NCBI GenBank assembly: GCA_002729315.1
Contig: PBTW01000020.1
Location: 24,240-83,121 of the forward strand
DNA from: Gammaproteobacteria bacterium
GTDB taxonomy: Bacteria; Pseudomonadota; Gammaproteobacteria; Pseudomonadales; Pseudohongiellaceae
Length of the DNA stretch: 58,882 nt
Reading direction: 5' to 3'
Below, piece after piece: positions 1 through 58,882 of this stretch; the stretch's first letter is position 1, and each line of letters opens with the position of its first letter. The position numbers were made by a program, and so were the translations under genes. Below the pieces are notes generated by a model. It saw nothing but the letters and a program-made list of their open reading frames with translations, searched no databases and was not told where the DNA came from.

Positions 1-809
1 AAGCCATCGTTGCTGCCGACAAGCGCCCTCCTCATCTTGCGGCAGTGCTAGTCGGTAATGATGGCGCTAGTCAGAATTACGTCGGCATGAAAGTCCGCGA
101 TTGCGAAGAAGTTGGTTTTGGCTCAACGATAGTCAGGATGAAGACAAGCATCACGGAGGCGGAGTTGCTGGAAAAAATTGGCCAACTCAACAGCGACGAC
201 GCAATTGACGGATTCATTGTTCAACTGCCTCTTCCCCCACAGATTGACGAAAATAAGGTGATCCTAGCGATCGATCCAAAAAAAGACGTCGATGGGTTCT
301 GCCCCGAAAATGTCGGCAATCTCAGCCTCGGGCTGCCGACGTTTGTCTCGGCCACGCCCAACGGCATCATGGAATTACTTAGGCGCTACGAGATTGAAAC
401 GGAAGGAAAGCACTGTGTGGTATTAGGCCGCAGTAACATCGTCGGTACGCCCATCGCAGTTCTGATGTCGCGCAACACCAACCCCGGTAACGCGACGGTC
501 ACCCTCGCACACAGCCGGACGAAAAATCTCAAAGCACTATGTGCCAGCGCCGACATTCTGATCGCGGCCATCGGCAAAACTGAATTTGTCACTGCCGATA
601 TGGTCAAGCACGGCGCGGTCGTTATCGACGTGGGCCAGACCCGGGTACCGGACAGCACACGCAAATCTGGATTCCGCAATGTCGGTGATGTCGACTTTGA
701 ACAGGTTAAGGACAAATGTTCTCATATCACTTTTGTCACCGGAGGTGTCGGACCGATGACTCGCGCCTCCTTACTTCAAAACACCCTAAAAGCCTACCAA
801 CGCAGATAG
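1..809 (+). CDS. folD: Bifunctional methylenetetrahydrofolate dehydrogenase/cyclohydrolase FolD. The 5' end is cut by the window edge and the frame runs from nt 3.
   Basis: The ORF is open to the left edge. The translation ...[19 protein letters not shown]...[10 protein letters not shown]...[12 protein letters not shown]...GGVGPMT carries typical FolD motifs. Confidence 0.9.
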
Positions 810-819
810 AGACGCCAAC

Positions 820-2010
820 ATGTTCCAATCACTTCAGCCGCTTCCACCGGACCCTATTCTTGGCTTGTCAGCTGCCTACCGCGCCGACACCAATCCCTCT
901 AAAGTCGACCTGGGCGTCGGCGTTTACAAAGATGCTAACGGCAAGACACCAGTGATGCGCGCGGTAAAAAAAGCAGAAGAAGTTCTAGTTGCCTCGCAGG
1001 ACAGCAAGGCCTATGTCGCACCTACTGGCGCTGCCGGATACAATGAGATCGTTGCCAGCCTGATGCTGGGTGACACGCTTAAGCGATCACTCGCCGATCG
1101 TCGAGTCACTGTACAAACTCCCGGAGGTTGCGGCGGACTTCGCATTGCCGCTGAGTTCATTCGTCAGGCCAACCCAGATGCAACTGTCTGGGTAAGCGAT
1201 CCGACCTGGGCGAATCACATCCCCCTGCTTGGCTCAGCCGGACTTCAATTCAAGCAATATCCGTATTACGACTACGAGACCCATGCTGTTAAGTTTGACG
1301 AGATGCTTGAGTGCTTACGTAAGGTTCCTAAGGGGGATCTGGTGTTGCTGCATGGATGTTGCCACAATCCAAGCGGAGCTGACCTGACCACCGAGCAATG
1401 GCAGGCCGTAAAGCATGCAGCACTGGCTCAGGGTTTTACAGTATTAATCGACTTGGCTTATCAGGGCCTGGGGGACGGCCTCGACTCGGATGCCTTTGGA
1501 GTCCGCTTACTTGCAGAGTCTTTGCCAGAACTGATCGTCGTAAGCTCTTGCTCAAAGAACTTCGGTCTCTATCGCGAACGCACCGGAGCCCTAACGCTTA
1601 TCTGCGATACCGCCGATGCCACTGCCGCTGCAACCACGCTGCTGGCAGCAGCAGCGCGCGCCAATTACTCCATGCCACCAGACCACGGCGCTGCCATCGT
1701 TCAGACCATCATGGAGAATCCTGACCTCGGCAGTGACTGGGATGCCGAGCTCAAAGAAATACGCGACCGGATCAACAGCCTGCGTGCGCTTCTGGTCGCA
1801 AGACTTCAGAGCGCCGGAGTTGACCGGGACTTCAGCTTCATCGAACAAGAGAAAGGCATGTTTTCATTTCTGGGCGTCAGCAAAGATCAGATTCAGACCT
1901 TGATCAAGGAGTACGGTGTCTACCTAGTGGGTTCCAGCCGGATCAACGTGGCTAGCATAAATAACGAGAACATTGACTATCTGGTTGAAAGCATCAAGGC
2001 GGTTCTCTGA
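820..2010 (+). CDS. Aspartate/aromatic-amino-acid aminotransferase (AspC/TyrB family, PLP fold type I)
   Basis: 396 aa with an ATG start. It has the N-terminal DPILGL motif, the HNPSG motif and the PLP-lysine motif SKNFGLYRERTG. Confidence 0.9.
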   Translation: MFQSLQPLPPDPILGLSAAYRADTNPSKVDLGVGVYKDANGKTPVMRAVKKAEEVLVASQDSKAYVAPTGAAGYNEIVASLMLGDTLKRSLADRRVTVQTPGGCGGLRIAAEFIRQANPDATVWVSDPTWANHIPLLGSAGLQFKQYPYYDYETHAVKFDEMLECLRKVPKGDLVLLHGCCHNPSGADLTTEQWQAVKHAALAQGFTVLIDLAYQGLGDGLDSDAFGVRLLAESLPELIVVSSCSKNFGLYRERTGALTLICDTADATAAATTLLAAAARANYSMPPDHGAAIVQTIMENPDLGSDWDAELKEIRDRINSLRALLVARLQSAGVDRDFSFIEQEKGMFSFLGVSKDQIQTLIKEYGVYLVGSSRINVASINNENIDYLVESIKAVL

Positions 2011-2098
2011 GTCGCTGTCTCAGCCCCAGAGCACTTGTTGCAACCCGAATGGCTGAGCCCTAAGCCACTAAACGAAAAGAGAGCGCATGCGTGCGCAG

Positions 2099-3178
2099 TC
2101 AGACCGCTCGTGCCTGTAGCGAGCTGCGAATGGCTTCCGCAAATGCCCTCAGGAGTGTCTCGGTCGTCGTCCAGCTGATGCAAGCGTCAGTAATGGAGAC
2201 GCCAGGGCGCATTTCTGCCAGATCGTCAGGGATAGGCTGATTGCCCTCCTCCAAATTACTTTCGAGCATTACGCCGATGATGGACCGGTTTCCCTGAGCA
2301 ATCTGATCTGCGACCGAGTTGAGAACCTCCTGCTGTCTGGCCGGGTTTTTCTGTGAGTTCCCGTGACTACAATCGATCATGAGATTTTCAGCGTGACCCG
2401 CTTTTCGCAGCTCAGCCTCACATTGCGCCACAAACGCAGGTTGATAGTTGGGGGTCTTTCCACCGCGCAAGATGATATGACAGTGCGGATTGCCTTCCGT
2501 GCGGAATACCGCCACGCGCCCCTCACCGGTAACACTGATGAAACTGTGATTCGCTGATGCCGATCGAATGCCGTTGATCGCCACTGAAAGTTCACCGTCT
2601 ACGTTATTTTTGAAGCCGATAGCAGAGGAGATACCGCTGGCCAGCTTGCGATGTGTGGGCGATTCCGTAGTACGGGCACCAATTGCCGTCCAGCTCACGA
2701 GGTCTTGCAAGTACTGAGGAGAGATCAGATCCAGAGCTTCAATAGCGATGGGCAGGCCCAGCTCGGCTATTTCCAGCATGAGCTTGCGACCCGTACGGAG
2801 CCCTTGGTCGATCCTGTGACTACCATCGAGAAACGGGTCGTAAATCAACCCTTCCCAGCCGATAGACGTCCTCGGTTTTTCGAAATAAACCCGCATCAGG
2901 ATTAACAGCTCATCAGACAGCGCGTCCGCCAGCGGCTTAAGTAAGCGGGCGTACTGCAATGCTTCATCTGGGTTATGGATCGAGCACGGACCAACAACGA
3001 CGATCAGGCGCGGATCTGTGCGATCCAGAATGCCTTTCACTGCACGATGACCTTCTCGGACTGTATCCAAAGCCTGACCCTGAAGCGAAAACTCTTGCCG
3101 CAATTCATCAGGCGTGGGCAGGTGTTCAAATCCTGTGATATGCAGGTTATGAACCTCATTGCTCTCTGCGTTTGCCAT
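2099..3178 (-). CDS. 3-deoxy-7-phosphoheptulonate (DAHP) synthase, class I (AroF/G/H type)
   Basis: Family-typical GPCSIH and KPRTS motifs. I chose the ATG at 3178 (MANAES...) because GGAG lies 6 nt upstream. The ORF track extends to 3229. Confidence 0.9.
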   Translation of the reverse strand: MANAESNEVHNLHITGFEHLPTPDELRQEFSLQGQALDTVREGHRAVKGILDRTDPRLIVVVGPCSIHNPDEALQYARLLKPLADALSDELLILMRVYFEKPRTSIGWEGLIYDPFLDGSHRIDQGLRTGRKLMLEIAELGLPIAIEALDLISPQYLQDLVSWTAIGARTTESPTHRKLASGISSAIGFKNNVDGELSVAINGIRSASANHSFISVTGEGRVAVFRTEGNPHCHIILRGGKTPNYQPAFVAQCEAELRKAGHAENLMIDCSHGNSQKNPARQQEVLNSVADQIAQGNRSIIGVMLESNLEEGNQPIPDDLAEMRPGVSITDACISWTTTETLLRAFAEAIRSSLQARAV

Positions 3179-3364
3179 AGCTACTCCGATATCGAGGTGG
3201 CGTGGATTATGGGGTAAATCATGAACCAACTCAAAGAAATTCCAGATTCATCCTGTTGCCATTGTGCATCAGCGGGCTTTGCTTTAACTTTCGCACTGCT
3301 TCGGGCCAACGCGAACGTGGCAATTTTCATGGCCTGATAGACCGAGACAAAACGAGGAAAAGCC

Positions 3365-3931
3365 ATGCCCAAAGCGAGTGATCTGAAAAAAGGTATGATA
3401 GTGGAAATCGATGAATTTCCGTATATCGTAAAGCAGCTGGACGCCAGATCGCCATCCTCAAGGGGCGCTTCTACTCTCTATAAAATTCGCTTTAACAACC
3501 TGAAAACGGGCCAGAAGCTGGACTGCTCTTTTAAAGGTGAAGATCATGTAAAAGAAGCAGACTGCTCAAGAATTACAGTCCAGTACTCTTATCGTGATGG
3601 TGAAATCTATTACTTCATGGATATGGAAGATTTCACCCAGTACGGCCTAGAAGCCAGTCAGATGGATGCGCAAATTCCGTATTTGATCGAACAGCAGGAA
3701 GACATCATAGCACTCATTGTTGACGGCAACCTTGTTGCCATCGAACTGCCTCAGTCAGTGAGTCTTGAGGTTATCGACACACCACCAGCTGTAACGGGCT
3801 CCTCAGCGACCAACCGGAGCAAGACAGCAACTTTATCAACCGGTCTTGAAATTCAGGTTCCCGAATATTTAGCGCCGGGTGAAACAGTTAAAGTGAATAC
3901 CGCCACAGGAAAATTCATGTCCCGGGCCTGA
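3365..3931 (+). CDS. efpL: EF-P paralogue (YeiP/EfpL-type elongation factor P-like protein)
   Basis: 188 aa. MPKASDLKKGM...SPSSRGASTLYKIRFNNLKTG matches the YeiP-type loop, which has Arg instead of the EF-P Lys. GAGGAA SD lies upstream. Confidence 0.85.
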   Translation: MPKASDLKKGMIVEIDEFPYIVKQLDARSPSSRGASTLYKIRFNNLKTGQKLDCSFKGEDHVKEADCSRITVQYSYRDGEIYYFMDMEDFTQYGLEASQMDAQIPYLIEQQEDIIALIVDGNLVAIELPQSVSLEVIDTPPAVTGSSATNRSKTATLSTGLEIQVPEYLAPGETVKVNTATGKFMSRA

Positions 3932-4020
3932 TGGCAGGCACAAACAATCTCTAGTCTGGTGCCGCCTGAAGCAAATTCCGTGCGCACCGTGACACAGAGC
4001 CGATGGCAATGATTCCTGAT

Positions 4021-4356
4021 TTACTCCGTTACCCCGGTAGCTGGTTCTTTTGGCGCGGCCTGACAGTTCCAGCAAACCGCAAAAGAGCCCTCGACCTCTT
4101 CGTGACACACATGACAGACCCAGGCATCGAATTCGGCCAGGCTGGCTAGCTCCATTTCGCTGATCATTCGCTCAGCTGTCTGATAATTGAGCGCGTTAAC
4201 CACCCACACCTCACCCATGCATTCGGTCACTGGCAATTCCCCGGCTACGGAATACAAGCTGCCATTTCTGGTTTTTGCCTCAATCCCCTGATGCTCAAGC
4301 ATGTTTTTTACATGCCAGACCAGAGCGATATTATTGTTAGAGTAAATTTTTTTCAC
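4021..4356 (-). CDS. Small DUF2007-like protein with a C-terminal CxxC...CxxC zinc ribbon
   Basis: 111 aa with a GTG start. The N-terminus MKKIYSNNNIALVWHVKNMLEHQGI is typical of DUF2007. The C-terminus carries CHVC...CWNC. Confidence 0.6.
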   Translation of the reverse strand: MKKIYSNNNIALVWHVKNMLEHQGIEAKTRNGSLYSVAGELPVTECMGEVWVVNALNYQTAERMISEMELASLAEFDAWVCHVCHEEVEGSFAVCWNCQAAPKEPATGVTE

Positions 4357-4486
4357 CTGTTAGATAACCTGCTTACGGATGCCGTGGCTGACCACTTTTT
4401 GCGGGTTGGTTTATCCATTCGTAAATAATCTGTCCTGAATCACAGCCTGCTTCGATAACTCATACGTAACGGGTCTTTTTGAATCC

Positions 4487-6091
4487 CTACCGATTGAACT
4501 GCGACCAACGCATACCTGTTGCAAAAAGAACAGTGAGATAAACCATGATTCCGGGAAACACCAGAAAGATCAGCCTGACAATCTGCTCGAATACAGACCA
4601 TTCTAGCCAGGCAGACCAGGAGCCCAAACCATAGAAAACAAAAACCACCATGATCACGTTTGCCAGCATAATCTGGAAAAGAAAGCGCGGCCAGCCTGGG
4701 TGAAACCGAAACACGTCTGCCCGCTTAAGCATCAGCAACAACCCCCCGGCGTTGAGATAAGCGGCAAGGCTCGTGGCAAGCGCCAGACCGATATGGGCCC
4801 AACCACCGAGGTAAAACAAAAGATTGAGGACCATGTTGGCTGACATCGCAATCATCCCGATGCGCACAGGCGTCGCCGTGTCCTGCCTGGCGTAGAACCC
4901 CGGAGCAAAAATCTTCACCCCCATGAAAGCTAGCAGGCCAACAGCATATGCCCGCAAACTCCCGGCCGAACTGACAACATCCTCGACTGGGAAGTTCTGA
5001 TTCTGAAAAAGGGTGATCAGCAGCGGCTCTGCCAGCAACATTAGTCCGATGGTTGCCGGCAACGCAATCAGTACTACCAACCTCAACGCCCAGTCCAGCG
5101 TTTCAGAAAAGGCTTCAGGTGAAGATTCGGCGTGATGCCGCGACAGACTCGGCAGAACAACTATCGCAATGGCAATGCCAAAAGTGCCTAGCGGCAACTC
5201 CATCAGGCGATCGGAATAGTACAGCCATGAAACGCTGCCCGTGACCAGTAAAGATGCGATCATGGTATCAAGCAGCAAATTGATCTGACTGACGGAAACT
5301 CCGAACAGCGCCGGCAGCATCAGCTGCTTGATTCGCGACACGCCCTCTGTGTCACGGTTAGGCCGGGGTACCGGTAATAGGCGTAGACGAGCCAAAAGAG
5401 GCAGCTGAAACAATAACTGAGCAAAGCCTGCGATCAATACCGCCCATGCCAGAGCCAGCTCCGGTTGCCGTAGATAGGGGGCAAGCAGGAAAGAGCAGCT
5501 GATCAGTGAGACGTTCAGCAGCGCCGGAGTCAGGGCCGGCACAGCGAAGCGGCCGTAACTGTTGAGTACAGCACTGCATAGAGCGGTCATGGAAATCAGT
5601 AATAGATAAGGAAAGGTGATTCGCAGCATCTGCACAAAAAGGGCAAATTTTTCCGGTTCATCCGTAAAACCGTAGGCAATCAGTACCGCCAGATTGGGCG
5701 CTATGACTATAACTACCAGCGTGATGATAAGCAAAAAGCCACCAAGACTCGCAGCGGTCGCGCCAATCAAATTCTGAACGGCTTCGACTGGCTTGTGACT
5801 TCGATATTCCGACAATATCGGCACAAAGGCCTGGCTGAATGCACCCTCGGCAAACAGCCTCCGCATGAAGTTCGGAATTTTATTCGCCAGAAAAAACGCA
5901 TCCGTCGCATCGGAAGTGCCAAACAACCGCGCAATCACGATATCCCGGCCCAGTCCCAGAAAGCGGGAAATCAGAGTCATAGAACCAGTTACCCAACTCG
6001 AGCGGAGCAAACCTTCACTGGAAGTCTGTTCGGATGACTCTGATGGCCCGGTGGCTGGCTGATCACTGCTCATATGCGGAATTGGTTCCAT
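4487..6091 (-). CDS. murJ: Lipid II flippase MurJ (MviN)
   Basis: 534 aa and polytopic. The N-terminal region LISRFLGLGRDIVIARLFG...DAFFLANKIPNFMRRLFAEGAFSQAFVP is diagnostic of MurJ. Confidence 0.92.
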   Translation of the reverse strand: MEPIPHMSSDQPATGPSESSEQTSSEGLLRSSWVTGSMTLISRFLGLGRDIVIARLFGTSDATDAFFLANKIPNFMRRLFAEGAFSQAFVPILSEYRSHKPVEAVQNLIGATAASLGGFLLIITLVVIVIAPNLAVLIAYGFTDEPEKFALFVQMLRITFPYLLLISMTALCSAVLNSYGRFAVPALTPALLNVSLISCSFLLAPYLRQPELALAWAVLIAGFAQLLFQLPLLARLRLLPVPRPNRDTEGVSRIKQLMLPALFGVSVSQINLLLDTMIASLLVTGSVSWLYYSDRLMELPLGTFGIAIAIVVLPSLSRHHAESSPEAFSETLDWALRLVVLIALPATIGLMLLAEPLLITLFQNQNFPVEDVVSSAGSLRAYAVGLLAFMGVKIFAPGFYARQDTATPVRIGMIAMSANMVLNLLFYLGGWAHIGLALATSLAAYLNAGGLLLMLKRADVFRFHPGWPRFLFQIMLANVIMVVFVFYGLGSWSAWLEWSVFEQIVRLIFLVFPGIMVYLTVLFATGMRWSQFNR

Positions 6092-6211
6092 GCATGAATC
6101 GTCTCCCTGCAGATCCAGCAGACTCCTTGCTCAGTTAACTTAATCTGGTTAATTACTGATTTTATTATATATTTCAAAAATTGAGAAAAGCCATTTAGAG
6201 TATCCGAAATA

Positions 6212-6240
6212 TTGACATCAATAGCTGAAAACGGCATATT
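6212..6240 (+). promoter_or_regulatory. Candidate sigma70 promoter for rpsT
   Basis: TTGACA (6212-6217), a 17-nt spacer and CATATT (6235-6240) in an AT-rich intergenic region about 100 nt upstream of rpsT. Confidence 0.3.
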
Positions 6241-6340
6241 GGCGACCCGTCAACGCGACGTCCGACTCTGCCGCGCTAAACCATCAGTTTAAATCCGCTC
6301 GATCGGAGCAAATTTTAAAGACAGTAACAAGGAGCTACAC

Positions 6341-6604
6341 TTGGCCAACTCTCCACAAGCCCGCAAAAGAGCCCGTCAGGGAGAATCGCGACGTCGACAC
6401 AACGCATCCTTCCGTTCGATGGTGCGCACCTTCATCAAGAAAGTTGACGCGGCCATCGCCGACGGCGACCAGAGCGCTGCGGTGAGCGCCTACAATGCAG
6501 CAGTTCCGGTAATTGATCGAATGGCGGAAAAGGGCATTATTCACAAAAACAAGGCCGCGCGGCACAAAAGCCGTCTAAATACCGCCGTAAAAGGCATGCA
6601 GTAA
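6341..6604 (+). CDS. rpsT: 30S ribosomal protein S20
   Basis: 87 aa with a TTG start preceded by [18 protein letters not shown]... is the canonical S20 N-terminus. Confidence 0.95.
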
Positions 6605-6652
6605 GTAGTAATCAGACGAAAAAACTGGCTTGCCGCCGGGTTCTTTCGCCTG

Positions 6653-7771
6653 TCAGATCAGGATGAGGTTGTCACGGTGGATGACCTCTTCCTCACCAAC
6701 ATAGCCGAGCAGACCCTCGATCTGATCACTGTTCTTGCCGCAAACACGGGCGACTTCCACCGCATCATAATTAACTAACCCGCGAGCGACTTCCACGCCT
6801 TGGAGATCATGGCAGGCCACCACGTCGCCGCGGAGAAAGCCGCCGGATACACTTTGAATCCCGACCGCCAGCAGACTGCGGCCCGAATGCCGCAGCACCT
6901 CAACAGCCCCGGCGTCGAGAACCAAGGTCCCTGCCAGGCTCAGTTGACCAGCCAACCATTGCTTTCGAGCCGTCATAGGCTCGCAGTTAGCGTATAGGTG
7001 CGTGCCTAGCTCCTCGCCCTCAGCAAGTCGCATCAGGATATCTGTTATCCTGCCTCTAGCTATAACCGTATCGGTACCAGACCGTGCTGCCAATTTCGCA
7101 GCATTCAGTTTCGACTGCATGCCACCCCGCCCCAGACTTCCGCCAGCGCCCGCCATGTCGGCCAGACTAGAATCGTTCGCCGCAGCACTCGGAATGAGGC
7201 GCGCATCAGCAACCACGCGGGGGTCTGCAGTAAATAAACCCTCCTGATCGGTTAAAATAACCATGCCATCGGCATTAATCAGATTCGCTACAAGCGCCGC
7301 CAATGTGTCGTTATCACCGAAGCACAGCTCTTCCGTGGCGACCGTGTCGTTTTCATTAACCACCGGCATTGCACCCAGTTCCAGTAGTGTTTGCAGAGTG
7401 CTGCGAGCGTTGAGGTAACGGGTACGATCAGACAGATCCTCGTGACTCAGCAAGATCTGGGCAGCACGCACCTCATGCTCCATGAAGCAGCTTTCATAGG
7501 CCTGAATAACACCCATCTGTCCTACAGCCGCAGCAGCTTGCTGCAAATGAATTTCACGAGGGCGCTCAGCCAGACCCAGACGGCTTACACCTTCTGCCAC
7601 CGCACCACTGGACACGAGAACAAGTTGTGTACCGGTCGACTTGAGGCGGACCAACTGCCTTGCCCAGTCTGCGATAGCCATTCGGTCAAGCCCCAGCCCA
7701 TCATTGGTAACCAGTGAGCTTCCGACTTTGACTACCCAGCGTTTGCCCTGAGTGAATTTTTCTCTGTTCAT
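6653..7771 (-). CDS. proB: Glutamate 5-kinase ProB (with C-terminal PUA domain)
   Basis: 372 aa. [11 protein letters not shown]..., NENDTVA and a PUA-like C-terminus. Conserved position after obg. Confidence 0.95.
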
Positions 7772-7807
7772 AACCTTTATTCTTTCTGACTGCGCATGTG
7801 CTCACTC

Positions 7808-8998
<1,191 letters not shown>

Positions 8999-9007
8999 TC
9001 AGCACAA

Positions 9008-9038
9008 ACAAAAAAGCCCCGTCGATTGACGGGGCTTT
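9008..9038 (-). terminator. Rho-independent terminator/attenuator between rpmA and obg
   Basis: On the minus strand, an 8-bp GC-rich stem (GCCCCGUC/GACGGGGC, 9016-9035) with a 4-nt loop is followed by a U-run (plus-strand A-run 9008-9015). Confidence 0.6.
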
Positions 9039-9056
9039 CTGAAAACTAATGACGTT

Positions 9057-9314
9057 TTAAGCCGTCTCGACGCTGACGAATTTCCGGTTGTGCGGGCCCT
9101 TCTCCACGAATCGAACCACGCCGTGCGCCTTGGCAAAGAGTGTGTGGTCCTTGCCACAGCCCACGTTCTCGCCCGGGTGAAACTTAGTGCCCCGCTGTCG
9201 AACGATAATGTTTCCGGCTTTCACTTCCTGCCCACCGAACCGCTTGACGCCCAAGCGTTTGGATATGGAATCGCGGCCATTATTGGTGCTACCGCCTGCC
9301 TTTTTATGTGCCAT
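9057..9314 (-). CDS. rpmA: 50S ribosomal protein L27
   Basis: 85 aa, [16 protein letters not shown]..., with GGAG SD. Confidence 0.97.
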
Positions 9315-9339
9315 TGTTCACTCCTAGTCCCGTGTCAGC

Positions 9340-9651
9340 CTAGCCTTTTATGCCAGTGATTTTCACTTCGGTGAAACTCTGGCGGTGGCCCTGAGTTTTC
9401 TGAAAGTGCTTACGTCGGTTAAATTTAACGACCTTTATCTTGCTACCGCGGCTCTGTTTCAGTACTTCAGCAGTAACCTGTCCACCTTCAATGTACGGTG
9501 TGCCAATTTTGACCGATTCCCCTTCGCCGACCAACAGAATTCGGTCGAAGGTGACTTCATCACCGGCACCAGCTTTCAACTTCTCAAGCTGAAGTATCTC
9601 GCCTTCCGTCACTCGGTGCTGTTTACCACCGCTTTCGATCACCGCGTACAT
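9340..9651 (-). CDS. rplU: 50S ribosomal protein L21
   Basis: 103 aa, [14 protein letters not shown]..., with GGAGGGAG SD. Confidence 0.97.
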
Positions 9652-9896
9652 AACTCCCTCCGGTACCTATCGAGAATGGGTTCGCTCAACTTTATAGCGG
9701 CCGGAATTCTACGGGATACCCCTTCCAGAGGCAAGTGCTATCGCATGACGTTTGCTTGCTCTGGGTAGCCACAGAGCCCACGAAATTGCTCGACTTTTTG
9801 CGCAACGACTGCCTTGACAGTCATCCTCAGGCTCCCTAGCATGCATCGAATTCTTCAAGCCAACCGATTGACGTCATTCACCCTTTGAAACGCGCC

Positions 9897-10868
9897 ATGT
9901 CCGAACAACTCCGATCAGTCGTCTCGGCCGATTTTAATGCCGTCAACCAATTCGTGATCGATCAACTCTACTCCGAGGTCGAACTGGTTGAGAGTATAGG
10001 CCACTACATCGTCGACGCGGGTGGGAAACGACTGCGCCCGTTGTTGGTGCTATTAACTGCGAAAGCCTGCGGTATTAAAACAGATCAGCACATTCCTATG
10101 GCAGCGGTGATCGAATTCATCCACACCGCAACCCTCCTACACGATGACGTAGTGGATATGTCCACCCTGCGCCGCGGCAGACCAACTGTTAATGCCGCCT
10201 GGAACACCCCTTCTAGCGTTCTGGTCGGAGATTTCATTTACTCAAGGGCATTTCAGGTTTTGGTCAGCATTGGCAATCTTAGCATTATGGAAATCATGGC
10301 CAACACCACCAACAAGATTGCCGAGGGTGAAGTCCTACAATTGCTGGCAAAATCCAACCCGCAGCCCAATGAGCGTGATTACATGCGCGTTATCGAAAAC
10401 AAAACCGCTATTCTGTTCAAAGCGGCCGCTGAATGTGGTGCGATACTTGCCAACGCGGAGGCTGCGACCGCCGAAGCTTTGGCACGCTTCGGGATGCATG
10501 TCGGCACAGCCTTTCAGCTCATCGACGACGTCCTTGATTATCAGGGGGAAGCTGAAGCCATGGGCAAAAACCTGGGAGATGATCTCGCCGAAGGAAAATC
10601 TACCCTGCCACTGCTGTTTGCGATGACCCATTGCTCGGCTGACGAAAAAGTGCTTACTCGGGCGTGCTTAACCGCAGAATCACCTAACGCTGAACAACTG
10701 CAACAGGTAATCAAGATCGTACTCAAATCAGGGGGCATCGCCTACACGCTGGACAAGGCCGAGCAACAAGCGACACAGGCCAAGGCTTGCTTGTCTTTAT
10801 TGCCAGATTCCCGGTATCGCGAGACGCTCGATCAGATGGTCGACTTCGCTCTGCACCGTAGCAACTAA
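9897..10868 (+). CDS. ispB: Octaprenyl-diphosphate synthase (trans-polyprenyl diphosphate synthase)
   Basis: The two Asp-rich motifs LLHDDVVD and QLIDDVLD. Divergent from rplU, as in other gammaproteobacteria. I prefer the ATG at 9897 over the TTG at 9885. Confidence 0.9.
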   Translation: MSEQLRSVVSADFNAVNQFVIDQLYSEVELVESIGHYIVDAGGKRLRPLLVLLTAKACGIKTDQHIPMAAVIEFIHTATLLHDDVVDMSTLRRGRPTVNAAWNTPSSVLVGDFIYSRAFQVLVSIGNLSIMEIMANTTNKIAEGEVLQLLAKSNPQPNERDYMRVIENKTAILFKAAAECGAILANAEAATAEALARFGMHVGTAFQLIDDVLDYQGEAEAMGKNLGDDLAEGKSTLPLLFAMTHCSADEKVLTRACLTAESPNAEQLQQVIKIVLKSGGIAYTLDKAEQQATQAKACLSLLPDSRYRETLDQMVDFALHRSN

Positions 10869-10917
10869 TCAAAACCGGATATCATATGTCAGACTGTTGA
10901 AAAAAAGGACATTTCGC

Positions 10918-11496
10918 ATGACCCCCCTGAAATACAGCCTTTTACTGCCCTTAATCGTGACCCTGCTCAGCTGCACGGCAACGGGCCTCGGGGACGCAAG
11001 CCTCAAACAGCGCCGCCAGAATGTGCTCAACATGCGTCAGGAGGTGCTGACTGAACTCTACGCGCTCAAGCCTGATACCAGGGTACAGGTCGACAGCGCC
11101 GCGGGCTACGCCGTGTTCACCAACGCTAATATCAATCTGATCCTAGCGAGTTTCGGCGGCGGGCTGGGCGTCGTCAGAGACAATAAAACCGATATTGAAA
11201 CCTTCATGCGCATGGGCGAGGTCGGGATTGGTCTAGGCGCCGGAATCAAAGATTTCAGAGCAGTTTTTGTATTCCATGACCGTGCAGCACTTGAGCGCTT
11301 TCTGGATGTTGGCGTTTCCATTGGCGGACAAGCTGATGCCGTGGCAAAAGCAGGCGATTTAGGGGCCGCGGTTAGCGGCGAGGCAATCGTGGACAATGTC
11401 ACAGTGTATCAGCTGACGCAGTCTGGCCTGGCCTTGCAGGCGACCATCAAAGGCACTAGATACTGGCGCGACCCGCAGCTCAACGCGGGCTCATAG
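10918..11496 (+). CDS. Lipoprotein with a SYLF/DUF500 (Ysc84-like lipid-binding) domain
   Basis: Lipobox LLSC after a hydrophobic N-terminus. Gly-rich repeats FGGGLGVV...GIGLGAGIKDF...GGQADAVAKAG are typical of SYLF. The ATG at 10918 has an AAGGA SD. Confidence 0.6.
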   Translation: MTPLKYSLLLPLIVTLLSCTATGLGDASLKQRRQNVLNMRQEVLTELYALKPDTRVQVDSAAGYAVFTNANINLILASFGGGLGVVRDNKTDIETFMRMGEVGIGLGAGIKDFRAVFVFHDRAALERFLDVGVSIGGQADAVAKAGDLGAAVSGEAIVDNVTVYQLTQSGLALQATIKGTRYWRDPQLNAGS

Positions 11497-11525
11497 GTCA
11501 TAATGTCGGAAATGACTGCAAATTT

Positions 11526-12734
11526 TCACCAGGGCTGATTTTTCAACTGAACCAGCTTGATCATGTTTCCGGCCCGGCCTTTCCCGATAACCCCTGAAGA
11601 ATCAATCAAACGTAGCTTATCTGAACTCGGCCGATAGATTGCTGCATCGCTTACCAGCACAGCTTCGGCTTTTTGCCGCAGCTCGGCGGCCCTCAGCTCT
11701 TCGCCCATCTCGGCGTGCACCTTTGCTAGCGCATTGTAAAAATCTGGTTCAGTTCCTTTCAGCCGCAGGGCATTCAAAAACGATTCCCGCGCGAGCGGAA
11801 GATCCTTTGTCTCAAGGGCCACCTGCCCCCTACTGAAATGGTAATACGGATTGCGCTCATTGAATTGCTGGATAGCCAGCTCGTATCGTTCCGCAATATC
11901 CAGCGCGCCAGCATTTCGATAGTGCTTGGCTAGGTTATTTACCGCCGTGGCATTATTTTTTTCGTACCAAAAGGCCATGTGGTAGCTGTATTCAGCCAGC
12001 TCGCGGTCCCCCTCTCGATTGAATGCAGCTCCTATGTTATTCCAGGCGATGGCCAAGTCGGGCTTAAGAAACAGAGCATTTTTAAAATATTCTAGCGCTG
12101 CCTCCAGATCTTCAGACACCAGCGCTTCAGCTCCCAGATTGTTGAAAAACAGCGCCCGGGCGTGTAGGTCACTGACAATTTCAGCGGTCAATTGCTGGAG
12201 TTGAATCTCTGGCGTGAAATCCACGATGTATTTACGTTTATAACCCAAACTGCCTGAAGCATTGATATGCCGACTCAGAATCAGCAACTTTCCCCGCTTA
12301 TCCCATTCAGGCCTCACCGCAACCGTTTGGAAAGCCGCATCTATGCCCGCATAGCGCGCCATGGCAATATATAAGTTCATAGCCGAAAGACAATTTCCCC
12401 GGCGGGATCTGAACACCTCATCGGCTGTGAGAGTCTGGGATTCGGAATACTGAAGATTCAGGTAGCCCTCGTTGAACAATAGTGTCTGAATCTTGGCAAT
12501 ACGCAACGCGGGACTGTCGTTCTTCGAAAGAAGCCGATCGAGCATCGCTGTGATGTCAGCACTTATGTAGAGGGGATCGATTTCAGGATAGGTGTCAGTG
12601 GTCTGAGAAATAATCTCGGATTCTATGCGCCGGTCCCTGACAAATCCGGTTTCGAGATCAATACTCGAACAGGCTGTAGTAAGCATGACAAGAGCATGGA
12701 GCCAGAGCAGTCGTTGAAAACCACGATTTGCCAT
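11526..12734 (-). CDS. Lipoprotein with a transglutaminase-like Cys-protease core and C-terminal TPR repeats
   Basis: Lipobox LTTACSS. RRGNCLSAMNLYIAMARYAGIDA resembles a transglutaminase-core Cys motif. Several 34-aa TPR-like repeats follow. The ATG at 12734 has a GAGG SD. Confidence 0.65.
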   Translation of the reverse strand: MANRGFQRLLWLHALVMLTTACSSIDLETGFVRDRRIESEIISQTTDTYPEIDPLYISADITAMLDRLLSKNDSPALRIAKIQTLLFNEGYLNLQYSESQTLTADEVFRSRRGNCLSAMNLYIAMARYAGIDAAFQTVAVRPEWDKRGKLLILSRHINASGSLGYKRKYIVDFTPEIQLQQLTAEIVSDLHARALFFNNLGAEALVSEDLEAALEYFKNALFLKPDLAIAWNNIGAAFNREGDRELAEYSYHMAFWYEKNNATAVNNLAKHYRNAGALDIAERYELAIQQFNERNPYYHFSRGQVALETKDLPLARESFLNALRLKGTEPDFYNALAKVHAEMGEELRAAELRQKAEAVLVSDAAIYRPSSDKLRLIDSSGVIGKGRAGNMIKLVQLKNQPW

Positions 12735-12932
12735 TTGCACCTCAAATCATTGCAGAGCCCGGAACGTTTCAAGGCCACGGTGGTCTGACCGACCACTCCC
12801 AAGTGAAGCCATGAAGTTCAAGCGACCAAAATTTCTTTCACGAGCAGCTATAGAATAACTCATCATAGAACCTACCCAAGTCGCAAACTGACGCTGCTTC
12901 ACGTTTTTACGATCATGCCCCTGCGTTAAGAA

Positions 12933-14591
12933 TCACATACCAGGGTAGCTCGGACCACCCCCGCCCTCAGGAACGACCCAGGTAATATTCTGGGAAGGGT
13001 CCTTGATGTCACAGGTTTTACAGTGAACACAGTTCTGGGAATTGATTTGAAGTCTACTGCCGCCTTCTGCTTCTTCAACTATCTCGTAGACGCCGGCTGG
13101 ACAGTAACGCTGCGCAGGCTCATCGTATTTCGGCAGGTTAACCTCCAGCGGGACGAAGACATTCGCGAGGCGCAAATGGCAGGGCTGATCCTCGGCGTGA
13201 TTCGTATTGGACAGGAACACTGATGACAGCTTGTCAAACGTAATCACCCCATCCGGTTTCGGATAGTCAATTCGGGGGCTGTCTGACGCCAATTTGAGTT
13301 GGGCATGATCTTCAGACTTGTCATGCACCGTAAGAGGAAACTTTCCGAAGAAGATGTTCTGTTCAATAAAGGCAAGGGCGCTTCCCAGCCAAAATCCGAA
13401 TTTGTGGAATCCAGCGCTGAAATTTCGGGTCTGGTGCAACTCGCGGTACAGATTGGAGCTTTTGAATCTGGCTGTGTACTCACTGACTTCGGCTGCAGGA
13501 TTATCTGCACCCAGCGCCTCAAACAGTGATTCGGCCGCCAGTATTCCTGACCACATGGCAGTGTGACTGCCCTTGATTTTGGCGGCATTCAAAGTGCCGG
13601 CGTCGCAACCGATCAGCAAGCCGCCGGGGAAAGTCATCTTCGGCAACGAATTCAAGCCACCTTTAATTATCGCCCGCGCGCCGTAGCTCAGACGCTTACC
13701 GCCTTCAAGGTACTGCCTGATCACCGGATGCTGTTTGTACTTCTGAAACTCGTCGAACGGGCTAATGTGCGGGTTGCTGTAACCTAGATCAACAATAAGC
13801 CCGAGCGATACCTGATTACCTTCCGCGTGATACAAAAACCCGCCACTGCTCCCTGCATAGGAATCATCGATCATGGGGTAACCGGCAGTGTGAACTACCA
13901 GCCCGTCTTCGTGCTTCTCTTCTGGTATTTCCCACACCTCTTTAATGCCGATACCATAGTGTTGAGGGTCTGAGTGCTCGTCAAGGCGGTAGCGCTTGAT
14001 AAGTTCTTTGCCCAGATGCCCTCGGCAACCTTCAGCGAAAATGGTGTATTTAGCATGAAATTCAAACCCGGGCTCGAAGGACGCTTTCTGCTGACCGCTG
14101 GCAGAAACCCCCATATCACCCGTGGCAACCCCTTTGACGCTACCGTCTTCATGGTAGAGGATTTCAGCGGCAGCAAAGCCCGGGAACACTTCGACGCCTA
14201 ACTCCATGGCCTGCTCGCCCAGCCAGGCACACAAATTCCCGAGAGAGATGATGTAGTTGCCATGGTTGTCCATGGTACGGGGAACAAGCGAACTCGGAAA
14301 CTTAAAAGAAGATTCGCTACCGCCGAGGTAGTAGATCGAATCCTTGGTGACGGCCGTTCGCAGAGGAGCACCTCGCTCCTTCCAATCCGGGAATAATTCA
14401 GCTAGCGCGCTGGGCTCGAAAACCGCTCCAGATAGGATGTGCGCGCCAATTTCTGACCCTTTTTCTAGCACACAGACCGTTAGCTCGCGCTCACCGGTCT
14501 GTGCCAACTGCAGCAGTTTGCAGGCAGTCGCAAGACCCGCTGGGCCTGCCCCAACAATAACTACGTCAACTTCCATTGATTCACGTTGCAT
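12933..14591 (-). CDS. Electron-transfer flavoprotein:ubiquinone oxidoreductase (ETF-QO)
   Basis: FAD motif DVVIVGAGPAGL and the C-terminal 4Fe-4S motif CVHCKTCDIKDP. I chose the ATG at 14591, which has a GAGGAA SD. The ORF track starts at the TTG at 14609. Confidence 0.9.
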   Translation of the reverse strand: MQRESMEVDVVIVGAGPAGLATACKLLQLAQTGERELTVCVLEKGSEIGAHILSGAVFEPSALAELFPDWKERGAPLRTAVTKDSIYYLGGSESSFKFPSSLVPRTMDNHGNYIISLGNLCAWLGEQAMELGVEVFPGFAAAEILYHEDGSVKGVATGDMGVSASGQQKASFEPGFEFHAKYTIFAEGCRGHLGKELIKRYRLDEHSDPQHYGIGIKEVWEIPEEKHEDGLVVHTAGYPMIDDSYAGSSGGFLYHAEGNQVSLGLIVDLGYSNPHISPFDEFQKYKQHPVIRQYLEGGKRLSYGARAIIKGGLNSLPKMTFPGGLLIGCDAGTLNAAKIKGSHTAMWSGILAAESLFEALGADNPAAEVSEYTARFKSSNLYRELHQTRNFSAGFHKFGFWLGSALAFIEQNIFFGKFPLTVHDKSEDHAQLKLASDSPRIDYPKPDGVITFDKLSSVFLSNTNHAEDQPCHLRLANVFVPLEVNLPKYDEPAQRYCPAGVYEIVEEAEGGSRLQINSQNCVHCKTCDIKDPSQNITWVVPEGGGGPSYPGM

Positions 14592-14857
14592 GATGTTCCT
14601 CAATTGCAATTTAGGAATACTTCAGACGGGCAGGCACCGATGGAGTCCGTCAGAACACTCGGCTGGGCCGCTGCCATTTAGAACCCCAATTATCCTCTTT
14701 TCGGGAATTGCTCGCAAACAGCGTCCAAAGCTGAAGGCTGGAGTGTGAGTATGATCAAAGCAGCCTATTTAAAAAGCGCAGCGGCGAGCTTTTGACGACT
14801 TCTGGGCAAGCCGGACAGCCCGGATAAAACAAGGCTGCGGCACATACAGGGGATGGC

Positions 14858-15601
14858 TTATCCTCGCTTGGTAAAAATCATCATGTGCTGCCAAGGCAGA
14901 AAATCAAGAGTCTCTGTCCATTCCAGACCGAAAACACTCATCTCTTTCACGACCTGCTCTTCGGTCATCTTGTGCAAGGGCCGGATCGGTACAGAGGGAT
15001 CCTCGCCCCGATATTCGAGAAGGAAAATCCTGCCGCCCGGGCGCAGCGCCTGATAAATGCCATTGATCATCTCGAACGGATGGGAAAATTCATGGTAAGC
15101 GTCAACCATGATTGCCGCGTCGATAGATTCAGCCGGTAAATTAGGATCATCAATCTCACCGAGCACCCCAACAATATTTTCGACTCGGTTTTGCACTTTC
15201 TGCTCCTCAATGAGCTGCAGCATTTCTGGCTGGATGTCTACCGATAGCACCTTGCCCTCAGGAACCAGAGCCGCAATGCGAAATGAAAAATAACCTGACC
15301 CTGCGCCAATGTCAGCGACCACATCATCCACTGATAGTCCCATGTTCGCCACAACCTGATCCGGCATTTCTTCCTGAATCCGGCTTGGCCTATTCAGCCA
15401 TTGCGCAGCCTGATGCCCCATGACGAATGAAATCTCACGACCCATGTAGAACTTACCGATGCCGGTGGTTCTGCGTTCGGGCGCAACTTCATAGCCCGGG
15501 TGGGCAATGCCCTGCGCAAGCGCCGAGCTGGCAAAAAAGCACAAAGCAACTGAAGACGAGAAAAGGAAGATTGCGTTAAAGCGTGAAAGATGCTGAGTCA
15601 T
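14858..15601 (-). CDS. Class I SAM-dependent methyltransferase with an N-terminal signal peptide
   Basis: SAM motif I VADIGAGSGYF. The N-terminus ...IFLFSSSVALCFFASSALAQG looks like a cleavable Sec signal. Confidence 0.75.
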   Translation of the reverse strand: MTQHLSRFNAIFLFSSSVALCFFASSALAQGIAHPGYEVAPERRTTGIGKFYMGREISFVMGHQAAQWLNRPSRIQEEMPDQVVANMGLSVDDVVADIGAGSGYFSFRIAALVPEGKVLSVDIQPEMLQLIEEQKVQNRVENIVGVLGEIDDPNLPAESIDAAIMVDAYHEFSHPFEMINGIYQALRPGGRIFLLEYRGEDPSVPIRPLHKMTEEQVVKEMSVFGLEWTETLDFLPWQHMMIFTKRG

Positions 15602-15944
15602 TTAATGGTCTCTGAATGATTGAGTCACAGGCTCCGCGGCATGTCTCGGGCTATCTGCGAGCAGCCAGCGATGCAGTCGCACACTTGCCCGTTCTGCCCA
15701 TCTGCGATGGACGCAAAGACACCAGCTTTCTTGGAATAAAAGGGTCGCGATGATCACTCAGAGTACACCGCGCCCTTGCCGGGCTCAAGGACCCTCAGAA
15801 ACCCCCAATTGATTGGCCGCCAAAGCTGGAGCATCGGTGACAATCGGCGCGGCTCGGGGTGCACAGGCGCTTATGGTAGACTCAGAATCCAGGGCAGAGA
15901 TCACCAAACGTCCATTGCTACAGTTTTCAACAGGAATTACGCAC

Positions 15945-17129
15945 ATGAGCAAAGTGTTAGAAGGCATCAGGGTATTAGACTTTGGGCGCTATATCGCGGG
16001 CCCTTACTGCGCGACACTACTTGCAGATCTCGGTGCCGACGTCATCCGCATCGAAAAAGTTGGCGGCTCTGAAGACCGCTTCGTCTCTCCGGTCACAGAA
16101 ACCGGCGATGGCGCCATGTTTCTGCAGCTTGGACGCAACAAGCGAGGCCTGACGCTGAACCCTATGAAGCCTGAGGGGCGAGAAATTGTTAAAAAATTGG
16201 TTGCGACAGCGGATGTGGTAGTCGCCAATCTGCCACCTGACACACTATGCGCTATGGGGTTAGACTATGATAGTTTGACCCAGATTAAACCCGACATTAT
16301 TCTGACCATGATTTCCGCTTTTGGCCGCGGCGGTCCTTACTCTAATCGAGTCGGTTTCGACGGACTAGGTCAGGCAATGTCGGGGAACATGTACATGTCA
16401 GGCACAATCGACCAGCCAGTCAAAGCCTACGCGCCGTTCATCGACTTTGGCACTGCTAGTCTGTCAGCCTTCGGCACGCTCGCAGCCCTATATGAGCGGC
16501 ACAAGACCGGCAAGGGTCAGATTGTGGAGGGGGCGCTTTTTAATACCGCCCTGACGATGATGAATGCGACCGCGATCGAACAGCAGGCGCTACAGGTCAA
16601 CCGGACGGCAACTCTTAATCGCTCGCAAACCTCGGGCCCGGCTGATACTTTCAAGACAAAAGACGGTTGGATTCTTATACAGACTGTGGGTGGCCCGCTA
16701 TTTAAACGATGGGCAGAACTTATGGGAGAGGAACACTGGCTGGAAGACCCCCGGTTTAAAGACGATATCAGCCGCGGGGACAACGGTGAAATCATCAGCA
16801 ATAGGCTGGCCCAATGGTGTGCTGAACGCACAACCGACCAGGCACTTCGGGAGATGGAAACCGCCAGAATTCCAGCAGGCCCGATACTCTCGCCTCAGGA
16901 TGTGCTGAATGACCCACATATCGCCGCTAAGGGTCTGTTTCAGCCAGTTGAATTTCCCGGTCTGCCCAACGCCGCCCCAATTATGCAGACGCCGGTGGAG
17001 CTTTCTGACACCCCGGGGGCAATACGCCATCGGGCCCCGACCCTTGGCGAACACACTGACGCCATATTGCAGGATCTCGGCTACACGGAGACTGAGATCG
17101 CGGGATTCCGCGCTCAGAGAATTGTCTAA
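15945..17129 (+). CDS. Family III CoA-transferase (CaiB/BaiF type)
   Basis: MSKVLEGIRVLDFGRYIAGPYCATLLADLGADVIRIE is the canonical N-terminus of the family. The ATG at 15945 is chosen. The ORF track has a 44-aa non-homologous extension. Confidence 0.85.
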   Translation: MSKVLEGIRVLDFGRYIAGPYCATLLADLGADVIRIEKVGGSEDRFVSPVTETGDGAMFLQLGRNKRGLTLNPMKPEGREIVKKLVATADVVVANLPPDTLCAMGLDYDSLTQIKPDIILTMISAFGRGGPYSNRVGFDGLGQAMSGNMYMSGTIDQPVKAYAPFIDFGTASLSAFGTLAALYERHKTGKGQIVEGALFNTALTMMNATAIEQQALQVNRTATLNRSQTSGPADTFKTKDGWILIQTVGGPLFKRWAELMGEEHWLEDPRFKDDISRGDNGEIISNRLAQWCAERTTDQALREMETARIPAGPILSPQDVLNDPHIAAKGLFQPVEFPGLPNAAPIMQTPVELSDTPGAIRHRAPTLGEHTDAILQDLGYTETEIAGFRAQRIV

Positions 17130-17198
17130 TAACAGAGTACAGCAGATCTCAGTCCGAGCAAGATCTGTTTGGCTAAACGGACTGAATTGGAGGACACC

Positions 17199-18449
17199 AT
17201 GCTGAAACCGAATCGCAAAAGCAGCCGGCGGGACTTTCTGAAGAAAGGCTCGGCAGTTCTGGCCGCTATTGGAACAACTCCCAGAGCACTCAACGCTCAA
17301 TCAATGGACGAGGAAAGATTCTGGCTTCAGGTTCGCAACCAGTTTGCCTTTACAGAAAACGCAGTGCCCATGAACGCCGCGAACCTCTGTCCGTCTTTTC
17401 GCTCCGTGACCGACAGCATCGAGCATTTTACTGCCGACGTTGATCGGGACTGCTCTTTTAATAACAGAGCAAAGTACACCAACTTACTCGAACGGTGTCG
17501 CAGCAGAATCGCTTCCCAACTGAACGTCTCCGCCGACGAAATTGCTCTGGTTAGAAATACCAGTGAAGCTAACAACATGATCAATAACGGACTGCCACTC
17601 GAAGTCGGCGACGAGATATTGCTTTGGGATCAAAATCACCCCACAAACAATGTGGCCTGGGATGTGCGCGCCGAGCGCTTCGGACTCAACATTAACAGAG
17701 TGAGCACCCCAACCGCGCCCACGAGCGAGCAGGAACTGCTGGAGACTTTTACCCGAAGGTTTGGACCCAACACGCGTGTCCTGGCGATTACGCAGATTTC
17801 CAATGTCAGTGGGATCCGCTTACCTGTCGCCGAACTGGTCTCAGCAGCACATGATCGCGGAATTCACGTTCATGTAGACGGCGCCCAGTCCTGGGGAGCC
17901 CTCAATCTGGATCTCGCGGCCCTGAATGTCGACTCGTTTAGCGCGAGTGCTCACAAATGGTACATGGGACCAAGAGAGGTTGGATTGCTGTACGTCAAAT
18001 CAGAGCACATCGCAAAAATCTGGCCAAGCGTCATCGCCCCCGGATGGGGTGGTGACAGCGAAACCGATCTGATTGGCGCGAGGAAATTTGAGTCGCTGGG
18101 TCAGCGTGACGATGCTGCGCTGGCGGCACTTGGCACCGCCGCAGAGCTTCACGATCAACTCGAACCAGCGCGAATCGAAGCGCGCATACAGTTTCTGGCG
18201 CAGCGCCTCAAGCAGGGGCTTGTGGAGGCCAATCTGGAACTGGTGACCCCGTTGACAGAGCAGCTCAGTCATGGCGTTTGTATTACCAAAGTTGCGGGCA
18301 ACAGGGGCGGCGAGATCAGCAACAGACTGTATTCAGACCATGGTATTGCCGCCGCTCCTACCGGAGGCTTGCGATTGTGCCCGACGATATACAACACCAC
18401 TGAGCATGTAGATCGCGCCATAGAGGGAATGAAAACACTGCTGGCCTGA
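17199..18449 (+). CDS. Class V aminotransferase-fold PLP enzyme (isopenicillin-N-epimerase-like) with a twin-arginine (Tat) signal
   Basis: SRRDFLKKGSAVLAAIGTT is a Tat motif. PLP-lysine context SASAHKWYMGP. There is no HHCA desulfurase motif. GGAGG SD precedes the ATG at 17199. Confidence 0.8.
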   Translation: MLKPNRKSSRRDFLKKGSAVLAAIGTTPRALNAQSMDEERFWLQVRNQFAFTENAVPMNAANLCPSFRSVTDSIEHFTADVDRDCSFNNRAKYTNLLERCRSRIASQLNVSADEIALVRNTSEANNMINNGLPLEVGDEILLWDQNHPTNNVAWDVRAERFGLNINRVSTPTAPTSEQELLETFTRRFGPNTRVLAITQISNVSGIRLPVAELVSAAHDRGIHVHVDGAQSWGALNLDLAALNVDSFSASAHKWYMGPREVGLLYVKSEHIAKIWPSVIAPGWGGDSETDLIGARKFESLGQRDDAALAALGTAAELHDQLEPARIEARIQFLAQRLKQGLVEANLELVTPLTEQLSHGVCITKVAGNRGGEISNRLYSDHGIAAAPTGGLRLCPTIYNTTEHVDRAIEGMKTLLA

Positions 18450-18512
18450 TGTTGCTTGCCGAGTTACCTCCGCAATCACGTTGGGGTTGGCAAGCCTCGC
18501 GATCAACCCGCC

Positions 18513-19610
18513 CTATAAGCCCTCAAGGAATTGCAACATGGCCTGGTTGGTTTCTAATGGCGCCTCCTGCTGAACCCAGTGTCCGATGCCGGGCAACAGA
18601 ACAACCTCCCTCAGATCATCAACCACCCGTTCCATAGCACCCTGCAGACGACCGCGATTGGCGCCGGCAATGACCACATCCTGTTCACCAGCGATAAAAA
18701 GCGTCGGGACAGTTATACGTGCATCCTGTAAATCGGCGGTAATTTCCCAGTTTCGGTGAAAGTTTCGATAGTAATTCACGCCGCCCCGAAAACCAGACCG
18801 TTTGAATTCACTGACAACGTAATCAAGATCAGACTGATCCAACCACTCTGGCAGATCAAGTGGCTCTCCGAGTCGCGGAATCCAGCCTCCGGCAGCTCGC
18901 CTAGGATCAGTCACTTCGGGTGCATGCCGCGGCGAATCAGGGGACAAGTACAGTCTGCTGATGAGGCCATCGGGGTCATTGTCATACTCCTCCTCAGCGA
19001 CACCTCCGGGCTCATTGTGGTAGAGAATGTAGTAGAAGTTATCGGCAAAGGCTTCTCTCCAAGAGACCAGCGGCGACTGCTCGGGTCTGCCACCATAAGG
19101 CACGCTCATGGCTATCAGCCCGGAGAATCGCTCCGGATACATGAGCACTGTATTCCAGGCAACTATCGACCCCCAGTCGTGCCCGACCATAATTGCACGC
19201 TCTTCACCAAGGGCATCGAGGATCCCCACCATATCGGCTGCCAGAATTTTGATATCATAAGCCTCAATCGCATCAGGGGCATCAGTCGAACCGTAGCCAC
19301 GCATATCCGGAGCTACCACGCGAAATCCTCTCTGCGAAAAAAATGATAATTGATGGCGCCAGTTGTACCATGATTCAGGCCAGCCATGCGCCAGCAGCAT
19401 CAACGGACCTGAATCGCCTGCCACAGCAATCCTGAAATTCAAACCGTTTGCCGTAATCTGTCTGAAATTTACACCGGAAACAGGTGATGGCTCAGTCATA
19501 GAAGAGCTCCCTTGTGCTGCGAACGGAGAGGACAAAAACACATAAAAAGCGATCAGGCAGCCAAGAACAACCCCCGAAACGCTGAACTTGAGTTTGGTCA
19601 AAATGATCAT
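18513..19610 (-). CDS. Alpha/beta hydrolase (epoxide-hydrolase/haloalkane-dehalogenase-like) with an N-terminal signal or anchor
   Basis: HGWPESWYNWRHQ oxyanion region, nucleophile elbow GHDWGS and C-terminal GHWVQQE. Hydrophobic N-terminus after MIILTK (ATG 19610). Confidence 0.8.
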   Translation of the reverse strand: MIILTKLKFSVSGVVLGCLIAFYVFLSSPFAAQGSSSMTEPSPVSGVNFRQITANGLNFRIAVAGDSGPLMLLAHGWPESWYNWRHQLSFFSQRGFRVVAPDMRGYGSTDAPDAIEAYDIKILAADMVGILDALGEERAIMVGHDWGSIVAWNTVLMYPERFSGLIAMSVPYGGRPEQSPLVSWREAFADNFYYILYHNEPGGVAEEEYDNDPDGLISRLYLSPDSPRHAPEVTDPRRAAGGWIPRLGEPLDLPEWLDQSDLDYVVSEFKRSGFRGGVNYYRNFHRNWEITADLQDARITVPTLFIAGEQDVVIAGANRGRLQGAMERVVDDLREVVLLPGIGHWVQQEAPLETNQAMLQFLEGL

Positions 19611-19820
19611 GGTACTTTGATCCAGGCTAGGGTCTTTGAGCAAAGCTATCACGCCCACGAGTCAACATTCAAACTGGCGCTTCGGACCCTACTGAGACCA
19701 AAAATGCGCAGCTTAATGGACTGATGCTTGAATTGGCGTAGCGATCGCCCTGCTATGCCTCTTTTTATTGGCCGTATTTGTCGCTATCCTTACACCTCAA
19801 ACAGGAGCGCAAGCGAAGTG

Positions 19821-20696
19821 ATGTCCCCCTACGACGTACCCTATATGGAACGCACCCGCCTCTATTACGAGGCTCAAGGATATACCATCCCTTATCAGTG
19901 GGCGCACCACGACTATACCCCCTTCAGTAAGCTGACCAAACCGCTGCCTCAATTACGGGTAGGCCTAGTAACTACGGCCATGCCAGATACTGAGCAGGGT
20001 CGTGCCGAACGCAAACTTTATTCAACCCCCTCGAGGCCTGTACCGGATTCCATGTTCACGCTGGGCCTTTCCTGGCACGATACGGTGACCCACACGCGCG
20101 ATGTGGGCAGTTTCCTCCCGATCGAAGCTCTGCTCGCAATAGAGTCGGAGGGTGGTATCGGCAGCCTGGCTCCGCATTTCCAGTCAGTCCCCACCGCCTA
20201 CAGTCAGCGGCAAACCATCGAAGAGGATGCGCCTGTCATTCTCAGCCATATGAAGAAAGACGAAGTGGATGTCGCCATTCTGGTACCCTTGTGACCTGTC
20301 TGCCACCAGACCGTGAGTCTGGTTGCCCGCCACCTGGAAGACAGCGGCATTCCTACAATCGTCGTCGGCAGCGCGCTCGACATCATTGAGCATGTTGGGG
20401 TTCCGCGCTACCTACATACAGATTTTCCCCTGGGAAATCCGTTGGGCACACCCTTTGACCGCGAAATGCAACGACAACACGTCGACATGGCACTAGATCT
20501 GCTGAATGAGGCCTGTCAGGCCAATACAGTGTGCCGCTCTCCGTTTTCCTGGCAGGGGGACACTGGCTGGCGGGACGACTACTCAAGGGTGACCGATGCC
20601 AATCGTGCAGCACTGGCCGCTGCCGGAGAAGCCCGCCGCGCTAAACAGATTGTCATGAAAAAAACCAATCCAAAACAGCAAATCCCGATGCCTTAA
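19821..20696 (+). CDS. PrdB/GrdB-family (GRDB) reductase subunit-like selenoprotein. The in-frame TGA at 20292-20294 is read as selenocysteine.
   Basis: Two same-frame ORFs are joined by a single TGA. The junction reads VDVAILVPL-U-PVCHQT...EDSGIPTIVV, and a SECIS-like hairpin lies downstream. I chose the ATG at 19821 (MSPYDV...), which has AGGAG upstream. Confidence 0.7.
20302..20326 (+). promoter_or_regulatory. Candidate bacterial SECIS hairpin
   Basis: GCCACCAGAC-CGUGA-GUCUGGUUGC forms 9 bp with one C.U mismatch. The upper 7-bp stem starts at the 11th nt after UGA, and the 5-nt loop contains G and U. Confidence 0.5.
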
Positions 20697-20736
20697 ACTT
20701 ACCGTTAAAGCCGTAAAGCCTTGAAGTGAGCGCATA

Positions 20737-21606
20737 ATGAAAATGACAGGACTCTTCCACACCCTTATTCTCACCACAGCATTGCTCAAGGCTTGGTCTT
20801 CCTCGACCGCTCAGGAAGTTCGAATTTACAACACAGTTAAAAGCAAACTCATCGCGGGTCAGCAAGTCGTTGGTGGCACCGTCGATACCGCGGATCCGGA
20901 GATATACTGTGCCATGGCTAATGCGGGCTTCGATTTTATTTGGATCGAAATGCAGCATAGTCCCCTCTCCTTCAGCGAGGCAGCAAGGATGATCTGGGCT
21001 TGCCGGGATGCACCTGCCATACCCTTTATCAGAGTCCCCGATGCAAGCGAAGGAACGATTCAAAAGGCCACAGATATAGGCGCGTTAGGCATCATCGTTC
21101 CGATGGTGGACGGCGCAGGGAAAATGGCTGATGCCGTACGTTATGCCAAATATCCCCCACAGGGGCGCAGAAGTCAGGGTGGAGGACAATATGGGCGATT
21201 ATGGGGGCGTGATTATCGACAAACCTGGAATGACAATGTGCTTATCATTGCCATGATCGAAACGCTGGAAGGCACTGCCGAGGCTGACAGTATTGCAACA
21301 GTTGAAGGAGTAGATGGGGTATTCGTCGCCAGCGGGGATCTTGGCAGCTTCAGTGGCAAGCGCCAGGGAGAGCCTGACTATGAGCACCTGGTTGCGCGCA
21401 TCAAGGAAGAGACTGAAAGCGCGGGCAAGTTCCTCGGGGGCCCCTCAGCGTGGATGTCCGAACGCGAAGGCTATCAGTTTTTTCAGGCACCCAGCACCAG
21501 CAGTCTGATTCGGATTGGAGCCAGAATCACCCTCGAAGCAGCGGATCCATGCCGTTTCCTGCCTTCGGGCGCCACACCTGTAGACGGAGAGAACCCCTGC
21601 CCCTGA
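20737..21606 (+). CDS. HpcH/HpaI-family (class II, divalent-metal) aldolase with an apparent signal peptide
   Basis: GFDFIWIEMQHSP, IPFIRVP, AMIET.EG and DGVFVASGDL match the HpcH/HpaI fold. The N-terminus MKMTGLFHTLILTTALLKAWSSSTA is signal-like. It starts 40 nt after the selenoprotein gene. Confidence 0.8.
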   Translation: MKMTGLFHTLILTTALLKAWSSSTAQEVRIYNTVKSKLIAGQQVVGGTVDTADPEIYCAMANAGFDFIWIEMQHSPLSFSEAARMIWACRDAPAIPFIRVPDASEGTIQKATDIGALGIIVPMVDGAGKMADAVRYAKYPPQGRRSQGGGQYGRLWGRDYRQTWNDNVLIIAMIETLEGTAEADSIATVEGVDGVFVASGDLGSFSGKRQGEPDYEHLVARIKEETESAGKFLGGPSAWMSEREGYQFFQAPSTSSLIRIGARITLEAADPCRFLPSGATPVDGENPCP

Positions 21607-21633
21607 TGCATTTACGCTGACAGATTCAGTCAG

Positions 21634-21870
21634 TCAGCTACCCCCTGCTTTGAAACCTGTCAATTTACCCGCCGCGGCCAGGCTTTCGGCGATCTTCTCG
21701 GCAAGCTTTAGGTAGGTCGCAACCTCCTTCATGGTCAAAATCTTATCATCTAGAGCATACAACATCTCCATGCTACAAGAGAGAAGAGGGTGCACGGGAG
21801 AACGGCAGTGATCTCCCTGCCAAGATTGCATGTATGTGGTACGTACACATCTTGCGGTCGTCCTTGCCAC
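21634..21870 (-). pseudogene. Possible decayed excisionase/MerR-type (HTH_17-like) small DNA-binding gene
   Basis: The C-terminal 35 aa ILTMKEVATYLKLAEKIAESLAAAGKLTGFKAGGS resemble HTH_17 proteins but stop before the usual WRF. No SD precedes any in-frame Met. Confidence 0.25.
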
Positions 21871-21999
21871 CGTTTTCTCTCGATTTCAACATCTCAGTTC
21901 GTAAGGAATTTTGCTAAGCACATGCGGCAAACCGTCTTGCAGTGATAAGCTCACTTTTGCTGACAGATTGGCAAATGTCCGTAGGGAGGGTTTTCAAAC

Positions 22000-22025
22000 C
22001 CCTGAAACCACCGAGCCTTTCAGGG
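22000..22025 (-). terminator. Hairpin downstream of tRNA-Arg (possible terminator)
   Basis: An 8-bp stem CCCUGAAA/UUUCAGGG with a 10-nt loop, about 30 nt past the tRNA 3' end on the minus strand. It is followed only by a weak U-tract. Confidence 0.35.
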
Positions 22026-22054
22026 CGTTAAGCTTTTTGATGATGAAAACAAAA

Positions 22055-22131
22055 TGGCGCACCCGGCACGATTCGAACGTGCGACCCCCTAGTTCGTAGC
22101 CAGGTACTCTATCCAGCTGAGCTACGGGTGC
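22055..22131 (-). tRNA. tRNA-Arg (anticodon ACG)
   Basis: The reverse complement GCACCCGUAGCUCAGCUGGAUAGAGUACCUGGCUACGAACUAGGGGGUCGCACGUUCGAAUCGUGCCGGGUGCGCCA folds as a 77-nt cloverleaf with an encoded CCA. Confidence 0.95.
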
Positions 22132-22363
22132 GCAAATCAGGTCCGGCACGCCCGGACGAAAGTTGCGTATTATAGCGAAATTCCTGACTATTCCTAGTAA
22201 TCACTGAAAAAGGGCCAGGGGCACATTTGATGAACAATCGCGATACGCTACACTTCTGGAAACCGGCTCATTTACAGTCGGGGTGTTAGTCCTGATTAAG
22301 CCCTGAGAGCCTGCAAGAACAACTCAGCAAGTTTGAAAATTTATGGAAAGCCCGGAATAGAAG

Positions 22364-22996
22364 ATGCGTTATTCAAGCTGCCGCGCCAGAAGGGCCCACT
22401 GGATCACCCAATTTATAGGGCTCAGCCTGTCATTTAGTGCAGTGACTGCCAGTGCGGATTATGAGGATGGCGTGAACGCGGCTTTTGCCGGTGACTACGA
22501 CATTGCCTTTCGCGAGTTCAGTCTGGCTGCCCAGCAGGGTCTGGACCTAGCGCAGTACAATCTGGCCATTCTTTACTTTACCGGACAAGGCGTTGATCAG
22601 GATTATAGGCAGGCTTTCCGGTGGACAGAGGCGGCAGCGGTGCAGGGGCATATTAACGCACAAGCCAATCTGGCCAGTCTGTACCTAGAAGGCACCGGAG
22701 TTATTCGGGATGTCGATCAGGCAGTCAGCTGGTTTTCTGCCGCGGGTCGCTCCGGCCATGCCAGTGCGGCGATGACCCTGACCGTGATGTACCGCGACGG
22801 CGAGCCGATCGGGCAGGACTTTGTGCAGGCGCACGCGTGGGCACAGGTCGCTCAACGGGAAGCGCATCCCGAATCAGAAAAAGTTTTATCCGGTCTTGAA
22901 GCGCGCATGAGCAGAGAGCAACTCAGATCGGCGCGGCGCCTGTTCGCTCGCTGGCAAATTGAACCAGTAAAGCTCCCCTGGCCGCCTGAACAATGA
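22364..22996 (+). CDS. Sel1-like (SLR/TPR-family) repeat protein, secreted
   Basis: Signal-like N-terminus. Repeated ...A..W...AA.QG...AQ..L...Y..G.GV..D units. Confidence 0.8.
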   Translation: MRYSSCRARRAHWITQFIGLSLSFSAVTASADYEDGVNAAFAGDYDIAFREFSLAAQQGLDLAQYNLAILYFTGQGVDQDYRQAFRWTEAAAVQGHINAQANLASLYLEGTGVIRDVDQAVSWFSAAGRSGHASAAMTLTVMYRDGEPIGQDFVQAHAWAQVAQREAHPESEKVLSGLEARMSREQLRSARRLFARWQIEPVKLPWPPEQ

Positions 22997-23084
22997 GTCA
23001 GAGCCAAGGCGGATAAATGATAATCGGCAGAAACGAGAGGCAGCGGCCTCGCTGCGCACTCGAAGTCAGTGTCAGCGCCGACGC

Positions 23085-23924
23085 CTAGTTGGCCAATTCC
23101 CGCTGTTGCTGGAGATAGTGCTCACCACGTTCCAACCAGAGCGCAAGGAAGTTGCTCCATCCCTCAGGGTCAACAAACGGGTGGGGGTCACCCTCAGCAC
23201 GCTCAGCAAGGCGGTCACGACGCTCGAAAACGTCAGCTACCGAGGGATGGTTCGGAATGTTGACTTCAATTCCCTGAAGCGCCTGCAGGCGTCTGACGCT
23301 TTCTATATAACTTTGGGCCTGTTCTACGCCGTTGAAATTCAAACCCACGCCCCCGAACATAAAAGCGGTATGAGGATAGCCATCGTCATAAACTGTGAAT
23401 CGGGTCGACAGCACACCTGGCGTATGACCGGGCGTTTTCATGAATTGCAGGCGCGTCCGTCCCAGCGTGAGCGTGCTGCCATCACTTGCCGACAAATGTC
23501 GTATCGGCCGTGGATATTCCCTAAATCGAGCCGCTCCCTCCGTCATCAACCAGTCTTCCTCGGTCATCATCACCACGGCCCTGAACTCCTGCTGAAATCG
23601 GGCCGCACCACCGATGTGATCATAATGAGCGTGTGAACCGATCAGGTAGCGGATGTCATTGGGATCAAAACCCAGACTTCTGATGTTGCGGATAGCCATG
23701 TCCGTGAGCTCGTCGTAAAGCGCATCGAACACGATCAGCCCCTGATCAGTCACCAGCAGCCAGGAAGCCACCCAATCTGCGCCAATGTAGTAGAGGTTAT
23801 CGAATACCTGAAACGGTTGAACATACTGTAGTTTAGGATCGTCCCGTTCACTTTCCTGAGGGGAAACATTAAGAGCGAATAAACTGGCTGCGATGCCGAT
23901 GCCTCGGATGATAGGGTGTTTCAT
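23085..23924 (-). CDS. Metallo-beta-lactamase-fold hydrolase, subclass-B3-like, with signal peptide
   Basis: HxHxDH motif (SHAHYDHIGG), a downstream PGHTPG His, and the signal-like N-terminus MKHPIIRGIGIAASLFAL. Confidence 0.8.
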   Translation of the reverse strand: MKHPIIRGIGIAASLFALNVSPQESERDDPKLQYVQPFQVFDNLYYIGADWVASWLLVTDQGLIVFDALYDELTDMAIRNIRSLGFDPNDIRYLIGSHAHYDHIGGAARFQQEFRAVVMMTEEDWLMTEGAARFREYPRPIRHLSASDGSTLTLGRTRLQFMKTPGHTPGVLSTRFTVYDDGYPHTAFMFGGVGLNFNGVEQAQSYIESVRRLQALQGIEVNIPNHPSVADVFERRDRLAERAEGDPHPFVDPEGWSNFLALWLERGEHYLQQQRELAN

Positions 23925-23988
23925 GGGCTGTCTTCTTTATTGTCTCAATATCGTCACTAACTGCTTGGGATCGGTTACTTAGAATCTG

Positions 23989-25155
23989 TCAGTAGGAACG
24001 CGGCAATCCCAGTTCGTGTTCCGAGATAAAATTCAAAATCATTTCCTGAGAAATCGGTGCGAGCTTCATCAGACGGGCCTCTCGCCAATACCGCTCAACG
24101 TGATACTCACGGGCATAACCAAACCCCCCGTGGGTCTGCATCGCCGCGTCCGCTGCGTAAAATCCCGCTTCGGCTGCCAGCCACTTAGCCATGTTTGCTT
24201 CGGTCCCACAGGGCATCCCTTGATCCAGCTTCCAAGCGGCTTTTTGTGCCATCAAACCGGCAGCGTCTAACCGGGTTCTGGCCTCAGCCAGCGGAAAAGC
24301 AATCCCCTGATTTTTGCCAATCGGTCTGCCAAAAACCACCCGCTCATTGGCATAGGACACCGCACGCGCTAGCGCTGCACGACCAATTCCTACTGCTTCT
24401 GCGGCAATCAGTATTCGCTCGGCATTCAATCCATCCAGCAGATAGCGAAAGCCTTTACCCTCTTCACCTACCCGATCGGATTCAGCAACTTTTAGCTCAT
24501 CGTAAACCACCTCACAGGTCCTCACGGCATTGCGACCAAGCTTCGCAATCGGGGAAATAGCTACCTCGGGACGTTTGAGTTCTGCGAACAGCAGCGTCAT
24601 TCCGTCAGTTTTTCGTTCAACTTCCTGCTTGCTCTGTGTTCGAACGAGAAGTAGCACCCTGTCTGACTCAAGCGCCTTGGTGGTCCAAACTTTCCTGCCG
24701 CTCACGACATAATGACCATCCACCAGTCTTGCCCTGGTCTCGATTGAAGTCGTGTCGCTACCGGCGTTAGGCTCAGTCACCCCAAAGGCGACTTGGAGCT
24801 TGCCGCTGGCAATGTCCGGCAAATATAGTTTTTTCATGCTTTCTGAGCCATGCTTGATCACCGGGTGCATTCCAAACATGGACAGATGCAAGGGGGTTGT
24901 ACCATTCATCGCCGCGCCCGATGCTGCTACCTGCTCCAGCACCACGGCGGCTTCCTGCACGCCCTTGCCGGCACCACCATAGGCTTCAGGAATCGCGATA
25001 CCAATCCACCCTGCCTCGGCCATGGCATCATAAAACTCCTGCGGGTACTGCCCTTCGCGATCTTGCCTTTCCCAGTACTCATCGGAAAAATCCCGGCACA
25101 CATTGCTGACCGCCTCGCGAATCAGCTTCAGGTCAATCGGCTCAGAAAAATCCAC
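23989..25155 (-). CDS. Acyl-CoA dehydrogenase
   Basis: 388 aa. It has the GVTEPNAGSD motif and the C-terminal catalytic region YAREYHVERYWREARL. Confidence 0.9.
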   Translation of the reverse strand: MDFSEPIDLKLIREAVSNVCRDFSDEYWERQDREGQYPQEFYDAMAEAGWIGIAIPEAYGGAGKGVQEAAVVLEQVAASGAAMNGTTPLHLSMFGMHPVIKHGSESMKKLYLPDIASGKLQVAFGVTEPNAGSDTTSIETRARLVDGHYVVSGRKVWTTKALESDRVLLLVRTQSKQEVERKTDGMTLLFAELKRPEVAISPIAKLGRNAVRTCEVVYDELKVAESDRVGEEGKGFRYLLDGLNAERILIAAEAVGIGRAALARAVSYANERVVFGRPIGKNQGIAFPLAEARTRLDAAGLMAQKAAWKLDQGMPCGTEANMAKWLAAEAGFYAADAAMQTHGGFGYAREYHVERYWREARLMKLAPISQEMILNFISEHELGLPRSY

Positions 25156-25227
25156 GGGTCATTCATTCCTGTTTCAAACAATGGAAGAGACAGCCCTTAG
25201 TCGCAGGCTAGGCCTTCCATTGTTGCT

Positions 25228-26151
25228 TCAGCTTTTCAGCTGAACATCAATTTGTTCAGCAATGGCGAGCACCTTGCGGGCTCGTTTCAAATGCGGCACA
25301 TCAACCATCTGCCCATTGAAGCTGAACGCCATCTTGCCTTCAGACTGGGCTTCAGCAAACGCCAGAAGTAGTTCCCTAGCAGCTGCGATCTCCTTTTCGC
25401 TGGGCGTAAAAGCCCCGTTCACCACGTCAATCTGAGTCGGGTGAATCGTCAGCTTACCCATAAACCCCATTGAAGCCGCCTCAGCACACTCTTTAGCCAG
25501 CGCGGCCTTCTCTGTAATTTCGACAAAGACTGTGTCAATGGGATGTACCTGGTTTGCAGCAGCCGCCAGCAGGCAGGATGAGCGAACAAAGCGGAACACA
25601 TCAAGATAAACCCCTTCGGTATTTCGCTTGGCGCGGGCGCCCAACTCCCCGGCGAGATCCTCTGCCCCCCAGGTAAGACCGTCAACCCTGCCGTTCCCCG
25701 CCATATCAGCAAGACAAAACACCGCCTCAGGCACTTCAGTGCCGATAAGCACCAGAGAGGTTGCGCCAGGTTGCATATTATTCCGTTCTTCAATCGAGCT
25801 GACCACTCGGTCGACTGCATCCACACTGGCGCGACTACTCACTTTGGGGAGCACCAGTCCATCCGGATGTGCCCCAGCAATCTCTTCGACATCATCTCTT
25901 CCCCACGGCGTGTCCTGCGGATTGATGCGAACCAGACACTCTTTCGCGCCAAAGTCTGCCTGTTCAATCCAATCGCAAACAGCCTTTCTAGCTGCTTCCT
26001 TATTATCTGGCGTGACCGAATCTTCCAGATCAAGAATCAGAGTATCCGCATTCAGCGTCAAAGCCTTCTCAAACATTCTTGCATTACCGCCCGGTACGAA
26101 ATGCAGTGATCTGCGTGGCCCCTTCGGCCCTGGAGTTGGAACCACTGCCAT
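25228..26151 (-). CDS. CitE-like / HpcH-fold acyl-CoA lyase (citramalyl-, malyl- or citryl-CoA lyase family)
   Basis: RRSLHFVPG...ADTLILDLEDSV...KLTIHPTQI match the citrate lyase beta / malyl-CoA lyase family. Confidence 0.85.
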   Translation of the reverse strand: MAVVPTPGPKGPRRSLHFVPGGNARMFEKALTLNADTLILDLEDSVTPDNKEAARKAVCDWIEQADFGAKECLVRINPQDTPWGRDDVEEIAGAHPDGLVLPKVSSRASVDAVDRVVSSIEERNNMQPGATSLVLIGTEVPEAVFCLADMAGNGRVDGLTWGAEDLAGELGARAKRNTEGVYLDVFRFVRSSCLLAAAANQVHPIDTVFVEITEKAALAKECAEAASMGFMGKLTIHPTQIDVVNGAFTPSEKEIAAARELLLAFAEAQSEGKMAFSFNGQMVDVPHLKRARKVLAIAEQIDVQLKS

Positions 26152-26153
26152 GC

Positions 26154-26624
26154 TCAGTTTCTCTCAGAATCGCCCGCAGTTAATTTAAGCATCATGCCTT
26201 TGCGCAAGCATTCACACACGATTTCGCCTCGCTGATTACGGGCAAGGTGCTTGAACCAAACTATCCCTCGATCAGGTTTTGTTCTGGATTCCCGCTTGTC
26301 CACAATCTCTGTCGAAACGCTCAGGGTATCACCGATGAAAACGGGGTTCGGGAACTCAGTACGCTCCATACCTAGATTGCCGATTGTAGTCGCGAGAGTG
26401 GTATCAGCAACAGACAGACCCACTACCAGTCCCAGCGTATACAGACTGTTGACCAGGATTTGGCCGTACTGAGACTCCTTCGCGAACTGAGCATCCAGAT
26501 GCAAAGGCTGCGGATTGTGGGTGAGCGCGGTAAATAGCAGATTATCGGTCTCAGTGATAGTCCGCGCCGGTTGGTGTTTATACAGCGCACCCACTTCAAG
26601 TTCTTCAAAGTATTTTCCGCTCAC
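26154..26624 (-). CDS. MaoC-like (R)-specific enoyl-CoA hydratase (single hot-dog)
   Basis: 156 aa, with a family-typical TITETDNLLFTALTHNPQPLHLDAQFA motif. Its stop lies 2 nt before the CitE-like start, so the two genes are probably co-transcribed. Confidence 0.85.
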   Translation of the reverse strand: MSGKYFEELEVGALYKHQPARTITETDNLLFTALTHNPQPLHLDAQFAKESQYGQILVNSLYTLGLVVGLSVADTTLATTIGNLGMERTEFPNPVFIGDTLSVSTEIVDKRESRTKPDRGIVWFKHLARNQRGEIVCECLRKGMMLKLTAGDSERN

Positions 26625-26735
26625 ATCCGGTTGTCGTCATCAGTCAGAAAAGAGTTGTACATTGTAGTGGCAACCGACAGGCGCATCCATTAAATTCTGA
26701 TGCAAGTAGGTAAGAGCAACAGCTAGGCGCCTTTA

Positions 26736-27584
26736 ATGAATAAAACGCATGCGCTCGGATGGATTGGCAAAACAGAGACACTGTCAGACACCCTGAACCC
26801 GGTTCCCTGCAAGGCTTTAGCCGCCACCTTCAATCGAGCATGGGATCCAAAAGAAGGAGACAGGTTGCCTCCTCTTTGGCACTGGCTGTATTTTCTCGAG
26901 ACGGCTCAGCAGGATGAACTCGCTGCTGACGGCCACCGCAAGCGGGGGGGGTTTCTTCCCCCCGTCCAGCTGCCAAGACGCATGTGGGCAGGTAGCCAGA
27001 TTCAGTTTCATTCCCCGATCACTTTGGGCGAGACACTGACCCGCCAATCGACCATAGAAAACATCAGGGAAACTACGGGACGCAGCGGCGCACTGACGTT
27101 TGTCAAAGTCCGCCATGAAATCGGGTCAGAGCAGCGTCCTGCAATTACGGAAATTCAAGATCTTGTATATCGCGAGGCCGCAAAACCCGGCGTTGCTCCC
27201 CCCGCCCCGGCGGCTGCTGAGTCGTCTGGCGACTATCACCTTAAATTAATCGCAGATTCACGTCTGCTGTTTCGCTACTCTGCCTTAACCTTCAATGCAC
27301 ACAGAATCCACTATGATTATCAGTATGCCACGCAAACAGAGGGCTACCCGGGCATCATTGTTCACGGGCCACTGCTGGCCACTCTGATGCTGGAACTGTT
27401 GCGCTCAAATTTCCCGGAAGAAGTGATAAAGGCATTTGAATTCAGAGCCTTAGGACCGATTTTTGGGGACCACCGGTTCAGTGTTCACGGTACCAGACCC
27501 GACCCCGATGGCAATGTTACCCTGTGGATTGCGAATCATGATAGTCAGCTATGCATGCAGGGAACAGCCAGTATTGAGCGCTAG
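26736..27584 (+). CDS. Two-domain MaoC/HTD2-type hydratase (N-terminal MaoC-dehydratase half plus hot-dog). Could be an itaconyl- or mesaconyl-CoA hydratase.
   Basis: 282 aa. The C-terminal FNAHRIHYDYQYATQTEGYPGIIVHGPLLATL matches the MaoC hot-dog motif. Confidence 0.7.
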   Translation: MNKTHALGWIGKTETLSDTLNPVPCKALAATFNRAWDPKEGDRLPPLWHWLYFLETAQQDELAADGHRKRGGFLPPVQLPRRMWAGSQIQFHSPITLGETLTRQSTIENIRETTGRSGALTFVKVRHEIGSEQRPAITEIQDLVYREAAKPGVAPPAPAAAESSGDYHLKLIADSRLLFRYSALTFNAHRIHYDYQYATQTEGYPGIIVHGPLLATLMLELLRSNFPEEVIKAFEFRALGPIFGDHRFSVHGTRPDPDGNVTLWIANHDSQLCMQGTASIER

Positions 27585-27650
27585 TCGATGCGTCAGCCTG
27601 CTAGCTTGTGATATGATTTTCAAACGTTTTTGGGGCATGTCCCGAATATC

Positions 27651-27740
27651 GGAGAGTTGGCCGAGTGGCTGAAGGCGCGCCCCTGCTAAGGGCGTATAGG
27701 TTAACCCCTATCGAGGGTTCGAATCCCTCACTCTCCGCCA
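27651..27740 (+). tRNA. tRNA-Ser (anticodon GCU), long variable arm
   Basis: GGAGAGU acceptor stem pairing with ACUCUCC, anticodon loop CUGCUAA, T-loop GGUUCGAAUCC, encoded CCA. 90 nt. Confidence 0.95.
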
Positions 27741-27807
27741 CTAGTCAAGGTGATTCGCCAAGACCTGCGTGCACCTAGAGCTCTTAAGTCGGCCACCAGA
27801 CCCGACG

Positions 27808-28005
27808 CTAGTGTTCCTTCTCGCCAGAGTTCTCTGAGGGTTGTTCGGTCTGGATGCGTTGGTAGATTTCCTCGCGGTGAACGGCAACATCTTTTGGAGC
27901 ATTCACTCCGATTCGAACCTGGTTACCCTTAACACCCAGGACAGTGACGGTGACGTTGTCTCCGATCATGAGGGTTTCGCCAATGCGGCGCGTCAGTATC
28001 AACAT
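27808..28005 (-). CDS. csrA: Carbon storage regulator CsrA/RsmA
   Basis: [48 protein letters not shown] is near-canonical CsrA. Confidence 0.97.
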
Positions 28006-28281
28006 TTCCTATCTCCAGTAGTCATTCCATTGTGTAGTTCCTGCAAGGCAGAATGGCGACGCAAAGAGAACTGCATACTGAGGTCACGATCTCACTGAAT
28101 AATTGGCCCTTCCTTCTTGCCCAACTCAAGAGTGAAGCTTCTGCGCTTTGCCAGACTTTTGCTCGGATCAAAACCACTGGATTCCGAGATGACACTATCA
28201 GTCTTCTCCTAGTATCTGCTTATCTCGGCAAATTGCCAACCCATAAATCAGTCTATGTGCCGGATACGCCTTAGACGCAGA

Positions 28282-29523
28282 TCAGGCGCTGCTGTGTTCA
28301 CCGTCCGGATTACCCAGTTCAAAAGCACTGTGTAACGCGCGCACGGCTAATTCGAGATACTTTTCTTCAATGACCACTGAAATCTTTATTTCGGAAGTGG
28401 TTATGATCTGGATATTGATGCCTTCCTGCGCTAACGCCTTGAACATTTTGCTGGCAATGCCCGCATGAGACCTCATACCCACACCCACCAGAGAGACTTT
28501 GCAGATCTTGGTATCCAAATCCACCGCCCGCGCTTTTAGGGAACTGGCAATGTTGTCCAGAATTGATTTGGCGCGCTCACTTTCGCCTCGCTTAACGGTA
28601 AAAGTGATATCGTTCGTACCATCAGCAGCCGCGTTCTGAACGATAACATCCACCTCAATGCCTGCTTCACTCACCGGCCCTATGACGTTATAGGCGGTTC
28701 CTGGCAAATCAGGCACACCGGTCACGGTCAATTTGGCTTCGTCGCGCTCAAACGCAATACCAGCAATGCTCGGATCTTCCATAGCCTCATCTCCTTCAAA
28801 ACTGATCAGAGTGCCCTCACCCTCCTCAAAACTGGAAAGCACTCGTAATGGCACCCTATATTTCCCGGCAAACTCGACCGAACGAATCTGCAGCACCTTA
28901 GCGCCCAAACTCGCCAGTTCAAGCATCTCTTCAAAGGTTACTGTTTTTAGCAAGCGGGCTTCCTCAACCACGCGCGGATCAGTGGTGTACACACCTTTGA
29001 CATCGGTATAGATCTGACACTCATCTGCCTTGAGCGCTGCCGCGAGTGCGACCGCGGTCGTGTCACTACCACCCCGACCAAGGGTTGTGATACACCCGGC
29101 CTCATTAACCCCCTGAAATCCGGCCACCACCACTACATTCTGCTGCTCTAGTTGCGCCAAAATCCGCGTGCTGTCAATCTCGCGGATCCTAGCTCTGGTG
29201 TGAGCATCGTCGGTGAGAATGCGCACCTGACCGCCAGTGAAGGATCTCGCCCCGTATCCCCGCTTTTCTAGAGCCATACTCAAAAGCGCAATAGTGACTT
29301 GCTCTCCCGTAGAAAGCAGCACATCCATTTCCCTCAATGTCGGCTGCCCCATCATTTCCTGAGCCAGCGCGGTAAGTCGGTTCGTCTCGCCGCTCATCGC
29401 AGAAACCACGACAACTACATCATATCCGTGATCCCGGAACCCAATAATCTTTTCTGCGACGGCCTCTATCCTTTCTACAGAGCCCACCGACGTTCCGCCG
29501 AATTTTTGTACTATCAATGCCAT
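28282..29523 (-). CDS. lysC: Aspartate kinase (monofunctional, ACT-domain type)
   Basis: MALIVQKFGGTSVG..., GRGGSDTTA and two C-terminal ACT domains. It starts 12 nt after alaS. Confidence 0.95.
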   Translation of the reverse strand: MALIVQKFGGTSVGSVERIEAVAEKIIGFRDHGYDVVVVVSAMSGETNRLTALAQEMMGQPTLREMDVLLSTGEQVTIALLSMALEKRGYGARSFTGGQVRILTDDAHTRARIREIDSTRILAQLEQQNVVVVAGFQGVNEAGCITTLGRGGSDTTAVALAAALKADECQIYTDVKGVYTTDPRVVEEARLLKTVTFEEMLELASLGAKVLQIRSVEFAGKYRVPLRVLSSFEEGEGTLISFEGDEAMEDPSIAGIAFERDEAKLTVTGVPDLPGTAYNVIGPVSEAGIEVDVIVQNAAADGTNDITFTVKRGESERAKSILDNIASSLKARAVDLDTKICKVSLVGVGMRSHAGIASKMFKALAQEGINIQIITTSEIKISVVIEEKYLELAVRALHSAFELGNPDGEHSSA

Positions 29524-29535
29524 TTCAGATTATCT

Positions 29536-32139
29536 CTAGAGCAGGCGAGCCTCCAGCCACGGCTGTACACTATCAAGCGCTACCGACAGATTTTCTGGCT
29601 GGCTGCCTCCTGCCATCGCCATTTCTGGGCGGCCGCCGCCTTTACCTCCGACCTGCTCGGCGACCATGTTCACCAACTCGCCGGCTTTGACTCGGTCAGT
29701 GACCTCTTTACTGACACCTGCCACGAGGTTCACTTTACCCTCCGCCGCACAGGCAAGCACAATCACCGAGGCACCCAACTTATTTTTCAAATGATCGACC
29801 GTATCGCGCAGAGACTTTGGATTGAAGTCTTCGAGATTGGCGACCAGCATCTTAATTCCTTCCAGCTCGACAGCGCCCGACCCGAGATCATCGCCGGTAC
29901 TTGCCGCCATTCGAGCTTTAAGCCGAGCGAGCTGTTTCTCGAGGGCCCTATTTTGGCTCAACAGGCCGGACAGCTTGTCCAGCAGACCCTCGGTTCCGGT
30001 TTTCAGCAGCGCCGAAGCCTCACGCAGGACATCCTGCTCCCGCTCGATCAGTGCTAGCGCACCGCGCCCCGTAAACGCTTCGATACGTCGAACTCCGGCT
30101 GAAATACCGGATTCACTGACAATCTTGAACAAACCGATGTCGCCTGTCCTATCAACATGGCAACCGCCACAAAACTCGACAGAATAGTCTCCCCCCATAG
30201 AGACGACCCGCACCTCTTCGCCGTATTTCTCTCCGAACAGTGCCAATGCTCCCTTGCTTCTAGCCGCTTCAATTGGCATGACTTCTTTGCTGACTTCGGA
30301 ATTAGCCAGAATTTCGGCATTCACCTGCGCTTCAATGCTCCGAATTTCTTCAGCAGACAGAGGGGCTCCATGGGAAAAATCAAACCGCAGTCTGTCCGCC
30401 TCAACCAGAGAACCTTTTTGCAGCACATGATCACCGAGCACGCTGCGCAGGGCCGCGTTCATCAGATGGGTGGCCGAATGATTCAGCGTAATCGCTGACC
30501 GTTCGTTACCGGCCACCAGCGCCCTCACTGAATCCCCAATTTTCAGATTTCCACTGGTCAGCCTGCCCCTGTGGATAAAAATCTCTGACTGCTTCTGTGT
30601 GTCCGAGATCTCGAAGCGCGCATCACCACTCTCCAACAAACCGGCATCACCAATCTGTCCTCCCGATTCAGCATAGAAAGAAGTGGTATCGAGGACGATT
30701 AGCACCTCACCGGTGGCCGGAACAATATCAAGCTTTTCGTTGGCCGGAGAAAATATCGCGACGATCTGCGCGTCTGATGTCAGACTGGTATACCCCGTGA
30801 AAACTGTTTTCTCCAGCCCTTCAAGATCGAGCTTCTCAACCGCAGAAAAGTTGCTCGCTGCCCGAGCCTGGTCGCGCTGAACCTCCATGGCAGCCTCAAA
30901 ACCGGACATATCCAGAGTCAGATTATGTTCGCGCGCAATATCCGCAGTGAGGTCAACCGGAAAACCGTAGGTATCATACAGCTTGAATACCGTTTCACCG
31001 GCAATCACAGCACCTGACAGCTCCTGAATGGCTTTTTCTAGAATATCCATTCCATTATCCAAAGTGCGGGCAAACTGTTGTTCCTCTTCATTCAGCATCT
31101 TCTCGACGTAAGTCTGACGCTCTAGCAATTCAGGATAGGCTTCTCCCATCACGCGCGCGAGAGATGCCACAACTTTGTGGAAAAAAGCCTCTTTGACACC
31201 CAACCGATATCCGTGTCGCACGGCGCGCCGAATAATCCGCCGCAGAACGTATCCGCGACCTTCATTAGACGGAGTCACTCCATCGACTACAAGGAACGCA
31301 CAAGAGCGAATGTGGTCGGCAATCACACGCAAGGAATTATTCTGTAAGTCACTAGTCCCGGTAATCTGCGCAATATCACTGATCAGTTCAACGAAGAGAT
31401 CTATCTCGTAGTTGCTGTGAACTTGCTGAAGAACCGCTGCGATACGCTCAAGGCCCGCACCGGTATCAACAGACGGCTTCGGCAGTGGCGTCATGCTCCC
31501 GTCAGCTTTCCGTTCAAACTGCATAAAGACCAGATTCCAGATTTCGATATAGCGATCACCATCCTCATCGGGACTGCCCGGCGGGCCTCCCGCCACATCA
31601 GAGCCGTGGTCATAAAAGATTTCAGAGCAGGGCCCGCAGGGACCGGTATCACCCATCGCCCAGAAATTGTCTTTCTCACCTAGGCGCGAAAAGCGCGCTG
31701 GGTCGACTTTGACCTCGTTCAGCCAGATGTCAGCCGCTTCGTCATCATCCTGATAAACAGTGACCCAGAGCCTGTCAGCTTGCAACCCAAGTTCTTCGGT
31801 GAGAAATTCCCACGCAAACTGAATGGCCCCTCGTTTGAAATAATCACCGAACGAGAAATTGCCCAACATTTCAAAAAACGTGTGGTGCCGAGCGGTGTAG
31901 CCCACGTTCTCTAAGTCATTGTGCTTGCCACCTGCTCTCACACATCGCTGAGAACTTGTCGCCCTGACCCTTTCCCGTTTTTCATCTCCAAGGAATACGT
32001 CCTTGAACTGTACCATGCCCGCATTGGTGAACAGCAAAGTGGGATCATTGGCAGGAACCAGGGAACTGCTAGGCATTATTTCGTGATCACGCGCCGCAAA
32101 GTAGTCGAGAAACTTTTGTCTTATTTCAGCAGATTTCAT
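29536..32139 (-). CDS. alaS: Alanine--tRNA ligase
   Basis: [21 protein letters not shown]..., the HxxxH/CxxxH editing motifs and a C-terminal DHHA1-like domain. I chose the ATG at 32139. The ORF track adds a 35-aa non-homologous extension. Confidence 0.95.
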
Positions 32140-32319
32140 GGGTTTGGATGCCGCTGGGTTGAATAATTTGGTAATAACGAGTCGCCAATTAACAAGGCGG
32201 CGATTATAGCGCCATATCCACTGTGGTTGCAGGGAAAACTCCAACTGAATGAAGCTTCAGTAGCTCCACAAGGATCGCGGAGAAGGAAGCCCAGCCGCGG
32301 CTAACGAGTTGGAGACAGC

Positions 32320-33444
32320 TTATTTAAAGTCAGTTTTACCCTTGTCGACCAGCAACGCAGAAACTGTCGGATTAAGACTCACATTATTAATCGTCTTATC
32401 TTCCGGCACCCTGAGATTGCCATCACTGGACAACATAATCGCGACCGATCGGGTCTGAGGAAAGTGGCTGAGAACTATCGCGACTATGATCAGGAAAGGA
32501 ACACACAGAAACATACCCGGTATTCCCCAAATTGCATTCCAAAGCGCAAGATTCAGCAAGATAACGACGGGGCTGAGATTAAACGACGAACCCATGAACC
32601 GGGGCTCGAGAATGTTTCCAATGCAGAGTTGCAGCATGCCAATGCCCAGCAGCACAAGAACGAACAGACCGTAACCGTCCGATTGGGCGAGCGCAATCAG
32701 CGCTGGAAACAGGGTCGCTGCAATGGAGCCAACTGTCGGAATAAAATTGAGCAAGAAAATCAGCAAGCCCCACAGACCGGCAAAATCTACTCCTACCGAA
32801 AGCAAATAAAGATAACTGGCTAGACCCGTCAGGGAACTGGTGAACAACTTGATACTCATGTACTTCTGAATGTCGTCGCGGATTTGCGTGATGATTTGCT
32901 GTGCCTCTGCTTCCTTTTCAGGATCCGCTACCAGTGCAGCAATCTTGTTACTGAAATGCCCCTGCTCGAGAAAGAGAAAACCCAAATAGATCAGTATCAA
33001 CCCACCACTGGCAAGAATACCGGCTAGAGAAGAAGCAGCCGATGTCGCGTAGGACGGAATGTCAATCCATTCGACCAACAAATCGCTGAGCGGTCGCTCT
33101 TCGAACGCGGTAAAATCGACAAAGGGCAAATTTTGTAGGCGATTGGTCAGATTTTCCTGATAAACAGGTGCCACTTCCAACACTTCATCAGCAGAAGCGC
33201 TCAAGAAATTAATCAGCACCCATATAAGAGAAAGAAATATGAAAACTGCAGCCGTGCGGCAAAATAGAACAGGCAGCCTGTAACTGGCCACTTCAATCCG
33301 ATGAAGAGACTGTGCCAAAGTGTTGATCAAATGCCAGAGCGCAATGGCTATTACCAGCGGCAGCAGCAGTGGTTCGCCTACAATCAAAAGATAAAACACC
33401 AGCACTACCAGCACGGCTGATGCGGTAAAGTGGAGAACTCTCAT
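32320..33444 (-). CDS. AI-2E family transporter (PerM/UPF0118)
   Basis: 374 aa and polytopic, with a family-typical GLWGLLIFLLNFIPTVGSI segment. Confidence 0.85.
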   Translation of the reverse strand: MRVLHFTASAVLVVLVFYLLIVGEPLLLPLVIAIALWHLINTLAQSLHRIEVASYRLPVLFCRTAAVFIFLSLIWVLINFLSASADEVLEVAPVYQENLTNRLQNLPFVDFTAFEERPLSDLLVEWIDIPSYATSAASSLAGILASGGLILIYLGFLFLEQGHFSNKIAALVADPEKEAEAQQIITQIRDDIQKYMSIKLFTSSLTGLASYLYLLSVGVDFAGLWGLLIFLLNFIPTVGSIAATLFPALIALAQSDGYGLFVLVLLGIGMLQLCIGNILEPRFMGSSFNLSPVVILLNLALWNAIWGIPGMFLCVPFLIIVAIVLSHFPQTRSVAIMLSSDGNLRVPEDKTINNVSLNPTVSALLVDKGKTDFK

Positions 33445-33705
33445 AAACTGGATTCCCTTGGGCGTGTAGCGGCGCCGAAAGCATATTCAGCAAACGGCCG
33501 GGCGCATTTTTGAATCAATACGAACGTCTGAGCGGTTTTCGGACTGACCATACTTGATTTCTGCAATCCTTGCACAAGTCTTTGCAGACTAGCATTATCC
33601 ATCGCGCTTTCATCAGGTCAGTCTGTCACGCTGCAGGCCCGAATCGGATGGCACTGACTGCCAGTAGCCCCTGCTTATCAGTATCCCCGATAACGGATAA
33701 ACCGG

Positions 33706-36621
33706 CTAGATCGATTCAAATGCGTCGGCGACTACTCCGGGCGTGAGAATTTGGGGAAGGATAACGGGCTCTTTGTCTGGCTGCCCCGGAAATAGAACGT
33801 AAAGCGGCACGGATGGCCGATTGAACCGCTCCAGAACAGCAGTGATCTCCGGATCTTCGTTAGTCCAGTCACCCTTCATATAGGTTATACCCCGGTCAGC
33901 CATCACCGTTTTGACACGCTCCGTGCCGAGCGTGGTCTGCTCATTAGCCAGACAGGTAATGCACCAAGCCGCGGTCATGTTGACGAAAACCGGTTTACCG
34001 GCGGACTGGAGCTCTTCCAGACGCTGAGCACTGAAAACCTCATAATCCTGCGATGCATCCTCTTCATTAGCTGCCACATCAGAAGTCGCCGGCACAGGTT
34101 GCAGAAATGGCGTCTGAACCAGATAAACTGCGAGAACCAGAGTCGCCACGCTTATTCCGTAATTCAGCGTGCGCAGGGATGGCCCCATAGTGTAGCGGCG
34201 CTGGTAGAGCCAGGCGGCAAACGCCATAACCACGCATATGCCCAGCACCAGCGACATCCCCATCACTCCCACCTGATTACCAAGCACCCAGAGAAAAAAT
34301 AGCGCAGAGGCATACAGCGGAAAGGCCATGAACTGCTTGAAGGTCTCCATCCACGGCCCGGGTTTGGGTAAAAATCGAAACAGCGCGGGTGAGTAACTCA
34401 GCAACAGAATCGGAAAAGCCATACCCACTCCCAGTGAGAAAAATACAGCCATGGCCACCAGCCAGGACTGCGTCAGCGCAAAACCGATCGCCGGCCCCAT
34501 AAAGGGTGCCGTGCACGGCGTTGCGACGGTAGTGGCCAGCACACCGGTAAAGAACGATCCCTGATAGCCACCCTCGGCGGTGAGAGAGCCGCCGGCTCCC
34601 ATCAGGCTGGTCCCTATCTCAAAGACGCCTGACAGACTCAGGCCCATCAGGAAAAACAGATAAACAATGAACGCCAGAAACCAGGGCTGCTGAAACTGGA
34701 ATGCCCAGCCCACTGCTTCCCCTCCCGCCCTGAGCGCAATCAGCACCGACGCCAGCGTGACGAATGCCACTACCACACCGAGCGTATAGAACACGCCGTC
34801 CATACGCTGCTTCTGACTGGATTCACCCACATTCTTTGCAAAGCTCATCGCCTTGATGGACAGCACCGGAAAGACGCACGGCATCAGATTGAGAATCATG
34901 CCACCAAGAAAGGCAAACCCCATAAACATGAGTATCCCGGAACTTCCGCCTGCGTCAAACCCGCTATCTGCAGACGCAGAAAATGGCAAGATGGTGCTGG
35001 CGTCTGCGGCCGGATTGACGAAATCAAAGGCCACGCGTTCTCCGATTTCATTTTCCAGCACAAGCACTCCGAACACTTCCGACAAATCCTGCAGCATGCG
35101 CCGGGGTTGCTGGTGCGTAATCTGCAGAAAATTGGCCTGCATAGACACATCACGAAGAGGTCCGGGCTTGATTATCCGGCGCTGTTCCGGAAAAAAGTAG
35201 GCATCAGAATATCGGTCGAACAGTGGGCCAGAGGATTCAAAGCCAAGGCTGACCCGTTGACCGGCCACGGCAATGATCGAGCGAATGTCGTGGACAGCTT
35301 CAGGCAGCTGTGCGCGCGCGTCGGCGAACAGGGCTTGGGTTCCGGCATCGAGCTCGGCGACTTCACCGACGGGCAGTTTTATGCTCAGCCTCTGCTCACC
35401 GGGTATGCAAACCTGATCGCACACATTCCAGTAAGCCAGCGCGCTCAATTCTACCTGGTCTGCACTGAAACCTGCCGGCAGGGTGACGGCAACAGGAAGG
35501 ACGACTTCCTGCTCATAACCAAAGTTCACAAGGTCCGTCTCATAAAACGGCAGCCAGTGCGGGGCCGGCCACTGTAGCTCGCCAACCTGAGTCCCTCCCG
35601 GAGCCTGCCACTCCGTCAGGGTAGTAGGCTCCCCGCTGTCACCCCCCATTTTCCAATAGGTGTGCCAGTGCTCAGCCGGGTCGAGCCGGAGCGCCAGCCA
35701 GGTGGTTTCACCGGGCAAAATGTTGGTGGTCTCGGACAGCAATTCGACTTCAATACTGTGATCCCAGGCCGCGGCACTGCGCGTTGCTGTGAGTTCAAAA
35801 GCCCGCAGTTCACCTTTATCGTCTCTGACCGAGAGCAGACCTTCCAACTCGTTACGCGCGTCATCGTACCGGCGGTGCTGTTCGGTTGATATCTGGACTC
35901 TGCCACCGTCCAGCATGACCTCTCGATAGGGTGCGTAACGCATAATGCGACGCTCCGTCGGGAAAAACCACGCCTCATCAATGTCGGTAAACGGCGCTTC
36001 CTCGCCCGCGATCATGACATTGACCTTGCCATCGTGATCATTGAATTCAGCGACCAGCTCGTGCTGACCCTCTGGAGTCGGGAGCAAACTGCGGGTCTCA
36101 ACAAACGCCCCTACCCAGCGGGCATCTGCTTCGAGGGTGGAGCTGACCGGAAGAGAAATGGCAAAGTCTGCCTCCCCCGGGATACAGATTTCATCGCACA
36201 CCTGCCACTCGACACGCGTGCTCGCCTGAAACACATCCTCTTGAAAGTCCTCAGGCACCGTCAACGCTATCGGCAGGAAGACCTCGCGCTCGTAAGTAAA
36301 GGTCACCAGATCGCTGCCAAGAAAGGGGGTCCACTCGGGAATCGGCCACTGGATCTGCCCCACCGCCGCACCAGCCGGCAGCTTCCAGTCCACCGCCCGC
36401 GTCGCTTCGCCACTGTCACCGCCAAATTTCCAGTAGGTGTGCCAGTGATCAATAGGATCAAGGCGGATTGCCAACCAGGTAGTCTGGCCGGGCACGACAT
36501 TTACGGTCTCCGAGACGAGCTCAACCTCGATCTGATCGGTTTGATGCACCTGTGCGCTGACAGTCATCGCGAACAAAGAAAACACGATGAATATCAATAG
36601 CCTGGTCTTATTTAGGGCCAT
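33706..36621 (-). CDS. DsbD/ScsB-family thiol:disulfide reductase with a duplicated periplasmic N-terminal module
   Basis: Signal peptide. Two ~255-aa modules each carry C-x3-C (VCDEICIPG, VCDQVCIPG). The CcdA-like membrane core has LMPCVFPVLS and TPCTAPF. The C-terminal thioredoxin fold has WCITC. Confidence 0.85.
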   Translation of the reverse strand: MALNKTRLLIFIVFSLFAMTVSAQVHQTDQIEVELVSETVNVVPGQTTWLAIRLDPIDHWHTYWKFGGDSGEATRAVDWKLPAGAAVGQIQWPIPEWTPFLGSDLVTFTYEREVFLPIALTVPEDFQEDVFQASTRVEWQVCDEICIPGEADFAISLPVSSTLEADARWVGAFVETRSLLPTPEGQHELVAEFNDHDGKVNVMIAGEEAPFTDIDEAWFFPTERRIMRYAPYREVMLDGGRVQISTEQHRRYDDARNELEGLLSVRDDKGELRAFELTATRSAAAWDHSIEVELLSETTNILPGETTWLALRLDPAEHWHTYWKMGGDSGEPTTLTEWQAPGGTQVGELQWPAPHWLPFYETDLVNFGYEQEVVLPVAVTLPAGFSADQVELSALAYWNVCDQVCIPGEQRLSIKLPVGEVAELDAGTQALFADARAQLPEAVHDIRSIIAVAGQRVSLGFESSGPLFDRYSDAYFFPEQRRIIKPGPLRDVSMQANFLQITHQQPRRMLQDLSEVFGVLVLENEIGERVAFDFVNPAADASTILPFSASADSGFDAGGSSGILMFMGFAFLGGMILNLMPCVFPVLSIKAMSFAKNVGESSQKQRMDGVFYTLGVVVAFVTLASVLIALRAGGEAVGWAFQFQQPWFLAFIVYLFFLMGLSLSGVFEIGTSLMGAGGSLTAEGGYQGSFFTGVLATTVATPCTAPFMGPAIGFALTQSWLVAMAVFFSLGVGMAFPILLLSYSPALFRFLPKPGPWMETFKQFMAFPLYASALFFLWVLGNQVGVMGMSLVLGICVVMAFAAWLYQRRYTMGPSLRTLNYGISVATLVLAVYLVQTPFLQPVPATSDVAANEEDASQDYEVFSAQRLEELQSAGKPVFVNMTAAWCITCLANEQTTLGTERVKTVMADRGITYMKGDWTNEDPEITAVLERFNRPSVPLYVLFPGQPDKEPVILPQILTPGVVADAFESI
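35002..36531 (-). repeat. Tandem intragenic duplication (two ~770-nt units, roughly 35755-36531 and 35002-35754)
   Basis: IEVELVSETVNVVPGQTTWLAIRLDPIDHWHTYWKFGGDSGE... aligns with IEVELLSETTNILPGETTWLALRLDPAEHWHTYWKMGGDSGE..., and the alignment continues to ...FFPTERRI / FFPEQRRI. The DNA copies are clearly related but diverged. Confidence 0.75.
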
Positions 36622-36846
36622 AAATAAATCCTGTAATCGGGTACACGTTCCTTACCCGCTAAACCTGCTATACCGGGACGAAAGGTACCAAAATCGCCCT
36701 CTGCTGTCATGAAGCTGTCGGCCGGCCCGCACGAACCCTTCAGTGCCCCTCGCATTTGTTAGCCTGAGTCAATCACACTCCTGATCCAGAAAAACGCGGT
36801 TCGCGAGAAAACGGACTCGCCCCGGCCTGAATATTATCGCCTCCGG

Positions 36847-38580
36847 CTATTGGCTCCGGAGTATTTTTTCCACCATCAGCTGTAAATTCAGCGAATCCCG
36901 GAAGTCGTTTACTGCCAGACGGAAGACTAGCTCTATCTGGGTAGCCTGTGTGTCCGGCCAGGTCTCCTCAGGCACGTTGAACGCGATGGCGTCGACCATT
37001 TTCCCCGGTTCAGATTCAGGGCTCAGCACCATTTTTAGATGCTTGCCACCGAGTCTGCGCTGATCACGCAGAAGGAACCTGCCATCAAACTGGGGCTCGG
37101 GGAACGCCTGCCCCCAGGGCCCTGCAGCCTGAATCAGCTGCGCAGTTTCCAGCGTGAGATGGTTGGCAGCAACCTCGCCATCACTTTCGATAACGGCCTG
37201 CAGCTGCGATCGGCTCAGCCGTTGACGCGCCTCGGCCTCGAACGCCGATCGAAAAGCGGTCAGCTTATCAGGCGCGAGGCCAAGACCGGCGGCCATTGCA
37301 TGGCCCCCAAATTTAGTGATAAGCCCCGGATTTTTGGTGGCCACAGCATCAAGCGCATCGCGGATGTGAAAGCCGCCGATAGACCGGGCAGAGCCTTTGA
37401 GTTCCTTGCCTCCCTCAACCGTTGCAAAGGCGATCACCGGGCGATGATATTTTTCCTTAATGCGTGACGCGAGGATACCCACCACACCCTGATGCCAACG
37501 TTGATCAAACAAACAGAACGAGTTGGGCAAGTCTGACTTATTGATTTCAAATTCCTCCAGAGACTCAAACGCCTGCTGACGCATATCCGCTTCGATTTGC
37601 TTTCGATCCTGATTCATCGCATCCAGTTGAAGCGCCAGTTGGTAAGCCGTATCGGCGTGCTTAGACAGCAGGCATTCAATCCCCGTAGTCATGTCATCAA
37701 GGCGACCCGCCGCGTTAAGCCGGGGACCGACGCCAAAGGCCAGGTCTGAAGCCGTAAGCGCGGTCGTGTTCTTGCCGGCCACCTGCAACAGTGCCTGAAT
37801 ACCAGGCCTTGCTTTGCCTGCTCTTATCCTGCGAAGCCCCTCCGCAACCAGGATCCTGTTGTTATGGTCAAGCGGGACGACGTCAGCGATCGTACCCAAT
37901 GCGATCAGATCAAGTAGCGCGGCCATGTTAGGTTCGGACAGGCCGCTTTCAAACCGCCCCAGTTCGCGCAGTCTGCCCCTGAGCGCCAACATCACGTAAA
38001 AAATCACGCCCACGCCGGCAATGGCCTTGCTTTTGAAAGAACAGCCTCGCTGATTAGGGTTCACAATAGCGTCAGCCTCTGGCAGTGTTTCCGGGGCAAG
38101 GTGATGATCAGTGATGAGAACCTGACTGCCGATTCGCTTGGCTGCCTCAACACCGGCAACACTCGAAATCCCGTTGTCTACGGTAATGATTAGATCCGGC
38201 TCCTTTGCCTTAGCCAACTCGTTAACAATTTTTGGCGTTAAGCCGTAGCCGAAGTCGAATCGATTGGGAACAATATAATCAACGTGACGAAAGCCGAAGT
38301 CCTGCAAGGCACAGGTTGCGAGCGCACAACTGGTTGCGCCATCTGCATCGAAGTCGGATACGATCAGAACGCGACGCTGATGATCCAGCGCCGCGACCAG
38401 CAAATCGACGGCAGTCGCCATCCCGAGCAATTCATGAGGGGGAATAAGATTCACCAGTGCCAGGTCAAGTTCCTGCTCACCGGTGAGGCCGCGCTGGCGA
38501 TACACCCGCTGCAGCAGGGGGTGCATCGCTGCTGGAAGTGTTAAGCCTTCATCAGGGCTTCGCCGCTGCAGTCGAGTCAT
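36847..38580 (-). CDS. recJ: Single-stranded-DNA-specific exonuclease RecJ
   Basis: DHH motifs (VSDFDADGATS, ITVDNG, ITDHH) and DHHA1 (GGHAMAAG). Confidence 0.95.
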   Translation of the reverse strand: MTRLQRRSPDEGLTLPAAMHPLLQRVYRQRGLTGEQELDLALVNLIPPHELLGMATAVDLLVAALDHQRRVLIVSDFDADGATSCALATCALQDFGFRHVDYIVPNRFDFGYGLTPKIVNELAKAKEPDLIITVDNGISSVAGVEAAKRIGSQVLITDHHLAPETLPEADAIVNPNQRGCSFKSKAIAGVGVIFYVMLALRGRLRELGRFESGLSEPNMAALLDLIALGTIADVVPLDHNNRILVAEGLRRIRAGKARPGIQALLQVAGKNTTALTASDLAFGVGPRLNAAGRLDDMTTGIECLLSKHADTAYQLALQLDAMNQDRKQIEADMRQQAFESLEEFEINKSDLPNSFCLFDQRWHQGVVGILASRIKEKYHRPVIAFATVEGGKELKGSARSIGGFHIRDALDAVATKNPGLITKFGGHAMAAGLGLAPDKLTAFRSAFEAEARQRLSRSQLQAVIESDGEVAANHLTLETAQLIQAAGPWGQAFPEPQFDGRFLLRDQRRLGGKHLKMVLSPESEPGKMVDAIAFNVPEETWPDTQATQIELVFRLAVNDFRDSLNLQLMVEKILRSQ

Positions 38581-38588
38581 GGTCGCAT

Positions 38589-39989
38589 TTAAGCTTGCTG
38601 GCCGAGCGCTGTGCTGATGAAGGCGGAGACTTCTCCAAGATCATTGGCGATCACCGAATACCGCTCTTCCCGCTCAAACAAATCGGCAAGGTGAGCGGGC
38701 AGTTCCGGCAGATCCAGCCCGGCAACTGAAATGGCTTCGCTGAATTTTGCGGGATGCGCTGTCGCCAGGGTAATCATGGGCACCTGCGCGTTTTTTCGGG
38801 TCAAACGCCCGGATTCCACGCCGATTGCTGTGTGAGGATCAAGCAGCTTATCCAATTCAGTAGCAGTTTCGCTGATGACCCGACAGGTGGTCTCATCGCT
38901 GACGCTGGCACTGTCAAAAATCTCTTTAACAGCCTGCCATTGTGATTCACTGACGCTAAGACGTTCCTTACTAGATTTGAGCATAAAGTCAGTCAGCTTC
39001 GCCGAATCGCGCCCAAACAGATCAAACAGGTAGCGCTCAAAATTACTGGAAACCAGAATGTCCATACTGGGCGAATAGGTCTTGCTCAACTGCGTCTTGC
39101 TGTAGTCGTTGTTGCTTATGAAGCGATGCAGGATATCGTTTTGATTGGTCGCGACCACGAGCTGGTCGACCGGCAACCCCATCTGCTTGGCCAGATAGCC
39201 AGCATAGATATCTCCGAAATTCCCGGTTGGCACTGAAAAAGACACCTGTCTGTCCGGCGCGCCCAGCCTGAGCGCCGCAGCAAAGTAGTAGACGATCTGC
39301 ATGAGGATGCGCGCCCAGTTGATCGAGTTAACGGCAACAAGCTGACGATCATCAGGCAAAAACGACTGATCAGAAAAGGCAGCTTTGACAATGCGCTGGC
39401 AGTCATCAAAATTTCCTTCGACTGCGAGATTGAAAACATTTTCACCCGGCACCGTTGTCATCTGGCGGCGCTGCACTTCTGAGACCCTCTGATGCGGATG
39501 GAGTATAAAGATATCAACCCGATCTGAGTGACGGCATCCCTCCAGCGCTGCCGAACCGGTGTCTCCCGAAGTCGCCCCCAGAATCACCACCCGCTGGTCG
39601 TTCTTCGTCAGAACATGATCCAGCGATCGACCAAGCACCTGTAACGCAAAGTCTTTGAACGCAAGAGTCGGACCATGATAGAGCTCGAGCAGATATTCAT
39701 TGTCCCTAAGCGCAGTCAGCGGTGCCACCTCCGGGTGACTGAAGCCTGCATAGCTTTCGGTAATAATCCGTTGCAGTTCATCGGGATGCAGTGCATCTCC
39801 GATAAATGGCGAAATTACTTCAAGGGCCAGATCAACGTAGCTGAGATCACGCCAGGAAGCGATCTGCTCCGAACTGAACGACGGCAACTCAACGGGGACA
39901 TATAACCCACCGTCCGGAGCCAGACCGGTCAGCAGCACCTGTTCGAACGACTGCGGTGTCCCGCCGCCACGTGTACTGATATATTTCAC
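38589..39989 (-). CDS. thrC: Threonine synthase
   Basis: MKYISTRGG..., PLP-lysine context GPTLAFKDFALQ. GTG start. Confidence 0.95.
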   Translation of the reverse strand: MKYISTRGGGTPQSFEQVLLTGLAPDGGLYVPVELPSFSSEQIASWRDLSYVDLALEVISPFIGDALHPDELQRIITESYAGFSHPEVAPLTALRDNEYLLELYHGPTLAFKDFALQVLGRSLDHVLTKNDQRVVILGATSGDTGSAALEGCRHSDRVDIFILHPHQRVSEVQRRQMTTVPGENVFNLAVEGNFDDCQRIVKAAFSDQSFLPDDRQLVAVNSINWARILMQIVYYFAAALRLGAPDRQVSFSVPTGNFGDIYAGYLAKQMGLPVDQLVVATNQNDILHRFISNNDYSKTQLSKTYSPSMDILVSSNFERYLFDLFGRDSAKLTDFMLKSSKERLSVSESQWQAVKEIFDSASVSDETTCRVISETATELDKLLDPHTAIGVESGRLTRKNAQVPMITLATAHPAKFSEAISVAGLDLPELPAHLADLFEREERYSVIANDLGEVSAFISTALGQQA

Positions 39990-40001
39990 TCTATTGACAG
40001 G

Positions 40002-41342
40002 CTACGCCTCTCCATCAAAGGGCTCAATCCTAATACGGGTGACCGGGCCGGCGACCTCATCAAGCTCATCGAGCGCGTCCAGCGCGGCGTTGAGTTCCTG
40101 TTCCCGGACCACTTGTGTAAGAATGACAACAGGCACGATTTCAGAATTTTCAGATTCTTTCTGAATAATGGCCTCGATACTAATGCCCCGCCCCTGCAGA
40201 ACAGCAGAGAGTTTCGCCATTACCCCAAGCTTATCCAGCACCGGGATCTTCAAATAATATCCGACCTCAATCTGCTCGATCGGCAATACGTCAAGGGAAG
40301 AATCAGCCTGGGTAGAGCCCAGCGCTGGGCGTATCGGAGCTTTGACGCCAGCCACCCGGTCTCTGGCAAGGTCAATTAGATCAGCGACCACCGCTGATGC
40401 TGTTGCCTCTGCTCCGGCGCCGAGGCCGCTGTAAAGCGTCGACCCGACAAAATTTCCCTGCACCATAACTGCATTACCGACGCCGTTGACGTTTGCCAGC
40501 AGGCGAGTGTTGGAAATCAGCGTGGGATGCACTCGCATCTCCACTCCCCGAACGGTTTTTCTGGCAATACCGAGATGCTTGATCCGATATCCCAACTCTT
40601 CGGCAAAGCTGATGTCGGCCGGTGAGATGCCGCTTATGCCCTCGGTGTAGGTCTTTTCAAACTGTAGCGGTATGCCAAATGCGATAGCGCTCATGATTGT
40701 CAGCTTGTGGGCCGCATCAATGCCTTCCACATCAAACGCCGGATCTGCTTCGGCATAACCCAAGTTCTGCGCTTGCTGAAGCACCTCTGAAAACTCACTC
40801 TGCTTGGCCGACATTTCGGACAGAATAAAATTCCCCGTCCCATTGATAATGCCTGCGAGCCACTCGATATCGTTTGCTGCCAAACCCTCTCGCAAGGCTT
40901 TGATTATCGGAATTCCACCAGCCACGGCGCTCTCAAAGGCGAGCGTGACTTCATTGGCGCTCGCCAGTGCAAACAGTTCGTTGCCCCTCTCCGCAATCAG
41001 GGCTTTGTTTGCTGTTACCACATGTTTGCCGTTGCTCAATGCGCGCTTGATCACCTCGAAGGCCACATCGTAGCCACCCAAGGTTTCAACCACCACATCA
41101 ACCTTAGGGTCTGACGTGACTGAGAGCGGATCTGAACCGGTCTGTGCAACCTGCCCGCAGAGATCGGGCTTCGGTGTCCGCGTCGCAACATTGGTGACCC
41201 TTATTGGACAGCCAGCACGCGCCGTGATCAATGCAGCATTGCGCTCCAACAACGACAGCGTACCACCACCCACGGTGCCGAGACCGCAGATGCCGACTGA
41301 AAAAGTTTCTTTATTTTTTTCGCCCAAGATAGTGCCCGTCAA
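40002..41342 (-). CDS. hom: Homoserine dehydrogenase (with C-terminal ACT domain)
   Basis: VGICGLGTVGGG Rossmann motif and a NAD-binding/catalytic core. The start is uncertain: the TTG at 41342 or the TTG 5 codons downstream, neither with a strong SD. Confidence 0.9.
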   Translation of the reverse strand: MTGTILGEKNKETFSVGICGLGTVGGGTLSLLERNAALITARAGCPIRVTNVATRTPKPDLCGQVAQTGSDPLSVTSDPKVDVVVETLGGYDVAFEVIKRALSNGKHVVTANKALIAERGNELFALASANEVTLAFESAVAGGIPIIKALREGLAANDIEWLAGIINGTGNFILSEMSAKQSEFSEVLQQAQNLGYAEADPAFDVEGIDAAHKLTIMSAIAFGIPLQFEKTYTEGISGISPADISFAEELGYRIKHLGIARKTVRGVEMRVHPTLISNTRLLANVNGVGNAVMVQGNFVGSTLYSGLGAGAEATASAVVADLIDLARDRVAGVKAPIRPALGSTQADSSLDVLPIEQIEVGYYLKIPVLDKLGVMAKLSAVLQGRGISIEAIIQKESENSEIVPVVILTQVVREQELNAALDALDELDEVAGPVTRIRIEPFDGEA

Positions 41343-41500
41343 TTGTGCTTTTTATTCAGACCACCGCCTGCTTCTCAGCAGTTTAAATCGGGAAGTACGG
41401 AGCGTGACCAGATGACTCCCCTGCCTCGAACCGGGAAGTCGATGGCGTAAGCGGCGTTCTCTCAGGACAAGTCCTGACTAATTCTACCGTACAAGCGGGC

Positions 41501-42250
41501 TTAGTTCAGACCTAGCATGGCGGCCAGTCTTTCACTGTCCATATACCCGGGTACCAGGCGACCGTCAGAAAATACCAATGCTGGCGTACCGCTAATACCA
41601 AGCTCGTTACCTAATTGGTAGTGATCTAGAATCGGCGTCTCGCAGCTGGCTGCTGGCAGGTCTTCGCCCTCCTTGGCAAGGGTTAAGGACCGCTTGCGAT
41701 CATCAGAACACCAGACCGAGATCATCTTGTCGTAGGAAGTCGCTGCCTGCCCGCCGCGTGGGTAAGCTAGGTACCGTACTTCAATACCGTAAGCCATCAG
41801 ATCTTCTAGATCCCCGTGCAGAGCGCGGCAGTAGGTACAGTCCACGTCGGTAAACACCGTTATGCTTGCCTTCATGGCATCCGGTGTGAACACGATCATT
41901 TCGTCTTCGGGGATAGCATCAATCTTGTCCAATGCGCGCTGTTGCCGCGAATTCGCTGAAAGATTGGTGAGCCCGCCCGGGCTCGTCGCATACATGTCAC
42001 CCGCAAACAGATAATCACCAGAGATATCGCTGTAGAGCACTTCTCCTGTATTGAGCTCAACCTCAAAAATATTTGGCAGGGCTGTTTGATTCAGGGACAC
42101 GATCTTCAATTGATTCTGAGAAGCCACTTCGATTGCCTGTTCCAGCTTACCGCGCAGAGACTGGTCACTCTGTGCTGAAGCAGGGCCGATCAGAATCAGA
42201 CTCAACAACACTCCTCCCAGCAACCGAACCTCTTGGATTGTCATTCGCAT
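41501..42250 (-). CDS. dsbC: Thiol:disulfide interchange protein DsbC (disulfide isomerase)
   Basis: Signal peptide, thioredoxin active site CTYC and a second Cys pair. Conserved dsbC...recJ neighbourhood. Confidence 0.85.
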   Translation of the reverse strand: MRMTIQEVRLLGGVLLSLILIGPASAQSDQSLRGKLEQAIEVASQNQLKIVSLNQTALPNIFEVELNTGEVLYSDISGDYLFAGDMYATSPGGLTNLSANSRQQRALDKIDAIPEDEMIVFTPDAMKASITVFTDVDCTYCRALHGDLEDLMAYGIEVRYLAYPRGGQAATSYDKMISVWCSDDRKRSLTLAKEGEDLPAASCETPILDHYQLGNELGISGTPALVFSDGRLVPGYMDSERLAAMLGLN

Positions 42251-42407
42251 AGCGTTCTCTCTCCCGACCGGGCCAGGCCGGCGTCACGGTTAATAAGCAA
42301 ATTGTTCAGGGTGTCGGCAGGCGCAATCAATGATTGACGACCACCTGCTTAATGCCCGGTATGTTACCAAGCCAGAGCCCGAGTGTAAGGTTTTGCGGGG
42401 CTGGAAA

Positions 42408-42447
42408 CAAAAATGAGAAGGATGCCGAAGCAGCCTTCTCATTTTTG
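42408..42447 (-). terminator. Rho-independent terminator downstream of rplS
   Basis: A long stem, AUGAGAAGG...CCUUCUCAU, extendable to a CGAA tetraloop with one mismatch. It is flanked by an A-run and a T-run, so a U-tract follows on the minus strand. Confidence 0.65.
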
Positions 42448-42485
42448 TGGGAAATGCCATGCTCCACCTGCCGAAGCGCGGCTTT

Positions 42486-42860
42486 CTAGGCCTGATCGCC
42501 GGTCTTTTTGTCGAGTTTTTCAGAAATTCGCGCCGCTCGACCGGTCAGATCGCGTAAATAGTACAGTTTTGCCTGACGCACGTCACCACGACGCTTCAGC
42601 GTAACGCTGTCTACCAGCGGGCTGAAGTTCTGGAAAGTTCGCTCTACACCCACACCGTGCGAGATCTTACGAACGGTAAAGGAAGAGTTTAGGCCGCGAT
42701 TACGCTTACCGATGACGACTCCTTCGAAGGCCTGCAGTCGCTCGCGATCGCCTTCCTTGATCTTGACCTGGACTACCACCGTGTCTCCGGGGCCGAATTC
42801 GGGAAGCTCCTTCCCCATCTGTTCGGCTTCGATCTTTTCGATGATCTTGTTTTTGCTCAT
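42486..42860 (-). CDS. rplS: 50S ribosomal protein L19
   Basis: [15 protein letters not shown]...FRVGDTV-like core. ATG at 42860 with AGGAG SD. The ORF track start at 42911 lies inside trmD. Confidence 0.97.
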
Positions 42861-42894
42861 ATTGCTCAACTCCTGACCTGAATGCAGAACCGGG

Positions 42895-43656
42895 TCACGC
42901 TTTGTCCGCACAGTACTCTTGTTTAAATTCTTCCAATAATGCCTGCTGTTCCTTACTTAGCTCAAGCTGGTCCAGCAAATCCGGACGCTTCAGCCAAGTC
43001 ACCCCCAACCGCTGCTTTTTGCGCCAGTGCGCAATTGCAGCATGATCTCCGCTAAGTAAAACCGACGGTACAATCCTGCCTCGATACTGCTGAGGCCTGG
43101 TATATTCCGGAGCGTGCAATAGCCCGTCCACTAAACTGTCCTGAGTCACTGAGCCCTCATCGCCCAGTGCGCCCGGCTGAATCCTGATCAGGGCGTCAAG
43201 CAAAGCCATGGCCGCAATCTCTCCCCCGCTGAGCACAAAATCTCCGAGCGAGAGCTCTTCATCAATCTCAGCCTCAATCACTCGGGCGTCGATGCCCTGA
43301 TAACGGCCGCAAACCAAGGTAATAGACTCAAGTGCTGCAAGCTCAGTCACCTTGTGATGATTGATCCGCTGCCCCTGGGGCGATAGGTAAATGCACCGCG
43401 ACCTTCCGCTTTCCCGCTTACCGAGCACAGCCCGCGAAGCACCAAGGGTTGCCAGCAGCGGCTCTGTTTTCATCAGCATTCCGGGACCGCCGCCAAACGG
43501 TTTATCGTCCACGTTGCGATGTTTGTCTGTGCAATAGTCCCTTGGGTTCCAGAAGGACAGCTTTAGCAATCCGGCTTCGATACCCCGGCCGCTGACACCG
43601 AATTCCGTCAGCGCTGCGAACATCTCGGGAATCAACGTGACAATCGCAACCTGCAT
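42895..43656 (-). CDS. trmD: tRNA (guanine37-N1)-methyltransferase TrmD
   Basis: [13 protein letters not shown]..., with a GGGPGM motif. ATG at 43656 with GGGAG SD. Confidence 0.95.
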
Positions 43657-43710
43657 CTTGCCAGCTCCCTTCATTTGCCAGCGATTGAGCGCATGTCTCG
43701 TGCAGCGCAC

Positions 43711-44253
43711 TCAACTCAAATAATCGATATCCCAGTCTACAACCAAACTGACATCGCTCACCGATACTTGCTTCACCACCAAGCCCGTCAGGTAAGGTAT
43801 CAGTCGCTCTCGCTGGTCACAGCTTCGTGCGCTAGGCTGCACCACAAGCACGTCATTGGCCCCTGTTTCCAGTAAACCCGATACTGTACCCAGTATCTCA
43901 CCCTGCAGATTGGTCACTTCCAACCCGACTAGTTCGTGCCAGTAGAACGTGCCAGACTCAAGAGCGGGCAACTCTGAGCTGTTTACCCAGACTTCCTTAC
44001 CAGTCAGTACCCTGCTAACCTCCGGATTGTCGTACCCGGCAAAATGTACCAGCAGTCCCTTAAGTTGCCGCCGACTGGCATCGATCTCTAACGTGCCCAG
44101 TGTTCCGTTCAGCTCTGCACGTAACAGCGGGTAGTCCAGAATATTGTCAGGCGGCGCAGTGTAGGATTTCAGCCTTACCCAACCGCTCACGCCGTGGACC
44201 CGGCCTACCTGGCCAAGCACTACCCTCTTGTCGGCCATCTCCGAGTCGTTCAC
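43711..44253 (-). CDS. rimM: 16S rRNA processing protein RimM
   Basis: VVLGQVGRVHGVSGWVRLKSYT and a PRC barrel. The start is ambiguous (GTG at 44253 or ATG at 44238). Confidence 0.9.
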   Translation of the reverse strand: MNDSEMADKRVVLGQVGRVHGVSGWVRLKSYTAPPDNILDYPLLRAELNGTLGTLEIDASRRQLKGLLVHFAGYDNPEVSRVLTGKEVWVNSSELPALESGTFYWHELVGLEVTNLQGEILGTVSGLLETGANDVLVVQPSARSCDQRERLIPYLTGLVVKQVSVSDVSLVVDWDIDYLS

Positions 44254-44275
44254 AACGGCCAGTTAAACAAGATGC

Positions 44276-44527
44276 TCAGTCCGATGCGGCGGCTGCATCC
44301 TTTGCCAGGCTCGACACCCTGTCACTGATCTGCGCACCTTGGGACTGCCAATAGGCCATCCGATCCAGGTCGAGGCGCAGTCGCTCTTCCTGACCACGCG
44401 CTACTGGATTAAAGAATCCGATCCTTTCAATAAAACGGCCATCTCGGGCGCGGCGACTATCACTCACCGTAATGTGGTAGAACGGCTTTTTCTTTGCGCC
44501 ACCGCGAGCCAGTCGTATTGTGACCAT
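44276..44527 (-). CDS. rpsP: 30S ribosomal protein S16
   Basis: [19 protein letters not shown]... Confidence 0.97.
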
Positions 44528-44693
44528 ACTGTTTTCCTAATCGATTATTTACCAGTTAATTCAGATACTTGGCGGCACCAAAACCAGGCCGAAGGACCCA
44601 CAGTTAAAAAAGGCCGGTATTCTATGTCAAATGTGTAGGTTTTGGAAGCGCCGAAACGGCCGCCACTCGGGACTTTTCCATCGCACGCTACCA

Positions 44694-46094
44694 TTAAAAT
44701 CGCGGAAATTTTCGACCTGGAGGCATTCCAGGCATCCCTCCGGGACCCATCTTGCCCTGCAAGCCTCCAAGCCCCCGCATCATGTTGGCCATGCCGCCGC
44801 CCTTCATTTTTTTCATCATTTTTTGCATTTGCTTGTGTTGTTTCAGCAAGCGGTTCAAATCCTGTATCTGAGTGCCTGAACCTTGCGTAATACGCCGCTT
44901 TCTCGAACCATTTAGAAGATCCGGATTGAGACGCTCGCGCAGCGTCATTGAGTTGATTATCGCCTCCATCTGGCGGAATTGAGAATCGTCAACTTGACCG
45001 GCAGCGCCCGGCGACAGCGCGCCCATGCCGGGCATTTTTTCCATGATGCTAGCAACGCCGCCCATATTCTGCATCTGCTTGAGCTGCTCCTTGAAATCTT
45101 CCAAGTCAAAGCCCTTGCCTTTTTTTATCTTGCGAGCGAGTCGCTCAGCCTGCTTCTTGTCGACCTTCTGCTCTGCTTCTTCAATCAGCGAAAGCACATC
45201 CCCCATACCAAGAATGCGCGAGGCAATTCGGTCCGGATAGAAGGGCTCAAGCTCATCAATTTTTTCCCCGGTTCCAATAAACTTGATTGGCTTGCCGGTG
45301 ATGTGCCGCACCGACAGCGCGGCACCACCCCTCGCGTCACCGTCCGCTTTGGTGAGAATTACGCCCGTCAGTGGCAATGCCTCATTAAAGATCTTCGCGG
45401 TGTTAGCAGCGTCCTGTCCAGTCATGGCATCCACAACGAACAGAGTCTCAACCGGATTTAATTGGCGGTGCAGTACAGCGATTTCATCCATCATCTGCTT
45501 ATCAATGGCCATTCGTCCAGCGGTGTCGACCAGCAACACATCGACAAATTTTTTCTTCGCTTCCCGCAGCGCCGAATCGACGATGGTCAGAGGGGCCTGG
45601 CTGGCGTCGGATAGGAAAAATTCGACGTCGATTTCATTGGCCAGCATCTGAAGCTGCTGAATCGCAGCCGGTCGGTAGATATCTGCACTGACCAGCATGA
45701 CTTTTTTCTGCGATTTAGTCTTGAGCAGTTTGGCGAGCTTGGCTGTCGTTGTGGTCTTACCGACACCCTGCAGGCCCGCCATGAGCACAACCGCGGGCGG
45801 CACAGACTTAAGATTCAACTCTGCGTTGGCAGAGCCCATAATAGCCTGCATTTCGGCCTGGACCAGTTTGATAAAAGCCTGCCCGGGCGTCAGACTTTTC
45901 GACACCTCTTGTCCGACGGCCCGCGTGCTGACCCGGTCGGTGAAATCTTTGACCACTGGCAGCGCGACATCAGCCTCAAGCAACGCACGACGAACCTCTC
46001 GCAGAGCTTCCTGAATATTGCTTTCCGTCAGGGTCGCTCTACCAGTCAGCTTACGAAAGGTCCCGCTTAGGCGCTCAGTTAAATTTTCAAACAC
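44694..46094 (-). CDS. ffh: Signal recognition particle protein Ffh
   Basis: MFENLTERLS..., GLQGVGKTTT, DTAGR and a Met-rich M domain. GTG start. Confidence 0.97.
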   Translation of the reverse strand: MFENLTERLSGTFRKLTGRATLTESNIQEALREVRRALLEADVALPVVKDFTDRVSTRAVGQEVSKSLTPGQAFIKLVQAEMQAIMGSANAELNLKSVPPAVVLMAGLQGVGKTTTTAKLAKLLKTKSQKKVMLVSADIYRPAAIQQLQMLANEIDVEFFLSDASQAPLTIVDSALREAKKKFVDVLLVDTAGRMAIDKQMMDEIAVLHRQLNPVETLFVVDAMTGQDAANTAKIFNEALPLTGVILTKADGDARGGAALSVRHITGKPIKFIGTGEKIDELEPFYPDRIASRILGMGDVLSLIEEAEQKVDKKQAERLARKIKKGKGFDLEDFKEQLKQMQNMGGVASIMEKMPGMGALSPGAAGQVDDSQFRQMEAIINSMTLRERLNPDLLNGSRKRRITQGSGTQIQDLNRLLKQHKQMQKMMKKMKGGGMANMMRGLGGLQGKMGPGGMPGMPPGRKFPRF

Positions 46095-46244
46095 ACATCC
46101 ACCCGCTCATTAATGCCAAAACCGGCGGCAGGGCATTGCCGCTAAGCCCAGATTATAGCTCTATTCGGTGCGGTCGTGAAAAAGAGCTTCTACCACTCTG
46201 GTACATGTGCGACACTCCGTATAAATATAGCCTGTGCGTTACGT

Positions 46245-47060
46245 ATGCAACTTACTCTTATCGCGGGCATTTTTGCTATCGCGCTTTATTCGACCGGTTT
46301 TGCGCTCCAGCTGTCCCGGCTGGCAAACGGCAGGACTGGAGGCCCCGTAGCCGTCAATCGCCTGCCCGTTTTTGTGGCCGGCGGAATGGCCGTGGTTGCC
46401 CATGCCACAAGCGCGTCCGGTGTAATCCACACGAGCACCGGGTACCACTTCGGAATTGTCGAAATCAGCACACTCATCGCTGCTTCGATTTCGCTGCTGG
46501 TATTAACCAGCAGTTTGCGGAAGCCGCTGGACAATCTCTTTCTTGGTCTGTTCCCCCTCGCTGTGGTGGCCATCGTACTGTCGCTCACCGTGTCCAGTGA
46601 CTATCCGCCCACTGATCTTAGTGCTGGCATGGCGAGTCACGTGCTAATCTCAATTCTTGCCTACAGTTTCATGACCATTGCTGCAGTTCAAGCCGGTTTC
46701 CTCGCCTATCAGAACTACCAATTAAAGAATGGACACGCGGGGGGATTCCTTAAACGCTTTCCTCCACTTCAGGCTATGGAGGTCCTTTTGTTTGAATTGC
46801 TCTGGTTGGGACAGCTACTCCTTTCCCTTGGGATTATTGCCGGATTTATATTCATCAATGACATCTGGGGCCGCGACGGCGTCATTCACAAAAGCTTCTT
46901 TTCCGCGCTAGCCTGGATCGTGTTTGCTGTTCTACTCTGGGGTCGCCATCAACTCGGGTGGCGTGGAGCCACGGCTATACGCGGCACGTTGTCCGGATTT
47001 GCCCTGTTGCTGGTCGGGTTCTATGGCTCCAAATTCGTCCTTGAATTTCTGGTCAGCTAA
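46245..47060 (+). CDS. CcsA/YpjD-like inner-membrane protein (cytochrome c assembly protein family)
   Basis: Polytopic and divergent from ffh, as in other gammaproteobacteria. I prefer the ATG at 46245 (MQLTLIAG...) over the GTG at 46176. Confidence 0.8.
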   Translation: MQLTLIAGIFAIALYSTGFALQLSRLANGRTGGPVAVNRLPVFVAGGMAVVAHATSASGVIHTSTGYHFGIVEISTLIAASISLLVLTSSLRKPLDNLFLGLFPLAVVAIVLSLTVSSDYPPTDLSAGMASHVLISILAYSFMTIAAVQAGFLAYQNYQLKNGHAGGFLKRFPPLQAMEVLLFELLWLGQLLLSLGIIAGFIFINDIWGRDGVIHKSFFSALAWIVFAVLLWGRHQLGWRGATAIRGTLSGFALLLVGFYGSKFVLEFLVS

Positions 47061-47117
47061 TCGGACTACGCGGTGAACAAGCCTTTTCACTTATATCGCC
47101 TGGTTATGCCTTAGACC

Positions 47118-48410
47118 ATGGCAGCCGACGACGCTTCACTGGGCATTCTGATTTTGTCTTTTCTGGCTCTAATTGTGGCTTCAGCCTATTTCTCCAGCTC
47201 GGAGACCGGCATGATGAGTCTGAACAAGTACCGTATGAACCATCTTCGCCGGGTTCAGCATGCAGGCGCAACGCGCGCGAGTAAACTGTTGGAGAAGCCA
47301 GATAAACTGATTGGCGTAATCCTGATTGGCAACAACTTCGTTAATTTTCTTGCAGCATCAATAGCCTCCTCTATCGCTATCTTAATACTAGGCGAACCGG
47401 CACCTTTTGCTACCGCAATTGTTCTTACCCTTGTTGTACTGATTTTTGCTGAAATTACCCCTAAAACAATTGCTGCGCTATATCCGGAAAAAATTGCTTA
47501 CCCTTCAAGTATCGTCCTGGGCATACTGCTGAAAGTGCTTTATCCCATAGTGGGGGTAGTCAACTTTGTGTCGAACATGCTAGTCCGTACCCTAGGGTTC
47601 CATCCGCAGGCGGATGGCAGCGATCAGCAGCTTAATCAGGAAGAACTTCGCACCGTAGTGCACGAATCAGAAAGCAGACTGCCAAAAAAACGACAGGGCA
47701 TGCTGCTGAACATCCTCGACCTTGAAAAAGTGCAGGTAGACCAGATTATGGTGCCCCGTAATGAAGTGACGGGGCTTGATATCGAAGATGCGATGGAAGA
47801 AATCCTCGAGCAGATCGCCGGTGCGCAGCACACCAGACTGCCGGTTTATCGCAAAGATATCGACAACATAGTTGGCGTGCTGCACATGCGCAGTGCGGGC
47901 CGGCTAATAAAAACCGAAAACCTCAACAAGGCAGCCATCATTCAGGAAACGACGGAGCCATACTTTATTCCCGACAGCACTCCATTGCATACCCAGCTGT
48001 TCAATTTCCAGAGTAAAAAACTGCGGCTGGCTGTAGTGGTCGATGAATTCGGTGCGGTCAAAGGCATCGTAACGCTGGAAGACATACTGGAAGAGATTGT
48101 CGGCGAATTCACTACCGATTTAGCCGACAGCAACAGAGACATATGTGCACAGGGGGATGGCAGCTATCTGATTGATGGAGGTACCAGCATTCGCGACATC
48201 AACCGCACACTTTCCTGGCAGCTAAACAGCGAATCAGCCAACACCTTGAACGGCATGTTAATGGAGTTCCTTCAGTCAATTCCTGACGCAAGCGTCGGCG
48301 TCAGGCTCAACGGCTACCACGCCGAAATTCTTCAGGTTAAAGATAATGTATTCAGAACAGTTAAAATGTGGGAAGTCACGCCGCAGGAAAACCTGCCGTT
48401 CACCGATTAA
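47118..48410 (+). CDS. CNNM/HlyC/CorC-family transporter (DUF21 - CBS pair - CorC_HlyC)
   Basis: N-terminal DUF21 membrane domain (SSSETGMMSL), a CBS pair and C-terminal CorC_HlyC. Confidence 0.85.
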   Translation: MAADDASLGILILSFLALIVASAYFSSSETGMMSLNKYRMNHLRRVQHAGATRASKLLEKPDKLIGVILIGNNFVNFLAASIASSIAILILGEPAPFATAIVLTLVVLIFAEITPKTIAALYPEKIAYPSSIVLGILLKVLYPIVGVVNFVSNMLVRTLGFHPQADGSDQQLNQEELRTVVHESESRLPKKRQGMLLNILDLEKVQVDQIMVPRNEVTGLDIEDAMEEILEQIAGAQHTRLPVYRKDIDNIVGVLHMRSAGRLIKTENLNKAAIIQETTEPYFIPDSTPLHTQLFNFQSKKLRLAVVVDEFGAVKGIVTLEDILEEIVGEFTTDLADSNRDICAQGDGSYLIDGGTSIRDINRTLSWQLNSESANTLNGMLMEFLQSIPDASVGVRLNGYHAEILQVKDNVFRTVKMWEVTPQENLPFTD

Positions 48411-48439
48411 AGGCAAGTCGGCAATTCATACCAGCGCCT

Positions 48440-49210
48440 TCAAGACGACATCCGTAAAACAGCTACGGTCTCTTCCGAATGTTGAGTCATGTTTTGATAC
48501 CTGAAGGCTTTGAGACTTCTGTCGGAGTCCCCGGCCTGCAACTGCACAGCGAGTGCCAAAGCATACGGTAGCCCGGTGTTCAGCTGCCAGATTTGCCAGC
48601 GCCACTGCGCGGCAGACGATTTGGTTATTTCATTCAAACCAACCCTGTTTTTTGAAAATGTATACGCAAAACTTTTCAGCGGAATGGCGAGGCCCAGCCC
48701 TCTGGCCTTGATGTAGGCTTCTTTGAGTGACCAGAGCTCATAAAAACGCGATTGCTGAACCGAATCGGGCAGAGCAAGCAGAGCCCGGATTTCTTCGTTA
48801 GCGAAATAGCGATGGGCAATCTTGGCCACCCGCCGCTTCCTGCCGGTGAATTCGATATCAATACCGAGTTCAGGTGTACGGCTTACAGCCACTACCGCGC
48901 GCCCGTGGCTGTGCGAGAGGTTAAAAAAAGGGGCTTGCACGCCAAGCCCTTCCCTCGGTTGAGGCTTTCCATGGGCGTTGTAAATGAACTGCCAGTCACC
49001 CATGGCAAGACCCGTATATTCACTAAGGCAGATTCTGGTCAGCCATTTTCCTAACATAAATTCAAGACGATGCCGTTGCTGAACAAGCCTTTCGTAGCGC
49101 ATGATTTCATTCGCCTGCAGCCAGCCCCGCGCTTGTTGCGTCAACGCGGCGGGGTCGACGTCTGAGAGCGCTACTTGCCAGATGTGAATTTCGTTCTCAG
49201 GCAGATTCAC
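48440..49210 (-). CDS. 4'-phosphopantetheinyl transferase (Sfp/EntD type)
   Basis: HIWQVAL...FNLSHSHG...GIDIE...WSLKEAYIKARG motifs. I chose the GTG at 49210, which has a GAGAG SD. The ORF track extension to 49417 is Arg-rich and overlaps the upstream ORF. Confidence 0.75.
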   Translation of the reverse strand: MNLPENEIHIWQVALSDVDPAALTQQARGWLQANEIMRYERLVQQRHRLEFMLGKWLTRICLSEYTGLAMGDWQFIYNAHGKPQPREGLGVQAPFFNLSHSHGRAVVAVSRTPELGIDIEFTGRKRRVAKIAHRYFANEEIRALLALPDSVQQSRFYELWSLKEAYIKARGLGLAIPLKSFAYTFSKNRVGLNEITKSSAAQWRWQIWQLNTGLPYALALAVQLQAGDSDRSLKAFRYQNMTQHSEETVAVLRMSS

Positions 49211-49772
49211 GTCGATTCTCTCTTGCTGACACGCTTGGCAAGGCTTCAGTATCGAATAAGCGAACGAGTGCCTTCCGCGTAATGCGCGTTTCTGCAGGGT
49301 TGGCAAAGGCATTATTAACATAACGTTTCCGATCAAGCTCGATCGTCTGATCAACGTAGCTGCGGCAGTAAATCTGAGCTGGTTGAAGTCTCCTGTCCTG
49401 GCAATCAAGTCGCGCACTGCCGAGAATTGGATAGCCCTTCCGGTGATGTACAGAAATCGCTTCCGGCATCATGTCAAGCCCGATTATAAAATGGCAAAAA
49501 CTGATCAGATGGCAGTTTTCTGCCGTCATGTGCCGAACGTTCTGCTGCAAAAAGAAGTCGCAGATCTTGGCCTGCGAATCGAACTCTGCCGACCACCGAA
49601 TGGCACTGAAGCCCCTCCATGACTGTCGCCGGAAAGCGTCTGGCTGCCCAAAGCTGAACTCATACCGACCTAGTAACGGAAAAATACTGACACAACATTG
49701 CGTGTGCACGCCGGCTCTTATCTGTTCATGCTTACAGAGCAACATACCGGCGTTAAACTCTCTAGCGAGCAA
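49197..49772 (-). CDS. Hypothetical Cys/His/Trp-rich protein (orfB), no family recognised
   Basis: 191-aa ORF. The TTG start at 49772 has a strong GGTGAGGAG SD 5 nt upstream. Its stop overlaps the PPTase start by 14 nt. Confidence 0.4.
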   Translation of the reverse strand: MLAREFNAGMLLCKHEQIRAGVHTQCCVSIFPLLGRYEFSFGQPDAFRRQSWRGFSAIRWSAEFDSQAKICDFFLQQNVRHMTAENCHLISFCHFIIGLDMMPEAISVHHRKGYPILGSARLDCQDRRLQPAQIYCRSYVDQTIELDRKRYVNNAFANPAETRITRKALVRLFDTEALPSVSARENRRESA

Positions 49773-50053
49773 GAAATCTCCTCACCATTGACCCAAAACT
49801 CATGGTTACTGGGCAGGAACAGCTCTTCGGAAAAGCGCGGCTTCATCGTGCGCAACGTCGAGTACAGCCGGCGAAAATCAACAGTGACATCGACCAAAAC
49901 TAGCAGCGCATCTTCTCGATGCAACTCCCGGGACAGACTGTTGATCCAGTCGAGGTTCTCCCGGCATTCAACGTGCAAACAAGAAACAGCGAGCACCTCC
50001 ATCGGGAACCAGACTATACCTGAGTGGCCGAGAAAGTCATTGGTATGTCTCAT
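49718..50053 (-). CDS. Hypothetical protein (orfA), no family recognised. May be the N-terminal part of a frameshifted orfA-orfB gene.
   Basis: The ORF follows oxyR directly. The ATG at 50053 has a GAGGTGG SD (the ORF track starts at 50071). It overlaps orfB by 55 nt in another frame. Confidence 0.3.
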   Translation of the reverse strand: MRHTNDFLGHSGIVWFPMEVLAVSCLHVECRENLDWINSLSRELHREDALLVLVDVTVDFRRLYSTLRTMKPRFSEELFLPSNHEFWVNGEEISCSLESLTPVCCSVSMNR

Positions 50054-50097
50054 CACGGTAAGCCACCTCATTTGGGAGCAAGATCACCGCCCGGACG

Positions 50098-51060
50098 TCA
50101 TGACCGAGGCCGGCTGCTGACCACGCCTCGCTTGTCTGGACGAGCCGGCGTGCTAACAGGGATCGAGCCTGAGGTGTTGGCTTTGATGAATTCAGAAAGC
50201 AGCAGGTACTCCTCGCGGCGCGGATCTGATTTTCGCCAGGCCATGCCGATCTTTCGATAGACATTTTCGTTGCCAAATTCTCTGATCTGCAGATCAGTGT
50301 CCCCCAGGATATCTGCCGCGATGGAAATGGCCGGCAGCAACGTGACACCCAAGCCATTCGCGACCATCTGAACGAGCGTATGCAGACTGGTCCCCTGATA
50401 AACCACATCGGTTGCTGAACTCTGCAGCTTGCATGCCTCGAGCGCATGGTCGCGCAGACAATGGCCTTCCTCAAGCAGCAGCAGGCTTTCACCGTGCAAT
50501 TGTTGCTGCTTGACCAGTTTTCTGCGCTCAAGCTTGTGCCCGGGTGGCAGACAGAGCACAAAATCATCCCTGAACAAGGTCAGTGTCTCCATTTCTGGCA
50601 TCAGGTAGGGAAACGCCAGAATCGCCAGGTCGAGTTTCCCTTCCTGCAATTGCTGTAGCAAGTTCGCACTCAGATCTTCCTTTAGAAAAAGTTTGAGCTT
50701 TGGGTAGTGATGCCGCAATTCAGCAAGCAGCTGTGGCAGCATGAAAGGTCCTATCGTAGGAATTACACCCAGGCGTATTTCCCCGGTCAGCGCTTCGTCA
50801 TGAGATTTCGCGAGCCCGACAAAATCCTCCACATTACCAAGAATCAGGCGCGCCTGGTTCAGGAGCTTTTCGCCCAGCGGCGTAATCAGAACGGCCTTTT
50901 TATTTCGTTCAAAGATCACCACTCCCAGCTGTGATTCCAGCTCCTGTATAGCGGCACTCAGTGTCGACTGCGTGACATGACAGGCCTCAGCGGCCTTGCT
51001 GAAGTGCTTGTACTCGGCGACCGCGCAGATGTAGCGCAGCTGTTTAACGGACGGCAGCAT
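50098..51060 (-). CDS. oxyR: LysR-family peroxide-sensing regulator OxyR
   Basis: The HTH CHVTQSTLSAAIQELE and the redox-Cys context LLLLEEGHCLRDHALEACK correspond to OxyR C199/C208. Confidence 0.85.
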   Translation of the reverse strand: MLPSVKQLRYICAVAEYKHFSKAAEACHVTQSTLSAAIQELESQLGVVIFERNKKAVLITPLGEKLLNQARLILGNVEDFVGLAKSHDEALTGEIRLGVIPTIGPFMLPQLLAELRHHYPKLKLFLKEDLSANLLQQLQEGKLDLAILAFPYLMPEMETLTLFRDDFVLCLPPGHKLERRKLVKQQQLHGESLLLLEEGHCLRDHALEACKLQSSATDVVYQGTSLHTLVQMVANGLGVTLLPAISIAADILGDTDLQIREFGNENVYRKIGMAWRKSDPRREEYLLLSEFIKANTSGSIPVSTPARPDKRGVVSSRPRS

Positions 51061-51074
51061 GAGACAGAAGACTA

Positions 51075-51111
51075 ATCGAAAAAACCGATTAAGACATCAA
51101 TTAAATTTAAT
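51075..51111. promoter_or_regulatory. Possible OxyR autoregulatory box
   Basis: ATCG-N7-CGAT-N7-TCAA-N7-TAAT lies 15 nt upstream of the oxyR start. It partly matches the ATAG-N7-CTAT-N7-ATAG-N7-CTAT architecture. Confidence 0.25.
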
Positions 51112-51458
51112 GGATTGGTAAGTTTATAACCTTACCTTCTAGACCCTTTAAGTGGTGCAACTGACTAGTCGATGCGTTAGAACCAGCGCAACTACTCAAC
51201 GCGACGGGAGATTTATAACGGTGGCGCCTTAAGCATTCGATCAGAACATCTGAATTACCAAGCCACCTCCGACCCCTTTGCGCCGAAAATCGCCGAGTCT
51301 CTGCTGAGGGGTTTCGCTCAACATCCAGCCCAAATGTCTCAAAAGGTCCCTATACGAATAATCGTTGAGTGGTCTTTTAGGTTTCGATAGACTGCCGAAA
51401 AAGCGTGAAGGACTTATCGCCTGCGTTCACAACGGCGCGCTCTCCTCGGGATCAATTC

Positions 51459-52697
51459 ATGAAATTCGCTCACTGCCTATGTACAACTGCCCTCTTAAGT
51501 CTCAGCGTCATGCCGCATTGCGCAAGTGCCGACCACCATGAAGAAGACTCCATCAAAATGATTGAACCCTTGGTTTTTAAGCTCGATCAACCGGAGATAG
51601 TCAACATCAAACAGCGAATGCAGGAAGCGGTCGATGGAAAAATGATTCCGGGAGCCCTGATTCTGGTTGGCAATTCTAAAGGAGTCGGACTGCTTGAAAC
51701 GGTAGGATTCCAGACATCTGCGGGCCGTAATCCGATAAACAGTCAGACGATCTTTCGAATTTACTCAATGACCAAGCCAATCGTCAGTGTGGCCGCCATG
51801 TCCCTGATTGAGGACGGCTTGCTGGCTCTGGATGACCCCATCGAAAAGTACATTCCCGAGTTCAGTGACCTGCAGGTGACAGACCGGGAAAGCGGCGAAA
51901 CCCGCGCTGCGCAAAACTCTATTACCATCGAGAACCTGCTAACTCATGAATCAGGTCTGATCCAAGCGATTTTTTCTCCCGACAGTGAACTCGGCAAAAT
52001 ATACCAGCGAGACTTTCCGGACTATTCCGACATCACAGCACGGGACCTCGCTAGCCGAATCGGCAAGCTTCCCGTGTACTTTGAGCCGGGAAGCGCTTGG
52101 CATTATGGCCACTCAACCGATGTGCTCGGTGCCGTGCTCGAAGTAGCAGCTGGAAAGACCCTCGATCAAGTGCTTAACGAACGGGTATTTGAGCCGCTCG
52201 GCATGGACGAAACATCATTCTACCTTTCAAGCGACAAGTCTGAGCGCATAGCAGAGCCCAACTTCGGCACCATGGCTGACAACACGCAAGTCCGGGCAAT
52301 GCTCTCCGGAGGCGGCGGACTCAATTCAACAACAGAAGACTATGTGAGATTCGCCGAGATGCTGCTTCGGGGCGGCGAATACCGTGGGGCGAGAATCATA
52401 GAAGAAAGCACGCTGGATCTCATGCGTGAAAAACGAATCGGCAGTGAGGTATCCCGAGAATTCTTTTTCTTTGGTAACACCGGCGATTGGGGGCTGGGTT
52501 TTCATCTGCAACCCACAACGGAGGATCCGGACGGGCCGCACAATTTTGGGTGGCGCGGTATTGGTGGCACCTTGTTTCTGGTAGATGAAGAAAACGATTT
52601 CTATATGATCTACATGGAGCAGAAGCGCGGGGGGCCCAGAGCCCCATTCAACAGTAACGTCGCGCAGCGGATGATCTACGAGGCTATGCGAGACTGA
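51459..52697 (+). CDS. Serine hydrolase of the class-C beta-lactamase/esterase (PBP-like) family, secreted
   Basis: S-x-x-K motif SMTKP and the signal peptide MKFAHCLCTTALLSLSVMPHCASA (ATG 51459). Confidence 0.85.
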   Translation: MKFAHCLCTTALLSLSVMPHCASADHHEEDSIKMIEPLVFKLDQPEIVNIKQRMQEAVDGKMIPGALILVGNSKGVGLLETVGFQTSAGRNPINSQTIFRIYSMTKPIVSVAAMSLIEDGLLALDDPIEKYIPEFSDLQVTDRESGETRAAQNSITIENLLTHESGLIQAIFSPDSELGKIYQRDFPDYSDITARDLASRIGKLPVYFEPGSAWHYGHSTDVLGAVLEVAAGKTLDQVLNERVFEPLGMDETSFYLSSDKSERIAEPNFGTMADNTQVRAMLSGGGGLNSTTEDYVRFAEMLLRGGEYRGARIIEESTLDLMREKRIGSEVSREFFFFGNTGDWGLGFHLQPTTEDPDGPHNFGWRGIGGTLFLVDEENDFYMIYMEQKRGGPRAPFNSNVAQRMIYEAMRD

Positions 52698-52891
52698 AAC
52701 AGCGGGTCATACTTCCTGAGATAACCGCGCAGCCGGTGGTAGCTAAGGTTGAGAATTTCGACAGACTTACTTTGGTTGACTTGATTCTGTTCCAGCACCC
52801 AGCGGAACAGGCCAATTTCAAAGTCCTTCGCAGTGGATTTGAAATCAAGCGGATTTAGGGCGATGGTTTTACGCCACCTACCAAAGCACAC
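52676..52891 (-). CDS. Small Fis-type (HTH_8) DNA-binding protein
   Basis: 71 aa. The GTG start has an AGGGAG SD 7 nt upstream. VLEQNQVNQSKSVEILNLSYHRLRGYLRKY resembles a Fis-family HTH. Confidence 0.55.
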   Translation of the reverse strand: MCFGRWRKTIALNPLDFKSTAKDFEIGLFRWVLEQNQVNQSKSVEILNLSYHRLRGYLRKYDPLFQSRIAS

Positions 52892-52964
52892 TTAGCACTC
52901 CCTCTTTCTCATATTAGGCAGTACACTGCGCATTGGGCTCTACGAATACAGCCAAGGCCGCGTC

Positions 52965-53561
52965 ATGAAATTCTGTCACCACTGCGCTTCACCCATTGTT
53001 CTTCGAATCCCGGACGGCGATGACAAGGTCCGCCACTGCTGCAATCACTGCGACAGCGTGTTCTATGAAAATCCGAAAAATGTCGTCGGCACCCTACCTT
53101 TTTACGAAGATAAGATTCTCTTGTGCAAGCGCGCAATACAGCCCCGCCTTGGTAAGTGGACTCTTCCTGCTGGATTTATGGAAAATGGAGAAACCAGCCT
53201 TGAAGGTGCCGTCCGCGAAACCGCGGAGGAGGCCGGAGCCACTGTCAGGATTCATGACGACAGTTTGTATACCCTGTTTAACCTGCCGTCGATAAATCAG
53301 GTATACCTCTTCTTTCGTGCCGAACTGGCAACTCCGGAGTTTGAAGCGGGCGCAGAGTCTCTCAAAGTTGCTCTATTCTCTGAATCGCAAATCCCTTGGA
53401 ACGAAATTGCGTTCCCGGTCGTCAGGACTACGATTGAATGCTTTCTAGAAGACAGGCCTCGGGGCTATTTCCCCGTGCGGATGTTTGACGTCCAGCATGG
53501 CGAAGACCGCAGTATTTCTACAAAGTTGATCAGCCAGAGCACACCTGACGCGCAAGACTGA
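52965..53561 (+). CDS. NUDIX hydrolase with an N-terminal zinc ribbon
   Basis: CHHC...CNHC ribbon and Nudix box GFMENGETSLEGAVRETAEEAGA. Confidence 0.85.
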   Translation: MKFCHHCASPIVLRIPDGDDKVRHCCNHCDSVFYENPKNVVGTLPFYEDKILLCKRAIQPRLGKWTLPAGFMENGETSLEGAVRETAEEAGATVRIHDDSLYTLFNLPSINQVYLFFRAELATPEFEAGAESLKVALFSESQIPWNEIAFPVVRTTIECFLEDRPRGYFPVRMFDVQHGEDRSISTKLISQSTPDAQD

Positions 53562-53822
53562 TTCAGATTCACGAAGATTTATTTTCAGAGCATGCGGGTG
53601 ACGTCCGAGCCAGTTTTTGGTTTGCACACACTGAATCCTCAACGCCAATAAAACCTCAGCACTCAGTGCCGATGGAACCGGAGTCTACTCGAAATAAGTC
53701 AGAAAACCATGGCATCGCAGCGCACGGCCTGAAATGCGGGTGGTCTACTGTCGGTCAGTCTGCTTACCGACTCCCAGTCTTCGTCCGAGCGGAGCGGCCC
53801 AACCAGTGCTTCACGAGACCGC

Positions 53823-54143
53823 TCAGGTTTCGGTTCGGATCACCGTGTAAGCCACTTCCTCGTATGGATGCGCCTGCTTGAGCGCAGCGATCACAGCGTT
53901 TAGGCATGGCTCTTCGCACACCAACTCAAGCTTGTACTCGATCACCGTTTCGATCTGATCCTGAATGCCAAGAAAAGGCGTACTGCCATCCAGTGGCCGG
54001 AATTGCCCCTCACCTCTGGTTTGCCAGGCACAACAGTCGTAGTGACCGACCCTGCCAGCACCAGCCTCGAACATAGCTGTTTTCACCACAGCCAGATGCG
54101 ATTCAGGCACATAGAGTTCAATCTTGCAGAGCGGGTATGACAC
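53823..54143 (-). CDS. Small NIF3-insert/YqfO-C-terminal-like protein
   Basis: 106 aa. KIELYVPESHLAVVKTAMFEAGAGRVGHYDCCAWQT...AHPYEEVAY is typical of the family. The GTG start lies 2 nt after the purL stop. Confidence 0.6.
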   Translation of the reverse strand: MSYPLCKIELYVPESHLAVVKTAMFEAGAGRVGHYDCCAWQTRGEGQFRPLDGSTPFLGIQDQIETVIEYKLELVCEEPCLNAVIAALKQAHPYEEVAYTVIRTET

Positions 54144-54145
54144 GC

Positions 54146-57100
54146 TTAGCCGAGCCAGCTACGGGCATTTCTGAACATTCGAATGGCCGGTGCATCTTCG
54201 CCCCAATGCGGGGGGTGCCAGGAGTTCTGTACCGTCCGAAAGACACGCTCCGGGTGAGGCATCATGATCAGCGCCCGACCATCAATCGAGGTTATGCCCG
54301 TAATACCCCCCGGCGACCCATTTGGGTTTGCGGGATAGCGCTCAGTCGGGGCACCGTAGCCATCAACAAAGCGCATGGCAACACCGCCCGACGAGACCAG
54401 TGACTGATATTGCGCTGCACCCTCAAAGTGCGCCAGCCCCTCACCATGCGCTACGGCGATGGGAAAACGAGAACCCTGCATATTACTCAGAAGGACCGAC
54501 GGACTTTCTGACACAGCGGCCATGACCAGCCTACCTTCAAACTGTTCAGACCGATTTCGCATAAAACGTGGCCAGTGCTCAGCACCCGGAATCAGTGGGC
54601 GCAGCAGAGAAATCATCTGGCAGCCATTACAGACTCCAAGGCTGAGCGTAGTCTTACGCTCGAAAAAGGCACGGAATTGCCGGCTCAAACGTTCATTGAA
54701 CAAGACGGATTTGCCCCAACCACCGCCAGCGCCAAGCACATCACCGTAGGAAAATCCGCCGCATGCCACCAGCACGTTAAACTGCTCAAGAGACTCACGT
54801 GACTCGATTAGATCAGTCATATGCACATCAATCGCTTCAAAACCGGCACATACGAATGCCGCCGCCATTTCAATCTGACCGTTCACACCCTGCTCTCGCA
54901 GGATCGCGACTTTGGGTTTGACATCCAGATGGATAAAAGGCGCGCAAATATCATCATCGGGGTTAAACGTTAGCTCTGCGTGAAGACCCGGATCAGAGAC
55001 ATCTAGCAGACCATCGAACTCTTCTCGGGCGCAGTCTGAATTATCCCGCAGCGCCTGCATGTGATAGCTTGTCTCTGACCAGCGTCGCTGTAACGTGTGA
55101 CGCGCCGCAGAGAACAGCAGCTGGTCTGATAGCCGGATGGAAAGTTCATCTCGGTCGTTCACTCTCCCGATTAGAGTGATACAACCTCCTAGGCCACACT
55201 GCTCTGCCAGTTCGCTTAGGCGCGGCAGGTCATACTCGGCGAGCTGCACGACGGCGCCCAATTCTTCGTTAAACAAAATCTCGACTGGCTCTGCGGCCCC
55301 TGAGAACTGACCAAGCTCGAGATCGACACCGCAATGTCCCGCGAAACACATTTCAGCGACACAAGCGAACAGCCCACCGTCAGACCGGTCATGATAGGCA
55401 GTGAGCAATGCTTCTGCCTTAGACTGTTTAACCAGCTCAAAAAAGGCTTTTAGCGCTTGGGCACTGTCAAGGTCCGGGACTGAACCTAGAGATCTGCCAA
55501 ACACCTGCGCCAAAGAAGATCCCCCAAGCCTAAAACGGTCAGCGCTCAAGCTGATCAGGACCAGGAGAGAGTCCTCTCTCCACGCGAGTTCGGGCGTTAT
55601 CGACTGGCGGATATCTGCAACCGGCGCGAATCCGGAGACAGTGAGAGACAACGGCGCAGTATTGCTTCTGGCTTCATCACGCTCTTCCCAGACCATGCGC
55701 ATGGACATCGAATCCTTGCCGACAGGAATACAAACCCCAAGTTCGGGACACAATTCCTCGGCGACCGCTTTCACGGTGGCATACAGCTTAGCGTCCTCAA
55801 CACCATGTCCTGCCGCAACCATCCAATTCGCCGAGAGCTTAATGTGCCCCAGCGTCTGCACATCGGCGCCCAGGAGGTTGGTAACTGTCTCTGCAATGGC
55901 CATGCGTCCAGAAGCCGGCGCATCGAACAGGGCAAGCGGTGACCGCTCTCCCATTGCCATCGCCTCACCCACGTAATCCTTATAGGAAGTTGCCGTAACC
56001 GCACAGTCTGCTACGGGGACCTGCCAGGGACCGACCATCTGATCGCGACACACCTGTCCTGTTATCGACCGGTCTCCGATCGTAACCAGAAAAGCCTTGC
56101 TCGCAACCGATGGCAAGGCCAGAACGCGGTGTATCGCCTCATGCAGTTCGATTCCCTCAAGACCATCATTGACTGGACACACCAATGCTGACTGAACGTT
56201 TCGGTGCATTTTAGGAGGCTTGCCAAACAGCACATCCATTGACAAATCAATCGGCTTGTTTTCAAAGTGATCGTCGTTCAGCTCGATGTGTTTTTCTTCA
56301 GTAGACTCTCCGACGACGGCGAACGGGCAGCGCTCTCGGGCACAAATGGCTCCAAACCGGTCCAGTTCAGCTTCCGAGACGGCCAGCACGTATCGCTCCT
56401 GAGCTTCATTGCACCAGATCTCCAGCGGCGACATTTGCGGCTCAGCATTAGGGATGCTCCGCAACTGAAAAAAACCACCGGTGCCCCCGTCTTTCACCAG
56501 CTCTGGCAACGCATTGGACAGACCCCCAGCACCCACATCGTGGATAAACAGAATCGGATTACATTCACCCAGCTGCCAGCAGCGGTCAATGACCTCCTGG
56601 CAGCGCCTTTCAATTTCCGCGTTTTCGCGCTGCACAGAAGCAAAATCCAGATCTTCACTGCCACTACCTGAAACCATCGAGGAAGCAGCACCGCCGCCCA
56701 GCCCAATCAGCATCGCCGGACCGCCAAGAACGATAAGCTTCGCACCAACCGGGATATCCCCTTTGAGCACGTGCGGCTCGCGAATGTTGCCAATGCCACC
56801 GGCAATCATGATCGGCTTATGATAGCCACGCATTTCCATGAGGCCGGACTCATTGCCGACTGCCGCCTCGTAGGTACGAAAATATCCACAAAGATTCGGG
56901 CGTCCATACTCGTTATTGAACGCCGCCGCGCCGATCGGGCCCTCCAACATGATGTCTAGCGGTGACGCAATGTGGGCCGGCTTGCTCTCGCCGTTTTCCC
57001 AAGGCTGCGGGAAATTCGGGATCCTAAGATTCGAAACACTGAAGCCGGTCAGCCCGGCTTTTGGCTTCGCGCCCTTCCCTGTAGCACCTTCGTCTCGGAT

Positions 57101-58057
57101 TTCACCGCCGGCCCCAGTCGACGCACCAGGAAACGGTGCAATTGCGGTCGGATGATTATGCGTTTCTACCTTCATCAAAATATGGACGGGCTCCTGATGA
57201 AACCCATAGCTTTGAGAATCACCACTAGGAAAAAATCGCTCAGTCGTGTGGCCTTCCATCACGGCTGCGTTGTCCGAATAGGCAGACAGCACCCGATCAG
57301 GGGACTTTTCAAGACTGCCTCGGATCATGTCGAACAACGACTGCTTCTGCACCTGTCCGTCAATAGTCCAATCGGCATTGAATATTTTGTGCCGGCAATG
57401 CTCGGAATTCGCCTGCGCAAACATCATCAATTCAACGTCATTCGGATTCCGGTTGAGTTCTCTGAAGTGCGCCGCCAGATACTCCATCTCATCTTCAGCC
57501 AGAGCCAACCCCCAATCGGCGTTTGCTTGGCGTAATGCCGCGTCTCCTGCTCCAAGCAGGTCAACTGATTTCAGGGGCTGAGGCTCGCTGCTGACAAAAA
57601 TAGCTGCGGCGTGTTCGATTCCGGGCAGAACCATTTGAGTCATCCGGTCGTGCAACTGGCTTAAAAGTGCGTTGGTTACAGTTGCGTCAACCGTGCCGGC
57701 AAAACAGAGTCTGAATAAACTCCCCCGCTCTATCCGCTTGATCTGAGTCAGACCACAATTTCTTAGAATGTCAGTGGCTTTACTGGACCATGGAGATATA
57801 GTCCCCAACCTGGGAACCACTAGACATTCGGAGTAAGTCATTTCTTCAAAGGCTTCCGGCTCTTTGTATGGCTCACCGTACTCCAGCAGACTGTTCAGAG
57901 CATGCTGATCTAGTTCAGATAGAGGCTCTACCACATCGAATAGGTGTATATACCGCGCGGATATGGAGAGTAACTCAGGGGAAATCCTCTGGAGCGAGGC
58001 AAGCAGTTTTGCTTGTTTGAACAAAGAAAGAGCGCTGGCTCCGGTGAGGACTTGCAT
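54146..58057 (-). CDS. purL: Phosphoribosylformylglycinamidine synthase, single-chain large form
   Basis: 1303 aa. It has N-terminal, FGAM synthetase and C-terminal glutaminase (GVCNGCQM) domains. Confidence 0.97.
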
Positions 58058-58300
58058 GCAATAGGTTACTCTCTTTTAGATGATTAACCGGGTCAAAACC
58101 GGCCGGTATTTAGTGGCCTTAATGATAATCGAATTAAAGGTAAAATTCAGGACCAAGCCCAGCGGGTGGGTAATCGAGACCTTCCCCAAGCACTGGAAAC
58201 AAAAGTTGTTCCATTCGCATCCTCGACCCGAAGATTCACGTGAGACAGGGCGATGGTATCCTGGCGATCTGAGCCGAACTTAGGTTCCGCCATAACTCAA

Positions 58301-58329
58301 AAAAAGCCTGCAAAAGGCTCCAGGTTTTT
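58301..58329. terminator. Bidirectional-looking terminator hairpin downstream of tadA
   Basis: AAAAAGCCUG-(10-nt loop)-CAGGUUUUU. The short GC core is flanked by an A-run and a T-run. Confidence 0.45.
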
Positions 58330-58338
58330 TCGTAACAC

Positions 58339-58800
58339 TCAGCGTCTGGATTGAAAAAAATTCTTCATGATATTACCGCACTGTTCTGCCAGTACTCCTT
58401 CCCGATAGCGCACCCTGTGATTGAGACTTGCACTGTCCAGCAAATTCTGCAGACTGACAACTGCTCCCGACCGAGGTTCCCGGGCGCCGAACACAAGCTT
58501 ATCAATCCGAGCGTGAATCAGAGCACCAACGCACATTGTGCAAGGCTCGATGGTAACGTAGAGCGTGGTTCTCGGGAGGCGGTAGTTCTGCCGACGAATG
58601 GCAGCTGCGCGCAAGGCCAGAATCTCCGCATGAGCAGTGGGATCCTGGGCACTGATGGACCGGTTGTGCGCTTCCGCAATTACCTCGCCCTCTGCAATAA
58701 GCACCGCTCCGACCGGCACTTCACCGGCCAACGCGGCAGCTTCCGCTTGCTTAAGAGCCAACGTCATCCATCGCTCGTGGGTTTCTAAATCCAGGTCCAA
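58339..58800 (-). CDS. tadA: tRNA adenosine(34) deaminase TadA
   Basis: Deaminase zinc motifs HAEILAL and PCTMCVGA. The TTG start at 58800 is inferred by alignment with the E. coli TadA N-terminus as I remember it. Confidence 0.9.
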   Translation of the reverse strand: MDLDLETHERWMTLALKQAEAAALAGEVPVGAVLIAEGEVIAEAHNRSISAQDPTAHAEILALRAAAIRRQNYRLPRTTLYVTIEPCTMCVGALIHARIDKLVFGAREPRSGAVVSLQNLLDSASLNHRVRYREGVLAEQCGNIMKNFFQSRR

Positions 58801-58882
58801 CGGACGCTCCTGGTCTACTCACTTTGCACTCGCTTTGCAAGCACTCTCTACTGGCTGGTAAGCACTTCTATGCCATCCGCTT

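Follow-up and report, generated by a model that had tools for sequence, protein, structure and literature searches.

We propose that positions 19821 to 20696 of the gammaproteobacterial DNA analyzed here (a stretch of 58.9 kb, hereafter called the window) form one gene for a 291-residue selenoprotein in a stand-alone “PrdB-like” branch of GRDB proteins, in which an in-frame UGA codon is decoded as selenocysteine (Sec) by means of a hairpin that follows it. We put the probability of this reading, which was reached by sequence comparison, at about 0.93. The gene family is already known, having been published as a selenoprotein family in 2005 and again in 2008.

In the mechanism that we envisage, the UGA at 20292 most likely does not act as a stop during translation. 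The hairpin, which begins 8 nt past the UGA, would recruit the SelB·GTP·Sec-tRNA(Sec) complex, as happens with other bacterial selenocysteine insertion (SECIS) elements, and selenocysteine would then be inserted in the host as residue 158. The resulting U-P-V-C segment would most likely serve as a redox-active selenol/thiol center that cycles through a selenenylsulfide as it acts on its putative substrate, with Sec158 as the presumed nucleophile by analogy with PrdB and GrdB.

One reading frame across an in-frame TGA

The forward-strand frame from 19821 to 20696 is continuous except for the TGA at 20292 to 20294, and it ends with a TAA at 20694 to 20696. A sequence-only reading of this DNA had described the open reading frames (ORFs) at 19728 to 20294 and 20313 to 20696 as sharing a frame and as being separated only by that TGA and six sense codons (encoding PVCHQT), and all of its coordinates were confirmed. 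It had also expected gene callers to split the gene, and public assemblies indeed call two genes here, of 158 aa and 127 aa. Around the junction, the read-through product is ...KKDEVDVAILVPL*PVCHQTVSLVARHLEDSGIPTIVVG..., and the sequence flanking the predicted Sec158 is ILVPL-U-PVCHQTVSLVAR. The start is likely the ATG at 19821, or the GTG at 19818 as in the public assembly calls; the N terminus of the product aligns with those of homologs. A scan for promoters and terminators around the gene returned nothing above chance. TGA is the normal stop of 19 of the 39 confident genes in the window; an alternative genetic code was therefore rejected, and any recoding at 20292 must be local. In annotation, the 158-aa and 127-aa ORFs should be merged into one selenoprotein gene, and the same correction applies in the genomes of at least 120 species. 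The features of the gene are collected in Table 1.

Table 1. Positions of the candidate selenoprotein gene and its elements in the window
Feature	Positions	Strand	Basis or remark
Shine-Dalgarno-like AGGAG, putative in function	19803-19807	+	10 nt upstream of GTG 19818, 13 nt upstream of ATG 19821
Predicted CDS of a 291-residue PrdB-like (GRDB-superfamily) selenoprotein	19821-20696	+	Translation, homologs, TIGR04483
UGA, predicted selenocysteine codon, residue 158	20292-20294	+	Cys column in homologs; TGA in other genomes and assemblies
TGC, Cys161, partner of Sec158 in U-x-x-C	20301-20303	+	Invariant in alignment; putative resolving/redox role
Predicted bacterial SECIS-type hairpin, inside the CDS	20302-20326	+	Fold, covariation, and synonymous-site retention in TGA forms

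To find homologs, the joined 291-aa product was searched with Cys in place of the stop. It matched the NCBIfam model TIGR04483 (D-proline reductase PrdB) with an E value of 7e-23 over model positions 20 to 235 of 238, across the junction. A search of a large protein collection returned 2205 homologs, the best of which are about 291 aa long and are about 50% identical to the query over more than 90% of its length. These homologs are single polypeptides of about 291 aa, and their source annotations read “D-proline reductase PrdB” or “glycine reductase” (e.g., in Bradyrhizobium); JGI uses the PrdB name. When the joined product was aligned with 19 full-length homologs, the column of the TGA was Cys in all 19 (PL-C-PVCHQT), within an invariant P-V-C-H-Q, and the window product was found to retain the invariant residues both before and after the TGA. 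The Sec/Cys column of the family thus coincides with the TGA, where the sequence-only reading had placed the selenocysteine.

One genome per GTDB species was scanned with a DNA pattern for P-L-TGA-P-V-C-H-Q-T, and at least 120 species-genome loci were found with TGA at this codon, against a chance expectation of about 1 match (estimated roughly from how degenerate the pattern is and how large the database is). The carriers listed are very diverse metagenome-assembled genomes (MAGs) and include Pseudomonadales, Pseudohongiella, Azotimanducaceae, Reyranella, Rhodospirillaceae, Acidimicrobiia, Poriferisodalis, Myxococcota/Deltaproteobacteria, Dehalococcoidia, Tectomicrobia, Binatia, and others. 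All 120 matches listed show homology on both sides of the TGA. Among them, loci not cut by a contig end have an open frame of about 125 to 135 codons past the TGA, with median frame lengths of 183 codons upstream and 129 codons downstream. The TGA forms nearest to the window protein among the GTDB species-genome matches listed are 56 to 62% identical to it. At closer range, the window locus itself recurs in four marine assemblies that are independent of one another: two Tara-type assemblies and one other from ENA, plus one from Logan. These are 99.1 to 99.8% identical to the window. The sequence-only reading had proposed a check of the support for the TGA, and all four assemblies have it. Within the gene, they differ from the window at 3 to 4 nt, always synonymously, and two of the differences lie downstream of the TGA.

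The TGA forms among the matches listed are far more diverse than the Cys forms that were sampled (median pairwise identity of about 50% versus 78%), the latter coming mostly from soil metagenomes and Bradyrhizobium-like genomes. Selenocysteine may have come before cysteine, or may prevail, in the PrdB-like family. One match to the Cys pattern (L122:11365-11420) reads CPVCHQTLSH*H, with a stop soon after the motif, and is either a chance match or a degraded copy.

The hairpin downstream of the UGA

The RNA fold bore out the hairpin that had been drawn at 20302 to 20326 from the sequence alone, with 9 bp, a C·U mismatch, and the loop CGUGA. The lower pairs G20302-C20326 and C20303-G20325 are followed by the mismatch and then by an upper stem of 7 bp (20305 to 20311 with 20317 to 20323), closed by the loop at 20312 to 20316. 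Over 54 nt from the TGA, the minimum free energy is -18.9 kcal/mol (z = -2.3, with 4 of 200 shuffles equally stable), so that the fold taken from the window alone is modestly better than chance.

Comparative data put the hairpin far above chance. We aligned the 48 nt from the TGA for 120 sequences among the matches listed and scored a nine-pair structure, in which 94% of the cells are standard pairs. In this alignment of listed matches, pair 15-31 is CG in 75 sequences and UA in 23, and pair 18-28 is GC in 94, AU in 13, and GU in 6. Neither the observed pairing nor the covariation was matched by any of 500 shuffles, and sliding the 3' partner reduced pairing to 20 to 32%. Third codon positions in the listed TGA forms are free outside the hairpin and constrained inside it: Thr is encoded by ACC in 107 of 119, Val is encoded by GTG in 104 of 119 and is invariably followed by a codon ending in GT, and Leu is encoded only by CTG or TTG. 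In the apical loop of the same forms, G22 is present in 117 of 119 and U23 in 119 of 119.

As a control, metagenome contigs were scanned with the same pattern carrying TGY, which yielded 78 Cys-form loci. Ser is encoded by AGT in 96 of 96 TGA forms among the matches listed and by AGC in 67 of 78 Cys forms, and the AGC codon breaks the A19-U27 pair. Among sequences encoding HQTVSLV, all seven upper-stem pairs are present in 63 of 63 listed TGA forms versus 2 of 40 Cys forms. Because the hairpin is kept in TGA forms and broken in Cys forms, the RNA structure is selected only where the codon is UGA, and such UGA-only selection is the signature of a bacterial SECIS element. Since marine MAGs supplied most of the TGA set and soil metagenomes most of the Cys set, composition could account for some of the difference in codons between them, but it cannot account for AGT in 96 of 96. 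The earlier description of the hairpin as SECIS-like is thus strengthened by its Sec-specific conservation and by compensatory changes in the TGA forms.

Like bacterial SECIS elements such as that of Escherichia coli fdhF, the hairpin lies within the coding sequence just 3' of the UGA, its small apical loop has a conserved G (and U) across the family, and its upper stem begins at the 11th nt after the UGA. A stem-loop immediately past the TGA with a G in a small apical loop is also what has been used to recognize such elements (PMC1088965). The hairpin differs from those elements in that its sequence is family specific and matches no Rfam model: the Rfam SECIS families gave no match in the whole window at gathering thresholds or in 20270 to 20360 at E values up to 10.

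No selA, selB, or selD was found among the scanned ORFs of at least 180 aa in the window, which, the locus itself aside, are largely housekeeping and catabolic genes. The tRNA genes of the window are those for tRNA-Arg and tRNA-Ser, with no tRNA-Sec. In one other MAG (L070, positions 1 to 2800), the TGA ortholog adjoins a tRNA-Sec gene (2267 to 2362, anticodon tca) and belongs to the same cluster as a thioredoxin reductase-like gene (1339 to 2241) and the 3' part of selB (9 to 1328). This cluster lends indirect support to Sec decoding and hints at a thioredoxin reductase-type reductant for the PrdB-like protein; it is the sole case, selB or thioredoxin reductase-like neighbors not having been found in the remaining loci. 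As for other selenoprotein genes in the window, 94 TGA-joined pairs of ORFs were judged by eye and nothing convincing emerged; the pair at 42895 to 44262 is the adjacent genes rimM and trmD.

The TGA might instead mark a pseudogene, a Cys-form gene now decaying after a TGC-to-TGA nonsense mutation. In its favor, Cys forms are common, and callers split the gene into 158-aa and 127-aa pieces. However, the TGA is present in at least 120 species, in each of which about 129 codons of intact homologous ORF come after it, and it is hard to reconcile decay with the invariant residues that the window product retains downstream of the TGA, with polymorphisms among four assemblies that are all synonymous, or with a hairpin maintained in TGA forms only. 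With a downstream part free of frameshifts and of neutral evolution, this explanation is very improbable and effectively refuted. A TGC or TGT that was missequenced or misassembled as TGA is the default worry with any single in-frame stop, and nothing specific speaks for it; it is barely credible given that the TGA recurs in all four of the independent assemblies, which come from different samples (ENA Tara and others, and Logan), and in every related locus among the matches listed.

Nor do we give more than negligible weight to the idea that a gene of 157 or 158 aa and a distinct gene of 127 aa are neighbors in one frame by coincidence. A GTG at 20313 could start the second of them, and public annotations do give two genes, but the six codons from the TGA to that GTG encode the invariant PVCHQT of the family. 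The alignment refutes this arrangement, as do homologs that are single polypeptides of about 291 aa and NCBIfam alignments that cross the junction.

Relation to PrdB, GrdB, and the marine “PrdB” family

The selenoprotein family to which we assign the gene was described from the Sargasso Sea by Zhang, Fomenko, and Gladyshev in 2005 (PMC1088965). Their supplement has entries labeled “Proline reductase PrdB,” within which the string uPVCH occurs 15 times; one of them, AACY01093821, has the product ...DAALLVPLuPVCHQTVGLVARHLESNGIPTVIAGSARDIIEQCGVPRFLFTDFPLGNP.... With 42 Sec genes, the family was the third most abundant in that survey (PMC1088965), and the Global Ocean Sampling (GOS) analysis of Zhang and Gladyshev in 2008 counted 235 Sec and 110 Cys members with a UxxC motif (PMC2398784). 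Later reviews treat D-proline reductase (TIGR04483, UxxC) as a known selenoprotein. Because the uPVCH entries match the motif and flanks of the window product, the present gene is a correct reidentification of a known selenoprotein family. It shares with that family the active-site peptide and its flanks, the in-frame TGA, the Cys homologs, and the downstream stem-loop; nothing essential sets it apart, and it is a further member. The sequence-only reading had called it a hidden selenoprotein, which is true with respect to gene callers and not with respect to the family, published with the same motif in 2005. What remains of value concerns the label, since an abundant family is called a “proline reductase” on the strength of distant homology only, with no PrdA partner nearby.

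The sequence-only reading had also described the product as PrdB/GrdB-like. This stands at the level of superfamily homology, for which the TIGR04483 match speaks, and fails at the level of the enzyme families, whose score cutoffs are not reached and whose PrdA/GrdE partners are not found nearby. The TIGR04483 score is 81.3 bits against an equivalog cutoff of 300. Four GrdB-type NCBIfam models also matched over their C-terminal portion of about 155 positions, with scores of 43.7 against a cutoff of 65.45 for TIGR01918 and 34.9 against 602 for TIGR01917. The Pfam GRDB model PF07355 matched weakly, at 16.4 against 22. All NCBIfam and Pfam matches lie below curated cutoffs. The window protein is not a demonstrated member of the PrdB or GrdB enzyme family. 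Residue 158 aligns to position 148 of 238 in TIGR04483, a model whose Sec column is not displayed. This is consistent, within the model offset, with the Sec of Clostridioides difficile PrdB, which is U151 (PMC11229817).

Compared with clostridial PrdB (C. sticklandii and C. difficile), the window protein is homologous over almost the whole model and has the same U-x-x-C motif, in which Sec is presumably the nucleophile. In contrast to it, the window protein is 291 aa long rather than roughly 240 aa (an estimate from the 238-position model and the 25.7-kDa C. difficile protein), and it extends past the model-aligned part by about 35 residues at the N terminus and 45 at the C terminus. Its locus also lacks the prdA, prdH, and prdC context, and its host is a marine gammaproteobacterium with aerobic-type neighboring genes and not a Stickland fermenter. 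Compared with GrdB, GrdF, and GrdH (PF07355, TIGR01917, and TIGR01918), residues 86 to 239 align to model positions 274 to 431, with the Sec column at about model position 346 to 350. However, the window protein is without the N-terminal 270 or so residues of these proteins (291 aa versus about 430 aa), and no grdA, grdE, or grdC is near its gene. Its motif is U-P-V-C-H-Q-T, with no second Cys, and not U-x-x-C-x-x-C; the motif of protein B is UxxCxxC (PMC13188914).

The PrdB name is doubtful because the scores are far below the PrdB and GrdB cutoffs and because PrdA or GrdE is neither present in the window nor conserved near homologs; as a statement of function, it is probably wrong. Since no pyruvoyl partner (PrdA/GrdE) is found in the window and none is conserved beside homologs, the protein is probably not a classical D-proline reductase subunit. 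A true PrdB would act together with a PrdA pyruvoyl subunit from an unlinked part of the genome, and its reaction would be the reduction of D-proline to 5-aminovalerate. TIGR04483 is the best NCBIfam match, over positions 20 to 235 of 238, the Sec column falls at about U151 (PMC11229817), and the name is in use in the literature and in JGI annotation. Against these points stand the 81 bits where 300 would be needed, the lack of PrdA/GrdE, PrdC, or similar proteins among the scanned window ORFs of at least 180 aa, and the lack of any conserved neighbor across 195 loci, where the best is an alpha/beta hydrolase at 18. The contexts, moreover, fit aerobic catabolism, the window having ETF-QO, acyl-CoA dehydrogenase, and CoA-transferase and Bradyrhizobium a Mo oxidase with cytochrome c, and about 35 N-terminal and 45 C-terminal residues fall outside the alignment to the PrdB model. 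We therefore consider a true PrdB unlikely. We lean slightly toward the view that the stand-alone “PrdB” of aerobic marine and soil bacteria is an independent Sec/Cys reductase that has no pyruvoyl partner and acts on an undefined substrate. If this is true, a family that ranked near the top for abundance in the Sargasso Sea and GOS surveys has been misnamed for two decades.

Structure model and gene neighborhood

In an AlphaFold model of the window protein (pLDDT of 72, pTM of 0.73), Sec158 lies in a loop between a strand (151 to 155) and a helix (161 to 174), and Cys161 forms the N terminus of that helix. This predicted placement suggests that the U-P-V-C pair is most likely the redox center. 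A sequence-profile search of the PDB gave no match at E values up to 1, and a Foldseek search of the model against the PDB gave only generic Rossmann-like matches (best E value of 6e-3, TM score of about 0.25), which are functionally uninformative.

The search for partner genes covered several scales. The scanned window ORFs of at least 180 aa include no PrdA/GrdE pyruvoyl subunit, PrdH, or PrdC, and no PrdA-type partner is present in two Cys-form contexts (Bradyrhizobium and another lineage). When all ORFs within 6 kb were clustered for 195 loci, no neighbor occurred in more than 18. The recurrent minority neighbors are alpha/beta hydrolase (18 loci), CoA-transferase III (16), acyl-CoA dehydrogenase (12), SDR (12), and enoyl-CoA hydratase (10), named from window Pfam hits or from a reading of cluster representatives. 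In the window, the gene is flanked by a divergent alpha/beta hydrolase gene and by an HpcH-type aldolase gene whose start is 40 nt downstream. This hydrolase/selenoprotein/aldolase order is common to the window and to Pseudohongiella/Pseudomonadales MAGs, which hold the closest syntenic loci. Complete chromosomes with TGA orthologs, such as OZ220475.1 and OY761612.1, are likewise syntenic with the window.

The HpcH/HpaI-type aldolase (20737 to 21606) has a signal peptide-like N terminus (MKMTGLFHTLILTTALLKAWSSSTAQE), which is unusual for its family; seven related loci show the aldolase gene in synteny with the selenoprotein gene. Genes at 15813 to 18449 and 23989 to 27584 of the window resemble a CoA-dependent organic-acid pathway, encoding CoA-transferase III, a class V aminotransferase, acyl-CoA dehydrogenase, an HpcH/C-C-lyase-type protein, and MaoC/mesaconyl-CoA hydratase-like proteins. 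CoA-transferase III and acyl-CoA dehydrogenase recur near homologs in other genomes.

The Cys form of Bradyrhizobium (L203:2844-8183) sits in a same-strand run that could be a functional clue. The run opens with genes for a sulfite oxidase-like Mo enzyme and a cytochrome c, continues with an MFS transporter gene and the PrdB-like gene, and includes a gene for a 436-aa TPR-like protein, whose start overlaps the stop of the PrdB-like gene; an AraC-type regulator is divergent upstream. The Cys form of the other lineage lies between peptide-type solute-binding proteins and an FAD oxidase. Elsewhere in the window, a 971-aa DsbD-like protein is encoded at 33706 to 36621. It matches DsbD_N in two stretches and also has a thioredoxin-like domain and the DsbD transmembrane domain; a DsbC-like gene lies near it, at 41501 to 42250.
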